In this document: positions 1-64,000 of the stretch, piece after piece
Numbering within the stretch: position 1 is the stretch's first letter
Layout of the letters: every line of letters begins with the position of its first letter
From: Acidobacteriota bacterium
GTDB taxonomy: Bacteria; Acidobacteriota; Vicinamibacteria; Vicinamibacterales; 2-12-FULL-66-21
NCBI GenBank assembly: GCA_046726015.1
Contig: JBKOZS010000085.1
Span: 9,953 to 73,952, forward strand
Length of the DNA stretch: 64,000 nucleotides
Reading direction: 5' to 3'
Notes under the pieces: model-generated
Databases searched by the model: none
What the model was told of the DNA's origin: nothing
Seen by the model: the letters and a program-made list of their open reading frames with translations, nothing else
Made by a program: the position numbers and the translations under genes

Positions 1-1416
1 GCCGTTGCGCTCACCGCGTGCGCGACGAACCCCGTCACCGGCAAGAAGCAGATCTCTCTGATGAGCGAAGAGCAGGAGATCGCGCTCGGCCGCCAGTCGG
101 ATCCCGAAATCAAGCGCGAGATGGGGGTTTACCACGATCCCCGGCTGCAGGAGTACGTGCAGAGCATCGGGATGACGCTCGCGCGCGCGTCGGAGCGTCC
201 GAACCTTCCGTGGCACTTCACCGTCCTGGACTCGCCGGCGGTCAACGCGTTTGCACTGCCCGGCGGCTATATCTATCTCACGCGCGGCATTCTGCCGTTC
301 CTCGACGACGAGGCGCAGCTGGCGGGGGTGCTGGGTCATGAGATCGGACACGTCACGGCGCGTCACTCGGCGCAGCAGTACACGACGCAGACCGGCGCCG
401 GCATCGGCCTGATGCTTCTCAGCATCTTCGTGCCCGAGTCACGGCCGTTCCAGGGCGTGGCGGAGCAGGCTGCCGGCCTCCTGTTTCTCAAGTACGGCCG
501 CGACGACGAGCTGCAGGCTGATGGGCTCGGTGTGCGCTATGCGGCGCGAACCGCGTGGGACCCGTCGGGCGTGCAGCACATGCTGAACACGCTGAGCCGC
601 CTGGACAAGGCAGCCGGCACCACAAAGGGGGTGCCGAACTGGCTCTCGACACACCCGACACCGCAGGATCGCGTGCAGAAGATTGACGTGGCCGTCCGCG
701 AGGCGCTGGCGACGGTGCCGGCCTCGAAGCTTGCGACGAACAGGGACACGTTCCTGCAGCGGGTCGAGGGGGTCATCTACGGCGACTCGCCAAGCCAGGG
801 TGTGCTGCGCGGCAGTACGTTCCTTCACAAGGACCTGCGCTTCGCGATGACGTTTCCTCCCGAGTGGGAAGTGAAGAACACGCAACAGAACGTCATCGCC
901 AAACCGCCGGAGGCAGAAGAGTACCTGGTGCTACAGCTGATTCAACAGCCGCAGGGATCGTTGCAGCAGATCGCGCAGGCGTCGATGGCGAATGCGGGAT
1001 GGCAGCAGGTCTCAGGACAGCGAACCAGGGTGAACGGGCTCGACGCGTACGTCGGTACCTATCAGGGCAACATGCAGGGTCTCGGCACGGTCGGCACACT
1101 CGCGGCGCACATCGTGCACGAGAACCGCGTCTTCGTGCTGGCAGGGCTCGCGCCGGCTGACGGGTTCCGTCGCGCCGCCCAGGAATTCGAACGGACGATT
1201 CAGTCGTTCCGTCCGCTGACGCCAGCGGAAGCCGAGAACATTCGTCCGAACCGGGTGGAGCTGTACACGGTGCGGCCCAACGACACCTGGGCGTCACTGG
1301 CCCGGCGCGCGAACGACCCCGCGGTCACGCCAGCCACGCTCGCGATCATGAACGATCACGATCCGAATCAGCCGCCGCGCGCCGGCGAACGCATCAAGGT
1401 CGTCGTCGAAGCCTGA
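1..1416 (+). CDS. M48-family Zn metallopeptidase with C-terminal LysM-like domain (5' end outside window)
   Basis: Frame 1 is open from nt 1 (AVALTACATNP..., lipobox-like LTAC), so the gene starts upstream of the listed Met at 61. HExxH in 'GVLGHEIGHVTARH'. C-terminal 'YTVRPNDTWASLARR...GERIKVV' is LysM-like. Confidence 0.8.
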   Translation, partial: AVALTACATNPVTGKKQISLMSEEQEIALGRQSDPEIKREMGVYHDPRLQEYVQSIGMTLARASERPNLPWHFTVLDSPAVNAFALPGGYIYLTRGILPFLDDEAQLAGVLGHEIGHVTARHSAQQYTTQTGAGIGLMLLSIFVPESRPFQGVAEQAAGLLFLKYGRDDELQADGLGVRYAARTAWDPSGVQHMLNTLSRLDKAAGTTKGVPNWLSTHPTPQDRVQKIDVAVREALATVPASKLATNRDTFLQRVEGVIYGDSPSQGVLRGSTFLHKDLRFAMTFPPEWEVKNTQQNVIAKPPEAEEYLVLQLIQQPQGSLQQIAQASMANAGWQQVSGQRTRVNGLDAYVGTYQGNMQGLGTVGTLAAHIVHENRVFVLAGLAPADGFRRAAQEFERTIQSFRPLTPAEAENIRPNRVELYTVRPNDTWASLARRANDPAVTPATLAIMNDHDPNQPPRAGERIKVVVEA

Positions 1417-1478
1417 TTGCGTTCGCGATGGACCCAGCGCCGTACTACCCATGCTGATGGCGTAAAATACTCGCCTCC

Positions 1479-2318
1479 ATGCGAAAGGCCTGGCGGGTGG
1501 CCGCCGCGATTCTCGCGGCGGGCTTCGCGTACGCGATCTACATCTATCTCACGCTGCCCGACGTACGACCGCTCCGCACGGCCAACCCGGCGACCACAGC
1601 GTTCATGGACCTCCGTGCGTACGAGGCGCGGCGACGAGGCGAACCAGTCAAGAAAGATCAGCGGTGGGTGCCCTACGAGCGCATCTCCCAGAATCTGAAA
1701 CGCGCGGTTCTCGTGGCCGAAGACAGCGCGTTCTGGAGGCACGAGGGGATTGATTTCGAGCAACTGCGCGAATCGATGGAGGTCAACTGGGAGCGCGGCG
1801 AATTCGCGCGCGGGGCGAGCACCATCACGCAACAGCTCGCCAAGAACCTTTACCTGTCGCCGTCCAAGAATCCGGTTCGCAAGGTGCGCGAGCTGTTCAT
1901 TACGCGGCGTCTCGAGGCGGAGCTCACGAAGCGGCGCATTCTCGAGCTCTATCTGAACGTCATCGAGTGGGGCGACGGCATCTGGGGTGCGGAAGCGGCG
2001 GCGCGGCGGTACTTCCGGAAGTCCGCGGCCGACCTGAGCGCACAGGAGTCCGCGCTGCTGGCGGCGGCCATCATCAATCCGCGCGTGCTCGATCCCGGTC
2101 ATCCCACCGCACGCCTTCGCCGGCGTCAGCAGATGATCGCGCGACGCATGGGCGCGGTGACGCCGCCCCCTGCCGTCGCCACCGGCCCCGTCGATACACC
2201 CGATGACACTCCCGTCGTGCCGATTACAGATTTGCCCGGGACACCCGTCACCGTACCGTCGCTGCCGACTGAAAAAGCGCCCGGAAAGCCGACAGGCGCA
2301 ACGGGACCTGGTCAGTAG
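1479..2318 (+). CDS. mtgA: monofunctional peptidoglycan glycosyltransferase (GT51)
   Basis: GT51 motifs 'EDSAFWRHEGID', 'GASTITQQLAKNLYL', 'RKVRELFITRRLE'. N-terminal membrane anchor. Pro-rich tail. Confidence 0.85.
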   Translation: MRKAWRVAAAILAAGFAYAIYIYLTLPDVRPLRTANPATTAFMDLRAYEARRRGEPVKKDQRWVPYERISQNLKRAVLVAEDSAFWRHEGIDFEQLRESMEVNWERGEFARGASTITQQLAKNLYLSPSKNPVRKVRELFITRRLEAELTKRRILELYLNVIEWGDGIWGAEAAARRYFRKSAADLSAQESALLAAAIINPRVLDPGHPTARLRRRQQMIARRMGAVTPPPAVATGPVDTPDDTPVVPITDLPGTPVTVPSLPTEKAPGKPTGATGPGQ

Positions 2319-2361
2319 TTGGTCACGACAAAAAAGTCGTTGGTCGCGACAAAAAAAGGTG
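2319..2361. repeat. 2 x ~21-bp direct repeat TTGGTC[A/G]CGACAAAAAA just after the mtgA stop
   Basis: ttggtcacgacaaaaaagtcg / ttggtcgcgacaaaaaaaggtg read directly. The first unit contains a small hairpin (cgac-a6-gtcg). Confidence 0.6.
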
Positions 2362-2382
2362 AACTTTCGTGTTCTGCTCACC

Positions 2383-2412
2383 TTGACACCTATCGGCGCA
2401 TGTCCTTATAGT
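2383..2412 (+). promoter_or_regulatory. sigma-70-like promoter candidate (TTGACA-N18-TATAGT)
   Basis: TTGACA at 2383-2388 and TATAGT at 2407-2412, about 50 nt upstream of the 2462 ORF. Confidence 0.45.
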
Positions 2413-2461
2413 CGGCACGTCCCTGCTCCTCACAGCGACAAGCGGCTCGATACAGGACGCC

Positions 2462-3307
2462 TTGGCGGAGTCCGTCTCTGGCCAGGCGTGTGTCGGCATG
2501 ATCAATTACACAGAGCGCATCGCGCTCCTGATGCAGGACGTGGTGTCGCGTACTCCCGCGTTATCGTTCATCGATGTACGCGAGATCCTCGTGTTCGGAC
2601 GCTTCGGCCGTCCCCACGCCGAAGGAGCATTTGCGACCTGTCATTGCCTCACCCTCCCGCAGAGTGAACCCGGATATTACTTCTGGCGTGACCGCATCAC
2701 CGGCGAGCTGACGCGCCGTTCGGAGTGGTTCGTCACGAAGACCCCCGAGGTGCGCGTCGGTGCGACTCGCATCAAATACCTCATTTCGTTCGTGCTGCCG
2801 CGCTTTTGCGAACAGAGCCTCAACCGATCGTGGAAGTCGGAACTCTACGACGAGGCAGACCCGTGGGTCGCGAAGCTCGACACGATCGTCCACGAGCTGT
2901 ATCACATTGATCCGGGGGCGACCGGTATTCGCCAGGTCGCGAACGCAAACGGCACCCGTTCGCGCCAGCACGGCCCGCAGTTTTACGAGGACGTCGCCGG
3001 GATGGTGCGCGAGTACCTCGCGACACGGCCGGATCCAAGCCTCTACGAATTCCTGAAATGGGACTTTTCGACGCTGGAGCGCGAGTTTGGCGGCGTGGTG
3101 GCAACCACGTTCAGGAATTTCCCGTCGTTCCCGCAGCGCTACATGGAGCCCTGCCGGGCGTTGCCTGTCGAGCCGTCGGTCAAGGTCGAACCGCTCAAGC
3201 CGTTGACGCAGCCACTGATCTACACGGAAGACGACCTCCACATCCGCCAGTTCACGGACACGAGCACACGGCGGCTCGCACGGAAGGGCGCCCACCGCGC
3301 AGCGTGA
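2462..3307 (+). CDS. hypothetical protein with HExxH motif (putative metallopeptidase)
   Basis: Non-shadow-like composition. 'IVHELYHIDP' contains HExxH. The true start may be the internal Met at 2498 (MINYTERIALL). Confidence 0.5.
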   Translation: MAESVSGQACVGMINYTERIALLMQDVVSRTPALSFIDVREILVFGRFGRPHAEGAFATCHCLTLPQSEPGYYFWRDRITGELTRRSEWFVTKTPEVRVGATRIKYLISFVLPRFCEQSLNRSWKSELYDEADPWVAKLDTIVHELYHIDPGATGIRQVANANGTRSRQHGPQFYEDVAGMVREYLATRPDPSLYEFLKWDFSTLEREFGGVVATTFRNFPSFPQRYMEPCRALPVEPSVKVEPLKPLTQPLIYTEDDLHIRQFTDTSTRRLARKGAHRAA

Positions 3308-3308
3308 C

Positions 3309-3377
3309 GGCTCAGGACTCATGACTCATGGCCTAAGTCACGAACCCAGGGCCATGAGCCGCCATGAGCCATGAGCC
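3309..3377. repeat. heptad-periodic hairpin repeat (GGCTCAG/GACTCAT ... CATGAGC) between convergent genes
   Basis: ggctcag gactcat gactcat ggcc ... ggccatgagccgccatgagccatgagcc. The arms are mutually complementary (ctcatggcc / ggccatgag). Confidence 0.75.
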
Positions 3378-3385
3378 ATAAGTCG

Positions 3386-3916
3386 TTACATCACGCGTCT
3401 CGCCCCGACAAACCGGCTCGCCCAATAGGTGGCGCTCAATCGTTCCACACGCACCTGGCCCACACTGCTGGGGGCATGGACGAACTCGTCCCCGCCAATA
3501 GAAATCGCGACGTGAGAAGGACCGGCGGCGACTGTGCTGAAAAAGAGCAGGTCACCCGGTTCGAGCTGGTCCTGCGCGACCGGCCGCCCGGCCCGAGATT
3601 GTTCCAGCACCGTTCGCGGCATGGCGACGCCGTGTTGCCCGAAGACATAGTAGACGAACCCGCTGCAATCGAAACCGGACGGATCCGCCCCGCCGTTGCG
3701 GTAGGGCGTTCCGCGGAGCGATAGGGCGGTCCCTGTAACGGCGTAGGCGGTGCGAGTTCCGACGGCAGGGGCGCCGGCAGCCGGCGCGGACGCTGCCCCT
3801 GCGCTCGTACCAGTCCCTCCGGGGCGCGGGAACGGCGCCGGGACGGCGCGGGTCGATGCGCAACCAGTGGCGACGGCGGTTACCAGCGCGAGCAGCGCGA
3901 CCTTCGGGCAGACCAC
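3386..3916 (-). CDS. NlpC/P60 (C40) peptidoglycan endopeptidase, lipoprotein
   Basis: Lipobox 'ATGCAS'. Catalytic region 'GFDCSGFVYYVF', then 'GDLLFF...SHVAISIG'. Confidence 0.85.
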   Translation of the reverse strand: MVCPKVALLALVTAVATGCASTRAVPAPFPRPGGTGTSAGAASAPAAGAPAVGTRTAYAVTGTALSLRGTPYRNGGADPSGFDCSGFVYYVFGQHGVAMPRTVLEQSRAGRPVAQDQLEPGDLLFFSTVAAGPSHVAISIGGDEFVHAPSSVGQVRVERLSATYWASRFVGARRVM

Positions 3917-4083
3917 GGGCGTTCAGGTTATCGGCGGATCCGGAACACGGGGTCAGGCCTGGCCCAAGGCCCCAGTGGTGGTCATTGACGTCCCTGCCGG
4001 CCTGAAACGCCTGATTTTGTCACCCACGGTGGGCATTACGACCTTAAACTGCTGGAAACAGGATTGTTACGCGCCAGCCTCAC

Positions 4084-4112
4084 TTGACACTGGCGATCGT
4101 GTCAGGCAGAAT
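4084..4112 (+). promoter_or_regulatory. sigma-70-like promoter candidate (TTGACA-N17-CAGAAT)
   Basis: TTGACA at 4084-4089 and CAGAAT at 4107-4112, 12 nt upstream of the 4124 start. Confidence 0.35.
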
Positions 4113-4123
4113 GACTCAGGCTT

Positions 4124-4660
4124 ATGGAGCAGACGCTCCTCCTTAACGCGACGTACGAGCCCCTCAAAGTCGTCCACTGGCAGAAGGCCATTACGCTTTG
4201 GTGCCAGGGGAAGGTTGAGGTTATCTCTGTCTACGACCGGGAAGTCCGGTCGGTCTCCTTCAGTTTCAAGCTGCCCTCGGTCATCCGCCTGCTGCGGTAT
4301 ATCAAGATCAAGCGGCAGATCGACTATGTCCCGTTCTCCCGTGCGAACATTTACGCGCGAGACGACCACTCCTGCCAGTACTGTGGGGAAGTCTTCCCAA
4401 CGGCGGAGTTGACCTTCGATCATGTGGTGCCGGTCGCCCAGGGCGGCCGCAAAGACTGGGAGAATATCGTTACCTGCTGCATCCCCTGCAACCGGAAGAA
4501 GGGTGGCCGGACGCCGGAGCAGGCCCACATGCATCTCATTCGGGTTCCCAAGCGCCCCGATAAAGCTCCCGCGATTCGCATTACGATCGGCCTTCGGAAC
4601 GCGCCGGAGACGTGGCGCGATTACTTCTACTGGAACGTCGAGCTGGACGACGAAAGCTGA
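4124..4660 (+). CDS. HNH endonuclease family protein
   Basis: 'CQYCG...LTFDHVVPVAQGGRKDWENIVTCCIPCNRKKG' (Cys pairs plus HNH core). Confidence 0.8.
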   Translation: MEQTLLLNATYEPLKVVHWQKAITLWCQGKVEVISVYDREVRSVSFSFKLPSVIRLLRYIKIKRQIDYVPFSRANIYARDDHSCQYCGEVFPTAELTFDHVVPVAQGGRKDWENIVTCCIPCNRKKGGRTPEQAHMHLIRVPKRPDKAPAIRITIGLRNAPETWRDYFYWNVELDDES

Positions 4661-4664
4661 CGAA

Positions 4665-5684
4665 GTGGGTCGGGTGACCTCCGTTCGCCCCCTTTGGGCG
4701 ATTGAGGGAGGACGCGTAACGCTCGAGGGGGCGGGCTTTCCCGTGCACCCCTCCCTGCCGCAGGTGCGTGTCGGACCGGAGGGTGCACGACTCGCTCACG
4801 CGTCGCCGACCGTCCTGACCATCATCGTCCCCACCGATCTTGAAGGCGGATCCACAGCCGTACGGATCGACGAGTTGCCGGGGGAAACCGCCTATATCGA
4901 GATCGGCGCTCCGTTCGTCACCGGCGTCCACCAGGTCGACAACCCCGCCTTCGATCGGCACGGCAATCTCTACGTCACGTTCAGCGGATCGCGAGGCCAC
5001 CAGGCGCCGGTCGCGATCTTTGTCGTGCGCCCCGACGGAACGCGCGAGCCGTTCGTGTCGGACATGCCGAACCCGACGTCGCTCGCCTTCGATCATGACG
5101 GGCATCTGTACGTGTCGAGCCGATTCGACGGCAGCGTCTATCGCGTCGAACCAGACGGCCGCGCGTCGCTCTTTGCCGGCGACCTTGGCGTCGCGTGTGG
5201 CCTCGCGTTTGGTCCAGATGGATTGCTCTACGTGGGCGATCGGAGCGGATCGATCCTGCGCGTCGAGGATCACGGGCGGGCCCGCCCGTTTGCGACGTTG
5301 CCGGCGAGTGTCGCTGCGTTCCATCTCGCATTCGGTCCCGACCAGCATCTTTACGTTGCCGCGCCAACGCTCGGTACGACCGATGCGATCTATCGCATCT
5401 CGCCGGACGGCACCGTCAGCGTCTGGAGCACCGGGTTTGGACGGCCGCAAGGCCTTGCGTTCGACGCGGCGGGTCACCTCTATGTCACCGATGCGCTTGC
5501 GGGGTGGAGTGGGATCTATCGCGTCCGCCTCGACGCCCCCGCGTCCCCCGAGCTCGTGCTCACAGGAGGGGCACTCATCGGCCTCGCTTTCGATCCGCAT
5601 GGCGGCCTGGCCGTCGCGACCAGCGACTCGGTGTATCGCCTTGGCGTCGGCCTTCGAGGGCTGCTGCCGCCGAACCAGCCATGA
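4665..5684 (+). CDS. IPT/TIG domain + six-bladed NHL/SMP-30-like beta-propeller repeat protein
   Basis: Six repeats of the form 'G(H/N/L)LYV...S(V/I)YR(V/I)'. N-terminal Ig-like segment. The listed ORF (4422) overlaps the HNH gene, so I chose the GTG at 4665 just after its stop. Confidence 0.6.
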   Translation: MGRVTSVRPLWAIEGGRVTLEGAGFPVHPSLPQVRVGPEGARLAHASPTVLTIIVPTDLEGGSTAVRIDELPGETAYIEIGAPFVTGVHQVDNPAFDRHGNLYVTFSGSRGHQAPVAIFVVRPDGTREPFVSDMPNPTSLAFDHDGHLYVSSRFDGSVYRVEPDGRASLFAGDLGVACGLAFGPDGLLYVGDRSGSILRVEDHGRARPFATLPASVAAFHLAFGPDQHLYVAAPTLGTTDAIYRISPDGTVSVWSTGFGRPQGLAFDAAGHLYVTDALAGWSGIYRVRLDAPASPELVLTGGALIGLAFDPHGGLAVATSDSVYRLGVGLRGLLPPNQP

Positions 5685-5712
5685 CTGCTTTACCCGATAA
5701 GATCGTGCAAGC

Positions 5713-7203
5713 ATGAATCAGTTGTTTCGACGTAAGCCCATCGCGGACCTGCTCGTCGAAGGCGACCATTCGCTCAAGCGCGTGCTCGGCGCCGGCGACC
5801 TGGTCATGCTGGCGATTGGGGCCGTGATCGGAGCGGGGATCTTTTCTTCCATCGGTACCGCCGCGGCGGGCGAGGTGACGCCAACGGGCGAAGTGGTGCG
5901 CTACGGCGCGGGCCCTGCGCTCGTTTTCTCGTTCATCCTGCTTGGCTTCGTCTGCGGGCTGGCAGCGCTCTGTTACGCGGAATTGGCGGCGATGATCCCG
6001 CAGGCGGGCAGTGCGTATGCGTATTCGTATGCGACGCTCGGCGAGCTGATCGCGTGGATCATCGGCTGGGATTTGATTCTCGAATACGCCGTCGGGAACA
6101 TTGCCGTCGCGATCGCATGGAGCGGATACTTCGTCTCGCTGCTCTCCGGCTTCGGAATCACGCTCCCCGGCTATCTCACGCACGGATATCGGACCGCGCT
6201 TCTCAGCTCGGACCCTGCGGTCCACGGTCTGCTGCAGACCGCGCCGCAGATCGTTGGCATTCCCTTTCTGATCAACATCCCGGCGGCGCTCATCGTCCTG
6301 GCGATCACCTGGCTGCTGTACATCGGCGTGCGCGAGAGCGCGCGCGCCAACAACATCATGGTGGTCGTCAAACTGATCGTGCTCGGGCTGTTCGTCGTGC
6401 TCGGCGCCATGCACATCGATCCGGCGAACTACCAGCCGTTCGCCCCGAACGGCTGGAAAGGCATTCACCAGGGCGCGGCAATCGTGTTCTTCGCCTACAT
6501 CGGCTTCGACGCGATCTCGACCGCGGCGGAAGAGACGAGGAACCCGCAGCGCAATATGCCAATCGGCATCCTGTTCGGGCTCGCGGTCTGCACGATCATC
6601 TACGTCGTCGTGGGCATCGTCGCGACGGGGCTCGTGCCGTACACGCAGCTCAAGGCCGCCGATCCGCTGGCCAGGGCGCTCGAAGTCGCGGGGCTGCAGA
6701 CGGCGAGCTGGATTGTCGCGTTCGGCGCCGTGGTTTCGCTGACCGCTGTCCTGCTCGTTTTCCAGTACGGCCAGCCTCGAATCTTCATGGCGATGGCACG
6801 CGACGGCCTGCTTCCACGGTGGGCTTCAAAGATCCATCCGAAATACCGGACACCGCACGTCACCACGATTGCGACCGGCCTGGTCGTCGCGATTGGCAGC
6901 CTGGTGATGGACGAGAATGAAATCTACGACCTGACGAACATAGGGACGCTTGCCGCATTCGCGATCGTCTGCATCGGCGTGCTCGTCCTGCGCTACGCCG
7001 ATCCGCAACGACCCCGGCCGTTCCGCGTGCCGTTCGTGTGGCCCGTCGCCGTGCTCGGCGCACTCGCTTGTATCTACACCATGCGCGGTCTTCCCACGCA
7101 TGCGTGGGAACGGTTTGGGATTTGGCTGGTGGCGGGCCTGCTGTTGTATTTCGGTTATGGGCTGAAGCACAGTCGGCTTCGGCGTGAGCCCGCAAGAAGC
7201 TGA
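5713..7203 (+). CDS. APC-superfamily amino-acid permease
   Basis: About 12 hydrophobic segments. 'GAGIFSS', 'AELAAMIPQAGSAYAY', 'FFAYIGFDAISTAAEE' are typical of amino-acid/polyamine permeases. Confidence 0.85.
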   Translation: MNQLFRRKPIADLLVEGDHSLKRVLGAGDLVMLAIGAVIGAGIFSSIGTAAAGEVTPTGEVVRYGAGPALVFSFILLGFVCGLAALCYAELAAMIPQAGSAYAYSYATLGELIAWIIGWDLILEYAVGNIAVAIAWSGYFVSLLSGFGITLPGYLTHGYRTALLSSDPAVHGLLQTAPQIVGIPFLINIPAALIVLAITWLLYIGVRESARANNIMVVVKLIVLGLFVVLGAMHIDPANYQPFAPNGWKGIHQGAAIVFFAYIGFDAISTAAEETRNPQRNMPIGILFGLAVCTIIYVVVGIVATGLVPYTQLKAADPLARALEVAGLQTASWIVAFGAVVSLTAVLLVFQYGQPRIFMAMARDGLLPRWASKIHPKYRTPHVTTIATGLVVAIGSLVMDENEIYDLTNIGTLAAFAIVCIGVLVLRYADPQRPRPFRVPFVWPVAVLGALACIYTMRGLPTHAWERFGIWLVAGLLLYFGYGLKHSRLRREPARS

Positions 7204-7301
7204 GCGGCGCACCTCAGCCGCGTGGTTTGTGTGGCGGATCCAGGCGGTCGACTGCTAAGATAAGGGTTTGGGTTTCCTCCCAAATCCGTAACTAGCAGGG
7301 C

Positions 7302-10115
7302 ATGGCACACGATTGGGTTGCGGTGCGCGGCGCGCGCGTGCACAACCTTAAGAACATAGACGTCGATCTCCCACGCGATCAGCTGGTGGTCATTACCGGG
7401 CTCTCCGGGTCCGGAAAGTCGTCGCTCGCGTTCGACACGATTTACGCGGAGGGGCAGCGCCGATACGTCGAGTCCCTCTCGTCGTACGCGCGCCAGTTCC
7501 TCGAGCAGATGGAAAAGCCGGACGTCGATCTTATCGACGGCTTGTCCCCTGCCATCGCGATCGAGCAGAAGACTACCGGGTCCAACCCACGGTCCACCGT
7601 CGGCACCGTCACCGAAATTTACGACTACCTGCGACTTCTCTTCGCGAACGTCGGTGTCCCGCACTGCCACCTCTGCGGGCGCGAAATTGCGTCGCAATCG
7701 CTCGAGCGCATCATCGACATGGTGATGCTGTCGCCGAACGACGAGCGCATCAACGTGATGGCGCCGGTCGTCCGCGGACGCAAGGGAGAGTTCAAGAAAG
7801 AGCTCGTGGCGCTTCGCGCGCGCGGATTCACGAAGGTTCGCGTCGATGGCCAGCTTCGATCGCTGGACGAGGACATCAAGCTCGATCGCCGGCGTAACCA
7901 CACGATTGACGTCGTGGTCGATCGGCTTGTGCTCAAGCCGGGCATCGAGCGGCGGCTGACCGAGTCCGTCGAGGTCGCGCTCAATCTCGCGGACGACGTG
8001 GTGGTGATCAATACGCTCGATGGAGGGGATCGGCTGTTCTCGCGGCGGCTGGCGTGCACGTATTGCGGCGTCAGCATGCCGGAGATGACGCCGCGCGCGT
8101 TCTCCTTCAACTCGCCGCACGGCGCGTGCTCCGACTGCCAGGGGCTGGGCGCGGTCTACGACTTTGATCCCACGCGGCTGGTTCCTGACGAATCGGTGTC
8201 GCTCCAGGACGGCGCCATCGCCCCCTGGGCACGCGGAGACAAGAAGCTCGTCAAGGAAGCGCTGGTGTCGCTCAGCAAGCACTTCGGCATCGATCTCGCG
8301 CTGCCGTTCCGCCGTCTCGCGAAGAAGGCGCGCGACATCCTCTTCTATGGCGCCGGCGCGGCCAGGAAAGATGGGAAAGATCCGTTTGGCGCCGGGTTCG
8401 AGGGGTTGGTGCCAAACCTGCGCCGGCGTTACGAGGAAGGCAGCTGGGCAGAGCAGGAGGCGCTCGAATCGTATCGGGCGCTCCGTCCGTGTCCTGCCTG
8501 CGCGGGCGCGCGGCTGAAGCCGCAGAGCCGCGCCGTGCGTGTCAAAGGACGGACGATCACCGAATACGTCGATTTACCGATTTCTGAAGCGCTCGGCGTA
8601 TTCGAAGCGATCGAGCTGACCGACAGGGAAGCCCTGATCGCCAGCCGCATCCTCCGCGAGATTCGCGATCGCCTGCGCTTCCTGAACGACGTTGGCGTCG
8701 GTTACCTGACGCTCGGCCGCAGCGCTGCGACACTGTCCGGAGGCGAAGGACAGCGTATTCGTCTCGCAACGCAGATCGGATCGAATCTAACCGGGGTCCT
8801 TTACGTGCTCGATGAGCCGTCGATTGGACTGCATCAGCGCGACAATCGCGCGCTGCTCTCCACGCTCGCGCGCCTGCGCGACCTGGGGAACACCGTGGTC
8901 GTGGTCGAACACGACGAAGAGACGATTCGGACGGCAGATTACGTCATCGATCTCGGACCCGGCGCAGGTGAGCATGGCGGCCACGTCATTTTCCAGGGCA
9001 CGCCGGCGGCGCTCGTCGCCAACGGGAACGGGTCGGCGACCGGCGCGTATCTCCGCGGCGAGAAATCCATAGCTACGCCCAAGGATCGCCGCCCGGCGAA
9101 TCGCGGAGCGATCGTCATTAAAGGGGCGCGCGAGAACAATCTGAAGGAGATCGACGTCGAGATTCCGCTCGGCGTGCTCGTCACCGTCACGGGCGTCAGT
9201 GGTTCCGGGAAGTCGACGCTGGTCAACGAGATTTTGTACCGCGCGCTCGCGCGCGAGCTGTATCGTGCCGCGGATGAACCGGGCGCGCATTTATCCATCG
9301 AAGGCATCGATCTGATCGACAAGGTGATTCAAATCGATCAGTCGCCGATCGGCCGGACGCCGCGCTCCAATCCCGCGACCTATACCGGTCTCTTCACGTT
9401 CATCCGCGAACTGTTCGCGATGCTGCCCGAGTCACGAGCCCGCGGCTTCCGTCCAGGACGCTTCTCGTTCAACGTCAAGGGCGGACGGTGCGAGAGCTGC
9501 CAGGGGGACGGCGTCATCGCAATCGAAATGCACTTCCTGCCGAACGTCTACGTGACGTGCGAGCAGTGCAAGGGGCGCCGCTACAACCGCGAGACCCTGG
9601 AGATCAAATATCGCGGCAAGTCGATCGCCGACGTGCTCGACCTGACGGTCGACCAGGCCTTGCCGCTGCTCGAGAACTTTCCGCCGATTGCCAACAAACT
9701 GCGGACGCTGCAGGACGTCGGTCTCGGCTACATCGAGCTGGGGCAGTCGGCGACCACGCTGAGCGGCGGTGAGGCGCAGCGCGTGAAGCTCGCGAAAGAG
9801 CTCTCGCGACGCGGCACCGGCCGAACGCTGTACATCCTTGACGAACCGACGACGGGCCTGCACTTCGCCGACACGCACAAGCTGCTCGATGTGCTGAACA
9901 AGCTTGTCGGGCAGGGCAACACCGTCGTCATCATCGAGCACAACCTCGACGTCATCAAATCGGCAGATTACGTGATCGACCTCGGGCCCGAAGGAGGGGC
10001 CGGCGGCGGCCGCATCGTCGCCACGGGGACTCCTGAAGTCGTGGCGCGAAGCCGAGACTCCTTTACAGGCCGTTTCCTGGCGGGGATTCTGGGCCTGCCG
10101 CATGCGGCAGCGTGA
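7302..10115 (+). CDS. uvrA: excinuclease ABC subunit A
   Basis: 937 aa. '[35 protein letters not shown]'. Two ABC modules, Zn-finger Cys pairs, '[12 protein letters not shown]'. Confidence 0.97.
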
Positions 10116-10302
10116 CGTGTGACTCGGCGGAAGGACGGTTTTGTGATCGCTCGCTGTGGTAAATTTGCCACATTCTCGGTCCACGGCCCTGTGGCTGGCC
10201 GGCCACAATCGCCATCGATTCTGACGCACGGCGATGTGGCGCAGGATTTACAAAACAAACAAAATCAACTAGTTAGCTGCGCAACGCGACCGTCAGCAGA
10301 CG

Positions 10303-10318
10303 TGGCAGCCCCTTTGCT
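10303..10318 (+). promoter_or_regulatory. sigma-54 (-24/-12)-like element TGGCAG-N5-TTGCT
   Basis: GG and GC are spaced exactly as in the consensus TGGCACG-N4-TTGCW. Lies 40 nt upstream of the lpxC start. Confidence 0.35.
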
Positions 10319-10357
10319 GAGCTGGTATCGGCTTACCCAGCGTCGTTAAAGAGGTCA

Positions 10358-11281
10358 ATGAACGCGCAGCGTACCCTTCGCCGACCTGTATCCTGCACTG
10401 GAATCGGGCTTCATTCCGGAAACAAGGTCACGTTGTCACTCAAGCCCGCGCCGGCTGATTACGGCATCCGTTTTCAGCGGGCGGATCTCGGGGGCCTGGA
10501 AATCCCGGCCACCGTCACGCATCTTGGCGGGATTCGGCTCGCAACAGGCCTGACCCGCGAAGCCGTCTCGGTCGAGACCGTCGAGCACCTGCTTGCCGCG
10601 CTCACCGCGCTGGGCATCGATAACTGCATCGTCGAGTTGAACACGCCGGAAGTACCAATCATGGACGGCAGCGCGGCGCCGTTTGTGTACCTGGTGTTGA
10701 ACGAGGCGGGCGTCAAGCGTTTGCAGTTGCCGAAGAAGTACCTGAAGGTGCTCCGGCCGATCTCGCTGAGCCAGGGGGACAAGCGGATCGCGCTCTATCC
10801 CTCGGATCACTTCAAGGTCACTTACAGCATCAGCTTCGACCATCCGCTAATCCGCCATCAGTCGCGGACGATGCGGATCGACGAGGAAACGTTCGTCGAG
10901 GAGATCGCGCCGGCGCGCACGTTCGGTTTCCTGAAGGAAGTCGAGATGCTCCGGCAGCGTGGCCTCGCGCTCGGCGGCTCACTCGATAACGCGATCGTGC
11001 TCGGCGAAACGGGCGTGCTGAACAACGCGCTCCGGTTCGAGGACGAGTTCGTCCGCCACAAGATTCTCGACGCGATTGGCGACCTCTCGCTCGTCGGCTA
11101 CCCGGTGATCGGGCACCTCGTCGCGCACAGGGCGGGTCACGCGCTGCACACGGCGTTCGCGTCGCGGATTCTCGAGGAGGCGGATGCGTGGCGGATCGTT
11201 GAATCGTCGGTCGACGCGACCATCGCGGGTATGCCGGTCAGGACGCCGGCGGTCAAGGCCGAAGCGCGACTCGCGAACTGA
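10358..11281 (+). CDS. lpxC: UDP-3-O-acyl-N-acetylglucosamine deacetylase
   Basis: 'GIGLHSGNKV', 'TVEHLLAAL', 'HKILDAIGDL', 'AHRAGHALH'. Confidence 0.95.
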   Translation: MNAQRTLRRPVSCTGIGLHSGNKVTLSLKPAPADYGIRFQRADLGGLEIPATVTHLGGIRLATGLTREAVSVETVEHLLAALTALGIDNCIVELNTPEVPIMDGSAAPFVYLVLNEAGVKRLQLPKKYLKVLRPISLSQGDKRIALYPSDHFKVTYSISFDHPLIRHQSRTMRIDEETFVEEIAPARTFGFLKEVEMLRQRGLALGGSLDNAIVLGETGVLNNALRFEDEFVRHKILDAIGDLSLVGYPVIGHLVAHRAGHALHTAFASRILEEADAWRIVESSVDATIAGMPVRTPAVKAEARLAN

Positions 11282-11284
11282 AAC

Positions 11285-11355
11285 GGCTCAGGGCTCAGGG
11301 CGTTTTATGACCCTGGGCCTTTTCTCGTCTTACGCCCTGAGCCAGCCATGAGCCC
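11285..11355. repeat. heptad-periodic hairpin repeat (GGCTCAG family) between convergent lpxC and the radical-SAM gene
   Basis: ggctcag ggctcag ggcg ... cgccctgagccagccatgagcc. There is a 10-bp perfect stem, gctcagggcg/cgccctgagc. Confidence 0.75.
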
Positions 11356-11373
11356 TAAGTCCCAAGCCATTCA

Positions 11374-12744
11374 CTATCGAACCACCAGCGGCGCTGACGT
11401 CGTCGGCGAACCGCACGCCTCGAACCAGTCGATCCCTTCGCTCACCAGGTCGAACTTCAACATGTAGCGTCCCGGCTGCTCGGGTGCCTTGACGGTCACC
11501 GGAATTGTGGCCGTCTCACCGGGCGGCAGTGCCGCGGGAAGCCACGCGCGCTCGTAGTCGCGATTGACGAGCGTGCCATCCTCCGCGCACAACTGAGCGC
11601 CGAGACGGACGAGGCGACGGCCGTAAGTGGCCTGCGCGGGGAACGCGCGGGTCGACAGGTTCGTTACGCGCGTCGTGACTTCGATCGGCTGCCCCGGCCT
11701 GGCCTTGAGCGGGCGTTTGATCAGCTGTTCAAGCCACGATCGCCGGACGTCGATCTGCGCGCGCGGCGTTGCGCCGGCAATCGCATTCCCGAGGTTGTTC
11801 GAATCCCAGATCTCGTGACGGATGGCCTCGTGGTCAGGCGTGCCCGGCAGGAAGCGCCGCGAGAACATGTTCTCGGGATGATCGGTGATCTCCCAGCACA
11901 GCCTGTCGACGCCAATCTCCGCGGCCGTCGTGCGCGCTCGCTGCATCTCCTCGTCGCTGTCGTTGTGCGAAAACAGGATGTAGCGCCAGTTGACGAATGG
12001 CACGTCGAGACCCTTGGCCCGCTTTTCATCGACGAGGGCTGAAAGGTTTCTCATCGCCTTCGCGAAATCGCCCCGCTTGCGGTACGTGGCGTACGTTTCC
12101 TGTGACGCTCCGTCGATCGAGAACGTCACCTCGTCGATGCCCGAGCGTGCAAGACGGCGCGCCTGCTCCTCCGAGAACGCGAGACCGTTGGTGCTGGTGT
12201 AAAGGTACACGTGCGGAAAGCGCGCCTTGATGTACTCGCACATCTCGATCGCGCGCTTGTGGAGGAACGTTTCGCCGTAGTTGAAGAAATCGATTCGTAC
12301 GAGTGACGGGGCGGCCTCGTCGACCACGCGCGTAAAAAGATCGAAGTCGAGCATGCCGGCCTTGCGCGTCCGCGTGATGCCGGTTTCCGGCGCGCAGCAC
12401 GCCTGGTCGCACGAAATGTTGCAGGCCGCGGTGCATTCGATATAGAGCCGCGACGGCAGCGGTGCGACGTCCAGCCCGCGTTGAGGTGGTGCCTCACCCT
12501 TGAGCGGCAGCTTCAGCGGGCAGTCGCCGCAGAATTTCGATCCGCCAGCGTTCAGATCGCGGCGAAGAGACGTCGCGGTGTCGCCGGTCCACACGTCAGA
12601 GACGCTCGCCGTGCGGACGTCGCCGAGCACACGCTTACCGTACGGATCAGCGCAGCCGCAGACGAGGCGTCCGTCGCAGAGGAGCACCATCGTGCTCCAG
12701 GGCCATGAACAGGTAAACCGGGTCGCGAGGTAGTTGAGTGACAA
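11374..12744 (-). CDS. radical-SAM-like enzyme with N-terminal Cys-rich (SPASM-like) module and C-terminal Ig-like domain
   Basis: 'ECTAACNISCDQACC' Cys cluster followed by a TIM-barrel-like core ('FFNYGETFLH', 'TSTNG', 'VTFSIDG'). N-terminus 'CDGRLVCGCADPYG...FCGDCPLK'. Confidence 0.7.
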   Translation of the reverse strand: MSLNYLATRFTCSWPWSTMVLLCDGRLVCGCADPYGKRVLGDVRTASVSDVWTGDTATSLRRDLNAGGSKFCGDCPLKLPLKGEAPPQRGLDVAPLPSRLYIECTAACNISCDQACCAPETGITRTRKAGMLDFDLFTRVVDEAAPSLVRIDFFNYGETFLHKRAIEMCEYIKARFPHVYLYTSTNGLAFSEEQARRLARSGIDEVTFSIDGASQETYATYRKRGDFAKAMRNLSALVDEKRAKGLDVPFVNWRYILFSHNDSDEEMQRARTTAAEIGVDRLCWEITDHPENMFSRRFLPGTPDHEAIRHEIWDSNNLGNAIAGATPRAQIDVRRSWLEQLIKRPLKARPGQPIEVTTRVTNLSTRAFPAQATYGRRLVRLGAQLCAEDGTLVNRDYERAWLPAALPPGETATIPVTVKAPEQPGRYMLKFDLVSEGIDWFEACGSPTTSAPLVVR

Positions 12745-12748
12745 GAAT

Positions 12749-12819
12749 GGCTCAGGACTCAGGGCTCACGGCTCATGGCGTCTCAAGGCCAAGTAATCAG
12801 CCTTGCGTCATGAGTCATC
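12749..12819. repeat. heptad-periodic hairpin repeat (GGCTCAG family)
   Basis: ggctcag gactcag ggctcac ggctcat ggcg ... gccttgcgtcatgagtcatc. Confidence 0.7.
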
Positions 12820-12828
12820 AGCACGAGT

Positions 12829-13095
12829 TTACTTCTGCGTCAGTTTCTTCAGGTATCCCCCAAGCCGCTCGTTCTCGTACGACACGGTATTGAGGAACAG
12901 GCTCTCGGAGAGATACGCGCGTCGTTCGTCGTCGGTCATCTGCTCGATGACGTGCTGGATCTCGCGGGCCATGTCTTCGAAAGTCGACTGGAGCTCGTTC
13001 CTCAGGGAGATCTCTTTGTAGAGCGTCTCGAGGATCGTCAGCAGATCGCCATCGAGTGGGAGCGCGGCGCCTGTCGTCAGCTTGATGGTGCGCAT
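12829..13095 (-). CDS. hypothetical small acidic protein (88 aa), last gene of the sigma/STAS operon
   Basis: ATG lies 1 nt after the STAS stop. Helical, Glu/Leu-rich composition unlike GC-shadow ORFs. No motif recognised. Confidence 0.5.
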   Translation of the reverse strand: MRTIKLTTGAALPLDGDLLTILETLYKEISLRNELQSTFEDMAREIQHVIEQMTDDERRAYLSESLFLNTVSYENERLGGYLKKLTQK

Positions 13096-13096
13096 C

Positions 13097-13438
13097 TCAG
13101 GCTCCGAAACTCTTGACGGCGCTTGGCTCGTCGGGATGCACTTCGATGAAGTTCTGCGCGCCGGTCATGGTCAGCATCGTCTCGACGCGCTTCTGCACAC
13201 CGGCCAGCTTCAACGCGCCGCCGGCGGCGCTCGCCTGGCGGTACAGATCCATGAGGCAGCCGATGGTCGCGCTGTCGACGTAGCCGACCGACGACAGGTC
13301 GACGACGACGCGGCGTTCGCCGGCGGCAATCAGCTTCTGCACCGCCGCCGAGAACTCCGACAGCAGCGGGTACATCAGTCGCGATTCGCCGACCCGCACG
13401 ACCGCGATGCCGTTGGCGTGTTCGGTGGTGATGTTCAT
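13097..13438 (-). CDS. STAS-domain anti-sigma-factor antagonist (SpoIIAA/RsbV-like)
   Basis: 'VVDLSSVGYVDSATIGCL' (conserved phospho-Ser region) and 'LKLAGVQKRVETMLTMTG'. ATGA overlap with the upstream sigma gene. Confidence 0.8.
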   Translation of the reverse strand: MNITTEHANGIAVVRVGESRLMYPLLSEFSAAVQKLIAAGERRVVVDLSSVGYVDSATIGCLMDLYRQASAAGGALKLAGVQKRVETMLTMTGAQNFIEVHPDEPSAVKSFGA

Positions 13439-14073
13439 TCAATTACTCCGCTACGCCGGGCGCCGCCGCGCCGGCGCGGCTGAACCGGCTGTTTATCCTG
13501 AAGCCGCTTGATCTGGTGCGCCAGCTCGATGCGGCCTCGGTTGATCCGGGATTTCACCGTGCCTTCCGGAAGATTCAAACGGTCCGCGATCTCCTGGTAC
13601 GACAGTTCCTGCAGGTCGCGCAACACGACGGCGGTGCGCAGCGTGGAGGGCAGCGCCTCGAGCGCCTGCCGCAGCATGGCCCGCAGGTCCTGGTGTTCGG
13701 CGATCGCCTGCGGGCTGCGTTCGGCCGATGCGGGCTGCAGGTCGCCGGCATCGACGTCACGCGCGATCGTCTGCCGTTCCTTGCGCACGCTGCGGTAGTG
13801 ATCGATGCACAGGTTGCGGCTGATGCTGATGATCCACGTCTGGAAGTTCGCGCGGCGATCGAAGGTCCTCAAGGCCTTGAAGATCTTCAGGAAGATGTCC
13901 TGCGTGAGATCCTCGGCCTCGTCGTGCTTGCCGACGAACTTGTAGGCGACGTTGAAGACCTTCCGCCAGTTCTGGCGGACGATGATGTCCCAGGCTGCCT
14001 GATCGCCGCTGAGGCACTGTTCGATGAGGCTGTCGGGAGTCGCGGGCTGCGCCGCCGCTGAATCGGCAGACAT
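13435..14073 (-). CDS. ECF-type RNA polymerase sigma-70 family factor
   Basis: Region 2 'AEDLTQDIFLKIFKAL...FQTWIISISRNLCIDHYR'. Region 4 'ELSYQEIADRLNLPEGTVKSRINRGR'. Confidence 0.85.
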   Translation of the reverse strand: MSADSAAAQPATPDSLIEQCLSGDQAAWDIIVRQNWRKVFNVAYKFVGKHDEAEDLTQDIFLKIFKALRTFDRRANFQTWIISISRNLCIDHYRSVRKERQTIARDVDAGDLQPASAERSPQAIAEHQDLRAMLRQALEALPSTLRTAVVLRDLQELSYQEIADRLNLPEGTVKSRINRGRIELAHQIKRLQDKQPVQPRRRGGARRSGVIE

Positions 14074-14095
14074 GCGTGTTTATCTGATATCTTAC

Positions 14096-15358
14096 ATGCT
14101 TTGTACTCTAATTGAAGTGACAGGATTCTTCCGCCAGGGGGCCGCGCTCGTCTGCGACGGCGTGCCGCTCGCCGACCTCGCCACCGCTCACGGGACCCCG
14201 CTGTACGTCTACAGCGCCGCGACGATTGCGTCGCGGTATCGTGCCATCGACCAGGCGTTCGCCGATTACCCCCACGCGATTCACTACGCGCTCAAGGCGA
14301 ACTCGACGTTAGCGATCGCGCGGCTGCTGCGCAGCCTCGGCAGCAATGCGGACGCGAACTCCGGCGGCGAAATCGACGTCGCGCTGCGCGCAGGGTTCAT
14401 CCCGCCGCAAATCGTGTTCACCGGCGTCGGTAAGACGTCGGCGGAGCTCGCACAAGCGATCGACCTCGGCGTCCGGACCATCAACGCGGAGTCCGCGGGC
14501 GAGATCGAGCGCATCGACGCGATTGCACGCGAGCGCGACACGCGCGTCAAGATCGCGCTGCGCGTGAACCCGGACATCGACGCGAGGAGCCACCCGCACA
14601 TTTCGACAGGGCTCAAGACGAACAAGTTCGGCATCGCGCTGTCGGACGTGAAGGAGGTATGCGCACGCGTCCGCACGATGGCGGGAGTCGAGATCGTCGG
14701 ACTGCACAGCCACCTCGGCTCGCAGATCACCGACCTCGAGCCGCTGCGCCGAGCGGCCGCGGCGCTGGTGGAGCTCGCAAGAGAGTTGCGGGGCGCGGGC
14801 ACCACGATCGAGCATCTCGACCTCGGTGGCGGCCTCGGGATTTCGTACGATGGATCGCCTGTACCGGACGCGACCGAGTACGCCAACGCGCTGTTGCCCG
14901 TGGTGCGCGAAACCGGTGTCTCGATCATTCTCGAACCGGGACGCCATATCGTCGCGCCCGCCGGCGCGCTGCTGATGCGCGTCATCGACGTCAAGCAACA
15001 GCCGGGAGGCACGCTGTTCGCGATCATGGACGCGGGCATGACGGAGTTGATCCGGCCCATCCTCTACAACGCGTTCCATCGCATCGAACCCGTCATTAGA
15101 ACCAACGCACCGGAGGTCGCGTGCGACATTGTCGGGCCGTTGTGCGAAAGCAGCGACACGCTTGGGAAGGACCGGATGGTGCCGCACCCCGAGGTCGACG
15201 AGCTCTACGCGGTGCTCGACGCAGGCGCGTATGGATCGGTGATGGCCTCCACCTACAATCGGCGGCTGCTGCCCGCCGAAGTCCTCGTCGAGAACGGCAC
15301 GGCGACGGTGATCAAGCGCCGTCAGACGATCGACGAGCTGCTGGCACTCGAAGCATGA
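14096..15358 (+). CDS. lysA: diaminopimelate decarboxylase
   Basis: 'GTPLYVYS', 'YALKANS', 'HSHLGSQI', 'GGGLGISY', 'CESSD'. The start is uncertain: ATG 14096 or GTG 14117. The listed 14024 start overlaps the divergent sigma gene. Confidence 0.9.
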   Translation: MLCTLIEVTGFFRQGAALVCDGVPLADLATAHGTPLYVYSAATIASRYRAIDQAFADYPHAIHYALKANSTLAIARLLRSLGSNADANSGGEIDVALRAGFIPPQIVFTGVGKTSAELAQAIDLGVRTINAESAGEIERIDAIARERDTRVKIALRVNPDIDARSHPHISTGLKTNKFGIALSDVKEVCARVRTMAGVEIVGLHSHLGSQITDLEPLRRAAAALVELARELRGAGTTIEHLDLGGGLGISYDGSPVPDATEYANALLPVVRETGVSIILEPGRHIVAPAGALLMRVIDVKQQPGGTLFAIMDAGMTELIRPILYNAFHRIEPVIRTNAPEVACDIVGPLCESSDTLGKDRMVPHPEVDELYAVLDAGAYGSVMASTYNRRLLPAEVLVENGTATVIKRRQTIDELLALEA

Positions 15359-15383
15359 GGGCAAAGTGAGACGTCCGACGAAT

Positions 15384-15495
15384 CATCACGAAGTTCACGA
15401 AGGTACGAAGGTCACGAAGGCCGTAACGATCACACAATCAAAAACGGGTTCGTTAGTTTCTTCGTGGTCTTCGTGTTTTCGTGGCCTTCGTGACG
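15384..15495. repeat. long imperfect hairpin built from 8-9-nt tandem units (TCACGAAGG x4 / CTTCGTG x4)
   Basis: atcacgaag ttcacgaag gtacgaag gtcacgaaggcc - 34-nt AT-richer loop - tttcttcgtg gtcttcgtg ttttcgtg gccttcgtgacg. Confidence 0.75.
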
Positions 15496-15523
15496 GGATC
15501 GTGGTACGGGCTGTCAGAGGCGT

Positions 15524-16117
15524 ATGCGCGGCCTATTGATCGCCTTCGAGGGCTTGGACCAGTCGGGCAAGCAGACCCAGGCCGAACGGCTGCAGGTGGC
15601 GATCGAAGCACGCGGCGAGAACTGCCGTCTGCTGTCGTTTCCCGCCTACGACACCGCGATTGGCGAAGAGATTCACCGCGCGCTGCACGGCACCCGCGAT
15701 TACGGGCCGGACGTGATGCAGCTGCTCTACGTGGCCAATCGTTACGAGCACAAACCGCAGATCGAGCAGCGGCTTGCCGCGGGAACGACGATCGTCTGCG
15801 ACCGCTACGTTGCCTCGAGCATCGCGTACGGCGAAGCCCACGGGCTGGATCCGCAGTGGCTCGGGGAGATTCAGCGGTTTCTCCCGGTCGCGGATCTGAC
15901 GGTCCTGCTCGATATCGCGCCCGAAACGGCAGCCCAGCGCAAGGCCGCGAACCGGGACAAGTACGAACGGGACCTGGCGCTCCTCTCGCGCGTGCGCGAG
16001 AGCTATCGCCGGCAGGCACAGCAAGCCGGATGGGTTCGGCTCGACGGCACACGCCCGAAGGAGGCCGTGGCCGCCGACGTCCTCACGGCGTTCGAGTCAC
16101 GGCTCGCGCGACGATGA
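15524..16117 (+). CDS. tmk: dTMP (thymidylate) kinase
   Basis: 'LIAFEGLDQSGKQTQ' P-loop, 'DRYVASSIAY', and a lid region. Confidence 0.9.
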   Translation: MRGLLIAFEGLDQSGKQTQAERLQVAIEARGENCRLLSFPAYDTAIGEEIHRALHGTRDYGPDVMQLLYVANRYEHKPQIEQRLAAGTTIVCDRYVASSIAYGEAHGLDPQWLGEIQRFLPVADLTVLLDIAPETAAQRKAANRDKYERDLALLSRVRESYRRQAQQAGWVRLDGTRPKEAVAADVLTAFESRLARR

Positions 16118-16835
16118 GCGCGCGCACTTCGCGCGCTCCTGCGGCCAGCAGCACGGCGGCACATGCGTTGAGCGTCGCGCCCGTCGTGCTGACGTCATCC
16201 ACCAGCGCCACCGTCATTCCTGCGATCGCCGCCTGACGCGCCGGCGCGAATGCGCCGCGCACGTTCGCGTGACGGCGAGATGCGGGCAGATCGGCCTGCG
16301 AGGGCGTGCGGCGCGACCGCCGAAGCGTGTGCTGCATTGGCACGCCGAGATGCCGCGCGAGCTCGGCGGCCTGGTTGAACCCGCGCTGACGCCGGCGTGA
16401 TGGGTGCAGTGGAACGGGGACAATCACGTCGGCGCCCGCGAGCACCTCTTCGCCACACTCGCGGAGGCGCCTGGCGAGCGGACGTGCGACCGACACACGC
16501 GCGCCGTATTTCAAGGCGTGCACGATCGCGCGCAGCGACCCTTCGTATTTTCCGACCGCGCGAGCGAGTGTGATGAGCGGTGGCTTGCGGCGGCACCTCG
16601 GGCAGGTCGACTCGGCGACGCTGATGACGCGCCACGATGCCAGCGGATCACCGCAGGTGCGGCAGCAGGGTGGCGTGATCGGGACGATCGCGTCCCAGCA
16701 GCGCCTGCACACTGGGCCACGGGACGGTTCGTCGAGCGGCTCATGGCACGCCGCGCACGCCGGCGCGAGGAGAATCGCGAGGGCGCCATCCGCGAGGGAC
16801 CTCAGCGCAGACCGTAACGGTGCCGCTTCTCCCAT
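16083..16835 (-). CDS. ComF-family phosphoribosyltransferase-domain protein
   Basis: N-terminal Zn-ribbon Cys pairs ('CAACHEPL...CRRCW', 'CRTCG...CPRC'). PRTase motif 'VALVDDVSTTGATL'. Confidence 0.8.
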   Translation of the reverse strand: MGEAAPLRSALRSLADGALAILLAPACAACHEPLDEPSRGPVCRRCWDAIVPITPPCCRTCGDPLASWRVISVAESTCPRCRRKPPLITLARAVGKYEGSLRAIVHALKYGARVSVARPLARRLRECGEEVLAGADVIVPVPLHPSRRRQRGFNQAAELARHLGVPMQHTLRRSRRTPSQADLPASRRHANVRGAFAPARQAAIAGMTVALVDDVSTTGATLNACAAVLLAAGAREVRALIVARAVTRTP

Positions 16836-17746
16836 AACGCCTTCCGGCTGATGCCCAGGATCTTTGCCGCGTCTCCCTGGTTGTCCTTCACCTGCCGCAG
16901 CACGATCTCGATATAGCGGCGTTCCAGCTCCGCCAGCGTCGGTCGTCGCGAGGCATCAGGTTCGAAGAGCCGCGATGGGTCGTCGAAGAGTTCCAGTGGA
17001 AGGTCGGCCGCTCCGATCGTCGTGCGATCGGCATCGAGCGTCAGGACGGCACGTTCGATCACGTGACGCAACTCACGCACGTTGCCGGGCCACGGGTGGC
17101 GTTCCAGCGCCGACTCCGCCTCGCCCGAGAGCCGCAGCGTCCGTCGTCCCTGCCGTGCAGCCCCGTCGCGCAGGAACGCGCGTGCAAGCGGAACGATGTC
17201 GGTGCGGCGTTCGCGAAGCGGCGGCAGCCGCAGCGGAAGCACCCGCAGCCGGTGGTAGAGATCTTCGCGGAACTCCCCGTTGCGTACGCGCGATTCGAGG
17301 CCGGCGCCGGCAGACGCAATCACTCGAGCCTGCAGCGCGAACGAGCTTGTTGCGCCCAACCGCTCGGCGCGCTTCTCTTCCACCAGTCGCAGCAGCTTGG
17401 CCTGGCTATCGATCGACAGTTCGGTCACGCCGTCGAGGTACACGGTGCCGCGCCCGGCGGCTTCGAACCGGCCAGCGCGAGCGATCGTGGCATCGGTGAA
17501 AGCGCCGCGCTCGTGCCCGAACAACTCCGCCTCCACCAGATTCTGTGGAAGGCTCGGGCAGTCGATCTTGATGAAAGGATGCGGGCGGCGCGGACCCGCC
17601 GCGTGAATCGCCATCGCCACGGCGTCCTTGCCAACACCGGTTTCTCCCGTGATGAGGACCGTGGCGTCCGCCTGCGCGATCCGGCGGACCTGCTCGAGGA
17701 TCTCCCGCATGGCGGGGCTGCGCGCGACGAGCCCCGCGCGGCTCAC
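16802..17746 (-). CDS. sigma-54 enhancer-binding-protein-like regulator (AAA+ plus Fis-type HTH) with no receiver/sensor domain and degenerate motifs
   Basis: 'GETGVGKD', 'ELFGHERGAFTDA', 'WPGNVRELRHVIERA', HTH 'AAKILGISRKALWEKRHRYG'. The GTG at 17746 forms a GTGA overlap with the rsfS stop. The listed longer ORF overlaps rsfS. Confidence 0.75.
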   Translation of the reverse strand: MSRAGLVARSPAMREILEQVRRIAQADATVLITGETGVGKDAVAMAIHAAGPRRPHPFIKIDCPSLPQNLVEAELFGHERGAFTDATIARAGRFEAAGRGTVYLDGVTELSIDSQAKLLRLVEEKRAERLGATSSFALQARVIASAGAGLESRVRNGEFREDLYHRLRVLPLRLPPLRERRTDIVPLARAFLRDGAARQGRRTLRLSGEAESALERHPWPGNVRELRHVIERAVLTLDADRTTIGAADLPLELFDDPSRLFEPDASRRPTLAELERRYIEIVLRQVKDNQGDAAKILGISRKALWEKRHRYGLR

Positions 17747-18219
17747 GGCCGTGCGGCCCCTCCGCTCTCGGCTTTCGGTTCGTCGGAGATGTCGATCCGT
17801 TCCGCGTCTCCCCAGAGCCGCTCGAGCGAATAGAACGCGCGTGTCTGCGGCGTGAAGATGTGCACGATGAACGTGAAGTAATCCATCAGGATCCATTCCG
17901 CGCGATCGTAGCCCTCGATATGCGCCGGCCGGATCTTCGCCGCCTTCAGCGTTTCTTCGACCGCGTCCGCAATGGCGTGCACCTGCCGCGCGTTCTGTCC
18001 CGAGCACAGGAGAAAGAAATCAGTGAAGGCGGGCGTATGCCGCAGATCGAGAACGACGACGTCGCTCGCCTTCTTGTCGAGCGCCGCGCGCACGGCCCTG
18101 GCGACATCGCCGGTGAGCCTGCCGTGAGCCTTGTCGCCCTTCGTCTGCGCTCGAGGTGACTTTGTCGAACTGCCCGTTTTCTTCACCGTGGTGGTGCGGC
18201 GCTTTTCAGTTTTGGCCAT
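17743..18219 (-). CDS. rsfS: ribosome silencing factor
   Basis: 'DFFLLCSGQNARQVHAIADAV...EGYDRAEWILMDYFTFIVHIF'. Confidence 0.85.
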   Translation of the reverse strand: MAKTEKRRTTTVKKTGSSTKSPRAQTKGDKAHGRLTGDVARAVRAALDKKASDVVVLDLRHTPAFTDFFLLCSGQNARQVHAIADAVEETLKAAKIRPAHIEGYDRAEWILMDYFTFIVHIFTPQTRAFYSLERLWGDAERIDISDEPKAESGGAARP

Positions 18220-18916
18220 GCAACTGATCTGCCGTTCTCAAGTCGGCATCGGCGCGAACGGCCGCGCGATAGAGCTGGTGCTGTTGAATATGGCGTTCCA
18301 CGGCCGGCGGGACGAGGCCCGTAACGGATTCGCCGCGCCGCAGCCGCTCACGAATCATCGTGGACGACACATCAGGCGTCGGGGTTTCCAGCAGAAAAAT
18401 CGACGGAATGCGATCTGCCGCGGCATCCGCGCGCGGCGATTCGCTAGCAAGACGGATGCGTCCCGACAAGGCCGGCAGTCGCCGACGCATTTCGTCCATC
18501 AGGTGCCCGGGTCGCGAGACGACGACGAAGTGCGCGAGGTCGAGCACCTCGGGGTATCGGTGCCATGTGGCGATTTCCGCAAACGCGTCGGCGCCCGTGA
18601 TGAAGAAGATTTGCGATCTGGCGAGACCGCTCGCGTGCAGACGATCCAGCGTGTCGGCCGTGTACGACGGCCCGGACACGCACAGTTCCGCATCGCTCGC
18701 CACCAGTCCTGCCACGCCGTTGACCGCGAGTGCCGTCATGGCAAAACGATGGAACGGAGATGCGACCGGCTGCACCGGCCGGTGCGGCGGGACCCGCGAG
18801 GGAAGAATAAGCACCTCGGTGAGCTGCAGTGCGCCGCGCACGGCCGTTGCCGCTTCGAGGTGTCCGCAGTGAATCGGATCCAGCGTGCCGCCCAGGATGC
18901 CGATTCGTGCGCTCAC
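18206..18916 (-). CDS. nadD: nicotinate-nucleotide adenylyltransferase
   Basis: 'GILGGTLDPIHCGHL' (GxFxPxHxGH-type). The GTG at 18916 forms a GTGA overlap with the obg stop. The longer listed ORF reads through the heptamer array. Confidence 0.85.
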   Translation of the reverse strand: MSARIGILGGTLDPIHCGHLEAATAVRGALQLTEVLILPSRVPPHRPVQPVASPFHRFAMTALAVNGVAGLVASDAELCVSGPSYTADTLDRLHASGLARSQIFFITGADAFAEIATWHRYPEVLDLAHFVVVSRPGHLMDEMRRRLPALSGRIRLASESPRADAAADRIPSIFLLETPTPDVSSTMIRERLRRGESVTGLVPPAVERHIQQHQLYRAAVRADADLRTADQLHGQN

Positions 18917-20034
18917 GCGTTTTTGGAGGACGGAATGCCGAGGTCCGAGGTCCGAGGGTCGAGGTCCGAGGTCCGAGCTTCGAGGTCCGGCGTCGGCATG
19001 GCCTGAGTTGTCTGCCTCGCGTTCACCTGTTTCCACATCGCCTCGAGGAGCGCGGGCAATCCGTCTCCCGTGGCCGCTGAAACAGCGTAGAGCGGAATGC
19101 CCTTCGTCCGCAAATGCTCCGTGAGCCGCCCGAGACGAGACGGGTCGTCGAGCGCATCGATCTTGTTCGCAGCGACAATCAATGGCTTGTCCTGAAGCCG
19201 TTCGCCCGAGCCGTCTCGTCCCGGGAACAACGCGAGCTCGCGCGAGATGATCTCGAAGTCGTCCACCGGATCGCGTCCTGATGCGGACGAGACATCCACG
19301 AGGTGAACGAGAATCTTGGTGCGTTCGAGATGGCTGAGGAAGCGATGTCCGAGTCCGCTGCCCTGGTGGGCCCCTTCAATAAGCCCCGGAACGTCCGCGA
19401 CCACGAACGTGCGATCGTCGCTGAGACTGACGACCCCAAGATTCGGCGCGAGCGTGGTGAACGGATAGTCGGCGATCTTTGGTTTCGCTGCGCTGATGCG
19501 CGAGATCAGCGTGGACTTGCCGGCGTTGGGATACCCGACGAGGCCGACATCGGCCAGGAGCTTCAGGTGGAGTCGAAGATCCTTTTCTTCACCTGGGAGT
19601 CCTGGCTCTACGCGCCGCGGCGCGCGATTGGTGGACGTCGCGAACGTAGCGTTGCCGCGGCCGCCCAGACCGCCCTTCGCGATCAGCACGCGCTCGTCCG
19701 GATGCGTGAGATCCGCGACCTGGACGAAGTCGTCCCCCTGTCGCTCGAAGACTGCCGTGCCGACCGGAACTTCGAGCGTGGTGTCGGCGCCGCTTCGCCC
19801 CGTCCTGTTCGAGCCTTCGCCGTGTGCGCCGCGGCCGGCCGCGAACTCTTTCTGAAAGCGGTAATTGAGGAGCGTATTGAGATTGGGATTGGCAACGAGA
19901 TAGACGTTGCCACCGGGTCCGCCGTCGCCGCCGTTGGGACCGCCGCGCGGGACGAACTTTTCGCGGCGGAAACTCATCGCGCCGCGGCCCCCGTGGCCCG
20001 CTGCGACGTGGATTTCGACCTCGTCAACAAACAT
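18913..20034 (-). CDS. obg: GTPase Obg/CgtA
   Basis: 'FVDEVEIHVAAGHGGRGAMSFRREKF...GGDGG', G1 'GYPNAGKSTL', 'DVPGLIEGA', 'AANKID'. Confidence 0.95.
   Translation of the reverse strand: MFVDEVEIHVAAGHGGRGAMSFRREKFVPRGGPNGGDGGPGGNVYLVANPNLNTLLNYRFQKEFAAGRGAHGEGSNRTGRSGADTTLEVPVGTAVFERQGDDFVQVADLTHPDERVLIAKGGLGGRGNATFATSTNRAPRRVEPGLPGEEKDLRLHLKLLADVGLVGYPNAGKSTLISRISAAKPKIADYPFTTLAPNLGVVSLSDDRTFVVADVPGLIEGAHQGSGLGHRFLSHLERTKILVHLVDVSSASGRDPVDDFEIISRELALFPGRDGSGERLQDKPLIVAANKIDALDDPSRLGRLTEHLRTKGIPLYAVSAATGDGLPALLEAMWKQVNARQTTQAMPTPDLEARTSDLDPRTSDLGIPSSKNA
18938..18990. repeat. 7.5 x heptamer tandem array (CCGAGGT) inside the obg 3' coding end
   Basis: ccgaggt ccgaggt ccgaggg tcgaggt ccgaggt ccgagct tcgaggt ccgg. 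Translated in obg as '...DLEARTSDLDPRTSDLG...'. Confidence 0.85.
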
Positions 20035-20043
20035 CTGCCGTCA

Positions 20044-20083
20044 GCAGTCCGCAGTCGGCAGTCAACGGCAGACTGCCAACTGC
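20044..20083. repeat. heptad-periodic hairpin (GCAGTCN units) between rpmA and obg
   Basis: gcagtcc gcagtcg gcagtc - aacggca - gactgccaactgc. Stem matches 12 of 13. No U-run follows on the transcribed strand. Confidence 0.7.
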
Positions 20084-20090
20084 CGGCGTG

Positions 20091-20351
20091 TTACGACTCG
20101 AGCGGATGAACGGAGATCACGCGGCCGCGTGCTCCGTGGTCGGTGAACTTCACACGACCGTCGATCTTTGCAAAGAGCGTATCGTCCTTGCCGAGGCCGA
20201 CGTTGAGGCCCGGACGGAACCGGCGGCCGCGCTGCCGCACGAGGATCGATCCACCCGTGACGATGTTGCCGTCGAACCGCTTGACGCCGAGCCGCTGCGA
20301 GTTGCTGTCGCGCCCGTTGCGGGAACTGCCCTGACCTTTTTTATGAGCCAT
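20091..20351 (-). CDS. rpmA: 50S ribosomal protein L27
   Basis: '[24 protein letters not shown]'. Start taken at this Met rather than the upstream listed start. Confidence 0.95.
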
Positions 20352-20380
20352 GATACTGACCTGTCCGGCTGAACCCGGAC

Positions 20381-20725
20381 TCACACCTGAATGTCTGTGA
20401 TGCGGACGCGCGTGAACATGCTCCGATGGCCCTTCGTCTGGCGCATCCCCTTGCGGCGCTTCTTCTTGAATACGCGGATCTTCGGGCCCCGCGACTCGCC
20501 GTCGACGACGCCGAGCACCTTGACTTCCGCCACGTAGGGCGACCCCGTGAGCACCTCGCCGCCGTCCTTTTCGAGGAACAGCACGCGGTCGATGCTGACT
20601 GTTGCGCCCGGCTGGGCCTCGAAGCGGTCCACTTCGATCACCGCGCCCGGGGTGACCTTCACCTGGCGGCCGCCGCTCTGGATGATTGCGAACACCTCTA
20701 CCGTCTCCTTGATGGGGGGAGGCAA
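20381..20725 (-). CDS. rplU: 50S ribosomal protein L21
   Basis: '[13 protein letters not shown]...', '[20 protein letters not shown]'. Confidence 0.9.
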
Positions 20726-20746
20726 AACTCTAGATTAGCAGGAAAT

Positions 20747-20841
20747 GGCTTAGGGCTCAAGACTTAGGGCTCAGGGCCTTCTTAGGGCCGCTTCGGCTCA
20801 CGCCATGAACGCCTTGAGCCCTAAGCCCTGAGTGCTGAGCC
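20747..20841. repeat. heptad-periodic hairpin repeat (GGCTTAG/GGCTCAG family)
   Basis: ggcttag ggctcaa gacttag ggctcag ggcc ... gccttgagccctaagccctgagtgctgagcc. The outer 15 nt are perfectly complementary. Confidence 0.75.
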
Positions 20842-20843
20842 GG

Positions 20844-21710
20844 TTACTTCAGCAGCACCCGCGTGCCGCGGATTTTCTGGGCACTTAGCGTGCTGAGGAA
20901 GCTCGGCATCAGGCGGTCCATCAGCTCGAAGTAGGACGAGAGTGCGGGCGTGTTCTGTTGCGCGTTGTAGAGCACTTCCTCGTGGAACTTCTCTGAATAC
21001 AGCGTCGCACCTGTGCGGCCGTCGATGAAGATGAACCGCGGCTCGAGAATGAACCCCTTGCGCTCCTGGTACGTGCGCACAGGGATCACGCTGCGGCGTC
21101 CGAACGAGTCGTAGACCTCGCGGTTCTGCGTCACGAAGCCGGCAGACTGGTGCGGCGTAAACAGCACCGTGCCGGTGACGATGAGAGGACTCTGATATTC
21201 CTCGCCGAGCTTTCGCCAGTACGCGGCGTCCGCAAAAATCTTGTCGTATTTCTGCAGGTCCTTGTCGTTCTTGATCTTTGGTTCCTTGGGATCCGCGGCC
21301 GATGGCGCGGCCGGCGCCGACGGCGTCGAGGGCTGGGCGGACGCGCCGCTGGGCAACTGCCCAACCGGCTGGATGCCGTCCGTCTGCGCGTTCGGTGCCG
21401 GGTGTTCGCGGTTCTGATTCTGTTCGACGGCGATCTCGGCGAGCGGCAGCACGTCGGCTTCAATCACGCGCAGCGGCGATTTCGTCCGCAACTGGCTGCG
21501 CAGCAGACGGACGGTCTCGAGGTTCGCATCCACATCGTCGCTGCCGCCGCTGATGAAGCCGGCCACCAGCACGCGCTGGAAGCCCGTCACGTCCATCTTC
21601 GGCTGGATCGGGGTTTCAATCGGAATCTCGTAGAACCCCGAGCACCCCGCGATCGCGATGGCGCAGAGGACGACGAGACTAGCGAGCGCGCCGGCGCTTC
21701 GTGCGGTCAT
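20844..21710 (-). CDS. hypothetical lipoprotein
   Basis: Start trimmed to 'MTARSAGALASLVVLCAIAIAGCSG' (lipobox). Contains a Pro/Ala/Ser-rich linker. No family recognised. Confidence 0.55.
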   Translation of the reverse strand: MTARSAGALASLVVLCAIAIAGCSGFYEIPIETPIQPKMDVTGFQRVLVAGFISGGSDDVDANLETVRLLRSQLRTKSPLRVIEADVLPLAEIAVEQNQNREHPAPNAQTDGIQPVGQLPSGASAQPSTPSAPAAPSAADPKEPKIKNDKDLQKYDKIFADAAYWRKLGEEYQSPLIVTGTVLFTPHQSAGFVTQNREVYDSFGRRSVIPVRTYQERKGFILEPRFIFIDGRTGATLYSEKFHEEVLYNAQQNTPALSSYFELMDRLMPSFLSTLSAQKIRGTRVLLK

Positions 21711-22032
21711 TGATTTCTTTGAAGAGATCGTAGTTCTGACGAATGAGGAGGTTCTTCGGGTCGAGCTGCAGCGCCTTTTCGTACGCCTGGTTCGCTTCCT
21801 CGAAACGCCCCTCGTGTTCGAACGCAATCGCCAGATTGTTCCATGCGGCCGCATACGTCGGATCGATCTGCACCGCCTTCTGCCAGCGGTAGAGTGCCTC
21901 GTTCCAGAGTCCGTTTTGCGCGACCTTGATACCGAACTCGACCTGCGTCTTCGCGTCCGAACGTCCGTTTGCGAGCGCGGCTGGAGCGAAGATCAGCAGA
22001 ACGAAAGTACACGCCAGAAGCTGTCGCGGCAT
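21679..22032 (-). CDS. TPR-repeat secreted protein
   Basis: Signal peptide 'MPRQLLACTFVLLIFAPAALA'. TPR-like 'AAAWNNLAIAFEHEGRFEEANQAYEKALQLDP'. Confidence 0.65.
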   Translation of the reverse strand: MPRQLLACTFVLLIFAPAALANGRSDAKTQVEFGIKVAQNGLWNEALYRWQKAVQIDPTYAAAWNNLAIAFEHEGRFEEANQAYEKALQLDPKNLLIRQNYDLFKEINDRTKRRRAR

Positions 22033-22054
22033 GGAATTGTGGCCCACTATACCA

Positions 22055-22069
22055 GCAATGCACGTACCA
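22055..22069 (-). promoter_or_regulatory. sigma-54-like element TGGTACG-N4-TTGC (minus strand)
   Basis: The reverse complement of gcaatgcacgtacca is TGGTACGTGCATTGC, with correct GG/GC spacing. Lies about 23 nt upstream of the TPR gene start. Confidence 0.25.
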
Positions 22070-22154
22070 CGCGCAACGCGTCGCCAACGCCCAAAAAACC
22101 GCGACAATCGCGCCGCATCAGGTAAAGAGTGGACGCACTACGTAAGGCTGGCGT

Positions 22155-22184
22155 TTGCGACTGGAGACAGCAGAGGCCTATAAT
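22155..22184 (+). promoter_or_regulatory. sigma-70-like promoter candidate (TTGCGA-N18-TATAAT)
   Basis: Perfect TATAAT at 22179-22184 and TTGCGA at 22155-22160, upstream of dprA. Confidence 0.45.
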
Positions 22185-22278
22185 AAGGACAGAGGGGTCG
22201 GGCCACCTGCAAGTGCGGGCGGCGCGGCCCCTTGGGCGTTTTGGCCCTTCCTGGCTGCGCGACCGCTGAAGAGCGCGC

Positions 22279-23343
22279 ATGGATCTTCGGTCCGCCGTAG
22301 CCCTCTCAACGCTTCCCGGCATCAGTCGTGCTCGTGCCGCCGCAGTTTTCAAGGAGCTGCGGGAGCATTCGGGCGGTTCTGTAACGCTCGAAGACGCGAT
22401 TTTTGTCTGCGCGCCGGATGCCGACGTCGGCTCCGTCGCGGACGAGGCGCGCCGATCCGCCGACGGTTTATTGGCGGCGGGCGCCGCGTCCGGGATCGAA
22501 GCGCTGCGACTCGACGACGACGCCTATCCGCCGCTGTTGCGGGCGATTCCGGATCCGCCGCCGGTGCTGTGGGCCAAGGGAAGTGTCGCGGCGCTCTCAC
22601 GACCCGCCGTGGCCATCGTGGGATCGCGTGCAGCGAGCTCATACGCGCTCGAAGTGGCGAGCCGGCTGGCGGGAGAACTCGCCGACCGCGGCCTCGCGGT
22701 CGTCAGCGGCCTGGCGCGTGGCGTCGACGGCGCCGCACATCGTGGCACTCTTGCGGCCGGAGGCACCACGATCGGGGTGCTTGGATCCGGCCTCGACAGG
22801 ATCTATCCACCGGAGCATGCGGATTTGGCCGTAAGTATCTGTAAAACCGGGGTCTTGGTGAGCGAGCTCGGGCCTGGTGCCCCGCCGTTGCCGGAGCACT
22901 TCCCGCTGCGCAACCGGCTCATCAGTGGGATCTCGCTGGCCGTTCTCGTCGTCGAAGCTTCGGAAAAGAGCGGGTCCCTGATCACCGCCCGGTATGCCCT
23001 GGAACAGGGGCGAGAGGTGATGGCGGTGCCTGGAAGCGTGCTCAGCGGCCGGAACCGCGGCTCGCATGCCCTTCTGAAGGACGGCGCAAAGGTCGTTGAA
23101 ACGGCGGACGATATTTTGGAAGGGCTGGGCTGGCCGGGGGTCGGCGTCCACGTGGCTGAGCGACGTAATTTACAGAAACCAGACCCTTTACTCGATCGGC
23201 TGGCGCGGGGGGAGACTTACGATCTCGACGCGCTGGCGACAATTTTCGCGCTTCCTGGACCTCGCCTGCTGGCCCGTATAACAGAATGGGAGATGCAGGG
23301 GCGGTTGGTGCGGACTCCCGGAGGGCGCTACGGTATTACATAG
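22279..23343 (+). CDS. dprA: DNA-processing protein DprA/Smf
   Basis: 'VGSRAASSYALEVA...VVSGLARGVDGAAHRG...IGVLGSGLDRIYPPEH...FPLRNRLISG'. Confidence 0.9.
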   Translation: MDLRSAVALSTLPGISRARAAAVFKELREHSGGSVTLEDAIFVCAPDADVGSVADEARRSADGLLAAGAASGIEALRLDDDAYPPLLRAIPDPPPVLWAKGSVAALSRPAVAIVGSRAASSYALEVASRLAGELADRGLAVVSGLARGVDGAAHRGTLAAGGTTIGVLGSGLDRIYPPEHADLAVSICKTGVLVSELGPGAPPLPEHFPLRNRLISGISLAVLVVEASEKSGSLITARYALEQGREVMAVPGSVLSGRNRGSHALLKDGAKVVETADDILEGLGWPGVGVHVAERRNLQKPDPLLDRLARGETYDLDALATIFALPGPRLLARITEWEMQGRLVRTPGGRYGIT

Positions 23344-23386
23344 GTGTAAGCCGGGTCGGTAGGCCTGGCGCCGGAAACGAAACGAT

Positions 23387-25843
23387 ATGGCAAAGTCACT
23401 CGTGGTGGTGGAATCGCCAGCCAAGGCGAAGACCATCAACAAGTATCTCGGTAAGGATTACAAGGTCGTGGCCTCGATGGGGCACGTCCGCGATCTGCCC
23501 AAGAGCAAACTCGGCGTGGACGTCGACGAAGGCTTCGAGCCCTCGTACGAGGTGATCGCCAGCCGCAAGAAAGTGCTCAAGGAGCTGAAGGACGAAGCCA
23601 AGAAGGCGAACGAGATTTTTGTCGCGACCGACCCCGATCGCGAGGGCGAAGCGATCGGCTGGCACCTCGCTGAGGAACTGGGCAGCGGCAACCGTAAGAA
23701 GATCCGCCGCCTGATGTTCAACGAGATCACGAAGCGGGGCGTGCTGTCGGCGCTCGAAAAGCCGACGAGCATCGACAAGAAGCTGGTCGATGCACAGCAG
23801 GCGCGACGCGTGCTGGATCGCCTGGTCGGCTACAAGATCAGCCCGCTGCTGTGGGACAAGGTGCGTCGCGGCTTGAGCGCTGGACGCGTGCAGTCAGTTG
23901 CACTGAAGCTTGTGTGCGATCGCGAGCGCGAGATCGAGGCGTTCGTGCCCGAAGAATACTGGAACCTCACCGCACGCCTCGCAGGTCCGGTACCGCCGGA
24001 ATTCGACGCAAAGCTGCTCAAGAAGAACGGCGCGAACTTCAAGATCACCAACGAGGCGGAATCAAATGCCGCCGTCGCCGATCTCAAGCAGGCGCGCTGG
24101 GTCGTCGAATCGGTGACGACGAAGGAGCGGAAGAAAGGGGCCGTTCCGCCGTTCATTACGAGCAAGCTGCAGCAGGCATCGCGCTTCCCGGTGAAGAAGA
24201 CGATGATGATCGCGCAGCAACTCTACGAAGGCGTCGAGTTGCCGGGCGAAGGATCCGTTGGTCTCATCACCTACATGCGAACCGACTCGACGCGCGTCGC
24301 CGATCAGGCGCTCACCGAGGTGCGCGAGTTCATCGGCGAGACGTACGGGCCGGACTTCATACCGGAGAAACCGAACTACTACCGAGCGAAGGCGGACGCG
24401 CAGGATGCACACGAAGCGATTCGGCCGACGTCGGCGCAGTACCCGCCCGACGCCGTGCGCGCGCATCTCACGCACGATCAGTACTACCTTTATAAGTTGA
24501 TCTGGAACCGTTTCGTGGCGTCGCAGATGCCACCTGCGACGTTCGATGAAACGACCGTCGACATCGCGGCGACGCCTTCCACGGGCTCGGAGCGGGATTC
24601 GTATCTTTTCAGAGTGAAAGGATCTGTTCCGAAGTTCGCCGGATGGATGGCGGTCTACAACCAGGAAGCGGCCGCGCCCGCGACGGATGAACGGACCGGA
24701 CCAGGGCCGGACGCCACGTCGGCGGAAGATGATGAAGCCGCGGGAATCCTGCCGCCGCTGGCACAGGGAGACCAGCTCGCGTTGCGCGAGCTGAAGCCGG
24801 AGCAGAAATTCACGCAGCCGCCACCGCGCTACAGCGAAGCAACGCTCGTCAAGGCGCTGGAAGAGAACGGGATCGGCCGTCCGAGCACGTACGCCTCGAT
24901 CATCACCGTCATCCAGGCGCGCGAGTACGTGAACAAGCTGGAAGGCCGCTTCAAGCCGACGATGCTCGGCCGGATGCTGGTCGAGAAGCTGCTCAGCCCG
25001 GTGTTCGACGACATCCTCGACGTCAATTACACGCGCGAGCTCGAAGAGGATCTCGACAAGATCGAGCAGGGAGCGTCCGACTACGAGTCGACGCTTTCGA
25101 GCTTCTACAAGAAGTTCCAGAAGGATCTCAAGCGCGCCGCCAAGGAGATGCTCAATCTCAAGGAGGGATACGAGCCGGATCCTCCGATCGCGTGCGACAA
25201 GTGCGGCAAGCCGATGGTGATCAAGGCCGGCAAGTTCGGCCTCTTCCTCGCGTGCAGCGGTTATCCCGAGTGCGAGAACACGCGCGAGCTCGAGACGCCG
25301 GAGGCCGGCGCCGAGGGAGAGATCGAAGAGGCTTGCGAGAATTGCGGCAAGCCGATGGTCGTCAAGCGTGGCCGCTTCGGACAGTTCCTCGCCTGCACTG
25401 GCTATCCCGAGTGCAAGACGACGAGGAAGATCATTACCACCAAGCAGGGCATGACCGCGGCGAAGCCGGATCAGATCCTCGAGGAGAAGTGCCCGAAGTG
25501 CGAGTCGAACCTCGTGCTGAAGCAGGGGCGCTTCGGCGAATTCACCGCGTGCAGCAACTATCCGACTTGCAAGTACGTGAAGCAGAAGTCCACGGGCGTG
25601 CTCTGCCCGAAGGACGGCGGAGACATCGTCGAGCGGAAGTCGCGGCGCGGCAAAGTCTTCTTTGGATGCGCGAACTATCCGGACTGCGACTTCACGCTGT
25701 GGAACCGTCCGGTTCCGGAGAAGTGCCCGGATTGTGGGGCGCCGTTCCTGGTGGAAAAGATCACGAAGCGGCACGGACGTCAGCTCATTTGCAACAACGA
25801 AGAATGCTCGTACGTGCGGTCGGAGGAGCTGACTCCGGCATAA
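23387..25843 (+). CDS. topA: DNA topoisomerase I with four C-terminal Zn ribbons
   Basis: Toprim 'LVVVESPAKAKTINKYLG'. Four repeats of the type 'C.KCG.PMV.K.GRFG.F.AC.GYPEC'. Confidence 0.97.
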   Translation: MAKSLVVVESPAKAKTINKYLGKDYKVVASMGHVRDLPKSKLGVDVDEGFEPSYEVIASRKKVLKELKDEAKKANEIFVATDPDREGEAIGWHLAEELGSGNRKKIRRLMFNEITKRGVLSALEKPTSIDKKLVDAQQARRVLDRLVGYKISPLLWDKVRRGLSAGRVQSVALKLVCDREREIEAFVPEEYWNLTARLAGPVPPEFDAKLLKKNGANFKITNEAESNAAVADLKQARWVVESVTTKERKKGAVPPFITSKLQQASRFPVKKTMMIAQQLYEGVELPGEGSVGLITYMRTDSTRVADQALTEVREFIGETYGPDFIPEKPNYYRAKADAQDAHEAIRPTSAQYPPDAVRAHLTHDQYYLYKLIWNRFVASQMPPATFDETTVDIAATPSTGSERDSYLFRVKGSVPKFAGWMAVYNQEAAAPATDERTGPGPDATSAEDDEAAGILPPLAQGDQLALRELKPEQKFTQPPPRYSEATLVKALEENGIGRPSTYASIITVIQAREYVNKLEGRFKPTMLGRMLVEKLLSPVFDDILDVNYTRELEEDLDKIEQGASDYESTLSSFYKKFQKDLKRAAKEMLNLKEGYEPDPPIACDKCGKPMVIKAGKFGLFLACSGYPECENTRELETPEAGAEGEIEEACENCGKPMVVKRGRFGQFLACTGYPECKTTRKIITTKQGMTAAKPDQILEEKCPKCESNLVLKQGRFGEFTACSNYPTCKYVKQKSTGVLCPKDGGDIVERKSRRGKVFFGCANYPDCDFTLWNRPVPEKCPDCGAPFLVEKITKRHGRQLICNNEECSYVRSEELTPA

Positions 25844-25850
25844 TAGAGTC

Positions 25851-27311
25851 GTGGCTCGTGTTCATATCGTCGGAGGCGGACTTGCCGGCAGCGAAGCTGC
25901 CTGGCAGGTCGCGTCGCGTGGCGTGCACGTCACGCTCTACGAGATGCGGCCTGTTCGCCCGACGGCCGTCCACAAGACGGATGGTCTTGCGGAGCTCGTC
26001 TGCAGTAATTCCTTCCGCGGCGACAAGCTCGATAACGCCGTCGGACTGCTGAAGGAAGAGATGCGGCGGCTCGGGTCGCTCGTCATGCGGGCGGCTGACG
26101 AGACACGCGTGCCTGCGGGCGCCGCGCTTGCCGTCGATCGCGAGCGTTTTTCATCGCACGTCACCGCGGCGATCGCGTCGCATCCATTGATCTCAATCCG
26201 CCGTGAAGAGATCACGCGAATCCCAACCAACGTCGACGGTCCCGTCATTCTCGCAACAGGTCCGCTGACGTCGGACGCCCTGTCTTCCGACATCGCGTCA
26301 CTTGTCGGCAGCGATCATCTCTACTTCTACGACGCGATCAGCCCCATCGTCCTCGCGGAATCAATCGATCGGTCGAAAGTCTTCCGCGCGTCCCGCTGGG
26401 GGCGGAGCCTCCGAAACGGGGACACCCACACTTCGCCCGGATCGAACAGCCAACATACAAAAAAAGGGGACAGCCCCCTTTTTTCGCAAAAAAAGGGGAC
26501 AGCCAACCCCGCCTGCGGCGTCGATGACGGCGAGGGAGACTATCTCAACTGCCCGTTCACGAAGGAGGAGTACGAGCGCTTCTACGACGCGCTCGTGGCG
26601 GCGGAGAAAGCGGCGCTCCACGAGTTCGATCAGGCGAAGTTCTTCGAGGGCTGCCTGCCGATCGAGGTGATGGCGTCGCGCGGCGTCGACACGCTCCGGT
26701 TTGGCCCCATGAAGCCCGTCGGCCTTCCCGATCCCCGAACCGGACGCGAGGCGTACGCCATCGTCCAGCTCCGCCAGGACAACATCGCGGGCGATCACTT
26801 CAGCCTCGTCGGCTTTCAAACGCAAATGAAATGGGGAGAGCAGGCGCGCGTGCTCCGGCTGATTCCCGGTCTCGAACAGGCGGAGTTCGTGCGCTTTGGC
26901 ATGATCCACCGCAACACGTACGTGAATTCCCCAACGGTACTGCGTGAAACCTGGCAGACCCGTGTCCGCGAGGATCTCTTCTTCGCCGGCCAGATGTCCG
27001 GCGTCGAGGGCTACGTGGAGTCCGCCGCGTCTGGTCTCATCGCCGGCCGGAATGCGGCGGCGCTGGTGCTCGGCGACCAGCCGTCAGCCCCACCGCGGAC
27101 GACCGCGATCGGGGCACTGGCCTATTACGCCTCACACGCGGATCCGAAACACTATGTGCCATCGAATATCGCGTTCGGCCTGCTGCCGCCGCTCGACAAG
27201 GCGCCGCGGAAGAAGCAGGACCGGAAGATCGCGGTCTCCGAGCGTGCGCTGAAGGATCTGGATCTGTGGTTAGAGAGCACCTCAAAGACTTTCTCGAACA
27301 CCTCCGTCTGA
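25851..27311 (+). CDS. trmFO: methylenetetrahydrofolate--tRNA-(uracil-5-)-methyltransferase TrmFO, with a ~42-aa internal insertion
   Basis: 'VHIVGGGLAGSEAAWQ', 'LVCSNSFR', 'DYLNCPFTKEEYERF', 'FFAGQMSGVEGYVESAASG'. Confidence 0.9.
   Translation: MARVHIVGGGLAGSEAAWQVASRGVHVTLYEMRPVRPTAVHKTDGLAELVCSNSFRGDKLDNAVGLLKEEMRRLGSLVMRAADETRVPAGAALAVDRERFSSHVTAAIASHPLISIRREEITRIPTNVDGPVILATGPLTSDALSSDIASLVGSDHLYFYDAISPIVLAESIDRSKVFRASRWGRSLRNGDTHTSPGSNSQHTKKGDSPLFSQKKGTANPACGVDDGEGDYLNCPFTKEEYERFYDALVAAEKAALHEFDQAKFFEGCLPIEVMASRGVDTLRFGPMKPVGLPDPRTGREAYAIVQLRQDNIAGDHFSLVGFQTQMKWGEQARVLRLIPGLEQAEFVRFGMIHRNTYVNSPTVLRETWQTRVREDLFFAGQMSGVEGYVESAASGLIAGRNAAALVLGDQPSAPPRTTAIGALAYYASHADPKHYVPSNIAFGLLPPLDKAPRKKQDRKIAVSERALKDLDLWLESTSKTFSNTSV
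26418..26506 (+). repeat. GGGGACAGCC-motif repeat element (core 26459-26506) inside the trmFO ORF, with an A7-GGGG-loop-CCCC-T6 hairpin
   Basis: The core aaaaaaaggggacagcccccttttttcgcaaaaaaaggggacagcc recurs, reverse-complemented, at 48243-48290 with 1 mismatch (43 of 44 nt). Confidence 0.8.
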
Positions 27312-28201
27312 ACGAGAACGCGTCGGCGCACACGGTGCGCGCCTACGACAGCGATTTGTCGCAGTACTTGGCGTTTCTTGCCTCGCATCTCGATCGTCGT
27401 GTCTCCGACCTGACGCCGGCGGACCTCGACCATCTGAACGCGCGCGCCTTCCTGGGCGATCTGAATCGCCGGGGCAATTCCAAGGCGTCGGCGGCGCGCA
27501 AGCTGTCCGCGATTCGCGCATTCGGCCGCTATCTCCGCCGTGAAGGCCTCCTCGAGGGCGACCCCGCCGCACTCGTCGGCACTCCGAAGCGCGAGCAGCG
27601 CATCCCCGCGCACCTTGCCGTCGACGAAATGTCGAAACTCCTCGAGATGCCGGATACCAGCGATCCACTCGGCCGCCGCGACAAGGCGATCCTCGAGCTG
27701 TTCTACGCATCGGGTCTGCGCTTGAGCGAGCTGGTTAGTCTGGATCTGGATGACGTCAACCTCTCTGGACGCGTGGTCCGCGTGCTCGGCAAGGGGCGCA
27801 AAGAGCGGATCGTTCCCTTCAATCGAACGGCGGCTGAGGCATTACGCGCGTGGCTGGCCGATCGCGAGACGTTACGAGCACCGGCCGCTCGAAAGTCTCC
27901 CGTTCTGCGGACTAACCGCGGCCGTGAACCGCTGTTCCTGAACTACCAGGGAAGCCGGCTGTCGACGCGCGGTGTCGATAAGCTCGTGCGACGCTACGTC
28001 GCCGCCTGCAGCACCCGTTTCGGCATCAGTCCGCATGCCTTACGCCACTCCTTCGCCACGCATCTGCTCGAGGCAGGAGCTGACCTGCGCGCCATCCAGG
28101 AGCTCCTCGGCCACGCACGCCTGAGCACGACGCAACGCTACACGCACGTCAACGCCGCCCAGCTGCTCGATACTTACAGAAAAGCCCACCCGAAGGCCTG
28201 A
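27266..28201 (+). CDS. xerC: tyrosine site-specific recombinase XerC/XerD family
   Basis: 'AHTVRAYDSDL', 'LRHSFATHLLEAGADLRAIQELLGHARLSTTQRYTHV'. Position after topA-trmFO matches the codV/xerC context. Confidence 0.8.
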   Translation: MVREHLKDFLEHLRLNENASAHTVRAYDSDLSQYLAFLASHLDRRVSDLTPADLDHLNARAFLGDLNRRGNSKASAARKLSAIRAFGRYLRREGLLEGDPAALVGTPKREQRIPAHLAVDEMSKLLEMPDTSDPLGRRDKAILELFYASGLRLSELVSLDLDDVNLSGRVVRVLGKGRKERIVPFNRTAAEALRAWLADRETLRAPAARKSPVLRTNRGREPLFLNYQGSRLSTRGVDKLVRRYVAACSTRFGISPHALRHSFATHLLEAGADLRAIQELLGHARLSTTQRYTHVNAAQLLDTYRKAHPKA

Positions 28202-28278
28202 CGGAAATCGTCACTTGACGGGGACCTCTGGGGGCAGCATGATCGCCTCCCCAACCGGGTGTCTCCCGGAGACGGACG

Positions 28279-29091
28279 ATGCGCAGGCTGCTGCGGGTTG
28301 CGTTAGCGTTCGAGTGTCTCCTGCTGACCGGCCGCGTCGCGACCGCGCAGGACGCACCACTTCTTCCGTCCACGCCGATTCAGATCTCGATCAGTCGTCC
28401 GCTTCAGCTCTCCGAAGACCAACTGCAGGAGCTCGAGCAGTGGATCGACGACATGGCGAAGTGGCAGCGCGACGAAAAGCGCTGGCCCAATTCACCAGCG
28501 CACGATGCGTATGGTCGCATCATTGTGCGGCGTCCGCAGCCAGCGCCGCCCGAGTGGCTCGACCGCGTGTGCACGGGGCGCGATGAAGCATCGCTCTCGC
28601 TGCTGCCGCCGAGATTAGCGGAGGCGTGCCGCCTCCTCGCGAGCCGATCGATGGATCCGAAAGCGCAGGCGATTCAGCAGCAGACGCAGACCGCCCGTGC
28701 CAGCAAAGAGAAGCTGACGAAGACGTCGTTTCTCTCACGCGTGCACCTCGACGGACTCTGGACGACCACGTCATCGGACGTGCGGTTCTACGGACTCGTC
28801 GGTTCGCACATCAGCCTTGTCGATGTCGGCCGCGTGCAGTTCTTCGGCCCTCCTGGCGTCCTGCTGCTCTCGGTCCCCGATGGCAGGGGTTCCCGGCAGA
28901 TCCGCGTGGGCTATACGTGGGGAATGAGCGTGCGGCTGGCAGACGTACGGTTGTTCGCGCCGCGGAAGAACGCGACGTTGTTCCTGACGGTGACCAAGTG
29001 CTGGACGGTGGGGAGCAACATCGATCGCCTGGGTTCCGGCGGATTCGATATCGCCGGTCTCTCGATCGCGCCGCGAAAGAACCGGCAGTAA
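28279..29091 (+). CDS. hypothetical secreted protein
   Basis: Signal peptide 'MRRLLRVALAFECLLLTGRVATAQD'. No family recognised. Confidence 0.5.
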   Translation: MRRLLRVALAFECLLLTGRVATAQDAPLLPSTPIQISISRPLQLSEDQLQELEQWIDDMAKWQRDEKRWPNSPAHDAYGRIIVRRPQPAPPEWLDRVCTGRDEASLSLLPPRLAEACRLLASRSMDPKAQAIQQQTQTARASKEKLTKTSFLSRVHLDGLWTTTSSDVRFYGLVGSHISLVDVGRVQFFGPPGVLLLSVPDGRGSRQIRVGYTWGMSVRLADVRLFAPRKNATLFLTVTKCWTVGSNIDRLGSGGFDIAGLSIAPRKNRQ

Positions 29092-29092
29092 C

Positions 29093-29190
29093 GGCTCAGG
29101 GCTTATCACTCATGGCTTATGGCGGCTCAGGGCGCTAAGCCGGTTCGACACGTGAGCCGGCTTAAGCCCTGAGTCTTTGAGCCTTGAGTC
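29093..29190. repeat. heptad-periodic hairpin repeat (GGCTCAG/GGCTTAT family) between convergent genes
   Basis: ggctcag ggcttat cactcat ggcttat ggc. Stem ctcagggcgctaagccgg / ccggcttaagccctgag at 29126-29173. Confidence 0.75.
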
Positions 29191-30591
29191 CTATGCTGGC
29201 TGCGGTTCGACGATCCGGCGCCCTCTCGGATACTCGATTGCGAGCGTCTTGATCTTGTAGTTCATCACGCGCGGGCTGATCGCCAGCAGCTCCGCGGCGT
29301 CCTTCTGCACCCAGTTCGACATCTTCAGCGCCTCGATGAGCGCCTGCCGCTCGATCTCTTCGAGCGGAATGCCGGTGGGCGGGATTTTCACGACCGGGCT
29401 GCCATCGCTCGACGGTGCGCTGGTCGACAGTTCACCGAGGCGCAGGTCCGTGTTCGTCAGCTGCGGACCTTCCGTCAGGAGGATCGCGCGCTCGATCGCA
29501 TTCTCGAGCTCACGGATGTTGCCCGGCCAGTTGTAGCGCATCAACAGCTTGAGCGCGTCGGGCGACAAGCCGTCGACCTTCTTCTTCAATTCGCCGGCGA
29601 ACCGGCGCAGGAAGAATCCTGCGAGCTGCGGGATGTCGTCCTTGCGCTCGCGCAGAGGCGGCATGTCGATCGACACGACGTTCAGCCGGTAGTAGAGGTC
29701 CTCGCGGAACTGGCCGCTCGCCACCATTTGCGGCAGGTTGCGGTTCGTTGCCGTGATGACGCGGACGTCGACACGCAGCGTGCGCGTGCCGCCGAGGCGC
29801 TCGAACTCGTGCTCCTGGAGCACGCGCAGGATTTTTGCCTGCGTGTTCGCGCTCATGTCGCCGACTTCGTCGAGGAACAGCGTGCCGCCGTCCGCCTGTT
29901 CGAAGCGCCCGACGCGCTGCTTGTCCGCGCCGGTGAACGCCCCCTTCTCGTGACCGAACAGTTCGGACTCGAGCAGGTTCTCCTGCAGCGCCGCGCAATT
30001 GACCTTGACGAAATTACGTCCCGCGCGCAGCGAGTTGTGATGGATCGCGCCGGCGATGAGCTCCTTACCCGTTCCCGTTTCGCCGCGGATGAGGACCGTC
30101 GTGTTGCTCTTGGCGACCTTCTTCACGATCGCGAGCACCGACTGCAGCGCGCCGCTCGCGCCGACGATGCGGTCGAAGTCGTAGATGTCCTGCTGCGTGT
30201 GACGGAGGTACTCGATCTCGTGCTTGAGACGGCGGTGCTCGATGGCCTTCTCGACCTTGAGCTCCATCTCCTCGATCTCGAACGGCTTCTGCACGTAGTC
30301 GAACGCGCCGATCTTCATCGCTTCGACTGCCGTGTGCACCGATCCGAACGCCGTCATGAGGATCACGGCGGTGGTCGGGTGAAGCGACTTGGCCGTGCGC
30401 AACACGTCGAGCCCGTCACTGCCGCCCATCTTGAGATCGCTCAGCACGACATCGTACTGGCCTTCGTGAAGCCGCTCGATTGCGACGTTGCCGTTCGGCG
30501 CCTCGTCAACTTCGTGATGCGCGTCTGACAACGCCCGAACGATCCCGCGTCTGAGCGAGTCGTGATCGTCGGCGACAAGAATCCGTCCCAT
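29191..30591 (-). CDS. NtrC-family sigma-54-dependent response regulator (REC-AAA+-Fis HTH)
   Basis: 'ILVADDHDSL...DVVLSDLKMGG', 'GETGTGKE', 'ESELFGHEKGAFTGA', 'LFLDEV', 'WPGNIRELEN'. Confidence 0.9.
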   Translation of the reverse strand: MGRILVADDHDSLRRGIVRALSDAHHEVDEAPNGNVAIERLHEGQYDVVLSDLKMGGSDGLDVLRTAKSLHPTTAVILMTAFGSVHTAVEAMKIGAFDYVQKPFEIEEMELKVEKAIEHRRLKHEIEYLRHTQQDIYDFDRIVGASGALQSVLAIVKKVAKSNTTVLIRGETGTGKELIAGAIHHNSLRAGRNFVKVNCAALQENLLESELFGHEKGAFTGADKQRVGRFEQADGGTLFLDEVGDMSANTQAKILRVLQEHEFERLGGTRTLRVDVRVITATNRNLPQMVASGQFREDLYYRLNVVSIDMPPLRERKDDIPQLAGFFLRRFAGELKKKVDGLSPDALKLLMRYNWPGNIRELENAIERAILLTEGPQLTNTDLRLGELSTSAPSSDGSPVVKIPPTGIPLEEIERQALIEALKMSNWVQKDAAELLAISPRVMNYKIKTLAIEYPRGRRIVEPQPA

Positions 30592-30603
30592 AGACTCCTC
30601 TCC

Positions 30604-31803
30604 CTATCCAAACAGCTCGTGCTGGGTCTTGACGGGCAACGTGACGCGGAAGAGCGTGCCGCCTCCGGGGCGCGTGCCAACATCGATGCGGCCGTCATGC
30701 GCATCGACGATCTTGCGGACGATCGCCAGCCCCAGCCCCGAACCCTGCGGCTTGGTGGTGAAGAAGGGGCTGAAGATGCGATCCATGACCTCCGGCGGCA
30801 CGCCGGGGCCGTCATCCGTGACCGCGATCTGCACCATTGGGCCGGCGTTGTCCACGCCGGGCGCGGGCTCTTCGCCCGCGAGCGCCGCCGCGACGATCTC
30901 CACCTGTCCGCCGCCCGTCATCGCTTCAAAGGCGTTGGTGACGAGGTTGGTGAAGATCTGCCGCAACTGGTGCGGATCGCCCTGGATTGGCGGCAGGTTC
31001 TCGGGCACCGATACCCGGACCTGGACTCTTCCTTTGGGTGCGTGGGTTTCCGCCATCGAAACGGCATCGCGCACGACATCGGAGACCGCGATGTTCTCGA
31101 CTTGCAGGCGGATGGGACGCACGAACTCGAGGACCTCGAGCACGATGGCGTTTGCCATCTTGGCTTCTTTGATGATGTCGCCGAGAATCGTCTGCGCGTC
31201 GGGCGAGTCGAGCAGCTGACGCTTGAGGATCCCCGCCATCACTTCGATCCCCGCGAGCGGGTTCTTCACTTCGTGGGCGATCGCCGCGGCCATTTCCCCG
31301 AGCGCCGCGAGCCGATCGCGCAACCGCTCGCGCTCTTCAAGTTGCTCGACGCGGGTCAGATCCTTGAAGAATAACGTGGCGCCGGCCACGCGGCCGCGCT
31401 TGTCGCGCACGTGCGACAGCGTGTAACCGATGACCTTCCCGGTTCGCTTCAGCCGCAGCTCGGCGCGGTTGGGAAGGTGGGAGATATCGAAAGCCCCTCC
31501 GACAATGCGGCAGACGTCCGGCACTTCCTTCAACACTTCCGAGAACGGACGGCCGATGTCGGACTGCCTGGGCTTGAGGCCGAGCACGCGGTATGCGATC
31601 TCATTCATGACGGCAACGCGGCCGTCGCGCGTGATCGCGACCACGCCGTTCCGAAGGTTCCAGACGAGGTCGCGGTAAAAGCCCTCCGGCACAACCGCCG
31701 CGTCAGCCAGCTTGCGTCCAGGTGGCTTGCGCGCGGGCGTTTTACGGCGCGCCCCGCGCGGGGCCGACGGTTTCCGCCGGACGCGAGTCGTTTTGCTCGG
31801 CAT
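30604..31803 (-). CDS. sensor histidine kinase (PAS-HisKA-HATPase_c), apparently cytoplasmic
   Basis: H-box 'AAIAHEVKNPLAGI', 'NLVTNAFEA', 'DDGPGV', 'GSGLGLAIVRKIV'. Start chosen at ATG 31803 (GAGG 8 nt upstream). Alternative starts at 31842 and 31884. Confidence 0.8.
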   Translation of the reverse strand: MPSKTTRVRRKPSAPRGARRKTPARKPPGRKLADAAVVPEGFYRDLVWNLRNGVVAITRDGRVAVMNEIAYRVLGLKPRQSDIGRPFSEVLKEVPDVCRIVGGAFDISHLPNRAELRLKRTGKVIGYTLSHVRDKRGRVAGATLFFKDLTRVEQLEERERLRDRLAALGEMAAAIAHEVKNPLAGIEVMAGILKRQLLDSPDAQTILGDIIKEAKMANAIVLEVLEFVRPIRLQVENIAVSDVVRDAVSMAETHAPKGRVQVRVSVPENLPPIQGDPHQLRQIFTNLVTNAFEAMTGGGQVEIVAAALAGEEPAPGVDNAGPMVQIAVTDDGPGVPPEVMDRIFSPFFTTKPQGSGLGLAIVRKIVDAHDGRIDVGTRPGGGTLFRVTLPVKTQHELFG

Positions 31804-31843
31804 CAAGGGAGCCTCGAACCCCGGGAGGAGCTCGGGCGACATA

Positions 31844-31872
31844 ATTGTAAGTGCCCCGGCCTGTCGAGCCAA
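31844..31872 (-). promoter_or_regulatory. sigma-70-like promoter candidate (TTGGCT-N17-TACAAT, minus strand)
   Basis: The reverse complements of agccaa (31867-31872) and attgta (31844-31849) sit upstream of the kinase start. Confidence 0.4.
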
Positions 31873-32103
31873 GCTCTTTTGCATGTTACAGATAAGATGT
31901 CGAGCCCCGGGAAAAGCGCCGCTGCCGCCGTAATCGGAACGGAGACACGCACAGTTCGGGATGCTCGAGCTAGGCTCGCAGGGGCAAACGGTATGCCCTG
32001 CAGGATCCAGGGCGGATCTGCGAAATCCTGCGGAAAACAGGTGAGGTGGGAGGCTCTCGAATGGTTGAGCCTGTAACAATTTTGAGCGCCGATTACACTT
32101 CTG

Positions 32104-32391
32104 TTACACTTCTGTCTCTGACTGAAGCGTTTCCCACTGATGCATCAGGTCTCCGACTTCCCACATCAGAGTCTGATGCCGGTCGATGACCGGTTTGGCG
32201 GCGTCGTGGTTCTCGTAGAACCCCGGGGCCGACATCGTCGACTCGAGGTCCTTGATGGCCTGCTCACGCTCGGCAATACGGCTTTCGAGGTCCTGGATCC
32301 GCCGCTGGCGGGATTCCGCCTGCTTGCGCAGGCGCCGCTGCTCCGAATCTGTCCGCTTTTTCTCCTCGTAGGAGACGGGCTGGGGTCTTGA
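32104..32391 (-). pseudogene. in-frame continuation of the ABC-F gene past a TAA: encodes the ABC-F C-terminal coiled-coil domain (95 codons, no start codon of its own)
   Basis: Manual translation immediately after the TAA (32392-32394): SRPQPVSYEEKKRTDSEQRRLRKQAESRQRRIQDLESRIAEREQAIKDLESTMSAPGFYENHDAAKPVIDRHQTLMWEVGDLMHQWETLQSETEV*. Confidence 0.75.
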
Positions 32392-34071
32392 TTATGCCGG
32401 GAGTTCCTTTTCGTTCTGTGGCGCCGTTCGCGGTGCTGGAGCCGGCGGTGCGGTCTGCACAGCCTCGCGGTTCTTCTTGCTCCAGAGAAACTCTTCGTAG
32501 TTCCCCGGATAGACGACGGCGTCGCCGTGGGCGATGTCGATGACCTTCGTCGCGAGCCTGTCGACGAAGTAGCGATCGTGCGAGACGAAGATCAGCGTGC
32601 CGCCGAAATCCTCGAGCGCTTCGAGAAGGACGTCCTTCGAATCCAGGTCGAGATGGTTCGTCGGCTCGTCGAGCAGCAGCGTGTTGGCCGGACGGAGCAG
32701 CATGCGCGCGACGGCGAGTCGCGTGCGTTCACCTCCGGAGAGCACCCGCACCGGCTTCTCGATGTCGTCACCGGAGAAGAGGAACCCACCGAGGATCGTC
32801 CGGATGTGGGGGACCATGTGGATCGGAGAGTCCCCCGCGAGCGTCTGGTACACCGTAAGCGTGGGATCCAGCCGCGCCGCTTCGTCCTGCGCAAAGTACT
32901 GCATCACCACCTGGTGACCCTCGGTCCGCATGCCCGTGTCCGGCGCTTCGACCCCCGACAACATCCGCATCAGCGTTGACTTGCCGACACCGTTGGGTCC
33001 AAGCAGCGCGATGCGATCGCCACGCTCGATGTGCAGGTTCACGTCGGCGAAGACACGCTGCGTGCCGTAGGTCTTCCGCACGTGCTTCAGATCGAGCACC
33101 GTTCGGCCGCTCTTCTGGCACTGCGGGAAATGAAAGTGCACGCGCTTTCGTTCGGGCGGGATCTCGATCGGGACGATCTTCTCGAGCATCTTGATCCGGC
33201 TCTGTACCTGCGCGGCTTTCGTCGCCTGGTAGCGGAACCGGTTGATGAACGCGCGCATGCGCTCGAGCTCTTCGTCCTGCTCGTGTTTCTGCTGCCGGAG
33301 ACGCTCCATCCGCGCGTCGCGTTCTTTGATGTAAGCGGAGTAGTTCCCGACGTAATCCGTCAGCGTTCGCAGGCCGATCTCGGTAATGCGCGTGACGACG
33401 GCGTCGAGAAAGAAGCGATCGTGCGAAACCAGGATGACCGCGTGGGGATATGACGTGAGGTATTCCTCGAGCCAGTTGCGCGCATCGAGATCGAGATGGT
33501 TCGTCGGCTCGTCGAGCAGCAGCAGCCCCGGTCGTCCGAGCAGCAGCCGCGCCAGCGCGATGCGCATCTGCCATCCGCCGGAGAACGTCTCGGTGCGCTT
33601 GTCGAGGTCTGCTTCGGAGAAGCCAAGCCCGCGCAGCACCGTCGTCACCTTCAGCTCGATGCTGTAACCCTCGCTGCGCCGGAATGTCTCCTGGAGCTCC
33701 GCGTAGCGCGTCAGCATTGCCTCATGATCCGCCTCGGATTCGTCGTCGTCGCCGAGGCGCTCTTCGAGTTGCGCGATCTCAGCGCGCAGGTCGAGCAGCG
33801 GCTTGAACGCGAGCGATGCTTCTTCGCGCAGCGTATGTCCGCTGTGGACGAGGCCATCCTGCGGCAGATATCCGATGGTGAGCCCTGCTGGCTTCACGAT
33901 CAGTCCGCCATCCGGCTCGTCCAGTCCCGCCAGCATCCGCAGGAGCGTCGTCTTGCCCGCCCCGTTTGGCCCGCTGAGGCCGACGCGTTCGCGGTCGTCG
34001 ATTTGCCACGTGACGCTGTCGAGCAGGACGCGGTCGCCGAATGATTTACTCAGGGTCGAAAGCTGGATCAA
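32392..34071 (-). CDS. ABC-F family ATPase (Uup/YheS-like translation-factor type), ending at a premature-looking TAA
   Basis: Two ABC modules: 'GPNGAGKTTLL'/'LSGGWQMR'/'LLLDEPTNHLD' and 'GPNGVGKSTLM'/'LSGGERTR'/'LLLDEPTNHLD'. No transmembrane domain. Confidence 0.9.
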   Translation of the reverse strand: MIQLSTLSKSFGDRVLLDSVTWQIDDRERVGLSGPNGAGKTTLLRMLAGLDEPDGGLIVKPAGLTIGYLPQDGLVHSGHTLREEASLAFKPLLDLRAEIAQLEERLGDDDESEADHEAMLTRYAELQETFRRSEGYSIELKVTTVLRGLGFSEADLDKRTETFSGGWQMRIALARLLLGRPGLLLLDEPTNHLDLDARNWLEEYLTSYPHAVILVSHDRFFLDAVVTRITEIGLRTLTDYVGNYSAYIKERDARMERLRQQKHEQDEELERMRAFINRFRYQATKAAQVQSRIKMLEKIVPIEIPPERKRVHFHFPQCQKSGRTVLDLKHVRKTYGTQRVFADVNLHIERGDRIALLGPNGVGKSTLMRMLSGVEAPDTGMRTEGHQVVMQYFAQDEAARLDPTLTVYQTLAGDSPIHMVPHIRTILGGFLFSGDDIEKPVRVLSGGERTRLAVARMLLRPANTLLLDEPTNHLDLDSKDVLLEALEDFGGTLIFVSHDRYFVDRLATKVIDIAHGDAVVYPGNYEEFLWSKKNREAVQTAPPAPAPRTAPQNEKELPA

Positions 34072-34259
34072 GGGAAGTGCTTACCGCAAACTGCACACTG
34101 TCAATCGGTTAGGGCTTCACGGCGGTATTATTTTAGCACACGGTACGGACCCTTCCCGGCCGCAGCCCGGCTGTCCATAACCGCAGGCGACGGCAGCTTT
34201 CGTATCCGGATGTCGCCAGTTGTCAGCTGCTGTCGTCTCGACCTGTGTCTCTCAAGGCA

Positions 34260-34288
34260 TTGGCCAGAAACGGCTGGGCTCGTAAGAT
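34260..34288 (+). promoter_or_regulatory. sigma-70-like promoter candidate (TTGGCC-N17-TAAGAT)
   Basis: Lies 16 nt upstream of the 34304 start. Confidence 0.3.
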
Positions 34289-34303
34289 CGCGGCACCCCA
34301 GCA

Positions 34304-34792
34304 ATGCGCACGCTCCCTGCGGCGCTCACGTCGCTTGTACTCGGGTTGAGCCTGGCCACCTCGGACGCCAGTGCGGCCGAGACAGCGACGGCGAGCGTCA
34401 CCGTAAACGTCCATGTCGCGTCGAGGACGTCGCTCAAGGTTTCGAGCCAGGTCCTCCGCTTCGATGTGGTCGAGCCTGGCGGCGAGGCGACCGCCTCAAT
34501 CGACTTCACCGCCGCCGCGCGAGTACCAGCGGGCGCTGACGTCGTCTTGACCGTTGAGCCGATCCGGCAGACGAACCATCAAGGGCTCGCGGCGCAGGCA
34601 GTGTCTTCGTCCACCACGTTTGCCGGCCAGGGTGAGGGCATGCTGGCGGGCGCTATCGATGCGCGAGCCGCGTCGGTGGCCGGACGCTGGTGCGGCAGCG
34701 GACGGCGTCAGGGACGAATCCTCTTCAAGATGCGCGCGAACGCGGCAGGGCGCTACATGATGCCCGTGCGCTTCGTACTGTCCACCCCGTAG
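34304..34792 (+). CDS. secreted fibre-subunit-like protein, divergent fourth paralogue (P4)
   Basis: Signal peptide. Shares 'VTVNVHVA' N-terminal strand, 'GRWCGSG' and the C-terminal 'GRYMMPVRFVLSTP' with the three proteins at 38189-39698. Confidence 0.6.
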   Translation: MRTLPAALTSLVLGLSLATSDASAAETATASVTVNVHVASRTSLKVSSQVLRFDVVEPGGEATASIDFTAAARVPAGADVVLTVEPIRQTNHQGLAAQAVSSSTTFAGQGEGMLAGAIDARAASVAGRWCGSGRRQGRILFKMRANAAGRYMMPVRFVLSTP

Positions 34793-34801
34793 TTTCGAGA
34801 A

Positions 34802-37438
34802 CTATCTCGCTTGCGTGATCCACGGTTTGTTGGTGGTCCGCGCTTCCAACTGTGCCGCGATCTGCTCGGCCGCCACGCGTGTTGGATATCGACCAACGCG
34901 AATCCGATACGGCGCATTCGGATCCGTTGACGGCGGTTCGAGCAGATACGCGGCGAAGCCGGCGGTTTTCAATTCCTCGACGATCGCGCGTGCACGCAAG
35001 GCGTCGTTCAACGCGGCGATCTGAATCGTGTAAAGCCCTGCGGTCGTGACGGGCCGGTGCGCGGACGCGGCGATGGGCGGAGCATTCGGTGTCGGCGACG
35101 CCTTCGCAGCAACGATTGGCGGATTCGCTGCTGGCTGCGCCTTGGCGCCGATCTTCGGTGGGAACACCTTCCGCACTTCGGGACGTTTCTCGATTGCGAC
35201 CAGGAACGTGACGCTCGGTTGCGGTTGCTCGCGCGTCACCGGTGTCGCGCGCTCATTGCCACCTACGACAGTCGATCCTTCCGGCAACGACTCCTTCAGC
35301 AACTCGACCCGGTGATCGCCGCTCCGAACCGCATCGAAGCGGAATCGTCCCTTTCGCGCCAACACCGATCGCATTCCCCCGTCCAGCGTGAGCACGGCCC
35401 CTTCAACCGGAGGTTCCTCCGGATCGATCTCCCCGTTCTTGTTTGAATCCTCTATCACGCGTCCCTGGATGCTGCCGAGCGGAATGAGACCGAACACCAC
35501 GCGCCGTGTATCGCCGCGCCCGATCTCGACGAGGAGGTCGGTTGCGGCAGGCGCATCGAAATCGACCGGAAGGGCATTGAGGTCGAGGAACACGTGCTGT
35601 GCGCCTGCGGGGACGTTGAGAAATGCGAACGCCCCATCGCGCGCGGTGGTCACGTGCGCCAGCGTGCCGACCGCAACAGGAATGCCCTCGAGCGTTCCCT
35701 CCCCTGGATCGGGCTGTCCATTCGCATTCCAGTCTGCGAACACGCTGCCCACGATCGAGCCGGACCCGCGCGTGGTTCGGGCGCCGATCGATGATCTGGT
35801 TGCAACTCTCGTCGTTCCGGTCGGGATCGAGTGCACGACGCGAAACGTCGATCGCGCGAGCCAGGCGTACCTCTCAGCGGGAAATCCAGCGGGTGCGCGA
35901 TCCAGGTACATGTTGAAGCCAATCGTCGTTCGCGGCGCGATCTGCCCGTTCAGGCCCACGTTCAGAGCGTTCCGCGGAGTGAGCACGTCCGTGGTGAGAT
36001 CGTGGTTACGGCTTGCCGTCCCTTCAATGCGAAAAAAGAGTCCTTCCCGGAACACCTGCTGCTGGCCGCCCGCCGTCAGCTGCAGGAACGTGCTGGCACT
36101 GCCTGATGCGGCGTGCTGGGCGATCACCGACGCCACGCCGAACAGCTGCGTCCGCCTGGACAGATTCAGGTTTGCCTGGCCTGACGTGTAGTGCTGCGTG
36201 AACGTCGACGACGAGAACGAAGAGTCGACGTTGTCGCGGCGCGAGTAGCGGGCGAACGCCGTCATCTTGCCGAGCGTCGACTGCAGTTCCGCCGAGATGA
36301 CGCCGGTGTCACTCGTCGTGGGCGCACCAGTGGTCTCGGTCGGCAGGGCCGGCCGGATCGGCCTCGATACGCGTCCGCCATCTTCAAGACGGAGCGAGAC
36401 GCTCGATTGCGTACCGACTTGAAGGCGCAGTCCGCCAAAGCCGCGATCCGTGCTCGCCTGCGGCCGCAGCAGGGATACGCCGGAGGGACGGATGTTGGTG
36501 TCGAGTGATTCCCATCCGGCAAACACGCGCACGCGAGTCAGGAGGTCGTACTCGCCGGCCGCGAACAGACCGCTGCGATCCTGCAGCGACGCGTTGAGCA
36601 CCGGGAACTCACCCGGAGAAAAGTGCGACTGATTGACTTGTAACCAGCCGCGCGACAGGAGGAAGTGGGCGCCGGCGAGATACGACGCGTCATTCACCGG
36701 TTTCAACGCGCCGGTCGCGCGGTAGCGCACGAACGATCCATCGGCGGCAACATGAATCGACGGCGTCAACACCAGGCGCGTGCCGCCCCCCGCCTGCTCA
36801 CTTGCATCGATCGTCCGCGCGAACTCCTTCAAGTTCGACGTGCGAACGCGCGCGCCGCGCGCGTTCAGCTGCAGCCGCGGGTTGTGCTGGTAGCTGCTGC
36901 GCGCGAATGCAAGCGACTGTCCCAGCGTGTCTGGATCGGTTCCAAAGATGTTGCGCCACGCCGTTGTCCGTCCGCCAACGACCTGTGTTGTGGTTTTCTG
37001 AGTCTTCGCCGTGACCGCCGCGCCGTTCAACGTCAGCGACGCCGCGTTCAGATTCGAGAACTGGTAGTCGCCGAGTGCAGGCTGCGAGTAGAGATCCCCT
37101 CCCTCGAACGTCCACGAGATGCCACGCGCTTTCGCATCTCTCACGGCGAATGACGCACGTCCGAGGTGCAGCTCGTTGCCTCGACGTGTGCCACGGACTT
37201 CGAGTTGCAGCTCGCCGAAGCGGGACTGCGGCTGGATCAAGGAGACGCCGAAATCCGGTTCGAACGCATTTTCGGTGCCCCGCCGCTCTGAATCGCCCTG
37301 AACGACCTGCGTCTGACTGGAGAGCTGAATCGAGCCCTGTTGGCGTGCTTCGGCCGGCGCCGCGACCAGCAGGACGAGGACCGACGCGGCCGGCGCGCGC
37401 ACGCGCTCAGGAAACCTTGAGCGTGGTCTCGCCGACAA
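34802..37438 (-). CDS. predicted outer-membrane beta-barrel protein with two Cna-B/CarboxypepD_reg-like beta-sandwich domains and a C-terminal SPOR domain (usher candidate)
   Basis: Signal peptide. About 540 aa of amphipathic beta-strand-like sequence. 'GSIVGSVFADWNANGQPDPGEGTLEGIPV' and 'GSIQGRVIEDSNKNGEIDPEEPPVEGAVL' repeats. C-terminus 'YTIQIAALNDALRARAIVEELKTAGFAAYL...YRIRVGRYPTRVAAEQIAAQL'. Alternative start GTG 37402. Confidence 0.7.
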   Translation of the reverse strand: MSARPRSRFPERVRAPAASVLVLLVAAPAEARQQGSIQLSSQTQVVQGDSERRGTENAFEPDFGVSLIQPQSRFGELQLEVRGTRRGNELHLGRASFAVRDAKARGISWTFEGGDLYSQPALGDYQFSNLNAASLTLNGAAVTAKTQKTTTQVVGGRTTAWRNIFGTDPDTLGQSLAFARSSYQHNPRLQLNARGARVRTSNLKEFARTIDASEQAGGGTRLVLTPSIHVAADGSFVRYRATGALKPVNDASYLAGAHFLLSRGWLQVNQSHFSPGEFPVLNASLQDRSGLFAAGEYDLLTRVRVFAGWESLDTNIRPSGVSLLRPQASTDRGFGGLRLQVGTQSSVSLRLEDGGRVSRPIRPALPTETTGAPTTSDTGVISAELQSTLGKMTAFARYSRRDNVDSSFSSSTFTQHYTSGQANLNLSRRTQLFGVASVIAQHAASGSASTFLQLTAGGQQQVFREGLFFRIEGTASRNHDLTTDVLTPRNALNVGLNGQIAPRTTIGFNMYLDRAPAGFPAERYAWLARSTFRVVHSIPTGTTRVATRSSIGARTTRGSGSIVGSVFADWNANGQPDPGEGTLEGIPVAVGTLAHVTTARDGAFAFLNVPAGAQHVFLDLNALPVDFDAPAATDLLVEIGRGDTRRVVFGLIPLGSIQGRVIEDSNKNGEIDPEEPPVEGAVLTLDGGMRSVLARKGRFRFDAVRSGDHRVELLKESLPEGSTVVGGNERATPVTREQPQPSVTFLVAIEKRPEVRKVFPPKIGAKAQPAANPPIVAAKASPTPNAPPIAASAHRPVTTAGLYTIQIAALNDALRARAIVEELKTAGFAAYLLEPPSTDPNAPYRIRVGRYPTRVAAEQIAAQLEARTTNKPWITQAR

Positions 37439-38249
37439 TCAACGCGGGCAGTCCCACGTCGATCTTGACCTCCACGCGATAGTCGCCGGCGGGGAGAGAC
37501 GGCTTGTCTGGATCGATCGCCGGGATGGGAACCTCGCGTTCGGACTCCGGCAGCACCGGCACGTCGGGAACGAGTGACTGGCTGACCGCGGCGCCGCTCT
37601 TGTCGTAGACCGTGAGCGTGCCGCGTGTGCGAACCGTTCGGCGGCTGGTGTTCTTCAACACCGCGACGATTTGCGTCGGTTGATCGGGCACTACGCGCGT
37701 GAGCAGATCGGTGAGGTCCACGGCGGCGGCGGGCTCACCCACGTTCGCATAGATCAGCGTGCCGATGCGGCTCCGTACGACGACGCTGCGCCCGCGCGCC
37801 AGGGGATCACTCGCTGGGGCGAAGTCGAACAGGATGCTGCTGCGATACCCTGCGGGCTCCGCGCTGCTGGGAATCGCCAACGTGAATCGCACCGTAGCAT
37901 CCTTACCAGGATCGACCACCTGCTCGGGCGGCGCGATCCGCATCCATCCCGAAGCCGAGTACCGCGTATCCGTGGGTTCTTCGAACTGCGGCGAACCACT
38001 GCGCGAGAGGTGCCAGTCCGAGATCGTCGCGCGCACGCGCACCGGCTGCGTGCCCGAGTTGCTGACGGTAATCGCCTGCGTCGTTGTTCCGCCGGGCGCC
38101 GACTGCAGCTCTACGCGCAATGGCGAGACCTCCACCGAGGTCTGTCCGGCCGCCGGGACAGAGACAAGCAGCAGCGAAATGGCCGCTCCTACGGCGCGGT
38201 GAGCGTGAAAACGATGCTCTGCGTGTACGTGCCGGCGTTGTAGTTCCAT
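37407..38249 (-). CDS. two-domain Ig-like periplasmic protein (PapD-like chaperone candidate)
   Basis: Start trimmed to ATG 38249 (signal '...AVGAAISLLLVSVPAAGQT'). 'VEVSPLRVELQ...ITVSNSGTQPVRVRATISDW' resembles the chaperone N-domain pattern. A second beta-sandwich-like half follows. Confidence 0.6.
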   Translation of the reverse strand: MELQRRHVHAEHRFHAHRAVGAAISLLLVSVPAAGQTSVEVSPLRVELQSAPGGTTTQAITVSNSGTQPVRVRATISDWHLSRSGSPQFEEPTDTRYSASGWMRIAPPEQVVDPGKDATVRFTLAIPSSAEPAGYRSSILFDFAPASDPLARGRSVVVRSRIGTLIYANVGEPAAAVDLTDLLTRVVPDQPTQIVAVLKNTSRRTVRTRGTLTVYDKSGAAVSQSLVPDVPVLPESEREVPIPAIDPDKPSLPAGDYRVEVKIDVGLPALIVGETTLKVS

Positions 38250-38665
38250 GAATTCGCCAAGCGAAAGGTTACCGAGCCGTCCCTGGCCGGATTCACGTTC
38301 CCGGTTCCAGCGGCGACGCGTTGGGCCACGGTTTTGCTGAGAGTGCCGTTCTGGAACGGTGGCGCAGGCGTAGCCGTCCACGTAACATTCGTAATATCGA
38401 CCGTTTCGCTGCTTGCAATTAGGTCGCCGTTCGCCAGCACCGTGAGTTGCCACGGGGATGCCCCCGGATTCTGCCGAACACGAACACTGACAATGATTGG
38501 GGGCGCCAGGATCGTCGGACTGACATCCGGGTCTGCCGACGGAAACGTAATCGATGTGGGCGAGATTGTCAGATCGAGTCTCTGCGCCGCGGCATGCGCG
38601 GGCCACAGCAGGATGACTGTCCACACACACGCGCGGAGCAGCTTGCGTTGGTTGCTTGCAATCAT
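38189..38665 (-). CDS. secreted fibre-subunit-like protein P3 (no N-terminal extension)
   Basis: ATGA overlap with the P2 stop. Signal 'LLWPAHAAA'. 'ITFPSADPDVSP', 'VTWTATPAPPFQNGTLSK', C-terminus 'GTYTQSIVFTLTAP'. Confidence 0.65.
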   Translation of the reverse strand: MIASNQRKLLRACVWTVILLWPAHAAAQRLDLTISPTSITFPSADPDVSPTILAPPIIVSVRVRQNPGASPWQLTVLANGDLIASSETVDITNVTWTATPAPPFQNGTLSKTVAQRVAAGTGNVNPARDGSVTFRLANSWNYNAGTYTQSIVFTLTAP

Positions 38666-39162
38666 GGGGAGGTCAGCGTGTAGGTGAGCGTCGCCGAGTA
38701 GGTTCCCGTCGCATACGTCCACAGGTTGCGGAACATCAACTGCTGCGTGCCCGTGCGGATGCCAGAACCGGTCCACCGAGCGACCGTGACAGGTGACGTC
38801 TTGCTGAGCGTGCCTGGCTGAAAGCCCGCGCCGGTTGCGGTCCACGTGATCGCCGACGCGGAGATCACGTCGATTCCGGACCGCAGGTCGTCGCTTCCGA
38901 CGACCGTGAGGATGACCTGCGACCCCGCGGTCGCGCGCGATTTCGCGGTGATGATGATCGGCCCGCTCAGCGGAGCCACCTGTGGCGCGGCATCGGGGTC
39001 CGCATCTGGAAACGACACGGTCGCGGCCGAGAGCGTCAACTTTGCAAGCGGCCCTATGTCCGCCGACAGCGTGACGGTCGATGTCTGGGCCTCCGCCGGC
39101 GTCGCGAACGCGGCCAAGGCCCAGACGATCGGAGCGAGTGCAAGATGACGCGACGTGAGCAT
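38662..39162 (-). CDS. secreted fibre-subunit-like protein P2
   Basis: Signal 'ALAAFATPAEA'. 'VSFPDADPDAAP', 'ITWTATGAGFQPGTLSK', 'WTGSG', C-terminus 'GTYSATLTYTLTSP'. Confidence 0.7.
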   Translation of the reverse strand: MLTSRHLALAPIVWALAAFATPAEAQTSTVTLSADIGPLAKLTLSAATVSFPDADPDAAPQVAPLSGPIIITAKSRATAGSQVILTVVGSDDLRSGIDVISASAITWTATGAGFQPGTLSKTSPVTVARWTGSGIRTGTQQLMFRNLWTYATGTYSATLTYTLTSP

Positions 39163-39194
39163 GCCGGAGCCGTGGATCCGGCCCTGCTTATCGG

Positions 39195-39698
39195 TTACGG
39201 CGCGGTCAGCGTGTAGGTGACAGTCGTACCGTAAGAGCCGGTGTTATACGCCCACGTGTTCTGGAGCGAGTAGGTATGCATGCCGGAATGGTTGCCCGAT
39301 CCGGTCCAGCTCCCAGCCGGGGTTGCTGTCGTGGCGAACGGCGTCAACCCATTGAAGCCGGCGCCGGACCCCAAATAACTCAGGGCGCCAATCGCGATGG
39401 TGCTGCCGCCGCCACCCGTGAAATCTGGCGCACTGACGTCCAGCGTAACGGTCGACAAACGCCCCGTGCGCGCTTTGACATCGACACTAAACGGTGTCGC
39501 GTTCAGCGTCGGCGACACGTCGGGATCGGCGTCGAGAAAATCAACCGATGCGGCGCCAAGCGCCAGTTTGGCCCTCGCGTTCACGGTGACGTTGACCGGC
39601 ATGCTTGCGTTTGCGGTCGCCGCCTGCGCGAATGCGTCACCCGTTAGAAGAAGAACTGCTGCTGTCGCGACTGCTCCCGTCCAAACTGCCTTCATCAT
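39195..39698 (-). CDS. secreted fibre-subunit-like protein P1 (first, likely major)
   Basis: RBS AGAGGGGG. Signal 'LLLTGDAFAQA'. 'VDFLDADPDVSP', 'WTGSG', C-terminus 'GSYGTTVTYTLTAP'. Confidence 0.7.
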   Translation of the reverse strand: MMKAVWTGAVATAAVLLLTGDAFAQAATANASMPVNVTVNARAKLALGAASVDFLDADPDVSPTLNATPFSVDVKARTGRLSTVTLDVSAPDFTGGGGSTIAIGALSYLGSGAGFNGLTPFATTATPAGSWTGSGNHSGMHTYSLQNTWAYNTGSYGTTVTYTLTAP

Positions 39699-39745
39699 GA
39701 CTCGCCCCCTCTGGAATCCTCCGCGTTCGCGGAAATGGTTCGTAG

Positions 39746-39955
39746 TTACACCGACGATGTCGAGAATGCGCGCTGGCGTTCGAGCCAGCGATCGAGATCC
39801 GCGTGCCGGAACCGCCACTGACGGCCAATGCGAACGGCGGGGAGCTCGCCGCTGCGGATCAGCCGGTAAATCGTCCGCGGAGTGATCTTCAAATAGCTCA
39901 GGACTTCCTCGGTCGTGAGGAAGGCCTCCATTTCGCGCATCGGGTCGTTGAACAT
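39746..39955 (-). CDS. small excisionase/MerR-type helix-turn-helix DNA-binding protein (69 aa)
   Basis: 'FLTTEEVLSYLKITPRTIYRLIRSGELPAVRIGRQWRFRHADLDRWLE'. Close paralogue of the N-terminal domain of the adjacent response regulator. Confidence 0.75.
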   Translation of the reverse strand: MFNDPMREMEAFLTTEEVLSYLKITPRTIYRLIRSGELPAVRIGRQWRFRHADLDRWLERQRAFSTSSV

Positions 39956-39973
39956 GGCGGTCTCTCGTGTCAG

Positions 39974-40024
39974 TCGTTGTTGCTCATATGGTGGCTAACA
40001 AGGAACTCTATATGACAACAACGA
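39974..40024. promoter_or_regulatory. 15/16-nt inverted repeat (TCGTTGTTGCTCATAT-N20-ATATGACAACAACGA) in the leader of the fibre operon
   Basis: Read directly. One-nucleotide bulge. Lies between the predicted promoter and the start codon at 39955. Confidence 0.6.
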
Positions 40025-40058
40025 GCTACAATGTAGCTCCGCCGTATCCAATAGTCAA
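40023..40058 (-). promoter_or_regulatory. sigma-70-like promoter (TTGACT-N17-TACATT) with a perfect 17-bp palindrome GAGCTACA-A-TGTAGCTC over the -10
   Basis: -35 is the reverse complement of 40053-40058, -10 of 40030-40035. Palindrome at 40023-40039. The region is visibly AT-richer than its surroundings. Confidence 0.55.
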
Positions 40059-40147
40059 GCCCCCTTTGCGCCGGAGCAGGCCCCGGTCGTTCGGGCGATA
40101 ACCCAATAACCGTGTAATCGTGAGAAAAGCCGCGAAAATACGGGGTG

Positions 40148-40732
40148 CTATTCGCCCAGGGCCTTGGCAGCCTTGGCCAGGACCATGGGGACGCGGAACG
40201 GCTTGGTCAGATAGCCGGACACTCCAAGGTTCAGCGCGTCGATAGCGCTGGCTTCAGTGGAGTAACCGGTAATGATGATGACCGGGAGATCGGCCTTGAG
40301 CCGCCGCGCCTCGCGAATCACCGTCAGGCCGTCAACGCCGGGCATTTTGAGGTCGGTGATGAGCAGGTCGTACGGGATGATCCGCAGCCGCTCGAGCGCG
40401 GTGCGGCCGTCCGGGGCGAGATCCACGTCGTATTCCGCAAGGGCCAGCGTTTTTGCCAGCAAATCACGAATGCTTGCCTCGTCGTCCACGACCAGGACGC
40501 GCGGCCGCGCTTCAGCGGCGGCGGGGGCGCGCTGCGGGGCCGGCTGCGCACGCACGGTACGAGGACGCTGACTTTCCAGCCAGGCGTCGATGTCGCGCTT
40601 CCGAAAGCGCCACTGGCGCCCGACCCGTACCGCCGGAATCTTTCCGGCCTTGATCAGCCGGTAGACCGTTCGCAGGTTGACCTGGAGGTACTCAAGTACC
40701 TCCTCGGTCGTCAGAAAGCTTTCATCGATCAT
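40148..40732 (-). CDS. response regulator with inverted architecture: N-terminal excisionase-type HTH, C-terminal receiver
   Basis: 'FLTTEEVLEYLQVNLRTVYRLIKAGKIPAVRVGRQWRFRKRDIDAWLE', then 'VLVVDDEASIRDLL...DLLITDLKMPGVDG...PVIIITGY...YLTKPF'. Start trimmed to Met 40732. Confidence 0.8.
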   Translation of the reverse strand: MIDESFLTTEEVLEYLQVNLRTVYRLIKAGKIPAVRVGRQWRFRKRDIDAWLESQRPRTVRAQPAPQRAPAAAEARPRVLVVDDEASIRDLLAKTLALAEYDVDLAPDGRTALERLRIIPYDLLITDLKMPGVDGLTVIREARRLKADLPVIIITGYSTEASAIDALNLGVSGYLTKPFRVPMVLAKAAKALGE

Positions 40733-42296
40733 GACCCGTGGGACCCATTGATACTTTACCACCAACCTCTGCCGAGGGTAGATCGAGCCTGAATTCCGCC
40801 CCACCCCCAACGGAATTTGACGCGGTAATCGTCCCCCCGTGCTCCTGCACGATCCCGTAAGTGATTGCCAGGCCAAGGCCCGTGCCTTTGCCCACTTCTT
40901 TTGTGGTGAAGAAGGGGTCGAAGATCCGCGGCAATACATCGGAAGGAATTCCAGGACCGCTGTCGCGCACGATCAGTGAGACCTGCTCGCGCGAAGCGTC
41001 GCTGGATGAGGCCACTGCGATCCGCCGTGGTCCGTTGCCGTCGACGACTGCATGCTCGGCGTTGATCACGATGTTCAGCAGCGCCTGCTGCAGCAGGAGC
41101 GGATCGCCAAGCACGAATGGAAGGTCCGCCCCCTGGTCTCGCGTCACTTCGATGTTGGCCCGTTGCAGGCTTGCCCGGCGGCTCGCGAGTACCCGTGTCA
41201 GCACGCGATCGACCTGCAGCCGCCGTCGCGCCATGCGGCGCGATCCAGTGAAGACGAGGAGATTGCGCACGATCTTCGCGGCGCGATCCGCGTCCTGGTA
41301 AATCTGCTTCAGCTCCTTGCGCACCGGCCGCGCCGCTTCGGTGAGTTCGATCAACAGTTCGAGATGACCGAGCACGCCTTGCAGCGGATTGTTCATCTCG
41401 TGCGCGATGCCGGCGACAAACTGCCCGAGTGAGGCGAGTTTTTCCGATTGGGCGAGTCGCCCGCGCAGCGCCGCGCGTTCCGCTTCGAGGCGTGTCTGTC
41501 GCGTGATGTCGCGCGCCACGAGCACGCGCCCGACTTCGTTGCCTTCCTGGTTGATGAGCGGCGTGGCGGTGAGAAGAAATGTCCCACCGAGGAGCGCATC
41601 TTCGATCGGGTTGGCGCCGGTTGGCGCGAGGGCCGGGTCGGCGGACGCAATCCACGCCGCGGTTTCCGGCGCCACGAAATCCGCGACCGCGCGCTGCATC
41701 AGGTCCGCGCGCGGCACGCCGACGCGCGCGGAGAACGCCTCGTTGGTCTGCACGATCCGCAGATCGCGATCCATGACGGCCACGAGGTCGACCAGCGAAT
41801 TGAACGTGTCTTCGAGGAGCCGGCGCTGCCGAAGCACTTCGTCGAGCAACTGAATGTTCTCGATGCCGACGGATAGCTGGCGCCCGAGTTCGTGCGCGAA
41901 CTCGATCGCCTGCTCGCAGCTGATGCGAGCACCGTCGAGCCCGTCGATGACCACCGTCCCCAGGGCGCGACGCCAGCCGCGGAGCGGCGTAACCAGCTCG
42001 GTACCGAAGTACTGCGGGCGTTCGACCCGTAAGCCGCGGGCAGCCGGATGCGCCGGATCGTCGGTTGGCAGGCGGATGCCAAGTCCGAGTGCCGGATCTG
42101 ACGAGGCCGTGAGCTCCAGTTCCCGGGCCCTGCGGTCGTGCACCCAAATGTCGGTGCGCCGCGCCCCGATCAGATCACAAATTTGGTGTGCGACCGTTTC
42201 CAGCGCCGTCGCGAGGTTGAGGGTCGCGGACACACCGCGCGAGAACAGCAGCGGGATATCCCGCAGCGCCTCGTGCAGGGAAGGGTCTAAGCTCAT
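40722..42296 (-). CDS. cytoplasmic sensor histidine kinase (GAF-PAS-HisKA-HATPase_c)
   Basis: H-box '[14 protein letters not shown]', 'NIVINAEHA', 'DSGPGI', '[13 protein letters not shown]'. No transmembrane segment seen. Confidence 0.85.
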
Positions 42297-42379
42297 GGGT
42301 GGGGGTATTTTATCCGCGTTCGCCCCCGCTGAACATGACGGCGGCTACGGCGAGAAGCCGCTTCGTGGCGGCGAGAGTG

Positions 42380-42438
42380 GGGGTCCAGTGGCAAGATCGG
42401 GGTCCAGTGGCAAGATCGGGGTCCAGTGGCAAGATCGG
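42380..42438. repeat. perfect 3 x 19-bp tandem repeat (GGGGTCCAGTGGCAAGATC) plus a 2-nt partial unit
   Basis: Units at 42380-42398, 42399-42417 and 42418-42436. Lies between the divergent kinase (start 42296) and the ECF sigma gene (start 42481). Confidence 0.9.
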
Positions 42439-42480
42439 TAAAGCCAAAAGGTTCAATGGCCTGTCTAAACTAACGATAAG

Positions 42481-43140
42481 GTGAGCGCCCTGGGCATGCC
42501 GTCGACCGACGAAGAGCTGGTCGCCCGATCGATGGGGGGCGACCTCGACAGCTTCAACCAGCTTGTCCTGCGCTGGGAGCGGCCGATTTACGCCCTCGCG
42601 TACAGGGTTATCGGCCGCGAGGAAGATGCGCGCGACGTCTGCCAGGAGACCTTTCTCCGCGCGTTCCGCGCGCTGAAGGGATTCAAGGGGCAGGCGAAAT
42701 TCTCATCGTGGCTGTATCGCATCGCCTTGAACTTGTGCCGCGATTGGATCCGCCGCGAGCGCCGGCAGCCCATCGCGCAAGCCCCCGAAGGGGTCGACCT
42801 CATCGACCTCGCGTCGGAATCGACGCCGTCCGAATCGGTCGAAGAGCTCGTCGCACGGCGTGAGATCAGCCGCGCGGTCGCCCGAGCGATGGCGGATTTA
42901 CCGGACGAACAGCGCACCGCGATCATTCTGAAGGAGTACCACGGGCTGACGTTCCAGGAGATTGCGGATCTCCTGGATTGCCCGTTGAGCACAGTGAAGA
43001 CACGGTTGTACCAAGGCCTGACCGTACTGCGGAAGCAACTCGCACGGGAAGGTATGCAAGGCTCGGCGCGATCCGCGGATCATGCGGACCGCGGCGATCG
43101 CACGGATCAGATTCGTGTGATCCGTGAGATCCGTGGTTGA
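42481..43140 (+). CDS. ECF-type RNA polymerase sigma factor
   Basis: 'ARDVCQETFLRAFRAL...FSSWLYRIALNLCRDWIR', 'GLTFQEIADLLDCPLSTVKTRLYQG'. GTG start, or ATG at 42496. Confidence 0.85.
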   Translation: MSALGMPSTDEELVARSMGGDLDSFNQLVLRWERPIYALAYRVIGREEDARDVCQETFLRAFRALKGFKGQAKFSSWLYRIALNLCRDWIRRERRQPIAQAPEGVDLIDLASESTPSESVEELVARREISRAVARAMADLPDEQRTAIILKEYHGLTFQEIADLLDCPLSTVKTRLYQGLTVLRKQLAREGMQGSARSADHADRGDRTDQIRVIREIRG

Positions 43141-43152
43141 TGAACAGGGACT

Positions 43153-43920
43153 ATGACGATGTGTGACAAGGAACGAATCCTCTCGTACGTATACGAGGAG
43201 CTCGATCGGACAGAGCGCGCGCAGATGGAAGCGCATCTGAAAACGTGCGCCGAGTGCCGCGACGAAGTGGCGGGACTGCGCAGCGTGCGCGTGGATCTCG
43301 CGACGTGGACGCCGTCGCAGCCGGAGTTTGGTTTCCACATCGTGCGCGATCGCAAGCCGACGTGGCGACAGTGGTGGACGCCCGCGTTTGCGCTCGCCGC
43401 GGCCGCGGTGCTCGTGCTCGCCGTCGCGTCAGCCATCGCGAACGTCGACGTCACGTATGGCAACCAAGGCTTCAGCGTGCGCACCGGCTGGGGACGAGCG
43501 ACCACGACCGTCCAGCGTGCTGCCGAGCCGCCGACCGGAAAGCCCGAGCCGACGTCCACACCAACAGCGAGCGAGGTGCGTGAACTGTACGCCGCGCTTG
43601 ATTCGCGGCTTCGTCAGCTCGAAGCTGCGCCCCGTCAGTTGCCGATGCAGCAGGCGGCGTTCAAGAGCGTGCGGCAATCCGATGATGCGATTCTTCGGCG
43701 CGTGCACGATCTGCTGGCACAGAGCGAGTCGAAGCAGCAGAAGGAGCTCGCGCTGCGGATCGCGCAGGTGATTCGCGATGTCGACGCGCAACGGGTTGCG
43801 GATCTCAATCGCATTCAGCAGGGCCTCGGACGGATCGATGCGATGACCACGTACGAAGCGCAGACGCATCGCGATCTCACGAATTACATCCTGGCGTCGT
43901 CACGCCAGCAGCAGAAGTAG
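43153..43920 (+). CDS. anti-sigma factor (zf-HC2 type) with one transmembrane segment
   Basis: 'HLKTCAECRDEVAGL'. TM segment 'WWTPAFALAAAAVLVLAVASAIA'. Confidence 0.7.
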   Translation: MTMCDKERILSYVYEELDRTERAQMEAHLKTCAECRDEVAGLRSVRVDLATWTPSQPEFGFHIVRDRKPTWRQWWTPAFALAAAAVLVLAVASAIANVDVTYGNQGFSVRTGWGRATTTVQRAAEPPTGKPEPTSTPTASEVRELYAALDSRLRQLEAAPRQLPMQQAAFKSVRQSDDAILRRVHDLLAQSESKQQKELALRIAQVIRDVDAQRVADLNRIQQGLGRIDAMTTYEAQTHRDLTNYILASSRQQQK

Positions 43921-43935
43921 GACAGGGGTGCAATT

Positions 43936-44739
43936 GTGAAGCGAACAGCGATTCTGGCGGCTGCACTCGTAGCGGCTGCTTCGACGGTCTCGGCCCAGGA
44001 TGCGCCGGCACGCGGCGACGCTGCCGAGATTCGCAATCAGATTCGGTTCATGGAAGGGAACCTCACGCAGGCCGTGCGTGCGGGCGCGCAGAATGTGGGT
44101 CGCCGGTTGCAAAGGTACGAGCCGAGCAGCCTGTTCGTGACGAGTGACGCGCGCGCTCGTGGCTTCGTGCTCGAGGGGTATGGCGTCTTCTTCGACGTCG
44201 ACGTGCCGACGATGCGGCAGAGCGTGGTGTGGACAATGCGCACGCTGCTGCAGCAGCGCGAAACGGAGATAGCCACCCTGCGCCAGTACATCGCGAACGC
44301 GCCAGATGGCGCCCGGCGCCGGGACGCCCTTGTGCGGCTGCGGCAGCTTGAAGGCTCGCACGATGCCGCTCCGGCGCCGGTCGCGCAACCCGCCCCTCCG
44401 GGCATGGCGGCCGCCGCGACTGTGAATGAGACCACCACCGTGGCGTCGACGACCGCCGTATCGGAGGCCGACCTCTCGGATCCCAACGCGCTCTACACCG
44501 ACGAGGTCAAGGGTGCGCTGATCGACGCGATGCTCGATTTCAGCACCCGCCTGAACATCGGCGCGAACGAGTGGCTCACGGTTGCGGCGCGCGACAGCGA
44601 AGGACCGATCATCCCGAATGCGCTCGACGAGACTACGACGATCGTGCTGCGCGTGAAGGGCAGCGATCTGCTCGCGTTCCACACGAAACAACTCTCGCGC
44701 GAGGAGGCGCGCAAGAAGGTCGAGGTCCGCGAGTTCTGA
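43936..44739 (+). CDS. hypothetical secreted protein
   Basis: Signal peptide 'MKRTAILAAALVAAASTVSAQD'. Co-oriented with the sigma/anti-sigma pair. Confidence 0.5.
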   Translation: MKRTAILAAALVAAASTVSAQDAPARGDAAEIRNQIRFMEGNLTQAVRAGAQNVGRRLQRYEPSSLFVTSDARARGFVLEGYGVFFDVDVPTMRQSVVWTMRTLLQQRETEIATLRQYIANAPDGARRRDALVRLRQLEGSHDAAPAPVAQPAPPGMAAAATVNETTTVASTTAVSEADLSDPNALYTDEVKGALIDAMLDFSTRLNIGANEWLTVAARDSEGPIIPNALDETTTIVLRVKGSDLLAFHTKQLSREEARKKVEVREF

Positions 44740-44753
44740 TCTACAATCGGCAG

Positions 44754-45245
44754 ATGCGGGCTGTCGCGGCTGCGGGCGCGATCCTTCTCGCGGCCTCAGC
44801 CGCGGGGTGCAGCAAACCCGTCGATCTCAAGCAGGTGCTGAAGATCGACGTCTCCAGCGCCGGCTACTTCGATGCCGGAATCGTCGACGGGCGCAACAAG
44901 CTCATTCCAAGCGTCACGTTCACGCTGATCAAAAGTATCAACGAAGTCCTCAGCCCTCTGTCCCTCAACGTTGCATTCAAGCGCCTCTCTGGCCCCGGCG
45001 GGGTCGAAGAGGATTTCGATGAAAGCTTCATCCAGGGCGTGAAGTTCGTCGGCAACGAGGCGGCACCAATCACGGTCAGGCCGAAGGCGGGCTATACGGG
45101 TGACCCGCCGCAGTCTCGCGCCGACATGTTGAAGAACAGCCAGTTCCGCGATATCCGTGTGCACGTCTTCGCGAAGCACGGCTCCGGACAATGGGTGGAG
45201 ATCGGCCAGATCGATCTTCCTCGTCAACTGATCGTGCACCCCTGA
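44754..45245 (+). CDS. hypothetical lipoprotein
   Basis: Start trimmed to 'MRAVAAAGAILLAASAAGCSKP' (lipobox). Confidence 0.55.
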   Translation: MRAVAAAGAILLAASAAGCSKPVDLKQVLKIDVSSAGYFDAGIVDGRNKLIPSVTFTLIKSINEVLSPLSLNVAFKRLSGPGGVEEDFDESFIQGVKFVGNEAAPITVRPKAGYTGDPPQSRADMLKNSQFRDIRVHVFAKHGSGQWVEIGQIDLPRQLIVHP

Positions 45246-46627
45246 TGCGCGGCGTGCCGCAAACGCCCGCGCTCGAGCGGCGGCTCGGTCCACTCGACGC
45301 CGCGGCCATCGTCATCTCCAACGTCATTGGCGGCGGCATCTTCTTCGTCCCTGTCGTCGTGGCGCAGCTCGTGCCCCACCCGGCCGCGATGATCGGCGTG
45401 TGGCTGCTGGGCGGCGCGCTCGCGTTTGCGGGGGCGATGGCGTATGCCGAGCTGGCGGCGCACAAGCCACACGCGGGTGGCGAATACGTCTACTTGCGCG
45501 AAGCGTTTGGCCCGATGGCGGCCTTCCTCAGCGGCTGGACGTCGTTTGTGGCGGGCTTCTCGGGCGCCATCGCGGCAGGGTGTGTCGCGCTCGCTGATTA
45601 CATCGGCCGTTTCATTCCCGCCGCGGCCGACACGACGCCGCTTGTCGGCATTGCCGGCCTTTCAATCTCGCCACGTTCAATCGTCGCGCTCACGCCGATC
45701 GTGGTGCTCACGATCATCCACGTGCGCGGCCTCGGGCCCGGCCGCCTGCTCCAAAACGCGCTCGCGGGCATGAAGGTCAGCGCCATCGTGGTGTTCATCG
45801 CGCTCGGGTTCACGCTCGGCCACGGTGATGCTTCGCACCTCGTGGCCGGCGGCAGCACCGCACCGGTGTCGCTGTTGCTCGCGCTCGTGCCGGTGATGTT
45901 CAGCTACTCGGGCTGGAACGCCGCCGCCTATGTCGCCGAGGAAGTACGCAATCCGAGCCGCAACGTTCCACTGGCCCTCGCGCTTGGCACGGCCATCGTC
46001 ATTGTGCTGTATGTTGCGCTCAACGCGCTCTACATCTATGCGATGCCGCTGCCGGAGCTGGCGGCGTTGCCTGGCGGCCGCTTGATCGACACCGTGGCGG
46101 AGCGTCTGTTCGGATTTGTCGCGGGCAACCTGCTGGCGGTCTTCACCATTGTGAGTATCGCGGCCAGCGTCAGCGCGATGGTGCTCGCCGGTCCTCGCGT
46201 GTATTACGCGATGGCGCGTGACGGCCTGTTCGTGCCGATGGCGGAACGTGTCCACCCGCGCTTCCACACGCCCGCCGCATCGATCATCGCGCAGGGAATC
46301 TGGAGCGGCGTCCTCGTGCTGTCGGGAACGCTCTCGCAGCTGGTCAGCTACACGGGCTTTGCGGTCGTGCTGTTTGCCGGGATCGCGGTGGTCGCGGTGT
46401 TCGTGTTGCGGCGTCGCGATCCGCGGCCGCGGTCCTTTGCGGCGCTTGGATATCCGTGGGCCCCCGCCATCTTCGTCGTGGCGAGCGCCGCGATGATCGT
46501 CAACGAGCTGTGGCGCAACGCGGCCACGACCGCGGTGGGCGTCGCCATTATCGCGGCGGGGATTCCCGTGTATTTCCTGATGCGACGAGCGCCCACAGTG
46601 TCAGCAATGCCAGGGCACCGTCGCTGA
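45245..46627 (+). CDS. APC-superfamily amino-acid permease
   Basis: 'ISNVIGGGIFFVP', 'AELAAHKPHAGGEYVY', and multiple TM segments. The ATG overlaps the upstream TGA (TGATG). Confidence 0.8.
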   Translation: MRGVPQTPALERRLGPLDAAAIVISNVIGGGIFFVPVVVAQLVPHPAAMIGVWLLGGALAFAGAMAYAELAAHKPHAGGEYVYLREAFGPMAAFLSGWTSFVAGFSGAIAAGCVALADYIGRFIPAAADTTPLVGIAGLSISPRSIVALTPIVVLTIIHVRGLGPGRLLQNALAGMKVSAIVVFIALGFTLGHGDASHLVAGGSTAPVSLLLALVPVMFSYSGWNAAAYVAEEVRNPSRNVPLALALGTAIVIVLYVALNALYIYAMPLPELAALPGGRLIDTVAERLFGFVAGNLLAVFTIVSIAASVSAMVLAGPRVYYAMARDGLFVPMAERVHPRFHTPAASIIAQGIWSGVLVLSGTLSQLVSYTGFAVVLFAGIAVVAVFVLRRRDPRPRSFAALGYPWAPAIFVVASAAMIVNELWRNAATTAVGVAIIAAGIPVYFLMRRAPTVSAMPGHRR

Positions 46628-46934
46628 ACGAGAACAGCAGGAACGATCTGGGAGAGTTCCGCACGAGGTGATCGATGAGAAACGCGCACGCGCCGGCCCC
46701 CTTGAGGCCGGGTCCCATCACCCACAGGTACCACCGCGCGCCACGCGGATCACGCCACGGAAAGTAATAGCCTGCTGCGACGGCGAGCAGAAAAATCGCG
46801 TTGAGGTCGGAGAAGATCTGCGGTTGCGCCGGCGGCACGCCGAACACACTGGCCAGTCGATCGGCGGCGAACAATAAAAGGAGGCCGACCGCCGCGTCGT
46901 AGATGCCCGAGATCGCGGCGATCAGCCTCAGCAC
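46548..46934 (-). CDS. hypothetical small membrane protein (about 4 hydrophobic segments)
   Basis: Hydrophobic-helix pattern, not Arg-rich. Its 3' end overlaps the convergent permease by 80 nt. Confidence 0.5.
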   Translation of the reverse strand: MLRLIAAISGIYDAAVGLLLLFAADRLASVFGVPPAQPQIFSDLNAIFLLAVAAGYYFPWRDPRGARWYLWVMGPGLKGAGACAFLIDHLVRNSPRSFLLFSFSDGALALLTLWALVASGNTRESPPR

Positions 46935-46951
46935 GTTCCCGTCTCTGATTT

Positions 46952-47014
46952 CGAAGTCCGAACTTCGGACCTCTAAAGCCGGACCTCGGGCCTCGACCCT
47001 CGGACCTCGGCACC
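46952..47014. repeat. 9 x heptamer tandem array (CGGACCT family), reverse-complement orientation of the obg array
   Basis: cgaagtc cgaactt cggacct ctaaagc cggacct cgggcct cgaccct cggacct cggcacc. Contains a small hairpin, gtccgaa-c-ttcggac. Confidence 0.8.
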
Positions 47015-47018
47015 TGTC

Positions 47019-48077
47019 TTACTGCAGCTTCTTCAGTTCCCCCTGATACGTGACCGTTTCATCCGGCGTGATCAGCACGTCGAACTCCGCGGTCTCGTAG
47101 CCGTCAGCCTTGATCTCGACCTTGTGCCGGCCGCCGTTCAACGCAAGCTTCTGGAACGCACCGTCGAACTGATCGACCTCGCCGACGAAATATCCGTCGA
47201 CATACACCTTCGCGTGGCGCGGTTTGACCTTCAATCGCACGTGACCCGAATCAGCACTCCCGTACTGGACGCCGCCGGTGTAACCGCCGCCGCCCCCATA
47301 TCCATAGCCGCCATACCCGTAGCTCGAATACCACGGGTCGTACCACGGATCGTAGAACATCGGCCAGCCCAGTCCGAGCCCGTAGCCGAAGCCGAGCCCG
47401 AACCCCGGATAGTACCCGGCCCGATACGGATAACCGTAGTAGGGGTAGCCGTAATACGGGTAATAGAAGGGATCGTAGTAGTAGCGATTGTGACCGTAGC
47501 CACCCTGACCGCCGATCGGTGTCGTGCGCTCGGTTGCCGTGCCGCTGACCGGACGGCCACCACGCGGTCGGCTCCACGACGGAACCTCCCCGTTCGTGCG
47601 CGAAGGGGCCGCGTTCGATCCGCCGGAGCTGCTGCTCGTCGTGGCATCGCCGCCCGACTTCGACGTGCTGCCCGACGAAGATCCGCTGCCACGAGGGACA
47701 GCGCGATCGCCGCCGCCGCTGCCGCCACCGCGATGCTGCGAGCCTCCGCTGTTGCTGCTCCCTCCACCGCCGCCGCGACGCTGGGGCTCCGAGTACCGCG
47801 GCGCGCTTCGGTCTGCGGCGCCAAATGACGGAGCTGCCGCGCTCGAAGACGGAGCCGAACTCGTGGACTCGACCGACGAGCCGCCGGACGCGGTCGAGCC
47901 GCTACCGCCCGAGTTGGAGCCGCCGCCCGACGGCGCGCTGCGCTCGACCGCGCGGTCGGCAACGGGTGTTGAGCCCCTGTCTTGGGTGGGCCGTTCGCGC
48001 TGGCCTGCGAGCACCGGTGCGCTCATCAGCGCAAGCCCCGCGGCGGCCATACCGACCCTGTTGAGAAGACCTTTCAT
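47019..48077 (-). CDS. secreted protein with long Gly/Ser and Tyr/Gly/Pro low-complexity regions and a C-terminal PEGA domain
   Basis: Start trimmed to 'MKGLLNRVGMAAAGLALMSAPVLAG'. PEGA-like 'VRLKVKPRHAKVYVDGYFVG...HKVEIKADGYETAEFDV'. Confidence 0.7.
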   Translation of the reverse strand: MKGLLNRVGMAAAGLALMSAPVLAGQRERPTQDRGSTPVADRAVERSAPSGGGSNSGGSGSTASGGSSVESTSSAPSSSAAAPSFGAADRSAPRYSEPQRRGGGGGSSNSGGSQHRGGGSGGGDRAVPRGSGSSSGSTSKSGGDATTSSSSGGSNAAPSRTNGEVPSWSRPRGGRPVSGTATERTTPIGGQGGYGHNRYYYDPFYYPYYGYPYYGYPYRAGYYPGFGLGFGYGLGLGWPMFYDPWYDPWYSSYGYGGYGYGGGGGYTGGVQYGSADSGHVRLKVKPRHAKVYVDGYFVGEVDQFDGAFQKLALNGGRHKVEIKADGYETAEFDVLITPDETVTYQGELKKLQ

Positions 48078-48242
48078 GATGCGCTCCTTGCGCAAGGACC
48101 TACTTGTCCGTCCCTTCATTGTGCAACAGATCTGCCACGGTCGAGGCCCTCGAAAAGGGGCGTTTTTGCGTCCCGGCCCCGCTTGGATGTACTCCCGAGA
48201 GAGCATCCGTCCCGTTCTGCGGCCAGCTGCGCCGCGTCACCC

Positions 48243-48312
48243 CGGCTGTCCCCTTTATTTGCGAAAAAAGGGGGCTGTCCCCTTTTTCTGTGTGTAGGCG
48301 GCTTGCCCCCGG
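48243..48312 (-). repeat. second copy (reverse orientation) of the GGGGACAGCC-motif element, intergenic
   Basis: The reverse complement of 48243-48290 is aaaaaggggacagcccccttttttcgcaaataaaggggacagcc. Hairpin at 48264-48288. Confidence 0.8.
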
Positions 48313-48426
48313 CTTGGCCACCGTAGTGTGGCAACGCGAAGGTGAAGCCCGCGCTCGCGTGTACGCGTCGAAGGCGGGACCATTTGATAGACTGCGGAGA
48401 AGGTCGCTGGTTCGGCCCTCCAGATC

Positions 48427-48954
48427 ATGCTTCACGCGACAACAGTGCTGGCCGTCCGTCACGGGGACCACGCCGTGATGGCCAGCGACGGCCAGGTCAC
48501 CTTCGGCGACACCGTCGTCAAGCAAAGCGCGCGAAAAATTCGCCGGCTATACAACGACAGGGTTCTGGCCGGGTTCGCCGGATCGGCCGCGGATTCATTT
48601 GCCCTGTTCTCGCGATTCGAGGCAAAGCTCGAACAGTACCGCGGCAACCTCGAGCGGTCGGCCGTCGAGCTCGCGAAGGATTGGCGAACCGATCGCATGC
48701 TCCGCCGTCTCGAGGCGATGCTGATCGTGATGGACACCCACGCAACGTATCTCCTGTCAGGCAACGGCGATCTCATCGAGCCCGACGACGGGATCGTGGC
48801 GATTGGGTCGGGTGGCGGATACGCCATGGCTGCCGCCAAAGCGCTGGCACGGCACACGGGACTCGACGCGCGCGCGATCGCGGAACAGGCCATGCACATC
48901 GCGGCGCAGATCTGCATCTATACGAACGACACGCTCACGATCGAAGTGCTCTAA
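48427..48954 (+). CDS. hslV: ATP-dependent protease subunit HslV (CodW-like N-terminus)
   Basis: '[25 protein letters not shown]', '[10 protein letters not shown]', 'GSGGGYA'. Confidence 0.93.
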
Positions 48955-48963
48955 AGGCCGCTC

Positions 48964-50346
<1,383 letters not shown>

Positions 50347-50348
50347 GG

Positions 50349-51791
50349 TTGGATGTGCAACGTTCTTCCGTGTTCTTCCGCGTTGTTCCGTGGTGTGTCC
50401 TCCTCTCACTGGCGGTCGTTGGTTGCGGGAAAAAGGGACCACCGCTCGCGCCGCTGAATCTCGTGCCGGAGGCGGCCACCAGTGCCAGAGCGCGCCGGCT
50501 TGGCGACACCGTGTATCTGCAGATGTCGGTGCCGCAGAAAAACGCCAACGGCCCCGGGCCCGTTGCTCTCGACCATCTCGAAATCTACGCCGTGACCGCC
50601 GCGCCGGGCGTTCACACCCCGTCGAATCGCGAGCTGTTCGCCGGCTCGCGCATCATCGCGCGCATTCCGGTGAAACCGCCCGTTGACCCGGACGAACCGC
50701 CTGCAGAGGACGATGCGCCGAAGGACACGCGTCCAGGTCCCGGCGATACGATCACGTTCGCGGAGATCCTTACCGAAGCGCAGTTGAAGCCGCAGATCCT
50801 GCCGGCGCCCGGGCCTGCGAACGAGGCATCAGCACCCACCGGCGCACCTGCGGCTGCATCGGGCACTGCCGCGCCCGCGACTCCGGTCACCGCTGCCACG
50901 GGAACGCCGGACGAAGATACACCGGCTCCGCCGTCGAACCCACCGGCGGTTGCCGCTGTCCCCGCGGCCGGGGGGACATCGATCGGCGGAGCGCCGACAG
51001 CAACGACGCCGTCACCCGAAGGATCCGCCGCGCAGACTGCACCGGCCGCTGCGCCGTCAGCCGCTGCGCCGCCCGCGCCTGCCCCGCCGCCAAGCGTGCC
51101 GACGCGCATTTATATCGTTCGCGGGATCACCAAGCGGGGCCGGGCCGGCTCGCCGTCGGCGCGGCTGGTCGTGCCGCTCGTATCACCACCCCCGGTTGCG
51201 ACGGCGCTGGCGACGGCGTTCACGGAGACGGCCGTGAAGGTGACGTGGTTTCCGCCCGTTGCCGAAGGGCCGTCCGCGCCGCCGATGTCGTTCAACGTCT
51301 ACTCCGCGGCCCCAAAGACCGATTCAGGCGAGACGGCCGCGCCGACACCGCTGAACGACCAGCCTCTGTCGGCACCATCGTTCGAGCACGCGGGCGTGGC
51401 GCCGGATGTGGAGCAATGTTTTGTCGTGCGGACCGTCCAGACGATCGCCGGCACGGCGATCGAGAGCGAGCCCTCCGCGCCGGCGTGTGTCACGCCGCGT
51501 GACACGTTTCCGCCGGCCGCCCCCAAAGGTCTCTCGGCCGTTGCCGGCCCCGGGGCGGTCAACCTGATTTGGGACGCGAACACGGAACAGGACCTCGCGG
51601 GCTACCTGGTCTTGCGCGCCGAGACGCCGGATGACACACTGCAGCCGCTGATGAGCGAGCCGACGCGCGACACTCGCTACCGCGACACCACGGTGAAGCC
51701 GGGCGTGCGTTACGTGTATGCGATTGTCGCGGTCGACCGCGCCGGCAACCGCAGCCCGGCGTCGCCGCGAGTCGAAGAGACCGCTCGATGA
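50349..51791 (+). CDS. lipoprotein with Pro/Ala-rich linker and C-terminal fibronectin-III-like domain
   Basis: Lipobox 'LAVVGCGKKGPPLAPL'. About 150 aa of P/A/T low complexity. 'PKGLSAVAGPGAVNLIWDANTEQDLAGYLVLR...YVYAIVAVDRAGNRS'. Confidence 0.6.
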   Translation: MDVQRSSVFFRVVPWCVLLSLAVVGCGKKGPPLAPLNLVPEAATSARARRLGDTVYLQMSVPQKNANGPGPVALDHLEIYAVTAAPGVHTPSNRELFAGSRIIARIPVKPPVDPDEPPAEDDAPKDTRPGPGDTITFAEILTEAQLKPQILPAPGPANEASAPTGAPAAASGTAAPATPVTAATGTPDEDTPAPPSNPPAVAAVPAAGGTSIGGAPTATTPSPEGSAAQTAPAAAPSAAAPPAPAPPPSVPTRIYIVRGITKRGRAGSPSARLVVPLVSPPPVATALATAFTETAVKVTWFPPVAEGPSAPPMSFNVYSAAPKTDSGETAAPTPLNDQPLSAPSFEHAGVAPDVEQCFVVRTVQTIAGTAIESEPSAPACVTPRDTFPPAAPKGLSAVAGPGAVNLIWDANTEQDLAGYLVLRAETPDDTLQPLMSEPTRDTRYRDTTVKPGVRYVYAIVAVDRAGNRSPASPRVEETAR

Positions 51792-52549
51792 AAAAGTTCT
51801 ATCGGATCGATCATCGCGGCACGCCGCGGCATGTCATCGACGAGGGCGGACGCTGGTGCTTGCTCGAAGGCGATCTGTTTGGCGCATACGAGGCAGGCGA
51901 CAGTGTCGCGGCGGACGGACAGAAGCTTCTTGCGCCGGTGATGCCGTCGAAGATCGTCGCCATTGGTCTCAATTACAAGGACCACGCCGCCGAACAAGGG
52001 AAGCCGCTGCCGAAAGAGCCGATGATGTTCATGAAGCCGTCGACCGCGGTCATCGGCCCCGGCGAGCCAATCGTGTTGCCCGACGGTGTCGGCCGCGTCG
52101 ATCACGAAGCCGAAGTTGGCGTCGTCATCGGCCGTAAAGCCCACCGGGTGTCAGAAGGGGACGCGCCGAACTATATCCTTGGCCTGACGTGTCTCAACGA
52201 CGTGACGGCGCGGGAACTGCAGGCGAAGGACATCCAGTACACGCGTGCGAAAGGGTTCGACACGTTCGCGCCGATTGGCCCCTGCGTCGCCACCGGCATC
52301 GACTACGGGGCGCCGGATGGGGTGGGCATTGAAGGCTGGGTCAACGGCACGCGGCGGCAATCATCGTCAACGAAAGAGCTCGTGTTTTCTATCGATCGCC
52401 TGGTGGCGTTCATCACGTCGGTGATGACCCTGCTGCCGGGCGACATCATTGCGACGGGTACGCCGGCCGGCATTGGATCGCTTGCTTCGGGCGATCGCGT
52501 CACAATAAAGGTGACGGGCGTCGGCGAGCTCACCAACCCGGTCCGGTAG
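51788..52549 (+). CDS. fumarylacetoacetate hydrolase (FAH) family protein
   Basis: 'KIVAIGLNYKDHAAE', 'HEAEVGVVIG', 'DVTARELQ', 'PGDIIATGTPAGIG'. Confidence 0.85.
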   Translation: MKKFYRIDHRGTPRHVIDEGGRWCLLEGDLFGAYEAGDSVAADGQKLLAPVMPSKIVAIGLNYKDHAAEQGKPLPKEPMMFMKPSTAVIGPGEPIVLPDGVGRVDHEAEVGVVIGRKAHRVSEGDAPNYILGLTCLNDVTARELQAKDIQYTRAKGFDTFAPIGPCVATGIDYGAPDGVGIEGWVNGTRRQSSSTKELVFSIDRLVAFITSVMTLLPGDIIATGTPAGIGSLASGDRVTIKVTGVGELTNPVR

Positions 52550-52571
52550 GAATAATCTTCGGAGGACGGAC

Positions 52572-53234
52572 ATGAAGATCTTCATCGATTCAGGCAGTCT
52601 CAAGGAAATCGAGGCGCTGGTGCCGCTTGGCATCATCGACGGCATAACCACGAACCCGTCGCTCCTGGCCAAAGAGGGAGGGGACTACCGGCAGATCCTG
52701 AAGAAGATTTGCGATGTCGTCCAGGGTCCGGTCAGCGCGGAGGTCGTCGCGACCGATTTCGACGGCATGATGCGCGAAGGACGCGACCTCGCGAAAATCG
52801 ACAAGCACATCGTCGTCAAGGTGCCGTTCACGCGCGACGGCGTCAAGGCGTGCAAGGCGCTGTCGCAGGAAGGCATTCGCGTCAACGTCACGCTCGTGTT
52901 TTCGCCCACGCAGGCCCTGATCGCCGCGAAGGTTGGAGCGACCTTCGTCAGCCCATTCGTCGGTCGTCTGGACGATATCGCGACGTCCGGCATGAGCCTG
53001 ATTCACGAGATTGTCGAGATCTTCCGCAATTACCAGTTCAAGACCGAGATCCTCGTGGCCAGCACGCGCGGGCCGATGCACATCGTCGAGGCGGCGCGCA
53101 TGGGGGCGGATATCTGCACGTGCCCCGCGGCGGTCATCGATAGCCTGTTCAAGCACCCGCTCACCGACATCGGACTGAAGAAGTTCCTGGAGGACTGGGA
53201 GAAGGCGCAGGCCGCCGTGGCTGTCAAGGCATGA
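52572..53234 (+). CDS. tal: transaldolase / fructose-6-phosphate aldolase (short type)
   Basis: 'MKIFIDSGSLKEIEALVPLGIIDGITTNPSL', 'VVKVP', 'VNVTLVFS', 'FVSPFVGRLDD'. Confidence 0.9.
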   Translation: MKIFIDSGSLKEIEALVPLGIIDGITTNPSLLAKEGGDYRQILKKICDVVQGPVSAEVVATDFDGMMREGRDLAKIDKHIVVKVPFTRDGVKACKALSQEGIRVNVTLVFSPTQALIAAKVGATFVSPFVGRLDDIATSGMSLIHEIVEIFRNYQFKTEILVASTRGPMHIVEAARMGADICTCPAAVIDSLFKHPLTDIGLKKFLEDWEKAQAAVAVKA

Positions 53235-53236
53235 TG

Positions 53237-53254
53237 GCGGACCTGAAGGTCCGC
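53237..53254 (+). terminator. perfect 7-bp stem hairpin GCGGACC-tgaa-GGTCCGC just after the tal stop (no U-run)
   Basis: Read directly. Shares the GGACCT/AGGTCC motif with the heptamer arrays. Confidence 0.4.
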
Positions 53255-53291
53255 ACTCGGGGCGCCGCTCTCTAGAGAGCCGGCGACCTGC

Positions 53292-54839
53292 ATGGATCCG
53301 ATCAAACACCTCGAAGATCTCGAACGGCGCGCGGAGCTCGGAGGCGGTGAAGACCGCCTCCGCCGCCAGCACGAAGCGGGCAAGCTCACCGCCCGCGAAC
53401 GGATCGACTTCCTCTTCGATGCCGGCACGTTCCAGGAAATCGACAAGCTCGTCACGCACCGGTGCCGCGACTTCAGCATGGATGAACCGGACCAGCTGAT
53501 TCCGGGTGACGGCGTCGTCGCCGGGTACGGCCGCATCGACGGCCGTCCCGTCTACGCCTTCGCGCAGGACTTCACCGTCTTCGGCGGGTCGCTCTCCGAA
53601 ACCAACGCCGCCAAGATCGTGAAGATCATGGATCTCGCGATGAAGATGGGCGCGCCGGTCGTCGGCCTGAACGACTCCGGCGGCGCTCGCATCCAGGAAG
53701 GCGTGATGTCGCTGGGTGGCTACGCGGACATCTTCCTGCGCAACACGCTCGCCTCCGGTGTCATTCCCCAGATCTCCGCGATCATGGGGCCGTGTGCGGG
53801 TGGAGCGGTCTATTCCCCGGCGATCACCGACTTCAACATCATGGTCGAGGGTACGAGCTACATGTTCGTGACGGGCCCCGACGTGATCAAGACCGTGACG
53901 CACGAGGAGGTGACGAAGGACGAGCTCGGCGGAGCCATGACGCACAACGCGACCAGCGGCGTCGCGCATTTTGCCGTCCCGGACGATCGTGAATGCCTTC
54001 GGCTGATTCGCGAGCTGCTCGGATATCTTCCCGGCAACAACATCGACGATCCGCCGCAACGCGAGACCGCGGATCCCGTCGACCGCGAGGACGAGCGCCT
54101 CGACCGGCTCGTGCCCGAGTCTCCCACGCAGCCTTACGACATGCTCGATCTCGTCCATGCCGTCGCGGACGAGGGAGCGTTTCTCGAAGTGCACCGTCAC
54201 TACGCCAAGAACATCATTGTCGGCTTCGCGCGGCTGAGCGGGCGTTCCGTCGGCATCGTCGCGAACCAGCCGGCGCACCTGGCAGGGACGCTCGATATCG
54301 ACGCATCGGTGAAGGGCGCGCGCTTCGTCCGCTTCTGCGACGCGTTCAACATCCCGCTCGTCACGTTTGAAGACGTGCCCGGATTCCTGCCGGGCACGCG
54401 GCAGGAGTACGGCGGCATCATCCGTCACGGCGCGAAGCTGTTGTTCGCGTTTGCGGAGGCGACGGTGCCGAAGGTGACGGTGATTACGCGAAAAGCGTAC
54501 GGCGGCGCCTACTGCGTCATGTCGAGCAAGCACATTCGAACCGACCTGAACTTTGCCTGGCCGACGGCAGAAATCGCGGTAATGGGCCCCGAAGGGGCGG
54601 TCAACATTCTCTACAAGCGCGAGCTCGAAAAGGCTGCCGACCCGCAGTCGGCCCGCGCCGCCAAAGTGGCGGAGTTCCGGGAAAAGTTCGCGAATCCTTA
54701 TGTGGCCGCCGAACGCGGGTTCATCGACGAAGTGATCCGCCCGCGCCACACCCGCGCGAAGCTGATCGCCGCCCTCGCCACGCTCGAAAACAAGCGGGAC
54801 AAAAATCCTCCAAAAAAACACGGTAACATTCCCCTGTGA
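53292..54839 (+). CDS. acyl-CoA carboxylase carboxyltransferase subunit (propionyl-CoA carboxylase beta / methylmalonyl-CoA carboxyltransferase family)
   Basis: '[18 protein letters not shown]', '[12 protein letters not shown]', 'AYGGAYCVM'. Confidence 0.9.
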
Positions 54840-56350
54840 AGGTATTGATCGCGAACCGCGGCGAGATCGCGGTGCGCATCATCAGGGCTTGCCGCGAGAT
54901 GGGGCTGCCGACGGTGGCGGTCTATTCCGACTGCGATCGTGGCGCGCGCCACGTGCGCGACGCGGACCAGGCCGTGCACATCGGGCCGAGCCCTGCGCCC
55001 CAGAGCTACCTTCGCATCGATCGGCTGCTCGAGGCCGCGAGAGCCACGGGCGCCGATGCCGTGCATCCTGGTTACGGGTTTCTCGCGGAGAACGCCGCGT
55101 TCGCGCGCGCGTGCCACGACGCGGGTCTCATCTTCATCGGTCCCATACCGGACGCGATCGAGAAGATGGGCAGCAAGACCGGCGCGCGGGCCATTGCCAC
55201 GGACGCCGGCGTGCCGATCGTTCCGGGCACCGACACGCCGCTCGACGAGCGCGCAAGCGACGACGAGATCCTCGTGGCCGCTGGCCGCGTCGGCTACCCA
55301 CTGCTCGTCAAGGCTGTGGCCGGCGGCGGTGGAAAAGGCATGCGCGTCGTCGAGGCGCCGGACGCCCTGCTTGCCGCGGTGCGGACGGCCAGGTCGGAAG
55401 CTGGATCTGCATTCGGCGACACCACCGTGTATTTCGAACGCCGGCTGCTTCACCCGCGCCATATCGAGATCCAGTTGCTCGGCGATCACCACGGCACCGT
55501 CGTGCCGTTCGTCGAGCGCGAGTGCTCGATCCAGCGGCGGCACCAGAAAGTCGTCGAGGAATCACCGTCGCTTGCCGTCACGCCGGATCTGCGTCGCCGG
55601 ATGGCGTCGGCAGCGCAGTCGGTCGCGAAGGCCGCCGGCTATACCAACGCCGGCACCATCGAGTTCCTGCTCGACGAGGATGGCTCCTTCTACTTCCTCG
55701 AGATGAACACGCGCCTGCAGGTCGAGCATCCGGTGACCGAAATGGTGACGAGCATCGATCTCGTGCACTGGCAGATCCGGATCGCGCAGGGCGAGCGGCT
55801 CTCGATCGATCCGGAGCGCGCGATCGCACCGCACGGGCACGCGATTGAATGCCGGATCTACGCTGAGGATCCAGACCAGGGGTTTCTGCCGTCGCCCGGT
55901 CTCGTGCGGGGACTGCGCGCGGCCAGTGGCCCGGGAATTCGCAACGACGGTGGGGTCATCGCCGGCTACACGGTGCCGGTCTTCTACGACTCGATGATCG
56001 CCAAGCTGATCGCGTGGGCGGAGTTGCGGGCTGACGCCATCGCGCGCATGGAGCGCGCGCTGGGCGAATACGAAGTGCTCGGGATCCGGACGACGATCCC
56101 GTTCTTTCTGTGGCTGATGCGGGAACCGGATTTCGTCGAAGGACGCTTCGATACGACATACCTCGACCGCGTGCTGGCTGCCCGCCGCGGCGAGTCGTTC
56201 ACAACGCTGACGGAAGCCGAAGAAACGGAACTGGCCATTGCCGCCGGGATCGACGCCTGGTGGCGGGCGAGCCGCGGCGCGGCATCGCCGGCGTCCTCCT
56301 CGAGTGGCGCATGGAAGAGCGCGGCACGACGGGACGCGCTGCGTGGATAG
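54836..56350 (+). CDS. biotin carboxylase subunit (ATP-grasp)
   Basis: '[22 protein letters not shown]', '[18 protein letters not shown]', '[14 protein letters not shown]'. Confidence 0.9.
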
Positions 56351-56362
56351 GCAGTCCGCGCG

Positions 56363-56884
56363 ATGACGTTCGAAATCGAGCTGAACGGACGCACGCGCCA
56401 GGTGATCGTCGAGCGCGCCGGCGACGACCCAGGACGTTTTCGCGTCAGCGTCGACGGCCACTCGAGGATCGTCGATGCGCAGCGTGTCGGCGAATTTGGC
56501 GTATCGCTCCTGTTTCCCGGCGACTCATGCCAGGGAACGGCCATCGATCTCGCCCCGGGATCAGCTCCTGGTGAAATCCTGGCACACCTTGCCGGGCGCA
56601 CGGTCCCGCTCGTCCTCAACGGCCGCCGAGCGGGTCGCGGTGCGGCCGGCGCTGCCGCCGGGGCGCACGGCGAGCAGAAGGTCACCGCACCGATGCCGGG
56701 GCGCGTGGTGCGGGTGCTGGTCTCGCAAGGTCAAGATGTTGCCGTCGGGCAGCCGATCGTTGTCGTCGAAGCCATGAAGATGGAGAACGAGTTGCGCTCG
56801 CCGAAAGCGGGACGCGTCAAGGACGTCGTGGTCGAGGCCGGCACGTCCGTCGAGGCCGGACGCGTCCTCGTCGTCATCGAATAA
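56363..56884 (+). CDS. biotin carboxyl carrier / biotinyl-lipoyl domain protein
   Basis: 'VVVEAMKMENEL' biotinylation motif near the C-terminus. Confidence 0.8.
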   Translation: MTFEIELNGRTRQVIVERAGDDPGRFRVSVDGHSRIVDAQRVGEFGVSLLFPGDSCQGTAIDLAPGSAPGEILAHLAGRTVPLVLNGRRAGRGAAGAAAGAHGEQKVTAPMPGRVVRVLVSQGQDVAVGQPIVVVEAMKMENELRSPKAGRVKDVVVEAGTSVEAGRVLVVIE

Positions 56885-56894
56885 CAGGGTCCCA

Positions 56895-59800
56895 GTGCAC
56901 GAGCAGCAGATTCCACCGGAGCAGCCGAAGGCCGAGGCCACGGCGCCCCCCGCTGAGCCGCCACGCAAGCGGCGGAAGCATCCGGTCCTGCGCGCGCTCG
57001 GCATTCTGGTGGCGATCGTTGCCGCGCTGATCGTCGCGTTCTTCACCGTCGACATGGGGCCGTCGGTCCGCAAGCGCGCGGAAACTGCCGGCTCGAACTA
57101 TCTCAAGCGGCCGATGCACATCGGCAAATTGAGCGTCCGCCTGTCGACCGGCACGTTCATTGTCGAAGACCTGGTCATCGAAGGACTGAAGCCAACCGAT
57201 CGCCCGTTCCTCAAGGCGAAGCGCATCGCGGTGAACATGCCGTGGTGGACGATCTTCAACAAGGAGCTCGTGATCCAGGACCTGGATATGAGCGACTGGG
57301 AGATGCTGGTCGAGCAGTTCAGGAACGGTCACAACTTTCCCAAGATCGTCCCAGAGTCGAAGGGACCGAAAGGACCGAAGCGGTTCGTCACCACGGTGCG
57401 ATCGGTCATCGCGCGTAACGGTCAGTTCACCTACGAAGATCACACGACACCGTGGAGCACCGTCGCGCGCAACCTGAACGTGTCGGTCTGGAAGGGGCTC
57501 GATACGTACCGCGGCACCGCGCAATTCACGAACGGCTCGGTCGCGATCCAGTCATACCGGCCGTTTCGCGCGGACATGCAGACCGCCTTCAAGATCGATG
57601 GCGGAAAAGTGATCCTCGATCGAATCGATCTGAAGAGTGAAGGGGCAACGAGCGCCGTCACGGGCTTCGTCGACCTGGCGCGCTGGCCCGAGATGGTCTA
57701 CAACGTGCGATCGCACGTCGATTTTCCCATCCAGAAAGAGATCTTCTTCAAGGAGATGAACTTCGGTGTCACCGGCCAGGCCGACTTCACCGGCGTCTTT
57801 CGTTTCTTCAAGGGAGGGCGTGAGCTGAAGGGACACTTCACGACACCGGAAGCTGGCGTCAATGTTGGAGGAAACGCGTGGCGGTTCCAGGACGTTGCCG
57901 GCTCGCTGCTCTGGATTCCGAGCACGTTCGAGGTGACCGACGTTACGACGTCGCTTTACGGTGGACGCGCGAAGTTCCTGTACTCGATGGCGCCGCTCGG
58001 CGCCGGCCCGGCGAAACCCACGCAGGTTGTGTGGGACGCGCTCTACAGGGATGTCGATCTCGCCACGCTCACCGACTTCCTCCAGACCCAGGGTTTGCGC
58101 CTCGCCGGCCGCGCCACAGGTCACAATCGTCTTGAATGGCCGCTCGGGAAATTCGCCCGGAAGCACGGTGAAGGAGAAATCGCGACGACGCCTCCGTCCG
58201 GCATCCGGCCGATGACGCGTGAGATTGCGGCGGATGTCATCGCCACGGTGGATCCGCTGCTGCCCGAACAAGGACCGTTCAACCCGCGGCTGTGGATTGG
58301 GTACGTGCCCATCGCAGGAAAGATCACTTACCGGCTCGATCCGGACTGGATCACGATCGGCGATGGCAGCTGGGCCGCGACCGAGAAGACGTACGTCGAG
58401 TTCTCGGGGCGAACCGCGTGGCTCCACAACTCGCGGATTCCATTCCATGTCACGAGCGCAGACTGGCAGGAGAGCGATCGCCTGCTCGCCGGGATCATGA
58501 CCGCGTTTGGATCGTCGACCGGTGCGATCCCGATTGGCGGGCGCGGCCAGTTCGATGGCGTCATGCTCGAGTCGTTTTCGAGGCCGCGTATCGAGGGACA
58601 CTTCGACGGCGAGCGGATGCGCGCGTGGGATGTGCTGTGGGGGCGTGGCATTGCCGATCTCGTGATCGAGAACAGCTACGTGACGATCTCCAAGGGACTG
58701 ATCCAGCACGAGAGATCTGAAATCGCGGCGGAGGGAAAGTTCTCGCTTGGCTATCCGCGCAAGGATCTCGGCGAAGAGCTGAACGCGATCGTCCGGATGA
58801 GCAAGCGGCCGCTGGCCGATCTCCGGCACGCGTTCGAACTGGACGACTATCCCGTCGAGGGGCTCGCTTCGGGGGAATACCACATCTGGGGCAAGTACGA
58901 GAGGCCTGACGGTTTCGGCCGTCTGCAGATCGACAACGGTGTCGCGTACGGCGAGCCGTTCGATGTTGCGACCGCCAACCTCCGGTTTGAGGGCAACGGC
59001 GTAAGACTCGACGCGATGGACATCAAGAAATCGACCGGCAGAGTGACCGGCGCTGCCTGGGTCGGCTGGGAAGGCAATTACTCGTTCGATGCAACCGGAA
59101 GCAAGATTCCGGTCGAATCGCTCGCGTCCATGTCGTTTCCACGTGCTCCGCTGTCAGGGATCCTTCAGTTCACCGCGACCGGTGCGGGCACATTCGAGTC
59201 GCCCCGGTACGACGTGAAGCTGGCCATCGCGGATCTGTTCGCCGGCGACGAAGGGATCGGCCAGGTGAGCGGCCGGCTCTCGATGCGCGGCGAGATGCTG
59301 ACGATCGAGATGGAAGCGGCATCCCCGCGCCTGTCGGTCTCCGGCTCGGGTCGCATCGCGTTGACACCGGAGATGGACGCGGAGATCACGATGCGCGTGT
59401 CGGACACGTCGCTCGATCCGTACATCCGTTTCTTCCAGCCGACGCTCTCTCCCTTTACGACGGCGGTTGCCGACGGCACGATTCGGATTGTCGGCGAGCT
59501 CGCGGATATCGATCACCTCCTCGTCGAGGCGAATGTCGAGCAGTTGCGGCTGAAGCTGTTCGACTACCCGGCGCACAACGAAGGGCCGATCAAGATCGCC
59601 CTCAACCAGCACCGCATCGATGTCCAGCGTTTCCGGCTGGCTGGCGAAGGCACGGCCCTCGAACTGTCAGGGGAGATCGGCCTGCACGACAACAAAATCG
59701 CGTTGAATGCTTCCGGAGATGCCAACCTTGGCATCCTCCAGGGCTTCTACCGGGAGATTCGCACTGCGGGCACCGCCTCACTCAACGCCGAAATCCGCGG

Positions 59801-61049
59801 CGATCTGGATGCGCCCGTGTTCTCCGGCAGCGCCACGATCAAGGACGGGCGTTTCCGCTATTCCACGCTGCCGCACGGCCTGCAGGCGATCAACGGCCGG
59901 CTGCAATTCGACGCGCAGGGGATTCGCATCGTGGATGCAAGCGCCGAACTCGGCGGCGGAAAGGTTCAGTTCGGCGGCCGCGTCGGTATCAAAGGGTTTG
60001 CTCTGGGAGAACTGAACCTCACCGCCACCGGCGAGCGGATGAACCTGCGCTACCCGGAAGGGTTCCGCTCGATTCTCGATGCCTCGCTCGCACTGCGCGG
60101 CGACGTCTCGTCACCCGTGCTGAGCGGCAGGGTCGTGCTCATTGACGGCGTTTACACGAAGCGGTTCGAGCCGAATGTCGACATCTTCAACCTGGGCGGG
60201 GGTTCGGCGCTGCCGTCGCCGGTATCCGGCCCGACGATCCCCCTGCGCTTCGACATCCAGATCTCGGCGCCTTCCACGATGCGGGTTGAAAACAATCTGG
60301 CGCGCCTCGTCGCGCGCGCCGATTTGACGCTGAGCGGCACCTATGATCGGCCACAGCTGTTCGGCCGAGCCGAAATCGAGCGCGGCGACATTCTCTTCGA
60401 AGGCAATCGCTACGTGGTGACGCGCGGCACGATTGATTTCCTGAATCCCGCGCGCATCGAGCCGTTCTTCGACATCGAGGCGGAGACACGCGTCCGGGCC
60501 GCGACCAGCACGGCTGGTGCGGGAACGAGTGAGACGTATCGCGTGACGTTTGCGGTCACCGGCACGCTTGGCGGCCGCATGAACATGCAGCTGAATTCCG
60601 ATCCGCCGCTGGCGCCGGTTGACATCATTGCGCTGATCTTCGGCCAGTCACCCAACATCGCCAACGCGGAGCTGAACGCGCTGCGGCCAACGGCCGTCAC
60701 GCAATCGGAAGAGGCGCTGCTGCGCCAGGCGTTCGTTCGTTTGGCGGCCGGGCCGATCGCGGCGCCAGTCAGCCGCGTCCTCGAACAGACGTTTGGCGTC
60801 AGCACCGTGCAGATCGCGCCGAGCCTCGGCACCGAGAACGATCCACTGACGCCGACCGCGCGCCTGATCATCGGCAAACGGATCTCGAGCCGCGCCTACC
60901 TCACCTTCTCGCGCGCGCTGGGCACGACCCAGCGGGAACAGATCATCATTCTCGAATACGATCAGACGCAGAATTTCGGCTGGGTGCTCACGCAGAACGG
61001 CGATCGCACGTTCTCCGTCGACTTCAGGGTCCGCCGCCAAATCTTCTGA
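56895..61049 (+). CDS. tamB: translocation and assembly module protein TamB (DUF490 family)
   Basis: 1384 aa. N-terminal TM anchor, long beta-rich body, DUF490-like C-terminus. Directly precedes an Omp85 gene with a 1-nt overlap. Confidence 0.8.
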   Translation: MHEQQIPPEQPKAEATAPPAEPPRKRRKHPVLRALGILVAIVAALIVAFFTVDMGPSVRKRAETAGSNYLKRPMHIGKLSVRLSTGTFIVEDLVIEGLKPTDRPFLKAKRIAVNMPWWTIFNKELVIQDLDMSDWEMLVEQFRNGHNFPKIVPESKGPKGPKRFVTTVRSVIARNGQFTYEDHTTPWSTVARNLNVSVWKGLDTYRGTAQFTNGSVAIQSYRPFRADMQTAFKIDGGKVILDRIDLKSEGATSAVTGFVDLARWPEMVYNVRSHVDFPIQKEIFFKEMNFGVTGQADFTGVFRFFKGGRELKGHFTTPEAGVNVGGNAWRFQDVAGSLLWIPSTFEVTDVTTSLYGGRAKFLYSMAPLGAGPAKPTQVVWDALYRDVDLATLTDFLQTQGLRLAGRATGHNRLEWPLGKFARKHGEGEIATTPPSGIRPMTREIAADVIATVDPLLPEQGPFNPRLWIGYVPIAGKITYRLDPDWITIGDGSWAATEKTYVEFSGRTAWLHNSRIPFHVTSADWQESDRLLAGIMTAFGSSTGAIPIGGRGQFDGVMLESFSRPRIEGHFDGERMRAWDVLWGRGIADLVIENSYVTISKGLIQHERSEIAAEGKFSLGYPRKDLGEELNAIVRMSKRPLADLRHAFELDDYPVEGLASGEYHIWGKYERPDGFGRLQIDNGVAYGEPFDVATANLRFEGNGVRLDAMDIKKSTGRVTGAAWVGWEGNYSFDATGSKIPVESLASMSFPRAPLSGILQFTATGAGTFESPRYDVKLAIADLFAGDEGIGQVSGRLSMRGEMLTIEMEAASPRLSVSGSGRIALTPEMDAEITMRVSDTSLDPYIRFFQPTLSPFTTAVADGTIRIVGELADIDHLLVEANVEQLRLKLFDYPAHNEGPIKIALNQHRIDVQRFRLAGEGTALELSGEIGLHDNKIALNASGDANLGILQGFYREIRTAGTASLNAEIRGDLDAPVFSGSATIKDGRFRYSTLPHGLQAINGRLQFDAQGIRIVDASAELGGGKVQFGGRVGIKGFALGELNLTATGERMNLRYPEGFRSILDASLALRGDVSSPVLSGRVVLIDGVYTKRFEPNVDIFNLGGGSALPSPVSGPTIPLRFDIQISAPSTMRVENNLARLVARADLTLSGTYDRPQLFGRAEIERGDILFEGNRYVVTRGTIDFLNPARIEPFFDIEAETRVRAATSTAGAGTSETYRVTFAVTGTLGGRMNMQLNSDPPLAPVDIIALIFGQSPNIANAELNALRPTAVTQSEEALLRQAFVRLAAGPIAAPVSRVLEQTFGVSTVQIAPSLGTENDPLTPTARLIIGKRISSRAYLTFSRALGTTQREQIIILEYDQTQNFGWVLTQNGDRTFSVDFRVRRQIF

Positions 61050-63946
61050 TGCGTGTCGCCGCGCTCGTCCTGTTGTCCTTGATCGCGGGCCTTCCGCCGG
61101 TCGCGTATGCACGCGACCAGCGCACGTCTGACGCGCAGGTTCCCGCGTCCGCGTACGTCGGACGTCCCGTCAACATCGTCGGGATCCTGATCGAGGGATC
61201 ACCCGCGCTCGAGCCGCGCCTGTTCTCGCTCGTCTCGACACGCCAGGGACAGCCGCTGTCGATGGTCGACGTGCGCGAGACCATCACGCACTTCTACAGT
61301 CTCGGCAGGTTCGAGGACATCCAGGTCGAAGCGGAAAACGGCCCGAACGGGACCGTGAACGTGCGCTATCTGCTCGATCCGATCCACGCGGTGAGCGCCG
61401 TCAAGTTCCGCGGCCAGCTCGCCCTGCCAGAGTCGATGCTGCGCGATCGCATGACGGAGCGTTTCGGCCCCACGCCGCCACTCGGCCGCGCCGCCGAAGT
61501 CGCGGCGGCGCTCGAGGATCTCTACCGCGACCACGGATACCTCCAGGCGGACGTGCGAGTCGGCGCGCCGATCGTGGAGCACGATCCCGACCGCACCACG
61601 CTCGTGTTCGAGGTCGACCCCGAACCTCGTGCTCGTATTTCACAGGTCAAGATCGTCGGCGATCCAAAGGAGCCAGAGGCCGAGTTCATTCAGCGGCTCG
61701 GCGTGCAGCCAGGGCAGCCCTATCAGCCCGCGGAAATACGAGCCAGGCTCGCCGAGTCCGTCCAGCGTCTGCGTCGTCGCGGCTTGTACCAGGCGACGGC
61801 GACGGTTGACTCAGCAACGATTAGTCCCGATCGACTGTACGCGGACGTGGTGATCGCGGTTCGTCCCGGACTGCTGGTGACCGTGCGCTTCGAGGGAGAC
61901 CCGATCCCGAAGGAAAAGCTGTCGGAGTTCGTGCCGATCGAGCGTGAGGGGTCGGTTGACGAGGATTTGCTCGAGGATGCCAAGAACCGGATCACCGCGT
62001 ACCTCGCGGAGCAGGGGTACTGGCGCGCGAATGTCACACATACGGAGCAGGACGGACCGGGTACTCTGACGATCGTCTTTCGCGTCGCGCGCGGCCTCAG
62101 GTATCACGTCGGTCCTGGCGGCGTCGAGGTCAGTGGCAACGCATCAATCAACACCGAGGAGTTCAGGCCAGCTCTTCGGACCCTCGCGCCTGGCGATCCG
62201 TTCGTCGCAGCCAGGCTCGACGCGATCGTCGGGGCCATCACTGAGATCTATCGGAAGCGGGGGCTCGCCACGATGACAGCGGCCTCTGATGTGCAGGAAA
62301 TGCAGCCCGGCGTGGTCCGTCCCGTCATCGTGATTACGGAAGGGCCGCGGGTGACGATCGGAACAATCTCCTTCGAGGAGAACTCGGGGATCAAGGCGGA
62401 GCAGCTGCAGGCGCGGGTGAAGACGAAAACCGGCGATCCGTACTATGGTCCCACCATCGCCGCCGATCGTGAGGCCATCCTCGTCGAGTACTTGAATCAA
62501 GGGTACTCGACCGCGAATGTCACGGTGACGCCGCAACTCTCGCCGGACGGCACCATTGCCGACCTCCGGTTCAAGATCGTCGAAGGCCCGCAAACGATCG
62601 TCGACCACATCATCGTCGTCGGCAACACACGCACGCAGGAATCGGTGATTCGCCGCGAACTGCAGCTCGAAGAAGGGAAGCCGCTCGGCCTCGAGGATCT
62701 TCTCGAGAGCCAGCGGCGCCTGAGCGCCCTGGGCTTGTTCCGCCGCGTGCGCATCACGCCGATCGCGCATGGCAATTCCGGCGACCACGACGTGCTTGTC
62801 ACGGTGGAAGAGGCACTGCGGACGACGATTGGCTATGGCGGCGGCGCCGAAGTCAATCGATTGCTCGAAGCCGATCCGGTCACCGGTGAAGCGCGCGAGA
62901 ACCTCGAGTTCGCGCCGCGCGGATTCTTCGAAATCGGACGGCGGAACATCGGCGGCCGTAACCGGTCGGCCAACCTCTATACGCGCTTGAGTCTCAGGCC
63001 GAACCGCGATCCTGAGAATCCGAAGACGTTCGGCTTTGCCGAGTACCGTGTTGTTGGCACCTATCGCCAGCCACGCCCATTCCGGGGCGCCGGCGAGTTC
63101 ACCGCCACCGCTGCGGTCGAACAAGGCGTGCGTTCCAGCTTCAACTTCAGCCGCAAGGGCGCCAACGCGGAAGTTACGCGGCGTCTCTCGAACATCCTTC
63201 GCGGCAGCGCGCGGTATGCCTTTACCACGACGCGCATCTTCGACGTGCAGCTTGATGCGAACGATCCGCTGACACCGATCATCGATCGCCTGTTTCCGCA
63301 GGTGCGGTTGTCGGCGTTTTCGGTGGCCGTCGCCCGCGACACGCGCGACGACGTGCTCGAGCCGCAACGCGGGATGCTGCTTACGGCCGATGGCACAATC
63401 GCGGCACGTGTCATCGGGTCGGAGGTCGGTTTTGCGAAGACCTTCTTGCAAGGCTTCGTGTACCGCAATCTCGGTCGCCCGAACCTCGTGTTTGCGGGCG
63501 GCGTCCGTCTCGGCCTCGTAAACCCGTTTGCACGCGAGACGGGGGACCGAGTCGTTCAACAAGTGCCGGCGAGCGAACGTTTCTTCGTCGGAGGCGACAC
63601 GACGATTCGAGGCTACGCGCTCGACAGCGTAGGTGCGCCAGGGACAATCAGCCCGAACGGCTTTCCGATTGGCGGTAACGCGGTCATCATTCTCAATGGT
63701 GAATTGCGCACGCCGATCTGGCACGAGGTCGCCGGCGCGGTGTTCATCGACGGAGGGAACGTGTTCCCGAGCGCAGCGGACTTCGACATTGGCCAGCTGC
63801 GCGGCGCCATCGGGTTCGGCATCCGGTACCGATCGCCGTTCGGTCCGATCCGCGTCGATCTCGGGTTCAAGCTGGATCGCCAGGTGATTGCCGGCCGGCT
63901 CGAGTCGCGAACCGGGCTGCATTTCAGTATCGGGCAAGCGTTCTAA
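61049..63946 (+). CDS. bamA: Omp85-family outer-membrane protein assembly factor (multi-POTRA, BamA-like)
   Basis: Repeated POTRA-like modules ('I..I.I.G...'). C-terminal barrel 'FFVGGDTTIRGY', 'RVDLGFKL', ending '...HFSIGQAF'. Confidence 0.85.
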   Translation: MRVAALVLLSLIAGLPPVAYARDQRTSDAQVPASAYVGRPVNIVGILIEGSPALEPRLFSLVSTRQGQPLSMVDVRETITHFYSLGRFEDIQVEAENGPNGTVNVRYLLDPIHAVSAVKFRGQLALPESMLRDRMTERFGPTPPLGRAAEVAAALEDLYRDHGYLQADVRVGAPIVEHDPDRTTLVFEVDPEPRARISQVKIVGDPKEPEAEFIQRLGVQPGQPYQPAEIRARLAESVQRLRRRGLYQATATVDSATISPDRLYADVVIAVRPGLLVTVRFEGDPIPKEKLSEFVPIEREGSVDEDLLEDAKNRITAYLAEQGYWRANVTHTEQDGPGTLTIVFRVARGLRYHVGPGGVEVSGNASINTEEFRPALRTLAPGDPFVAARLDAIVGAITEIYRKRGLATMTAASDVQEMQPGVVRPVIVITEGPRVTIGTISFEENSGIKAEQLQARVKTKTGDPYYGPTIAADREAILVEYLNQGYSTANVTVTPQLSPDGTIADLRFKIVEGPQTIVDHIIVVGNTRTQESVIRRELQLEEGKPLGLEDLLESQRRLSALGLFRRVRITPIAHGNSGDHDVLVTVEEALRTTIGYGGGAEVNRLLEADPVTGEARENLEFAPRGFFEIGRRNIGGRNRSANLYTRLSLRPNRDPENPKTFGFAEYRVVGTYRQPRPFRGAGEFTATAAVEQGVRSSFNFSRKGANAEVTRRLSNILRGSARYAFTTTRIFDVQLDANDPLTPIIDRLFPQVRLSAFSVAVARDTRDDVLEPQRGMLLTADGTIAARVIGSEVGFAKTFLQGFVYRNLGRPNLVFAGGVRLGLVNPFARETGDRVVQQVPASERFFVGGDTTIRGYALDSVGAPGTISPNGFPIGGNAVIILNGELRTPIWHEVAGAVFIDGGNVFPSAADFDIGQLRGAIGFGIRYRSPFGPIRVDLGFKLDRQVIAGRLESRTGLHFSIGQAF

Positions 63947-63971
63947 CGCCTGCCGTTTGCAGTGAGCTCAT

Positions 63972-64000
63972 ATGAGGACGAAGGCGCTTCTACTCGTCGC
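63972..64000 (+). CDS. start of a secreted protein (MRTKALLLV...), possibly Skp/OmpH by position; truncated by the window end
   Basis: ATG at 63972 followed by a signal-peptide-like start. Only 9 codons are visible. Confidence 0.25.

Follow-up and report, generated by a model that had tools for sequence, protein, structure and literature searches.

How does a repeat that resembles a transcription terminator come to lie within an intact housekeeping gene, and what becomes of it when that gene is expressed? The window analysed here, a stretch of 64,000 nucleotides from an Acidobacteriota genome, raises this question in the tRNA-methylase gene trmFO (25851-27311, + strand), where the ORF list gives an uninterrupted frame of 486 aa between topA (23387-25843) and xerC (27266-28201). 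The original prediction, made from the sequence alone, was that a small REP- or MITE-like element carrying a terminator-like hairpin had landed in the gene without breaking its frame. We have followed the insert from the window to its orthologues, and find that it belongs to a site that is filled by different repeats throughout the clade.

The trmFO insert contains a hairpin repeat

Both halves of the trmFO product matched Thermus TrmFO (3g5q) in a phmmer search (E = 2e-140), and the VCSNS and EGCLP motifs, which we take to bear the two catalytic cysteines of TrmFO, are kept. The alignment was broken at query residues 186|229 (Thermus S183|A184), leaving 42 extra residues (187-228; LRNGDTHTSPGSNSQHTKKGDSPLFSQKKGTANPACGVDDGE) encoded by nucleotides 26409-26534 of the + strand, in agreement with the predicted length of about 42. 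Residues G, S, D, T, K, N and P are abundant in the extra peptide. An AlphaFold model made with the window TrmFO and 40 close homologues had a mean pLDDT of 47, too low to place the loop.

About 59 nt of the extra DNA (26446-26504, + strand) form a repeat, referred to hereafter as F1. It is built on a module of ~29 nt, A6-GGGGACAGCCCCC-T6-CGCAAA(A/T). In the trmFO copy, the left end (ACAGCCAACATACA) is followed by a complete hairpin module, which a CGC-A7 spacer separates from a half module (GGGGACAGCC). The hairpin (26459-26484, + strand) was recovered from sequence and fold exactly as it had been proposed: A7 (26459-26465), GGGG (26466-26469), ACAGC (26470-26474), CCCC (26475-26478) and T6 (26479-26484). 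RNA folding of 26454-26486 gave -12.5 kcal/mol (z = -4.4), a stability equalled in 0 of 200 shuffles. At 26 nt, this imperfect palindrome lies within the 20-40 bp range of REPs. The terminal part of F1 is the half module AAAGGGGACAGCC (26492-26504, + strand), an exact match to a motif found at four sites in the window (26463 and 26492 on the + strand, 48244 and 48273 on the - strand) against an expectation of 0.04. A motif had been claimed to occur two or three times in the insert; GGGGACAGCC is present twice in exact form, and the third occurrence, at about 26418, is only degenerate (GGGGACACCC). F1 contains no stop codon in any of the six frames.

The truncated end of the trmFO copy is shared with the intergenic copy of the window and with loci L023, L028, L059 and L069, while its left end, once reverse-complemented, equals the end of the L074 copy. 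F1 modules are mostly direct and 29 nt apart, with inverted modules at some loci (L012, L051, L056, L059), and some copies have ends of the form GCCACC-A6GGGG...CCCCT6-GGTGGC. The GTAG/CGTC tag was absent beside the F1 hairpin in trmFO, in nadB and at most loci of the related Acidobacteriota metagenome-assembled genome (MAG) JBKPRU01; ACATACA or GCCACC stands beside the A-tract. Classification as a MITE was rejected, F1 being only about 45-59 nt long as against 70-300 bp, with no clear target-site duplication. A 9-nt direct repeat, ACAGCCAAC (26446 and 26499), overlaps the F1 core and is missing from other copies.

F1 is dispersed and occurs in a second coding context

The second F1 copy of the window (48244-48313, - strand) is intergenic, between a gene for a Gly/Ser/Tyr-rich protein (47019-48206, - strand) and hslV (48427, + strand). 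A 44-nt core with a single mismatch had been predicted, and positions 26461-26504 indeed differ at one base from the reverse complement of 48244-48287. Over a longer stretch, 26435-26504 and 48244-48313 are 86% identical across 70 nt or, alternatively, F1 aligns with 48299-48244 at 93% across 56 nt. No further copy was found in the 64-kb window with up to three mismatches allowed.

The window's own genome thus gives two loci in 64 kb, and the dispersed copy number of F1 is taken from JBKPRU01, whose TrmFO (P0011) is 90% identical to that of the window. An exact 20-mer scan of this MAG found F1 at at least 13 loci, with about 30 modules, so that the core is not confined to two sites. These loci carry 1-4 tandem modules and, as judged by eye, often lie just after a stop codon. 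The trmFO copy is identical at 45 of 45 nt to a copy in the nadB gene of JBKPRU01 (L023 5859-5903). In nadB, F1 occupies the interdomain linker and is read in another frame, as EKRGQPPFFAKKGDS. Because the identity of the trmFO and nadB copies is complete although their reading frames differ, F1 is evidently mobile or has recently spread. A small repeat of REP type lying in frame in trmFO is therefore borne out by the intergenic copy, the JBKPRU01 loci and the nadB match.

F1 lies within an older insert

Of the 126 extra nucleotides, F1 accounts for only about 59. The remainder is a decayed hairpin and a clade-specific loop, ACGVDDGEG. The hairpin remnant (AACGGGGACACCCACACTTCGCCCGGATCGA; about 26415-26445, + strand) was recognized by its similarity to a hairpin arm at L100, where TrmFO is 88% identical: GGGGACACCCACACTTCGCCCGG matches at 19 of 23 positions the left arm of a hairpin that is intact there, at the same site, and folds at -23.6 kcal/mol. 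The older hairpin and F1 have a GACAG core in common. This comparison shows that F1, on entering a tolerant TrmFO loop, displaced part of a palindromic insert already present there. The prediction of an element landing in frame holds for F1 itself, but the older hairpin and the clade loop beside it mean that the insert did not arise by one landing in a pristine gene.

The trmFO site is hypervariable throughout the clade

The variable segment (26406-26510 in the window, + strand) was delimited by the flanks SRWGR and ACGVDDGEG-DYLNCP in 120 orthologous proteins and 85 DNA loci. The gene order dprA-topA-trmFO-xerC is kept in relatives, in which dprA lies upstream of topA. At all 85 clade loci the site is filled, by 48-255 nt in a multiple of three and free of stops, as checked independently of gene calling; every insert preserves the reading frame. 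What had been described as an insertion event is thus one state of a hypervariable site that is occupied in every relative. None of these orthologues was found to carry the window's segment as ordinary protein sequence.

The inserts have fixed boundaries, with a Ser codon at the left edge and TGCGG at the right, and encode 16-85 aa. Among diverse TrmFO proteins, the loop at this position is usually 4-8 aa long (range 4 to 70 aa), and it is also expanded in a few unrelated lineages without REPs. The length variation within and beyond the clade implies that the loop tolerates insertion.

The inserts are strongly palindromic: z falls below -3 in 45% of them, but in only 1.4% of the controls (p = 1.5e-12). 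The repeats that occupy the site belong to at least five unrelated families, several of them GTAG-tagged inverted REP doublets; in relatives, families F2-F4 bear a CGTAG or CGTGG tag and form inverted doublets. Families were assigned from blastn matches and from reading of the sequences. For 27 of the 85 inserts, copies were found outside trmFO in the 0.76 Mb searched, eight of them within their own locus, and the matches to extragenic REPs, some in the same locus, show 96-100% identity over 24-33 nt. When only about 20 kb around four long loci was searched with exact 12-mers and blastn, the other insert families gave no extra copies; these surfaced once the 85 loci were pooled. For the other 58 inserts no external copy was detected; these may represent elements in decay or low-complexity sequence of an ordinary kind. 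Simple-sequence repeats make up the inserts of L150, L176 and L179, and alleles of the minimum length (48 nt) lack a repeat element. Unrelated inserts were often found between relatives with 95-99% identical flanks, and on this ground turnover at the site is unusually fast.

The same behaviour was seen elsewhere. Across 120 orthologues, the NadB interdomain linker is hypervariable and draws on the same repeat families as the trmFO site, and a further REP site lies close to the trmFO 3' end, in the TrmFO C-terminal region. The phenomenon is therefore not specific to the trmFO loop, and a trmFO-specific function of the insert is disfavoured. The TrmFO loop and at least the NadB linker are sinks for resident REP-like families throughout a Vicinamibacterales-like clade.

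A favoured reading: REP-like families in permissive loops

We favour, with a probability of about 0.8, the explanation that F1 is a multi-copy hairpin repeat of the REP/BIME type, and that such families colonize permissive loops, replace each other there and are translated as linkers. Whatever REP-like families reside in a genome land in such loops and quickly displace one another. The absence of stops from every frame of F1, together with an insert length divisible by three, argues that F1 is transcribed and translated, presumably within a hydrophilic and probably disordered surface loop; peptides such as GDSPLFSQK and NGDTHTSPGSNSQHTK would be the product, and TrmFO would remain functional. 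F1 may have moved by means of a single-strand transposase of RAYT type, by REP-into-REP insertion, or by template switching or gene conversion at the GACAG core. A tblastn search of the window and the clade loci, a small fraction of the genomes, gave no match to RAYT transposase with a RayT probe. Partial termination at the hairpin, if there is any, would be a side effect of the element and not the cause of its presence.

Tolerance may not be the whole of the matter. The site could act as a landing pad specific in sequence or structure, with REPs inserted preferentially in or next to an existing hairpin by a transposase or by template switching. This is a refinement of the explanation above and compatible with it, and we hold it as a tentative possibility. 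It would account for the occupancy of 85 of 85 loci within fixed boundaries, for unrelated inserts between flanks that are 99% identical, for the landing of F1 within an older hairpin with which it shares GACAG, and for the similar reuse of the NadB linker. REPs are known targets of insertion sequences, and pneumococcal repeats enter one another (PMC3733652, PMC10969869). However, the junctions have neither a conserved target motif nor a target-site duplication, the flanks have no conserved complementarity, the transposase search described above was negative, and expansion of the loop without REPs in unrelated TrmFO lineages fits simple tolerance. Long-range pairing between the flanks (Ser-Leu-Arg against Gly-Glu-Gly codons) was hinted at by several folds; it was rejected, as Leu codons occur freely with either Glu or Gln codons and good pairing is found in no register.

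A bolder version, which we regard as rather doubtful, is that a few exact positions in housekeeping genes (the TrmFO loop, the TrmFO C-terminal region and the NadB linker) are long-lived docking sites for current REP families. If this were true, a whole order of soil Acidobacteria would keep 'REP cassettes' inside proteins, the sites would record REP mobility at nucleotide resolution, and retention might reflect the usefulness of a flexible linker or of a DNA or RNA hairpin.

Selection of the hairpin as RNA, for an attenuating, terminating or processing role within the gene by which expression of trmFO or the downstream xerC is adjusted, is improbable. The fold is stable, T6 directly follows the stem, related copies often lie just after stop codons (by eye), and strong folding is common among the inserts of the site. 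Yet the terminator scan made two weak antisense calls in trmFO and none on the sense strand, the G-C pairs of the stem number only 4-5, and T6 is itself taken up by pairing with the A-tract upstream. With the window's other F1 copy sitting between divergent genes, the label 'terminator-like' has proved a weak one. The T-tract is missing in most other families at the site, the 48-nt alleles do without a repeat, and the occurrence of the same phenomenon in the NadB linker and the TrmFO C-terminus implies that it is not tied to the trmFO operon. No Rfam family was found; the only match, SraG, scored 28 bits, below the gathering score of 50, and was rejected as a chance, terminator-driven match.

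Two other readings are very unlikely. That the loop is ordinary fast-evolving, low-complexity protein whose likeness to repeats is coincidental or convergent gains something from the 58 inserts without a detected external copy and from the simple-sequence alleles, but is largely refuted by the F1 matches in unrelated contexts (45 of 45 nt, and 93% over 56 nt), by the near-identity of other inserts to extragenic REPs and by the extreme excess of palindromes. It is equally hard to see F1 as a motif resembling a DNA uptake sequence. Uptake motifs, too, are found within genes and in inverted, terminator-like pairs; F1 is short and conserved, is found in both orientations and sometimes paired, and dprA lies upstream of topA in relatives. 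Known uptake sequences, however, occur about once per kb, orders of magnitude more often than about four cores per 64 kb, and the conserved unit here is a composite of 45-59 nt, not a 10-12-mer.

Whether the insert is translated or removed had been asked at the outset; removal ahead of protein synthesis or in its course, whether as an intron-like element or an intein or by translational bypass, is strongly disfavoured and the least credible of the alternatives, since a removed element would not be bound to the frame and stop-free constraint that many independent, unrelated inserts obey at 85 of 85 loci, 42 aa is far below intein size, and Rfam shows no ribozyme or intron match, so that translation is favoured.

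Significance of the trmFO site

Most of what is known of in-frame palindromic repeats comes from Rickettsia and a few other genomes. The trmFO site extends this kind of event to soil Acidobacteria. The uncultured clade offers a natural series, with at least 85 alleles and at least five families at one exact site, in which replacement is visible between relatives with 99% identical flanks, and from which insertion, replacement and decay can be reconstructed at base resolution. Abundant housekeeping enzymes seem to tolerate 16-85 repeat-encoded residues in one loop, which bears on protein evolution and on the choice of insertion-tolerant sites for engineering. There is also a warning for annotation and metagenome binning: repeat-derived loops should not be taken for lineage-specific domains or phylogenetic signal.

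Comparison with known repeat systems

The closest parallel is with the Rickettsia palindromic elements (RPEs), which, as described in PMC3733652 and PMC10969869 on the basis of Ogata et al. 2000/2002 and Claverie & Ogata 2003, are palindromic repeats lying in frame within several unrelated, functional housekeeping genes and translated with them. F1 likewise lies in frame in conserved genes, trmFO here and nadB in a relative. In contrast to Rickettsia, an intracellular alphaproteobacterium, the host here is a soil Acidobacteriota lineage, free-living and of high GC; the F1 module is 29 nt and the element about 59 nt, as against about 100-150 bp; and reuse of one site by several families with rapid turnover was not found described for RPEs in these accounts. 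Because the host is Acidobacteriota/Vicinamibacterales-like and the unit length is different, we do not claim membership of the RPEs (RPE-1 to RPE-10).

GTAG/CGTC REPs and REPINs are imperfect palindromes of small size that recur in many copies, for the most part outside genes and often as dimers (Di Nocera et al. 2013, PMC3733652); their intragenic fraction encodes 20-80 aa, and their hosts include Opitutus terrae and Thauera (PMC3733652). Families F2-F4 of the trmFO site, with their 5' GTAG tag and inverted doublets, resemble them closely, and F1 is similarly multi-copy and mainly extragenic (in JBKPRU01). F1 differs in being untagged, in having a stem of A/T tracts with GGGG/CCCC, and in its mainly direct tandem modules of 29 nt. 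Neither trmFO/gid nor aspartate oxidase is in the list of REP-bearing genes of PMC3733652.

SPRITEs and similar terminator-like repeats of Streptococcus pneumoniae (PMC10969869) share with F1 dispersal, a terminator-like core (A-tract, GC stem, T-tract), clustering and entry into other repeats; unlike them, F1 has an in-frame coding copy, and its putative terminator is not called on the sense strand. BIMEs of enterobacteria resemble the F1 loci as mosaic arrays of REP units, alternating or tandem, at fixed genomic positions. BIME content differs among related species. BIMEs are extragenic, however, whereas the F1 array of trmFO lies in an ORF and is bound to its frame. In-frame REPs are already known; what is new at this locus is that one and the same site is used again and again by several families, which turn over rapidly.

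An in-frame hairpin repeat in trmFO

In the ORF list trmFO (25851-27311, + strand) is flanked by topA (23387-25843, +) and xerC (27266-28201, +). The trmFO ORF is intact and retains VCSNS and EGCLP, which we take to be the motifs with the catalytic cysteines. Alignment to the solved Thermus TrmFO (3g5q) broke exactly at residues 187-228, which are therefore 42 extra residues (nt 26409-26534), as the original prediction had estimated. In TrmFO proteins clustered at 50% identity the loop at this position is typically 4-8 residues long, and in the closest outgroup protein (65% identity) it reads SRYGKGGDDYVNCP.

Direct reading of 26403-26528 agreed exactly with the content first described. The hairpin A7-GGGG-ACAGC-CCCC-T6 (26459-26484, + strand; A7 at 26459-26465) folds as RNA with -12.5 kcal/mol (z = -4.4). 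It belongs to F1, a repeat family built of ~29-nt modules, whose trmFO copy (26446-26504) is free of stops in all six frames. Within the 64 kb, over which F1 copies of this genome were counted, AAAGGGGACAGCC occurs four times, against 0.04 expected by chance: two copies lie in trmFO, and the other two, at 48244 and 48273, are reverse-complemented. Direct comparison of the two loci bore out the reported 44-nt core with one mismatch, and the similarity extends over 56 nt at 93% and 70 nt at 86%. The claim that a repeat with a terminator-like hairpin lies in frame in trmFO was essentially right, and the finding is real.

A 9-nt direct repeat, ACAGCCAAC, flanks the F1 hairpin (26446-26454 and 26499-26507, with starts 53 nt apart). 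This short repeat overlaps the F1 core, similar repeats are not evident at other F1 copies, and it could be a target duplication, template-switching microhomology or chance. The second F1 copy (48244-48313, - strand) lies just upstream of hslV-hslU (48427-50346). In Bacillus subtilis the genes topA-trmFO-xerC-hslV-hslU form one uninterrupted block; in the window xerC and hslV are ~20 kb apart, with one F1 copy on either side of the interval. The protein product of the ORF at 47019-48206 (-) is of very low complexity, rich in Gly, Ser and Tyr, and probably has a signal peptide; the annotated upstream extension of this ORF is probably spurious, so that the intergenic region with the second F1 copy would be ~350 nt long.

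Other repeats were seen in the window. A heptamer-built family (GGCTCAG, GACTCAT, GGCTCAT) is present, in both direct and inverted form, at 3309-3384, 11334-11368, 12749-12790, 20740-20848 and 29093-29136, the last immediately 3' of an ORF ending at 29091. A (CCGAGGT)x7 array (18938-18989) has an inverted partner 28 kb away (46958-47012, 76-89% complementary), which lies just 3' of the gene for the Gly/Ser/Tyr-rich protein. At 42380-42438 the 19-nt unit GGGGTCCAGTGGCAAGATC is perfectly repeated in tandem (3.1 copies), with ORF starts on either side, at 42296 (-) and 42481 (+).

F1 is dispersed and occurs in frame in a second gene

Scanning one genome per species with the 20-mer AAAGGGGACAGCCCCCTTTT yielded single occurrences in many unrelated phyla, as expected of a terminator-like palindrome. 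The Acidobacteriota MAG JBKPRU01 had it at thirteen loci, and several Vicinamibacterales MAGs at one locus each; all comparative data came from metagenome assemblies. The JBKPRU01 TrmFO (P0011, locus L099) is 90% identical to that of the window, and F1 occupies the equivalent position in it. F1 copies in this MAG consist of 1-4 modules ~29 nt apart, A6-GGGGACAGCCCCC-T6-YGCRAAW, in both orientations; many terminate in the half module GGGGACAGCC, and many, as judged by eye, adjoin a stop codon on its 3' side. Loci of low-GC Aminicenantes MAGs (L049 4620-4709, L077 416-484, L087 1988-2126) also contained multiple hairpins like those of F1 (A-tract-GGGGACAGCCCCC-T-tract, in either orientation), so this motif or a convergent terminator may be more widespread in Acidobacteriota.

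One JBKPRU01 copy lies in frame inside the L-aspartate oxidase (NadB) gene (L023 5859-5903, ORF 4610-6208; 1chu match, E = 1e-112), in the linker joining FAD_binding_2 (residues 16-383) and Succ_DH_flav_C (437-528). It is identical at 45/45 positions to window 26454-26498, and the same 45 nt are read in different frames, as EKRGQPPFFAKKGDS in NadB and KKGDSPLFSQKKGTA in TrmFO. This match and the 56-nt one contradict a coincidental resemblance between copies; the F1 hairpin repeat is present in multiple copies, and two genes, trmFO and nadB, contain it in frame. We conclude that F1 is a dispersed element, recently spread or strongly conserved, that is able to survive inside genes. Its low density contradicts a role as an uptake sequence.

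The insert of the window is composite

The original prediction had one small element landing in the gene; only part of the extra DNA is F1. In an alignment with the DNA of the closest relatives, window 26419-26441 (GGGGACACCCACACTTCGCCCGG) shows 19/23 identity to the left arm of another hairpin, intact in relative L100 (fold -23.6 kcal/mol; TrmFO 88% identical), and the last nine codons, ACGVDDGEG, are conserved across the clade outside any repeat. F1 therefore accounts for only ~59/126 nt. In the window F1 has replaced the right arm of the older hairpin and sits within this older palindromic insert; two relatives (L099 and L109) have F1 and lack the GGGGACACCCACACTTCGCCCGG-type remnant.

The trmFO site is hypervariable but always in frame

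In 120 orthologous proteins (77-91% identity) the flanks SRWGRSL and ACGVDDGEGDYLNCP were constant, while the segment between them ranged from 17 to 69 residues and comprised several unrelated motif families. Read from DNA, independently of gene calls, this segment (48-255 nt) was a multiple of three and free of stops in 85/85 loci, which contradicts the idea that it is removed from the RNA or the protein. The inserts were strongly palindromic: median fold z was -2.4 versus -0.13 for control pieces of equal length from the same genes, and z fell below -3 in 45% versus 1.4% (p = 1.5e-12). In a search of only 0.76 Mb of pooled DNA, 27/85 inserts had significant copies outside trmFO; for 8 of the 27 the copy lay within the insert's own locus.

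Besides F1 (core A6-GGGGACAGCCCCC-T6, translated KGDSPLF or KGTAPF), the site holds F2 (CGTGGCTTCCGCCTTCAGGCGGAAG; PPEGGSH or ASAFRRK), F3 (CGTAGTGTCCGGCTTCAGCCGGAC; VRLKPDTT), F4 (CGTAGGGCGGGGCTTCAGCCCCGC and relatives; GRGFSPA), F5 (GGGGTCAGACCCC) and simple-sequence arrays. F2-F4 resemble canonical REPs/REPINs in their 5' GTAG-type tag and in being arranged as inverted doublets. Insert boundaries are constant, with a Ser codon marking the left one and TGCGG the right. Nearest neighbours with 95-99% identical flanking protein often have unrelated inserts; where flanks are 99.2% identical (L170 and L179), the insert is an F3 doublet in one locus and a simple repeat in its neighbour. Turnover among these dispersed families is thus very fast.

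In two relatives (L135 5390-5575, L147 3808-4062) a 69-nt unit including the usually conserved flank (…SCGVDDG) is repeated in tandem, two and three times, in frame; the site therefore grows by local duplication besides repeat insertion. A lone REP-like palindrome of F3 type in the window (20363-20380, GTCCGGCTGAACCCGGAC) is its only trace of the families that fill the site in other lineages.

Occupancy is not specific to this site. The NadB linker was hypervariable in 120 orthologues of the same clade and full of REP-derived sequence, with translations of F1 in at least 10 proteins, of F2 (FRLKAEATG...VASAFRRK) and of ADLTP and QGFSPA types. In several relatives a second intragenic REP cluster extends from ~100 nt before the trmFO stop up to the stop itself (L142 11347-11371, L146 3587-3611, L130 2294-2344, L140 8483-8512, L129 3064-3170, L117 5897-5923, L118 11380-11406), and the topA-trmFO spacer also has REPs (L137, L154, L174, L117). 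We conclude that REP-like elements of this lineage generally colonise insertion-tolerant linkers in housekeeping proteins. In the protein the trmFO 3' site is the C-terminal region, whose coding sequence overlaps the start of xerC.

Survival and movement of the inserts

Rich in G, S, D, T, K, N and P, the insert would be translated into a hydrophilic, probably disordered surface loop, and TrmFO is predicted to be still active with it. Survival of F1 in frame would need no special mechanism, because every frame of it is open and the one constraint is a total insert length divisible by three. The hairpin could instead be a selected intragenic terminator or attenuator. This is unlikely: a terminator scan made no sense-strand call in trmFO, T-tracts are missing from most other families at the site, the shortest alleles are without any repeat element, NadB shows the same behaviour, and the second F1 copy of the window lies between divergent genes.

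The fixed boundaries, the position of F1 within an earlier hairpin and the GACAG core common to old and new elements hint at movement by REP-into-REP insertion or template switching. Counting against this, no conserved target motif or clear target-site duplication was found at the trmFO-site junctions, no conserved pairing across the flanks, and no RAYT (REP-associated transposase) gene in the window or the clade-locus DNA searched.

Comparison with known repeat systems

The list of REP-bearing genes in PMC3733652 includes neither trmFO/gid nor aspartate oxidase, and we found no description in the literature consulted of one exact site reused clade-wide by several unrelated families with rapid replacement. 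Such reuse would carry greater weight if it reflects targeted insertion and not tolerance alone. Rickettsia palindromic elements (RPEs) add 20-80 residues in frame to the proteins whose genes they enter, as do intragenic REPs of the GTAG/CGTC type, for instance those of Opitutus terrae (PMC3733652, PMC10969869); SPRITE are terminator-like dispersed repeats, and repeats inserting into one another have also been described (PMC10969869). F1 works like these elements, without a claim to membership in a named family: unlike canonical REPs it has no GTAG/CGTC tag, it is too short for a MITE, and its likeness to RPEs is one of description. In-frame palindromic repeats are thus already established, and the new part is the reuse of one site by several families with fast replacement.

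Follow-up and report, generated by a model that had tools for sequence, protein, structure and literature searches.

The locus described here carries an ABC-F gene on the minus strand, whose reading frame is interrupted by a TAA in front of an intact C-terminal domain (CTD). Throughout the text, the window refers to the whole 64-kb stretch of DNA that was analysed. The features of the locus are listed below; the two genes that follow the ABC-F gene lie outside the feature itself and are given as context only.

32395..34071, minus strand: ABC-F core ORF, with a TTG start (34071), 559 codons and the C-terminus ...APQNEKELPA
32392..32394, minus strand: premature in-frame TAA, followed by T (32391), so that the termination signal is UAA-U
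32107..32391, minus strand: cut-off segment of 95 in-frame codons, made up of the linker end (SRPQP) and the ABC-F CTD
32104..32106, minus strand: second TAA (TAA-C), the stop at which the full-length gene ended ancestrally and with which the ends of the orthologues align
32104..32235, minus strand: mechanical 43-aa ORF (MSAPGFY...), opened by the only in-frame ATG inside the CTD
30604..31884, minus strand: sensor histidine kinase (HisKA and HATPase_c), the downstream neighbour
29191..30603: sigma-54 response regulator (Response_reg, Sigma54_activat, HTH_8) after the kinase

An earlier note made from the sequence alone had placed the end of the ORF at the TAA 32392-32394, after ...NEKELPA, and these coordinates were confirmed on the minus strand. 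Its hand translation of the next 95 codons likewise proved exact, up to the second TAA at 32106..32104. Counting the stop, the full reading amounts to 559 + 1 + 95 = 655 codons. The 95-codon segment reads SRPQPVSYEEKKRTDSEQ...LQSETEV (whole translation, SRPQPVSYEEKKRTDSEQRRLRKQAESRQRRIQDLESRIAEREQAIKDLESTMSAPGFYENHDAAKPVIDRHQTLMWEVGDLMHQWETLQSETEV), and the cut-off CTD peptide, taken from the same segment, is SRPQPVSYEEKK...ETEV. The order of ABC-F gene and kinase was also observed on a related contig (L081).

The ABC-F gene and its family

The 559-aa core comprises, in order, NBD1, the PtIM linker (ABC_tran_Xtn), NBD2 and the start of a Pro/Ala-rich C-terminal linker. Two copies of PF00005 (169 bits) mark the NBDs in Pfam, PF12848 (104 bits, residues 232-313) marks the PtIM between them, and the core passes the NCBIfam ABC-F family model NF000355 with 469 bits against a cut-off of 380. 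The N-terminus MIQLS.L.KSFG is common to the gene and its orthologues. ABC-F proteins bind the ribosomal E site, from where the PtIM extends to the peptidyl-transferase centre. By homology to the ribosome complexes of YheS, YbiT and EttA in the PDB, the product of this gene would be expected to bind the E site and to hydrolyse ATP.

Among solved structures (PDB chains), YheS was the best match with 346 bits (residues 4-595), followed by YbiT (323 bits), EttA (297 bits) and then Uup. The closest characterised relative is consequently E. coli YheS, instead of Uup, to which the protein had earlier been likened, and YheS-like ABC-F with a CTD is the most fitting description of the protein. If the stop is ignored, E. 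coli YheS has the same layout of NBD1, PtIM, NBD2, linker and coiled-coil CTD, its C-terminal extension being about 110 aa long. The equivalog cut-off of NF007921 (PRK10636, NCBIfam), which we take to be the YheS model, was missed by a wide distance (380 bits vs 917), and the protein is therefore regarded as a distant Acidobacteriota relative, not a YheS equivalog. Scores for NF011646 (PRK15064; 395 bits) and for the EttA model NF008775 (411 bits) were also below their cut-offs, 762 and 599, respectively. Relatives of the gene carry the JGI label 'ABCF3'.

The cut-off C-terminal domain

Within the 95 residues beyond the stop, the Pfam domain ABC_tran_CTD (PF16326) is detected at 47.6 bits, above the gathering cut-off of 32 (E 2e-12), with a match that spans fragment residues 27-90 (about 32122..32313) and profile positions 5-68 of 69. 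The suggestion that the downstream codons represent the CTD of the same ABC-F protein is thereby borne out, and identity to the CTDs of the nearest orthologues reaches 87-88%. At the GC content of the window (64%), a random run of 95 codons was calculated to stay open ~8% of the time. The open frame alone is thus weak evidence, and it is the PF16326 content that settles the coding nature of the segment.

Estimates of dN/dS by the Nei-Gojobori method, made against the three nearest genomes, gave 0.04-0.10 for the CTD (89 codons) and 0.05-0.07 for the first 525 codons of the gene. In addition, the CTD contains two rare residues, a count at least equalled in 49 of 120 orthologues, so that there is no excess of private residues, and all of the 29 invariant CTD columns listed are kept. 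Since constraint on the CTD equals that on the rest of the gene and private residues are not in excess, the break appears to be recent. The undecayed CTD as such fits three readings, namely a very recent stop, a stop that is not real, or a domain that is still translated.

The fold of the cut-off CTD was predicted with AlphaFold from a 25-sequence alignment as a two-helix antiparallel hairpin, with helices at 8-53 and 62-94 (pLDDT 89.5). The top PDB fold match found by Foldseek was the CTD of Uup (2LW1; prob 0.99, TM 0.58/0.64, rmsd 2.3 Å, E 0.4), where the E of 0.4, taken alone, does not reach significance, as can be expected of a short coiled coil. The DNA-binding coiled coil of Uup shares the predicted two-helix hairpin, although its sequence identity to the cut-off 95 aa is only 18%. 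In cryo-EM maps, the C-terminal domains of YheS and Uup (~100 residues) are invisible (bioRxiv 10.1101/2023.06.15.543498; PMC13249984).

The segment had also been described as lacking a start codon and as absent from the list of ORFs. This description is correct as far as no ATG, GTG or TTG precedes the domain; it misses an inner ATG, which gives the 43-aa ORF 32104..32235. This ATG encodes the Met that is conserved in the CTD motif M-[SA]-A-P-G-F-Y, and the ORF that it opens covers only the turn and the second helix, without helix 1. No well-placed Shine-Dalgarno sequence was seen before it when the sequence was inspected by eye, and the 43-aa ORF is not considered a gene.

The stop among relatives and the nature of the event

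For the protein search, the two parts were joined into one query, a database of 5.8 billion protein clusters was searched, and the best 120 matches were examined. Full-length proteins of 641-709 aa, with 75-86% identity, 99-100% query cover and PF16326 present, make up 119 of these 120 clusters. The remaining one (P0008, 559 aa, 100% identical) is the source genome's own annotated product, a singleton that sits on a 75,325-bp NCBI contig. Judging by the names of the protein matches, the lineage belongs to the Vicinamibacterales (Acidobacteriota) of soil metagenomes. At the DNA level, one uninterrupted ORF runs through the linker and the CTD in 76 of the 80 nearest species-representative genomes. 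Two of the four exceptions are a match that meets a contig end (L046) and one that began upstream of the real start of an intact gene (L070); the other two (L047 and L052) are frameshifted, L052 several times, and contain no nonsense codons. Both of the latter are 'MFD' MAGs, in which the indels look technical. L052, a Microflora Danica (MFD) MAG, had looked like a second case of an in-frame stop at a similar position and was rejected, since its gene is frameshifted repeatedly.

A stop in the linker was accordingly found in none of the 119 full-length clusters and none of the 76 intact genomes, about 195 relatives in all. Its absence from every relative examined points to an ordinary young mutation or a base-call error, rather than to programmed read-through. 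The comparison with orthologues that the earlier note had called for gives a clear result: no relative ends at the stop, the linker consists of sense codons throughout, and the possibility that orthologues also end here is ruled out. Of the three options first raised, this leaves two, an error and a nonsense mutation of very recent date; the third, stop-codon read-through, is unsupported given ~195 relatives without the stop. Same-species DNA was also sought in metagenomes, with no match either to the exact 27-base flank with NNN at the stop or to a degenerate pattern for the lineage-specific peptide KRTDSEQRRLRKQAES. Furthermore, a protein search with the linker and CTD only returned no fragment above 90% identity.

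The linker that holds the stop leads from NBD2 to the CTD; it is of low complexity, rich in Pro, Ala and Lys, and differs in both length and sequence even between the nearest relatives. Of the 121 alignment rows, 89 have a gap in the column of the stop, and the remainder have A, K, R, D, T or other residues. In L050, which gave the best local DNA match, GCG stands opposite the TAA, a codon that is not one step away from it. Because the stop falls in a variable linker that cannot be aligned, the ancestral codon is not nameable. The flanks are clear in frame 0. Upstream, CAG AAC GAA AAG GAA CTC CCG GCA (QNEKELPA) resembles QSEKKAPA in L001; downstream, AGA CCC CAG CCC GTC TCC TAC opens RPQPVSYEEKK, which resembles KPQPVSYEEKK in L050. 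This homology in frame 0 on both flanks, up to the stop, indicates a substitution or a small in-frame change. A double frameshift, in which a short out-of-frame stretch would lie between homopolymer runs, was tried as an explanation and ruled out, since frame 0 homologues stand immediately on both sides.

Neither local repeats nor a similar second copy of the site, which might cause a misassembly, were found in the 64-kb window, and no other gene broken by an in-frame stop was seen there. Three same-frame adjacent pairs proved to be normal neighbours, namely an anti-sigma-like gene and its neighbour, HslV and HslU, and biotin carboxylase and BCCP. With no other interrupted gene in the window, the contig does not have the appearance of being error-ridden.

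Weighing the explanations

A very young nonsense allele to TAA, possibly a strain polymorphism, in an ordinary YheS-type ABC-F gene is given about an even chance of being the correct explanation. A recent change to TAA would have occurred in the variable, Pro/Ala-rich stretch that joins the second ATPase domain to the coiled-coil CTD. UAA-U would then end translation and release a 559-aa protein that has both ATPase domains and the PtIM and lacks the CTD, which is the YbiT/EttA architecture, and the 95 downstream codons would be an untranslated remnant of the CTD in which decay had not yet begun. The stop is present in the deposited sequence and in no relative examined, its flanks are homologous to those of other genomes and the CTD behind it is intact; that the base is real in the organism, and that translation truly ends at the TAA, is what we infer. 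A sequencing, consensus or assembly error, with a sense codon and a normal 655-aa protein in the organism, or a minority strain variant that was assembled, is a substantial possibility placed below an even chance. It would account for a stop that is unique among about 195 relatives and for a CTD that is perfectly intact, with normal dN/dS and no excess of rare residues; indeed, every observation is equally well explained by a consensus or base-call mistake. The source is a MAG contig, all relatives are MAGs and the query cluster has a single member; in L047 and L052, which are MAGs too, this gene is visibly damaged by indels that look technical, and an independent sighting of the TAA allele was not found in the metagenome and protein collections searched. 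Furthermore, constraint on the gene is strong in all relatives (dN/dS about 0.05), so that a truncating allele would be expected to be harmful and uncommon, and this lends some weight to an artefact. Against an error stand the clean, substitution-type event with both flanks in frame, the position of the site outside repeats and without a similar copy elsewhere in the window, and the lack of any further broken gene seen in the 64 kb. Consensus substitution errors that create a stop are rare in short-read assemblies. Altogether, the clean window favours the nonsense allele, and strong constraint together with zero decay favours the error.

Explanations in which the TAA does not simply end the protein are far less probable. 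Programmed read-through, in which the ribosome would mostly stop at the TAA and make a YbiT/EttA-like protein of 559 aa, but would sometimes decode it and make a YheS-like protein of 655 aa that includes the CTD, so that one gene gives two isoforms, is considered very improbable. Its downstream frame is open, homologous and undecayed, and both architectures occur in nature as separate paralogues, YbiT being the YheS-clade form without a CTD (PMC11162784); however, the stop occurs in 0 of 76 intact genomes and 0 of 119 clusters, whereas known programmed recoding sites are conserved, and the linker around the site is not conserved. Termination is signalled by UAA with +4U, a strong context, and UAA is the least leaky stop. 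The natural terminator of the gene is TAA in 60 of 79 orthologues and TAAT in 39 of 79, and the topoisomerase I encoded in the window, with its full set of domains, ends at TAA-T. Bacterial read-through is reduced by a +4U (PMC5289835). No significant RNA structure is formed by the 111 nt that begin at the stop, their MFE being -40.3 kcal/mol against a shuffle mean of -35.1 kcal/mol (z = -1.5), with 16 of 200 shuffles folding as well; the window contains no suppressor tRNA, its sole tRNA being Lys-CTT, and no other gene-like frame running on through a stop was found in the 64 kb. The arrangement is reminiscent of prfB (RF2), where an in-frame stop lies inside the gene of a translation factor and conserved coding sequence continues beyond it. 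The programmed frameshift site of prfB, the classical example of recoding in a gene for a ribosome-acting protein, is shared by most bacteria, and its stimulatory context is defined. Here, by contrast, the stop is found in one genome only, in the strongest terminator context, and the downstream sequence continues in the same frame. A real and partly decoded TAA that would serve lineage-specific tuning of a ribosome-acting ABC-F factor, through its 559-aa and 655-aa forms, is equally improbable. In a weaker variant of this idea, the truncation would be a strain-level selected allele that converts a YheS-type into a YbiT-type protein, replaying the origin of CTD-less ABC-Fs.

A split gene, in which the CTD would be translated alone, by re-initiation or from a non-canonical start, and act in trans with the ATPase core, is given hardly any credence. 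The protein collection does contain CTD-only gene calls (P0185, P0211, P0216, P0218 and others), but between the TAA and the conserved mid-domain Met there is no ATG, GTG or TTG, and the sole 43-aa ORF lacks helix 1. Separate translation is thus unlikely because the domain has no start codon. As candidates for natural CTD-only genes, several of the calls were followed up and rejected: P0185 and P0218 belong to partial genes that run open to the edge of their contigs and in which an internal start was miscalled; P0240 comes from a contig of 0.56x coverage full of frameshifts; and P0211 and P0216 come from contigs of 1.6-1.9x coverage on which different upstream genes are joined at the same point. 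The CTDs of the last two are 95.7% identical, yet the genes upstream of them differ, which makes both contigs probable chimeras. Least probable of all, and close to negligible, is an altered genetic code in which TAA is reassigned or generally suppressed. Nothing except the single in-frame TAA speaks for it; against it, HslV (Proteasome profile positions 3-188 of 189) ends at TAA-A and is followed by a separate HslU, topoisomerase I with all its domains ends at TAA, no other gene-like frame in the window passes a TAA, and orthologues end in TAA.

Meaning for the ABC-F family

The explanation given most weight, a very young nonsense allele, can be set against what is known of the YheS and YbiT lineages. 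YbiT is told apart from YheS by its missing C-terminal domain, and a CTD of at least 80 aa after NBD2, the criterion that separates the two (PMC11162784), is found in the DNA of this locus and in all orthologues, and not in the encoded product. In a reconstituted in vitro system, arrest release by YheS was abolished by deletion of its C-terminal extension (PMC11162784); the product encoded here thus differs from YheS in being without a domain that YheS needs for this activity. YbiT and EttA (530-555 aa, no CTD) have the same domain content and size as the 559-aa product, but they form stable lineages in which the gene has its natural end behind NBD2, whereas here an intact CTD sequence follows the stop. 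Furthermore, CTD extensions are easily gained and lost in evolution according to Murina et al. (PMC6723617). If the stop is real, the YbiT/EttA-sized core would probably still bind the ribosome, without CTD-dependent activity, and this paralogue would probably have lost or changed its function.

Confined to one MAG, with the gene intact in all relatives, the single premature stop is a routine event, either a pseudogene or a matter of assembly quality, and as a premature stop or nascent pseudogene the case is already known in kind. For annotation, the deposited 559-aa protein should carry an internal-stop truncation flag and should not be mistaken for an ABC-F that naturally lacks the CTD. A stop confirmed by reads would make the allele a natural CTD knock-out, affecting the YheS-like factor of an uncultured member of the Vicinamibacterales, and would provide a small data point on how CTD-less ABC-Fs such as YbiT can arise.

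Linker turnover and frameshifts in the ABC-F gene

The variable Pro/Ala-rich linker between NBD2 and the C-terminal coiled-coil domain (CTD) was compared between window positions 32392-32500 (minus strand) and loci L001-L006, drawn from the nearest species-representative genomes. From 'EEFLW' to 'SYEEKK', the linker spans ~35 aa in the window versus ~45-65 aa in the nearest relatives, and, relative to L001, six additional codons (TAA TCA AGA CCC CAG CCC) lie precisely at the premature stop. Together, the length difference and the extra codons show recent indel turnover around this stop. Two 'MFD' (Microflora Danica) Acidobacteriota MAGs carry frameshifted ABC-F orthologue loci:

L047, 3001-5026: frameshifted ABC-F orthologue
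L052, 3001-5013: frameshifted ABC-F orthologue

The former contains a single frame change, immediately upstream of the CTD, and the latter at least three, in the linker and CTD region. These changes look like indel errors within GC-rich, low-complexity sequence, which indicates that the ABC-F gene region is susceptible to technical damage in MAGs.

Origin of CTD-only gene calls

Four CTD-only protein entries were traced to their contigs:

P0185, L081 169-417: partial ABC-F gene, open to the contig edge
P0218, L085 128-400: partial ABC-F gene, open to the contig edge
P0211, L083 545-832: 95-aa CTD-only ORF, ENA contig
P0216, L084 268-555: 95-aa CTD-only ORF, ENA contig

For P0185 and P0218, gene callers had placed the start at an internal GTG or ATG of a partial gene that runs off the contig edge, and public collections thereby gained small 'CTD-only' proteins that are spurious. 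Among comparable short CTD proteins, some are labelled by JGI as, for example, 'uncharacterized coiled-coil protein SlyX' or 'DUF3084 family'.

P0211 and P0216, which share 95.7% DNA identity, could possibly represent a genuine stand-alone CTD gene. Their contigs have coverages of 1.9x (L083) and 1.6x (L084), and the genes upstream of the two ORFs differ, one being MoaA-like and the other metallo-beta-lactamase-fold-like (identified by eye), while joining the CTD ORF at an identical linker point. In addition, a 28-nt reverse-strand match (L084 248-275 vs L083 366-393) lies upstream of the junction. Both contigs are probably chimeric low-coverage assemblies.

Gene neighbourhood and terminator usage

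Four consecutive stop-to-stop segments share one reading frame on the minus strand:

29191-34080, minus: in order, ABC-F core, CTD remnant, histidine kinase, sigma-54 response regulator

The maximal histidine kinase ORF (TTG at 32079) begins just 24 nt past the CTD stop, and the true start probably lies downstream of this TTG. The order of ABC-F followed by a kinase was found again in L081. Elsewhere in the window, two very large ORFs are linked via an overlapping TGATG stop/start, an arrangement suggestive of translational coupling:

56895-61049, plus: 1384-aa ORF
61049-63946, plus: 965-aa ORF

TGA is the most frequent stop among gene-like ORFs of the window (64% GC). At the ABC-F gene ends of loci L001-L080, 60 of 79 relatives use TAA as the natural terminator and 39 have TAAT, a preference of this gene for a strong terminator.

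Follow-up and report, generated by a model that had tools for sequence, protein, structure and literature searches.

BldC of Streptomyces, a MerR-like winged helix-turn-helix (wHTH) protein of 68 aa (PDB 6AMA/6AMK), resembles in size the small protein described here, which we call sHTH, and like it stands alone (PMC5859096). HnoC of Shewanella oneidensis is a MerR-type response regulator (Plate & Marletta 2013, cited in PMC9938897 and PMC8738867) that is reported to repress from sites overlapping the -10 element and the start site and to be released by phosphorylation. The searchable literature yielded no experimental study of response regulators that have HTH_17 (excisionase-type) as their output domain, and DigR of Myxococcus, considered as an HTH-first precedent, was ruled out since its paper describes a C-terminal HTH_Xre. 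Vicinamibacterales, which are among the commonest soil lineages, have many regulators combining HTH_17 with a receiver, and these are extremely conserved there.

The window, i.e. the whole 64,000-nt stretch of DNA that was analysed, comes from an uncultured Vicinamibacterales (Acidobacteriota) genome, that of a soil acidobacterium. Within it, a response regulator of this type is followed by sHTH, a free-standing relative of its DNA-binding domain, which is the first cistron of a pilus operon whose predicted promoter is accompanied by a conserved putative operator.

The two-component pair and sHTH

The kinase, the regulator and sHTH all lie on the minus strand at the places that the initial annotation had given them. 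The regulator (194 aa; 40148-40732) carries an HTH_17 winged helix at its N-terminus (residues 6-56, nt 40565-40717; Pfam 75.5 bits, cutoff 27; TIGR01764 67.3 bits, cutoff 28.8) and a Response_reg receiver at its C-terminus (residues 79-184, nt 40181-40498; PF00072, 96.7 bits), so that the HTH-first, receiver-last order read initially agrees with the Pfam domain positions. Homologues number at least 8,000 proteins, and both PF12728 and PF00072 were found on every one of the best 120. The receiver has the acidic pocket, phospho-acceptor Asp, Thr and Lys of a two-component response regulator (D83, D84, D127, T155 and K177, invariant or near-invariant among 35 homologues). In the AlphaFold model (pLDDT 80.7) the receiver part adopts a CheY-like fold (rmsd 1.3-2.3 A vs solved receivers), to which the PDB matches of the regulator are restricted, while the N-terminal part (pLDDT 84-89) shows the helix-helix-hairpin-helix arrangement of HTH_17 (H9-16, H20-28, E34-37, E40-44, H45-54), and the two are joined by a disordered Pro/Ala linker of ~20 residues (residues 58-73 at pLDDT <50). 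The HTH core is near-invariant (pN 0.010). As judged from Pfam and the regulator model, neither the regulator nor sHTH has the C-terminal coiled coil and effector domain of classical MerR activators.

The stop codon of the kinase gene (524 aa; 40722-42296) overlaps the start of the regulator gene by 11 nt, and the two are translationally coupled. The kinase is a cytoplasmic sensor histidine kinase (PAS_4 at residues 165-268, HisKA with H299, HATPase_c) in which no transmembrane segment was detected (max KD19 1.43). It had been described as a GAF-PAS kinase; the PAS domain stands, whereas GAF is too firm a call for residues ~28-147, which give a weak GAF-like signal below the Pfam cutoffs (GAF_3 E 0.003, GAF E 0.0095), likewise flagged weak in the orthologues. 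The architecture is probably GAF-PAS. Divergently, on the plus strand, Pfam identifies an ECF sigma factor (42481-43140) and a zf-HC2 anti-sigma factor (43153-43920), genes found upstream of the regulator in 77/80 loci, with the contig ending first in the other 3. Other neighbours are an ABC-F ATPase, a second kinase/NtrC pair and a permease.

sHTH (69 aa; 39746-39955, minus strand) consists of an HTH_17 winged helix (residues 12-62, nt 39770-39922; Pfam 78.3 bits, cutoff 27; TIGR01764 66.7 bits, cutoff 28.8) with no further Pfam domain. That this small ORF is a real gene, as initially supposed, is borne out by its conservation: it is intact in 16 related loci (including the window, L081-L082 and L084-L086) and on the 988-nt contig L083, its core gives dN/dS values against the window of 0.04-0.23 with a single value of 0.43, and JGI also calls a gene there. 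By these measures sHTH is under purifying selection. Two loci that have both lost the pilus genes (L006 vs L025) still give a dN/dS of 0.16 for sHTH, suggesting a role beyond the operon itself.

BLASTP aligns the regulator HTH and sHTH with 36/53 identical residues (68%; 87% positives, E 3e-27), confirming a match that had been made by eye, and in a library of 1.8 billion proteins the two are each other's nearest relatives. sHTH matches 21,273 cluster representatives at E<=1e-3 and 364 at 1e-10, and almost all single-domain matches among its best 150 are sHTH-type small proteins or regulator-type HTHs; on this comparison the similarity is well above the family background. The nucleotide identity of the two HTH cores is 65% and synonymous differences approach saturation (pS 0.69), so that the initial description of sHTH as a copy of the regulator HTH stands as paralogy and not as recent duplication. 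As the alignments indicate, sHTH is an old paralogue of the regulator HTH and evolves faster than it, at ~15x its non-synonymous rate. Five core positions are consistently class-specific, two of which adjoin or fall in the recognition helix, and the differences include L/P at the recognition-helix N-cap and a K-to-E charge reversal, so identical DNA specificity of the two proteins is not assured. The BldC contact residues K26, T27, T29, R30, W31, H46, R47 and R48 correspond to R, T, Y, R, L, Q, W and R in the regulator HTH and sHTH alike, and the sole exchange at a contact position is at the equivalent of K33 (R in one class, K in the other). As most such residues are conserved family-wide, this identity is weak evidence for shared specificity.

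The pilus operon, its promoter and its distribution

Downstream of sHTH lie three paralogous secreted subunit genes with signal-peptide-like N-termini, F1 (39195-39698), F2 (38662-39162) and F3 (38189-38665), all on the minus strand, which cross-match at 30-45% identity and match no Pfam or NCBIfam family; the start of F1, first placed at 39701, is corrected to the ATG at 39698. They are followed on the same strand by a PapD-like periplasmic chaperone (37407-38243), identified from its AlphaFold model (pLDDT 79), which Foldseek aligns with CsuC, YadV, Caf1M, DraB, FimC and PapD (E 1e-9 to 1e-10, probability 1.00). The predicted structure is thus that of the two-domain PapD-like chaperone of a chaperone-usher system. 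The Pfam PapD profiles gave no match at E 0.01, and JGI labels the homologues 'P pilus assembly chaperone PapD'. The usher position is occupied by an 878-aa outer-membrane protein (34802-37438, minus strand), SdrD_B-like with a C-terminal SPOR domain and conserved in the cassette, on which Pfam profiles detect only SdrD_B, CarboxypepD_reg and SPOR and not the usher family PF00577. A fourth subunit-like gene (34304-34792, plus strand) is convergent with the operon and is found at the same place in L001, L005, L013, L014, L021 and L081-L086.

The spacer between the regulator and sHTH (39956-40147) had been proposed as the regulatory region, which fits the presence there of a predicted promoter of the sigma-70 type and of an operator-like box with strong conservation. 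The promoter (40030-40058, minus strand) has a -35 TTGACT (40053-40058) separated by 17 nt from a -10 TACATT (40030-40035), a spacing outside the 19-20 bp of promoters controlled by classical MerR activators. It is the one promoter-like site within 39100-42600, and in 29 related loci both of its elements keep their position amid diverging flanks. The putative operator is a 13-nt box, TGTCATATAGAGT (40005-40017, minus strand; extended conservation 40003-40023), which starts 12 nt downstream of the -10 and spans roughly +5 to +18. Each of 29 loci, and L086 as well, has a single copy of it, with strand and position unchanged. Promoter and box together are present in 15/15 fibre loci of the genome scan and also in L081, L082, L084 and L086, with or without sHTH; in the fibre locus L085 the box was not found at <=2 mismatches. 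A position weight matrix scores real sites at 24-39 vs -14 to 7 in cassette-free loci, and a degenerate box in the latter was ruled out because these scores are at background. No copy of the box that would suggest autoregulation was found in the divergent region between the ECF and kinase genes at <=2 mismatches, nor were direct repeats, as expected of BldC-style sites, found in 39690-40150.

The kinase-regulator pair is core to Vicinamibacterales (80/80 loci; kinase present in 70/80), while the pilus operon, a chaperone-usher-like cassette, and sHTH are accessory. The 75 informative loci comprise 56 with neither pilus genes nor sHTH, 9 with pilus genes only, 6 with both and 4 with sHTH only. 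In the species-level scan sHTH is the first cistron in 6/15 (~40%) of the cassette-bearing genomes, always between the regulator and the subunit genes, and the gene order is identical in 5 more loci from metagenomes. The initial annotation placed sHTH at the head of the fibre operon, which is confirmed, the first subunit gene using the same promoter directly in genomes that lack sHTH. Conservation of the two HTH proteins as a pair in orthologous loci, which it named as a check, holds in part: the layout recurs in relatives, but sHTH is optional and 9 genomes have the fibre operon and the box alone. The fibre cassette lies directly downstream of the regulator in 20/20 cassettes. A regulator dedicated to the fibre genes is contradicted by the 56/75 loci that keep the regulator, with its near-invariant HTH, without fibre genes, sHTH or box.

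A proposed mechanism and its alternatives

Tentatively, and on comparative sequence evidence, we propose that sHTH, a paralogue lacking the receiver, binds the box and autoregulates its own operon, and that it shares this site with the phosphorylatable regulator or, as hypothesised initially, contests it. The box would then be the operator of the sHTH/pilus promoter, and a position just past the predicted start of transcription is one that repressors typically use; HnoC, with its reported repression sites over the -10 and the start site, offers a parallel. Both proteins are predicted to bind it because the BldC DNA-reading residues are kept in both. The affinity of the regulator would be set by phosphorylation, most likely via receiver-mediated dimerisation given the disordered linker in the AlphaFold model, and sHTH would bind independently of the signal. 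Since sHTH would be transcribed from the promoter that it binds, it would autoregulate negatively, and this autoregulation would cap pilus expression or give it a threshold. Because genomes without the box conserve the regulator too, it must have other targets as well, and the near-invariance of its HTH across genomes without the box points to something else as its main target. The box is asymmetric and single, a poor fit to a dimerised regulator, and it could be owned by sHTH alone or by an unrelated factor; since 9 genomes have the box without sHTH, its function, whatever that may be, does not require sHTH.

It is possible, if rather doubtful, that sHTH acts alone at the box as a local PapB-like pilus regulator and that the two-component system controls other genes, in which case the cassette merely landed or survived beside the regulator and the likeness of the two HTHs would reflect ancestry and not a shared target. 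Chaperone-usher operons that open with the gene of a small regulator are well known: the PapB-type regulators (papB, sfaB, daaA) are small DNA-binding proteins encoded by the first gene before the major subunit, and they autoregulate their operon. Conservation of the regulator without cassette or box, the class-specific substitutions near the recognition helix (L/P and K/E included) and the faster non-synonymous evolution of sHTH would all be in keeping with such a division of labour. However, box and promoter are equally conserved in the 9 fibre loci without sHTH, which requires another reader there, and the regulator is the sole nearby HTH of that type. The constant placement of all 20 fibre cassettes directly downstream of the regulator, and the continued selection on sHTH where the pilus genes have been lost, also argue against a purely local role.

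As the box lies in the predicted transcribed region, 12 nt after the -10, it might instead be a 5' leader RNA signal (stability, processing or translation), or else the site of an unrelated global factor, with sHTH and the regulator acting elsewhere; we consider this unlikely. Part of the box region recurs in inverted form as ATATGAGCAACAACGA (39974-39989, minus strand). This segment can pair with 40010-40024 as RNA or DNA, and in the window the box can thereby form a 15-bp hairpin with the complement lying downstream of it (RNA fold -17.3 kcal/mol, z -2.4). A second conserved hairpin lies ahead of the first subunit gene, as a stem-loop (39719-39734, minus strand) between the sHTH stop and that gene in the window and as a related hairpin, CTTCCGC/GCGGAAGG, in 8 other loci. 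Yet the downstream complement is significant in 6/30 loci and in no fibre-only locus, one hairpin arm is invariant in sequence and not covarying, and the spacer matches no Rfam family at gathering or at E<=1. A conserved RNA structure in the spacer was rejected on account of the missing Rfam match and the few loci with a significant hairpin. An upstream ORF in the leaders of fibre-only loci was also rejected, as neither start codon nor frame is conserved.

We think it improbable, too, that sHTH is a 'microprotein' which joins the winged helix of the regulator in a head-to-tail assembly on the box, or else caps that helix there. A phosphorylation-dependent regulator would in that case be turned into a mixed nucleoprotein complex with its output set by the sHTH:regulator ratio, and the retention of sHTH after loss of the pilus genes would also be explained.

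Very little speaks for sHTH being an excisionase or recombination directionality factor, or the MAD1 of a defence island, with a mobile pilus cassette: the HTH_17/TIGR01764 'excisionase', PHROG excisionase-family and mad1 matches and the patchy presence of the cassette would fit, but the regulator's own HTH gives the same matches, sHTH scores 55 bits against a MAD1 equivalog cutoff of 80, PADLOC reports the mad1 domain match alone, on both HTHs, with no partner genes, the neighbourhood, in which all neighbours are accounted for, has no integrase, recombinase or MADS partner genes, and the cassette always occupies one chromosomal site where decayed remnants point to loss and not mobility.

Significance and comparison with known systems

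The locus offers a handle for study, with a promoter, a 13-nt candidate operator and one DNA-binding domain in two natural versions, with and without a phosphorylation switch, and the genomes that have only one component or the other serve as natural 'deletion mutants'. If the proposed sharing of the site by sHTH and the regulator is correct, this would be a simple case in which the duplicated DNA-binding domain of a regulator becomes a signal-independent brake or decoy, and the mode of action of BldC would be extended to the control of Gram-negative surface fibres.

Among PDB sequences, sHTH matches BldC best (E 0.0016; ~30% identical), and both are alike in having no dimerisation, coiled-coil or effector domain. 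sHTH falls outside the BldC subfamily NF033787, scoring 20.9 bits (E 2.5e-4), below the cutoff of 77. Unlike sHTH, BldC is a pleiotropic developmental regulator without paralogy to an adjacent response regulator, and it binds direct repeats in a cooperative head-to-tail manner, whereas no such repeats are evident in the box. HnoC resembles the regulator in carrying a MerR-type DNA-binding domain on a response regulator; its sites are reported to be palindromic, while the box is asymmetric. We know of no receiver-less paralogue beside hnoC. PhyR, the alphaproteobacterial general stress regulator, also has its output domain N-terminal and its receiver C-terminal and is linked to an ECF sigma/anti-sigma pair, but where the regulator has a DNA-binding wHTH as output, PhyR has a sigma-like domain, which titrates an anti-sigma factor. 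The fold of PapB is unrelated to that of sHTH, and Pap control is a matter of Dam/Lrp phase variation and not of a two-component system. GerE has a LuxR-type HTH, a fold different from that of sHTH, and to our knowledge it is neither encoded beside a full-length paralogue nor thought to compete with one; it is nevertheless a small free-standing factor made of the output-domain type of a response-regulator family, in its case NarL/FixJ, as sHTH is here.

Kinase, response regulator and upstream region

All genes of the kinase, regulator and fibre module lie on the minus strand. The kinase (524 aa, 40722-42296) carries PAS_4, HisKA and HATPase_c domains with H299 as the H-box histidine, and, having no transmembrane segments, is cytoplasmic. 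The initial annotation had described it as a GAF-PAS kinase; the PAS domain was borne out by the PAS_4 match, while GAF signals over residues 28-147 were sub-threshold only (GAF_3, E 0.003; GAF, E 0.0095), and the kinase orthologues carry the same weak GAF flag. Its stop codon overlaps the start of the response regulator (194 aa, 40148-40732) by 11 nt. The regulator has the HTH-first, receiver-last order previously proposed, with HTH_17 at residues 6-56 and a canonical receiver at 79-184 in which D83, D84, D127, T155 and K177 are conserved. In its AlphaFold model (pLDDT 80.7) a winged helix is connected to a CheY-like domain by a Pro/Ala linker (residues 58-73) that is disordered. PDB matches of the regulator cover the receiver alone, hence the PDB contains no structure of the HTH_17-receiver architecture.

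Next to the module lie divergently oriented ECF sigma and anti-sigma genes. The divergent region separating the ECF sigma and kinase genes holds a perfect 19-bp tandem repeat of 3.1 copies (GGGGTCCAGTGGCAAGATC, 42380-42438); unrelated short tandem arrays occupy the same place in related loci L001, L050 and L052, and one lies upstream of the small HTH gene in L022. Most ECF-kinase intergenic regions contain a conserved CGTCTAA with CCGACTG about 15 nt upstream on the sigma-gene strand, which looks like an ECF-type autoregulated promoter, and a conserved TTTACC-N17-TAGAAT that looks like the kinase promoter; in the window this region takes a variant form.

The free-standing HTH protein and its origin

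Downstream of the regulator by 192 nt starts a 69-aa protein, here sHTH (39746-39955, minus strand), whose sole domain is HTH_17 (residues 12-62) and whose nearest solved relative is BldC (6AMA, E 0.0016). Alignment of the two HTHs (BLASTP, 36/53 identities, E 3e-27) upheld the proposal that sHTH duplicates only this part of the regulator, and no further HTH_17-like segments occur in the 64-kb window. A search of 1.84 billion cluster representatives matched 21,273 proteins at E<=1e-3 and only 364 at E<=1e-10. The best 150 comprise 28 sHTH-type small proteins, 82 regulator-type proteins (receiver detectable in 25, many of the rest being fragments), 13 intermediates and 27 without the core motif, mainly tandem multi-HTH_17 proteins scoring via several repeats; within this set the sHTH and regulator HTH classes are therefore mutual nearest neighbours in sequence space. 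The duplication is real but old, the cores being 65% identical in nucleotides (pS 0.69). Over the 46-residue core, mean identity is 77% among sHTHs, 97% among regulators and 66% between the classes. The regulator HTH is extremely constrained (median pN 0.010 at pS 0.59), and non-synonymous evolution of sHTH is about 15 times faster. The latter is still under selection, with dN/dS values against the window copy of 0.04-0.23 and one of 0.43.

In the BldC-DNA structure, K26 and R30 contact bases, T27, T29, W31 and K33 contact phosphates, and H46, R47 and R48 contact the minor groove (PMC5859096). The aligned equivalents are R, T, Y, R, L, Q, W and R in both classes; at the K33 equivalent sHTH has R and the regulator K. 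This points weakly to similar predicted DNA specificity, since HTH_17 domains commonly carry most of these contact residues. Five positions are consistently class-specific, including P (sHTH) versus L (regulator) at the recognition-helix N-cap and, just after it, E/D versus K/R.

The fibre operon, its promoter and a candidate operator

The three subunit genes downstream are paralogues belonging to no database family. The chaperone, whose homologues JGI names PapD-like, is modelled as a two-domain beta-sandwich (pLDDT 79) matching CsuC, YadV, Caf1M, DraB, FimC, CupB2 and PapD (E 1e-9 to 1e-10). In the usher position is an 878-aa outer-membrane protein (34802-37438, minus strand) with SdrD_B-like, CarboxypepD_reg-like and C-terminal SPOR (peptidoglycan-binding) domains and no match to the usher profile, a putative atypical assembly platform. 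The name fibre operon is thus reasonable, the system being chaperone-usher-like with an atypical outer-membrane component. A fourth subunit-like gene (34304-34792, plus strand) is convergent with the operon; its position is conserved in related cassettes, and it is sometimes the last remaining pilus gene (L025). The first subunit ORF (39195-39818) is open up to a GTG at 39818, from which it would run into sHTH; the conserved start, giving a signal peptide, is the ATG at 39698 (MMKAVW), 47 nt from sHTH. Within that gap is a stem-loop (39719-39734, minus strand; type CTTCCGC / GCGGAAGG), which might act in mRNA processing or stability and so uncouple regulator from subunit levels. Folded as a single sequence, it does not reach significance (z -0.2); as in the window, a stem-loop of this type stands 20-25 nt ahead of the start of the first subunit gene in L005, L009, L013, L020, L023, L031, L039 (with altered pairs) and L048.

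The sole sigma-70-like site in 39100-42600 is TTGACT-17-TACATT (40058-40030, minus strand). Across 29 related loci, aligned on a 13-mer noticed beforehand, the -35 and -10 hold their positions amid diverged flanks, and the 13-mer itself, TGTCATATAGAGT (the box; 40005-40017, minus strand, with conservation extending over 40003-40023), is nearly invariant, starting 12 nt past the -10. With up to 2 mismatches allowed, a single copy of the box, always on the same strand, is present in 15/15 fibre loci of the genome scan regardless of sHTH, in all sHTH-only loci, in six decayed loci and in L081, L082, L084 and L086; at that threshold none was found in the fibre locus L085. Cassette-free loci score at background (PWM -14 to 7; true sites 24-39), and the sigma-kinase intergenic region has no copy. 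Loci lacking sHTH have the same promoter and box 60-90 nt upstream of the first subunit gene, making sHTH the true first cistron of the operon, as had been supposed, inserted between promoter and first subunit gene.

The box region of the window can pair with a downstream complement (39974-39989; -17.3 kcal/mol, z -2.4), as an RNA element might. This partner is significant in only 6/30 loci and in no fibre-only locus, the box arm is invariant and lacks covariation, and Rfam has no match for the region; we therefore favour a candidate protein-binding site. Its predicted position just past the start is typical of repression, as has been reported for the MerR-type regulator HnoC, whose sites overlap the -10 and the start (PMC9938897).

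Distribution and regulatory models

A scan of species-representative genomes recovered 80 loci with the regulator (76-98% identity), all in Vicinamibacterales-type MAGs. The ECF pair is present in 77, wherever the contig extends that far, and the kinase in 70; in the other ten (L053, L066, L067, L070-L073, L076, L079, L080) an orphan regulator lies directly beside the ECF sigma gene. L053 (19079-20236) and L076 (18234-19412, minus strand) also hold, about 9 kb away, a second kinase and HTH_17-receiver regulator (~28% identical over residues 4-190), so within these genomes the architecture exists as a family of paralogues. Of the 75 loci whose downstream sequence runs to 1.5 kb or more, 56 have neither sHTH nor fibre genes, and there an ABC-F ATPase and another kinase/NtrC pair come after the regulator; nine have the fibre operon without sHTH, six have both, and four have sHTH alone. 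The sHTH-regulator pair is thus optional among orthologous loci. Five more loci (L081, L082, L084, L085, L086), found via more divergent sHTH or chaperone homologues, have exactly the gene order of the window. Judging by its remnants, among them a box-only promoter, outer-membrane gene fragments and a single subunit gene on the reverse strand, the cassette is ancestral and has more probably been lost repeatedly than moved about; no integrase or transposase lies near the module in the window.

The regulator is a core regulator, probably with many targets, and not a dedicated fibre switch; sHTH is an optional extra in a cassette bearing the operator-like box. We tentatively prefer a model in which sHTH would bind the candidate box and autoregulate the fibre operon, and the regulator would use the same box when its phosphorylation state allows, sHTH then acting as a signal-independent brake or competitor. 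The main rival, which we consider somewhat less likely than this model, makes sHTH a purely local PapB-like regulator and the two-component system a mere neighbour. After loss of the pilus genes, sHTH is still under purifying selection (L006 versus L025, dN/dS 0.16), which hints at a role beyond the fibre operon, consistent with interplay with the regulator.

Our literature search found neither experimental work on HTH_17-receiver regulators nor a published case of a response regulator in tandem with a paralogue of its DNA-binding domain that lacks the receiver. Every single part of the module has precedent: BldC for a small winged helix like sHTH, HnoC for a MerR-type response regulator, GerE for a stand-alone output domain, PapB for a small regulator heading a pilus operon and PhyR for an output-first regulator beside an ECF sigma factor.
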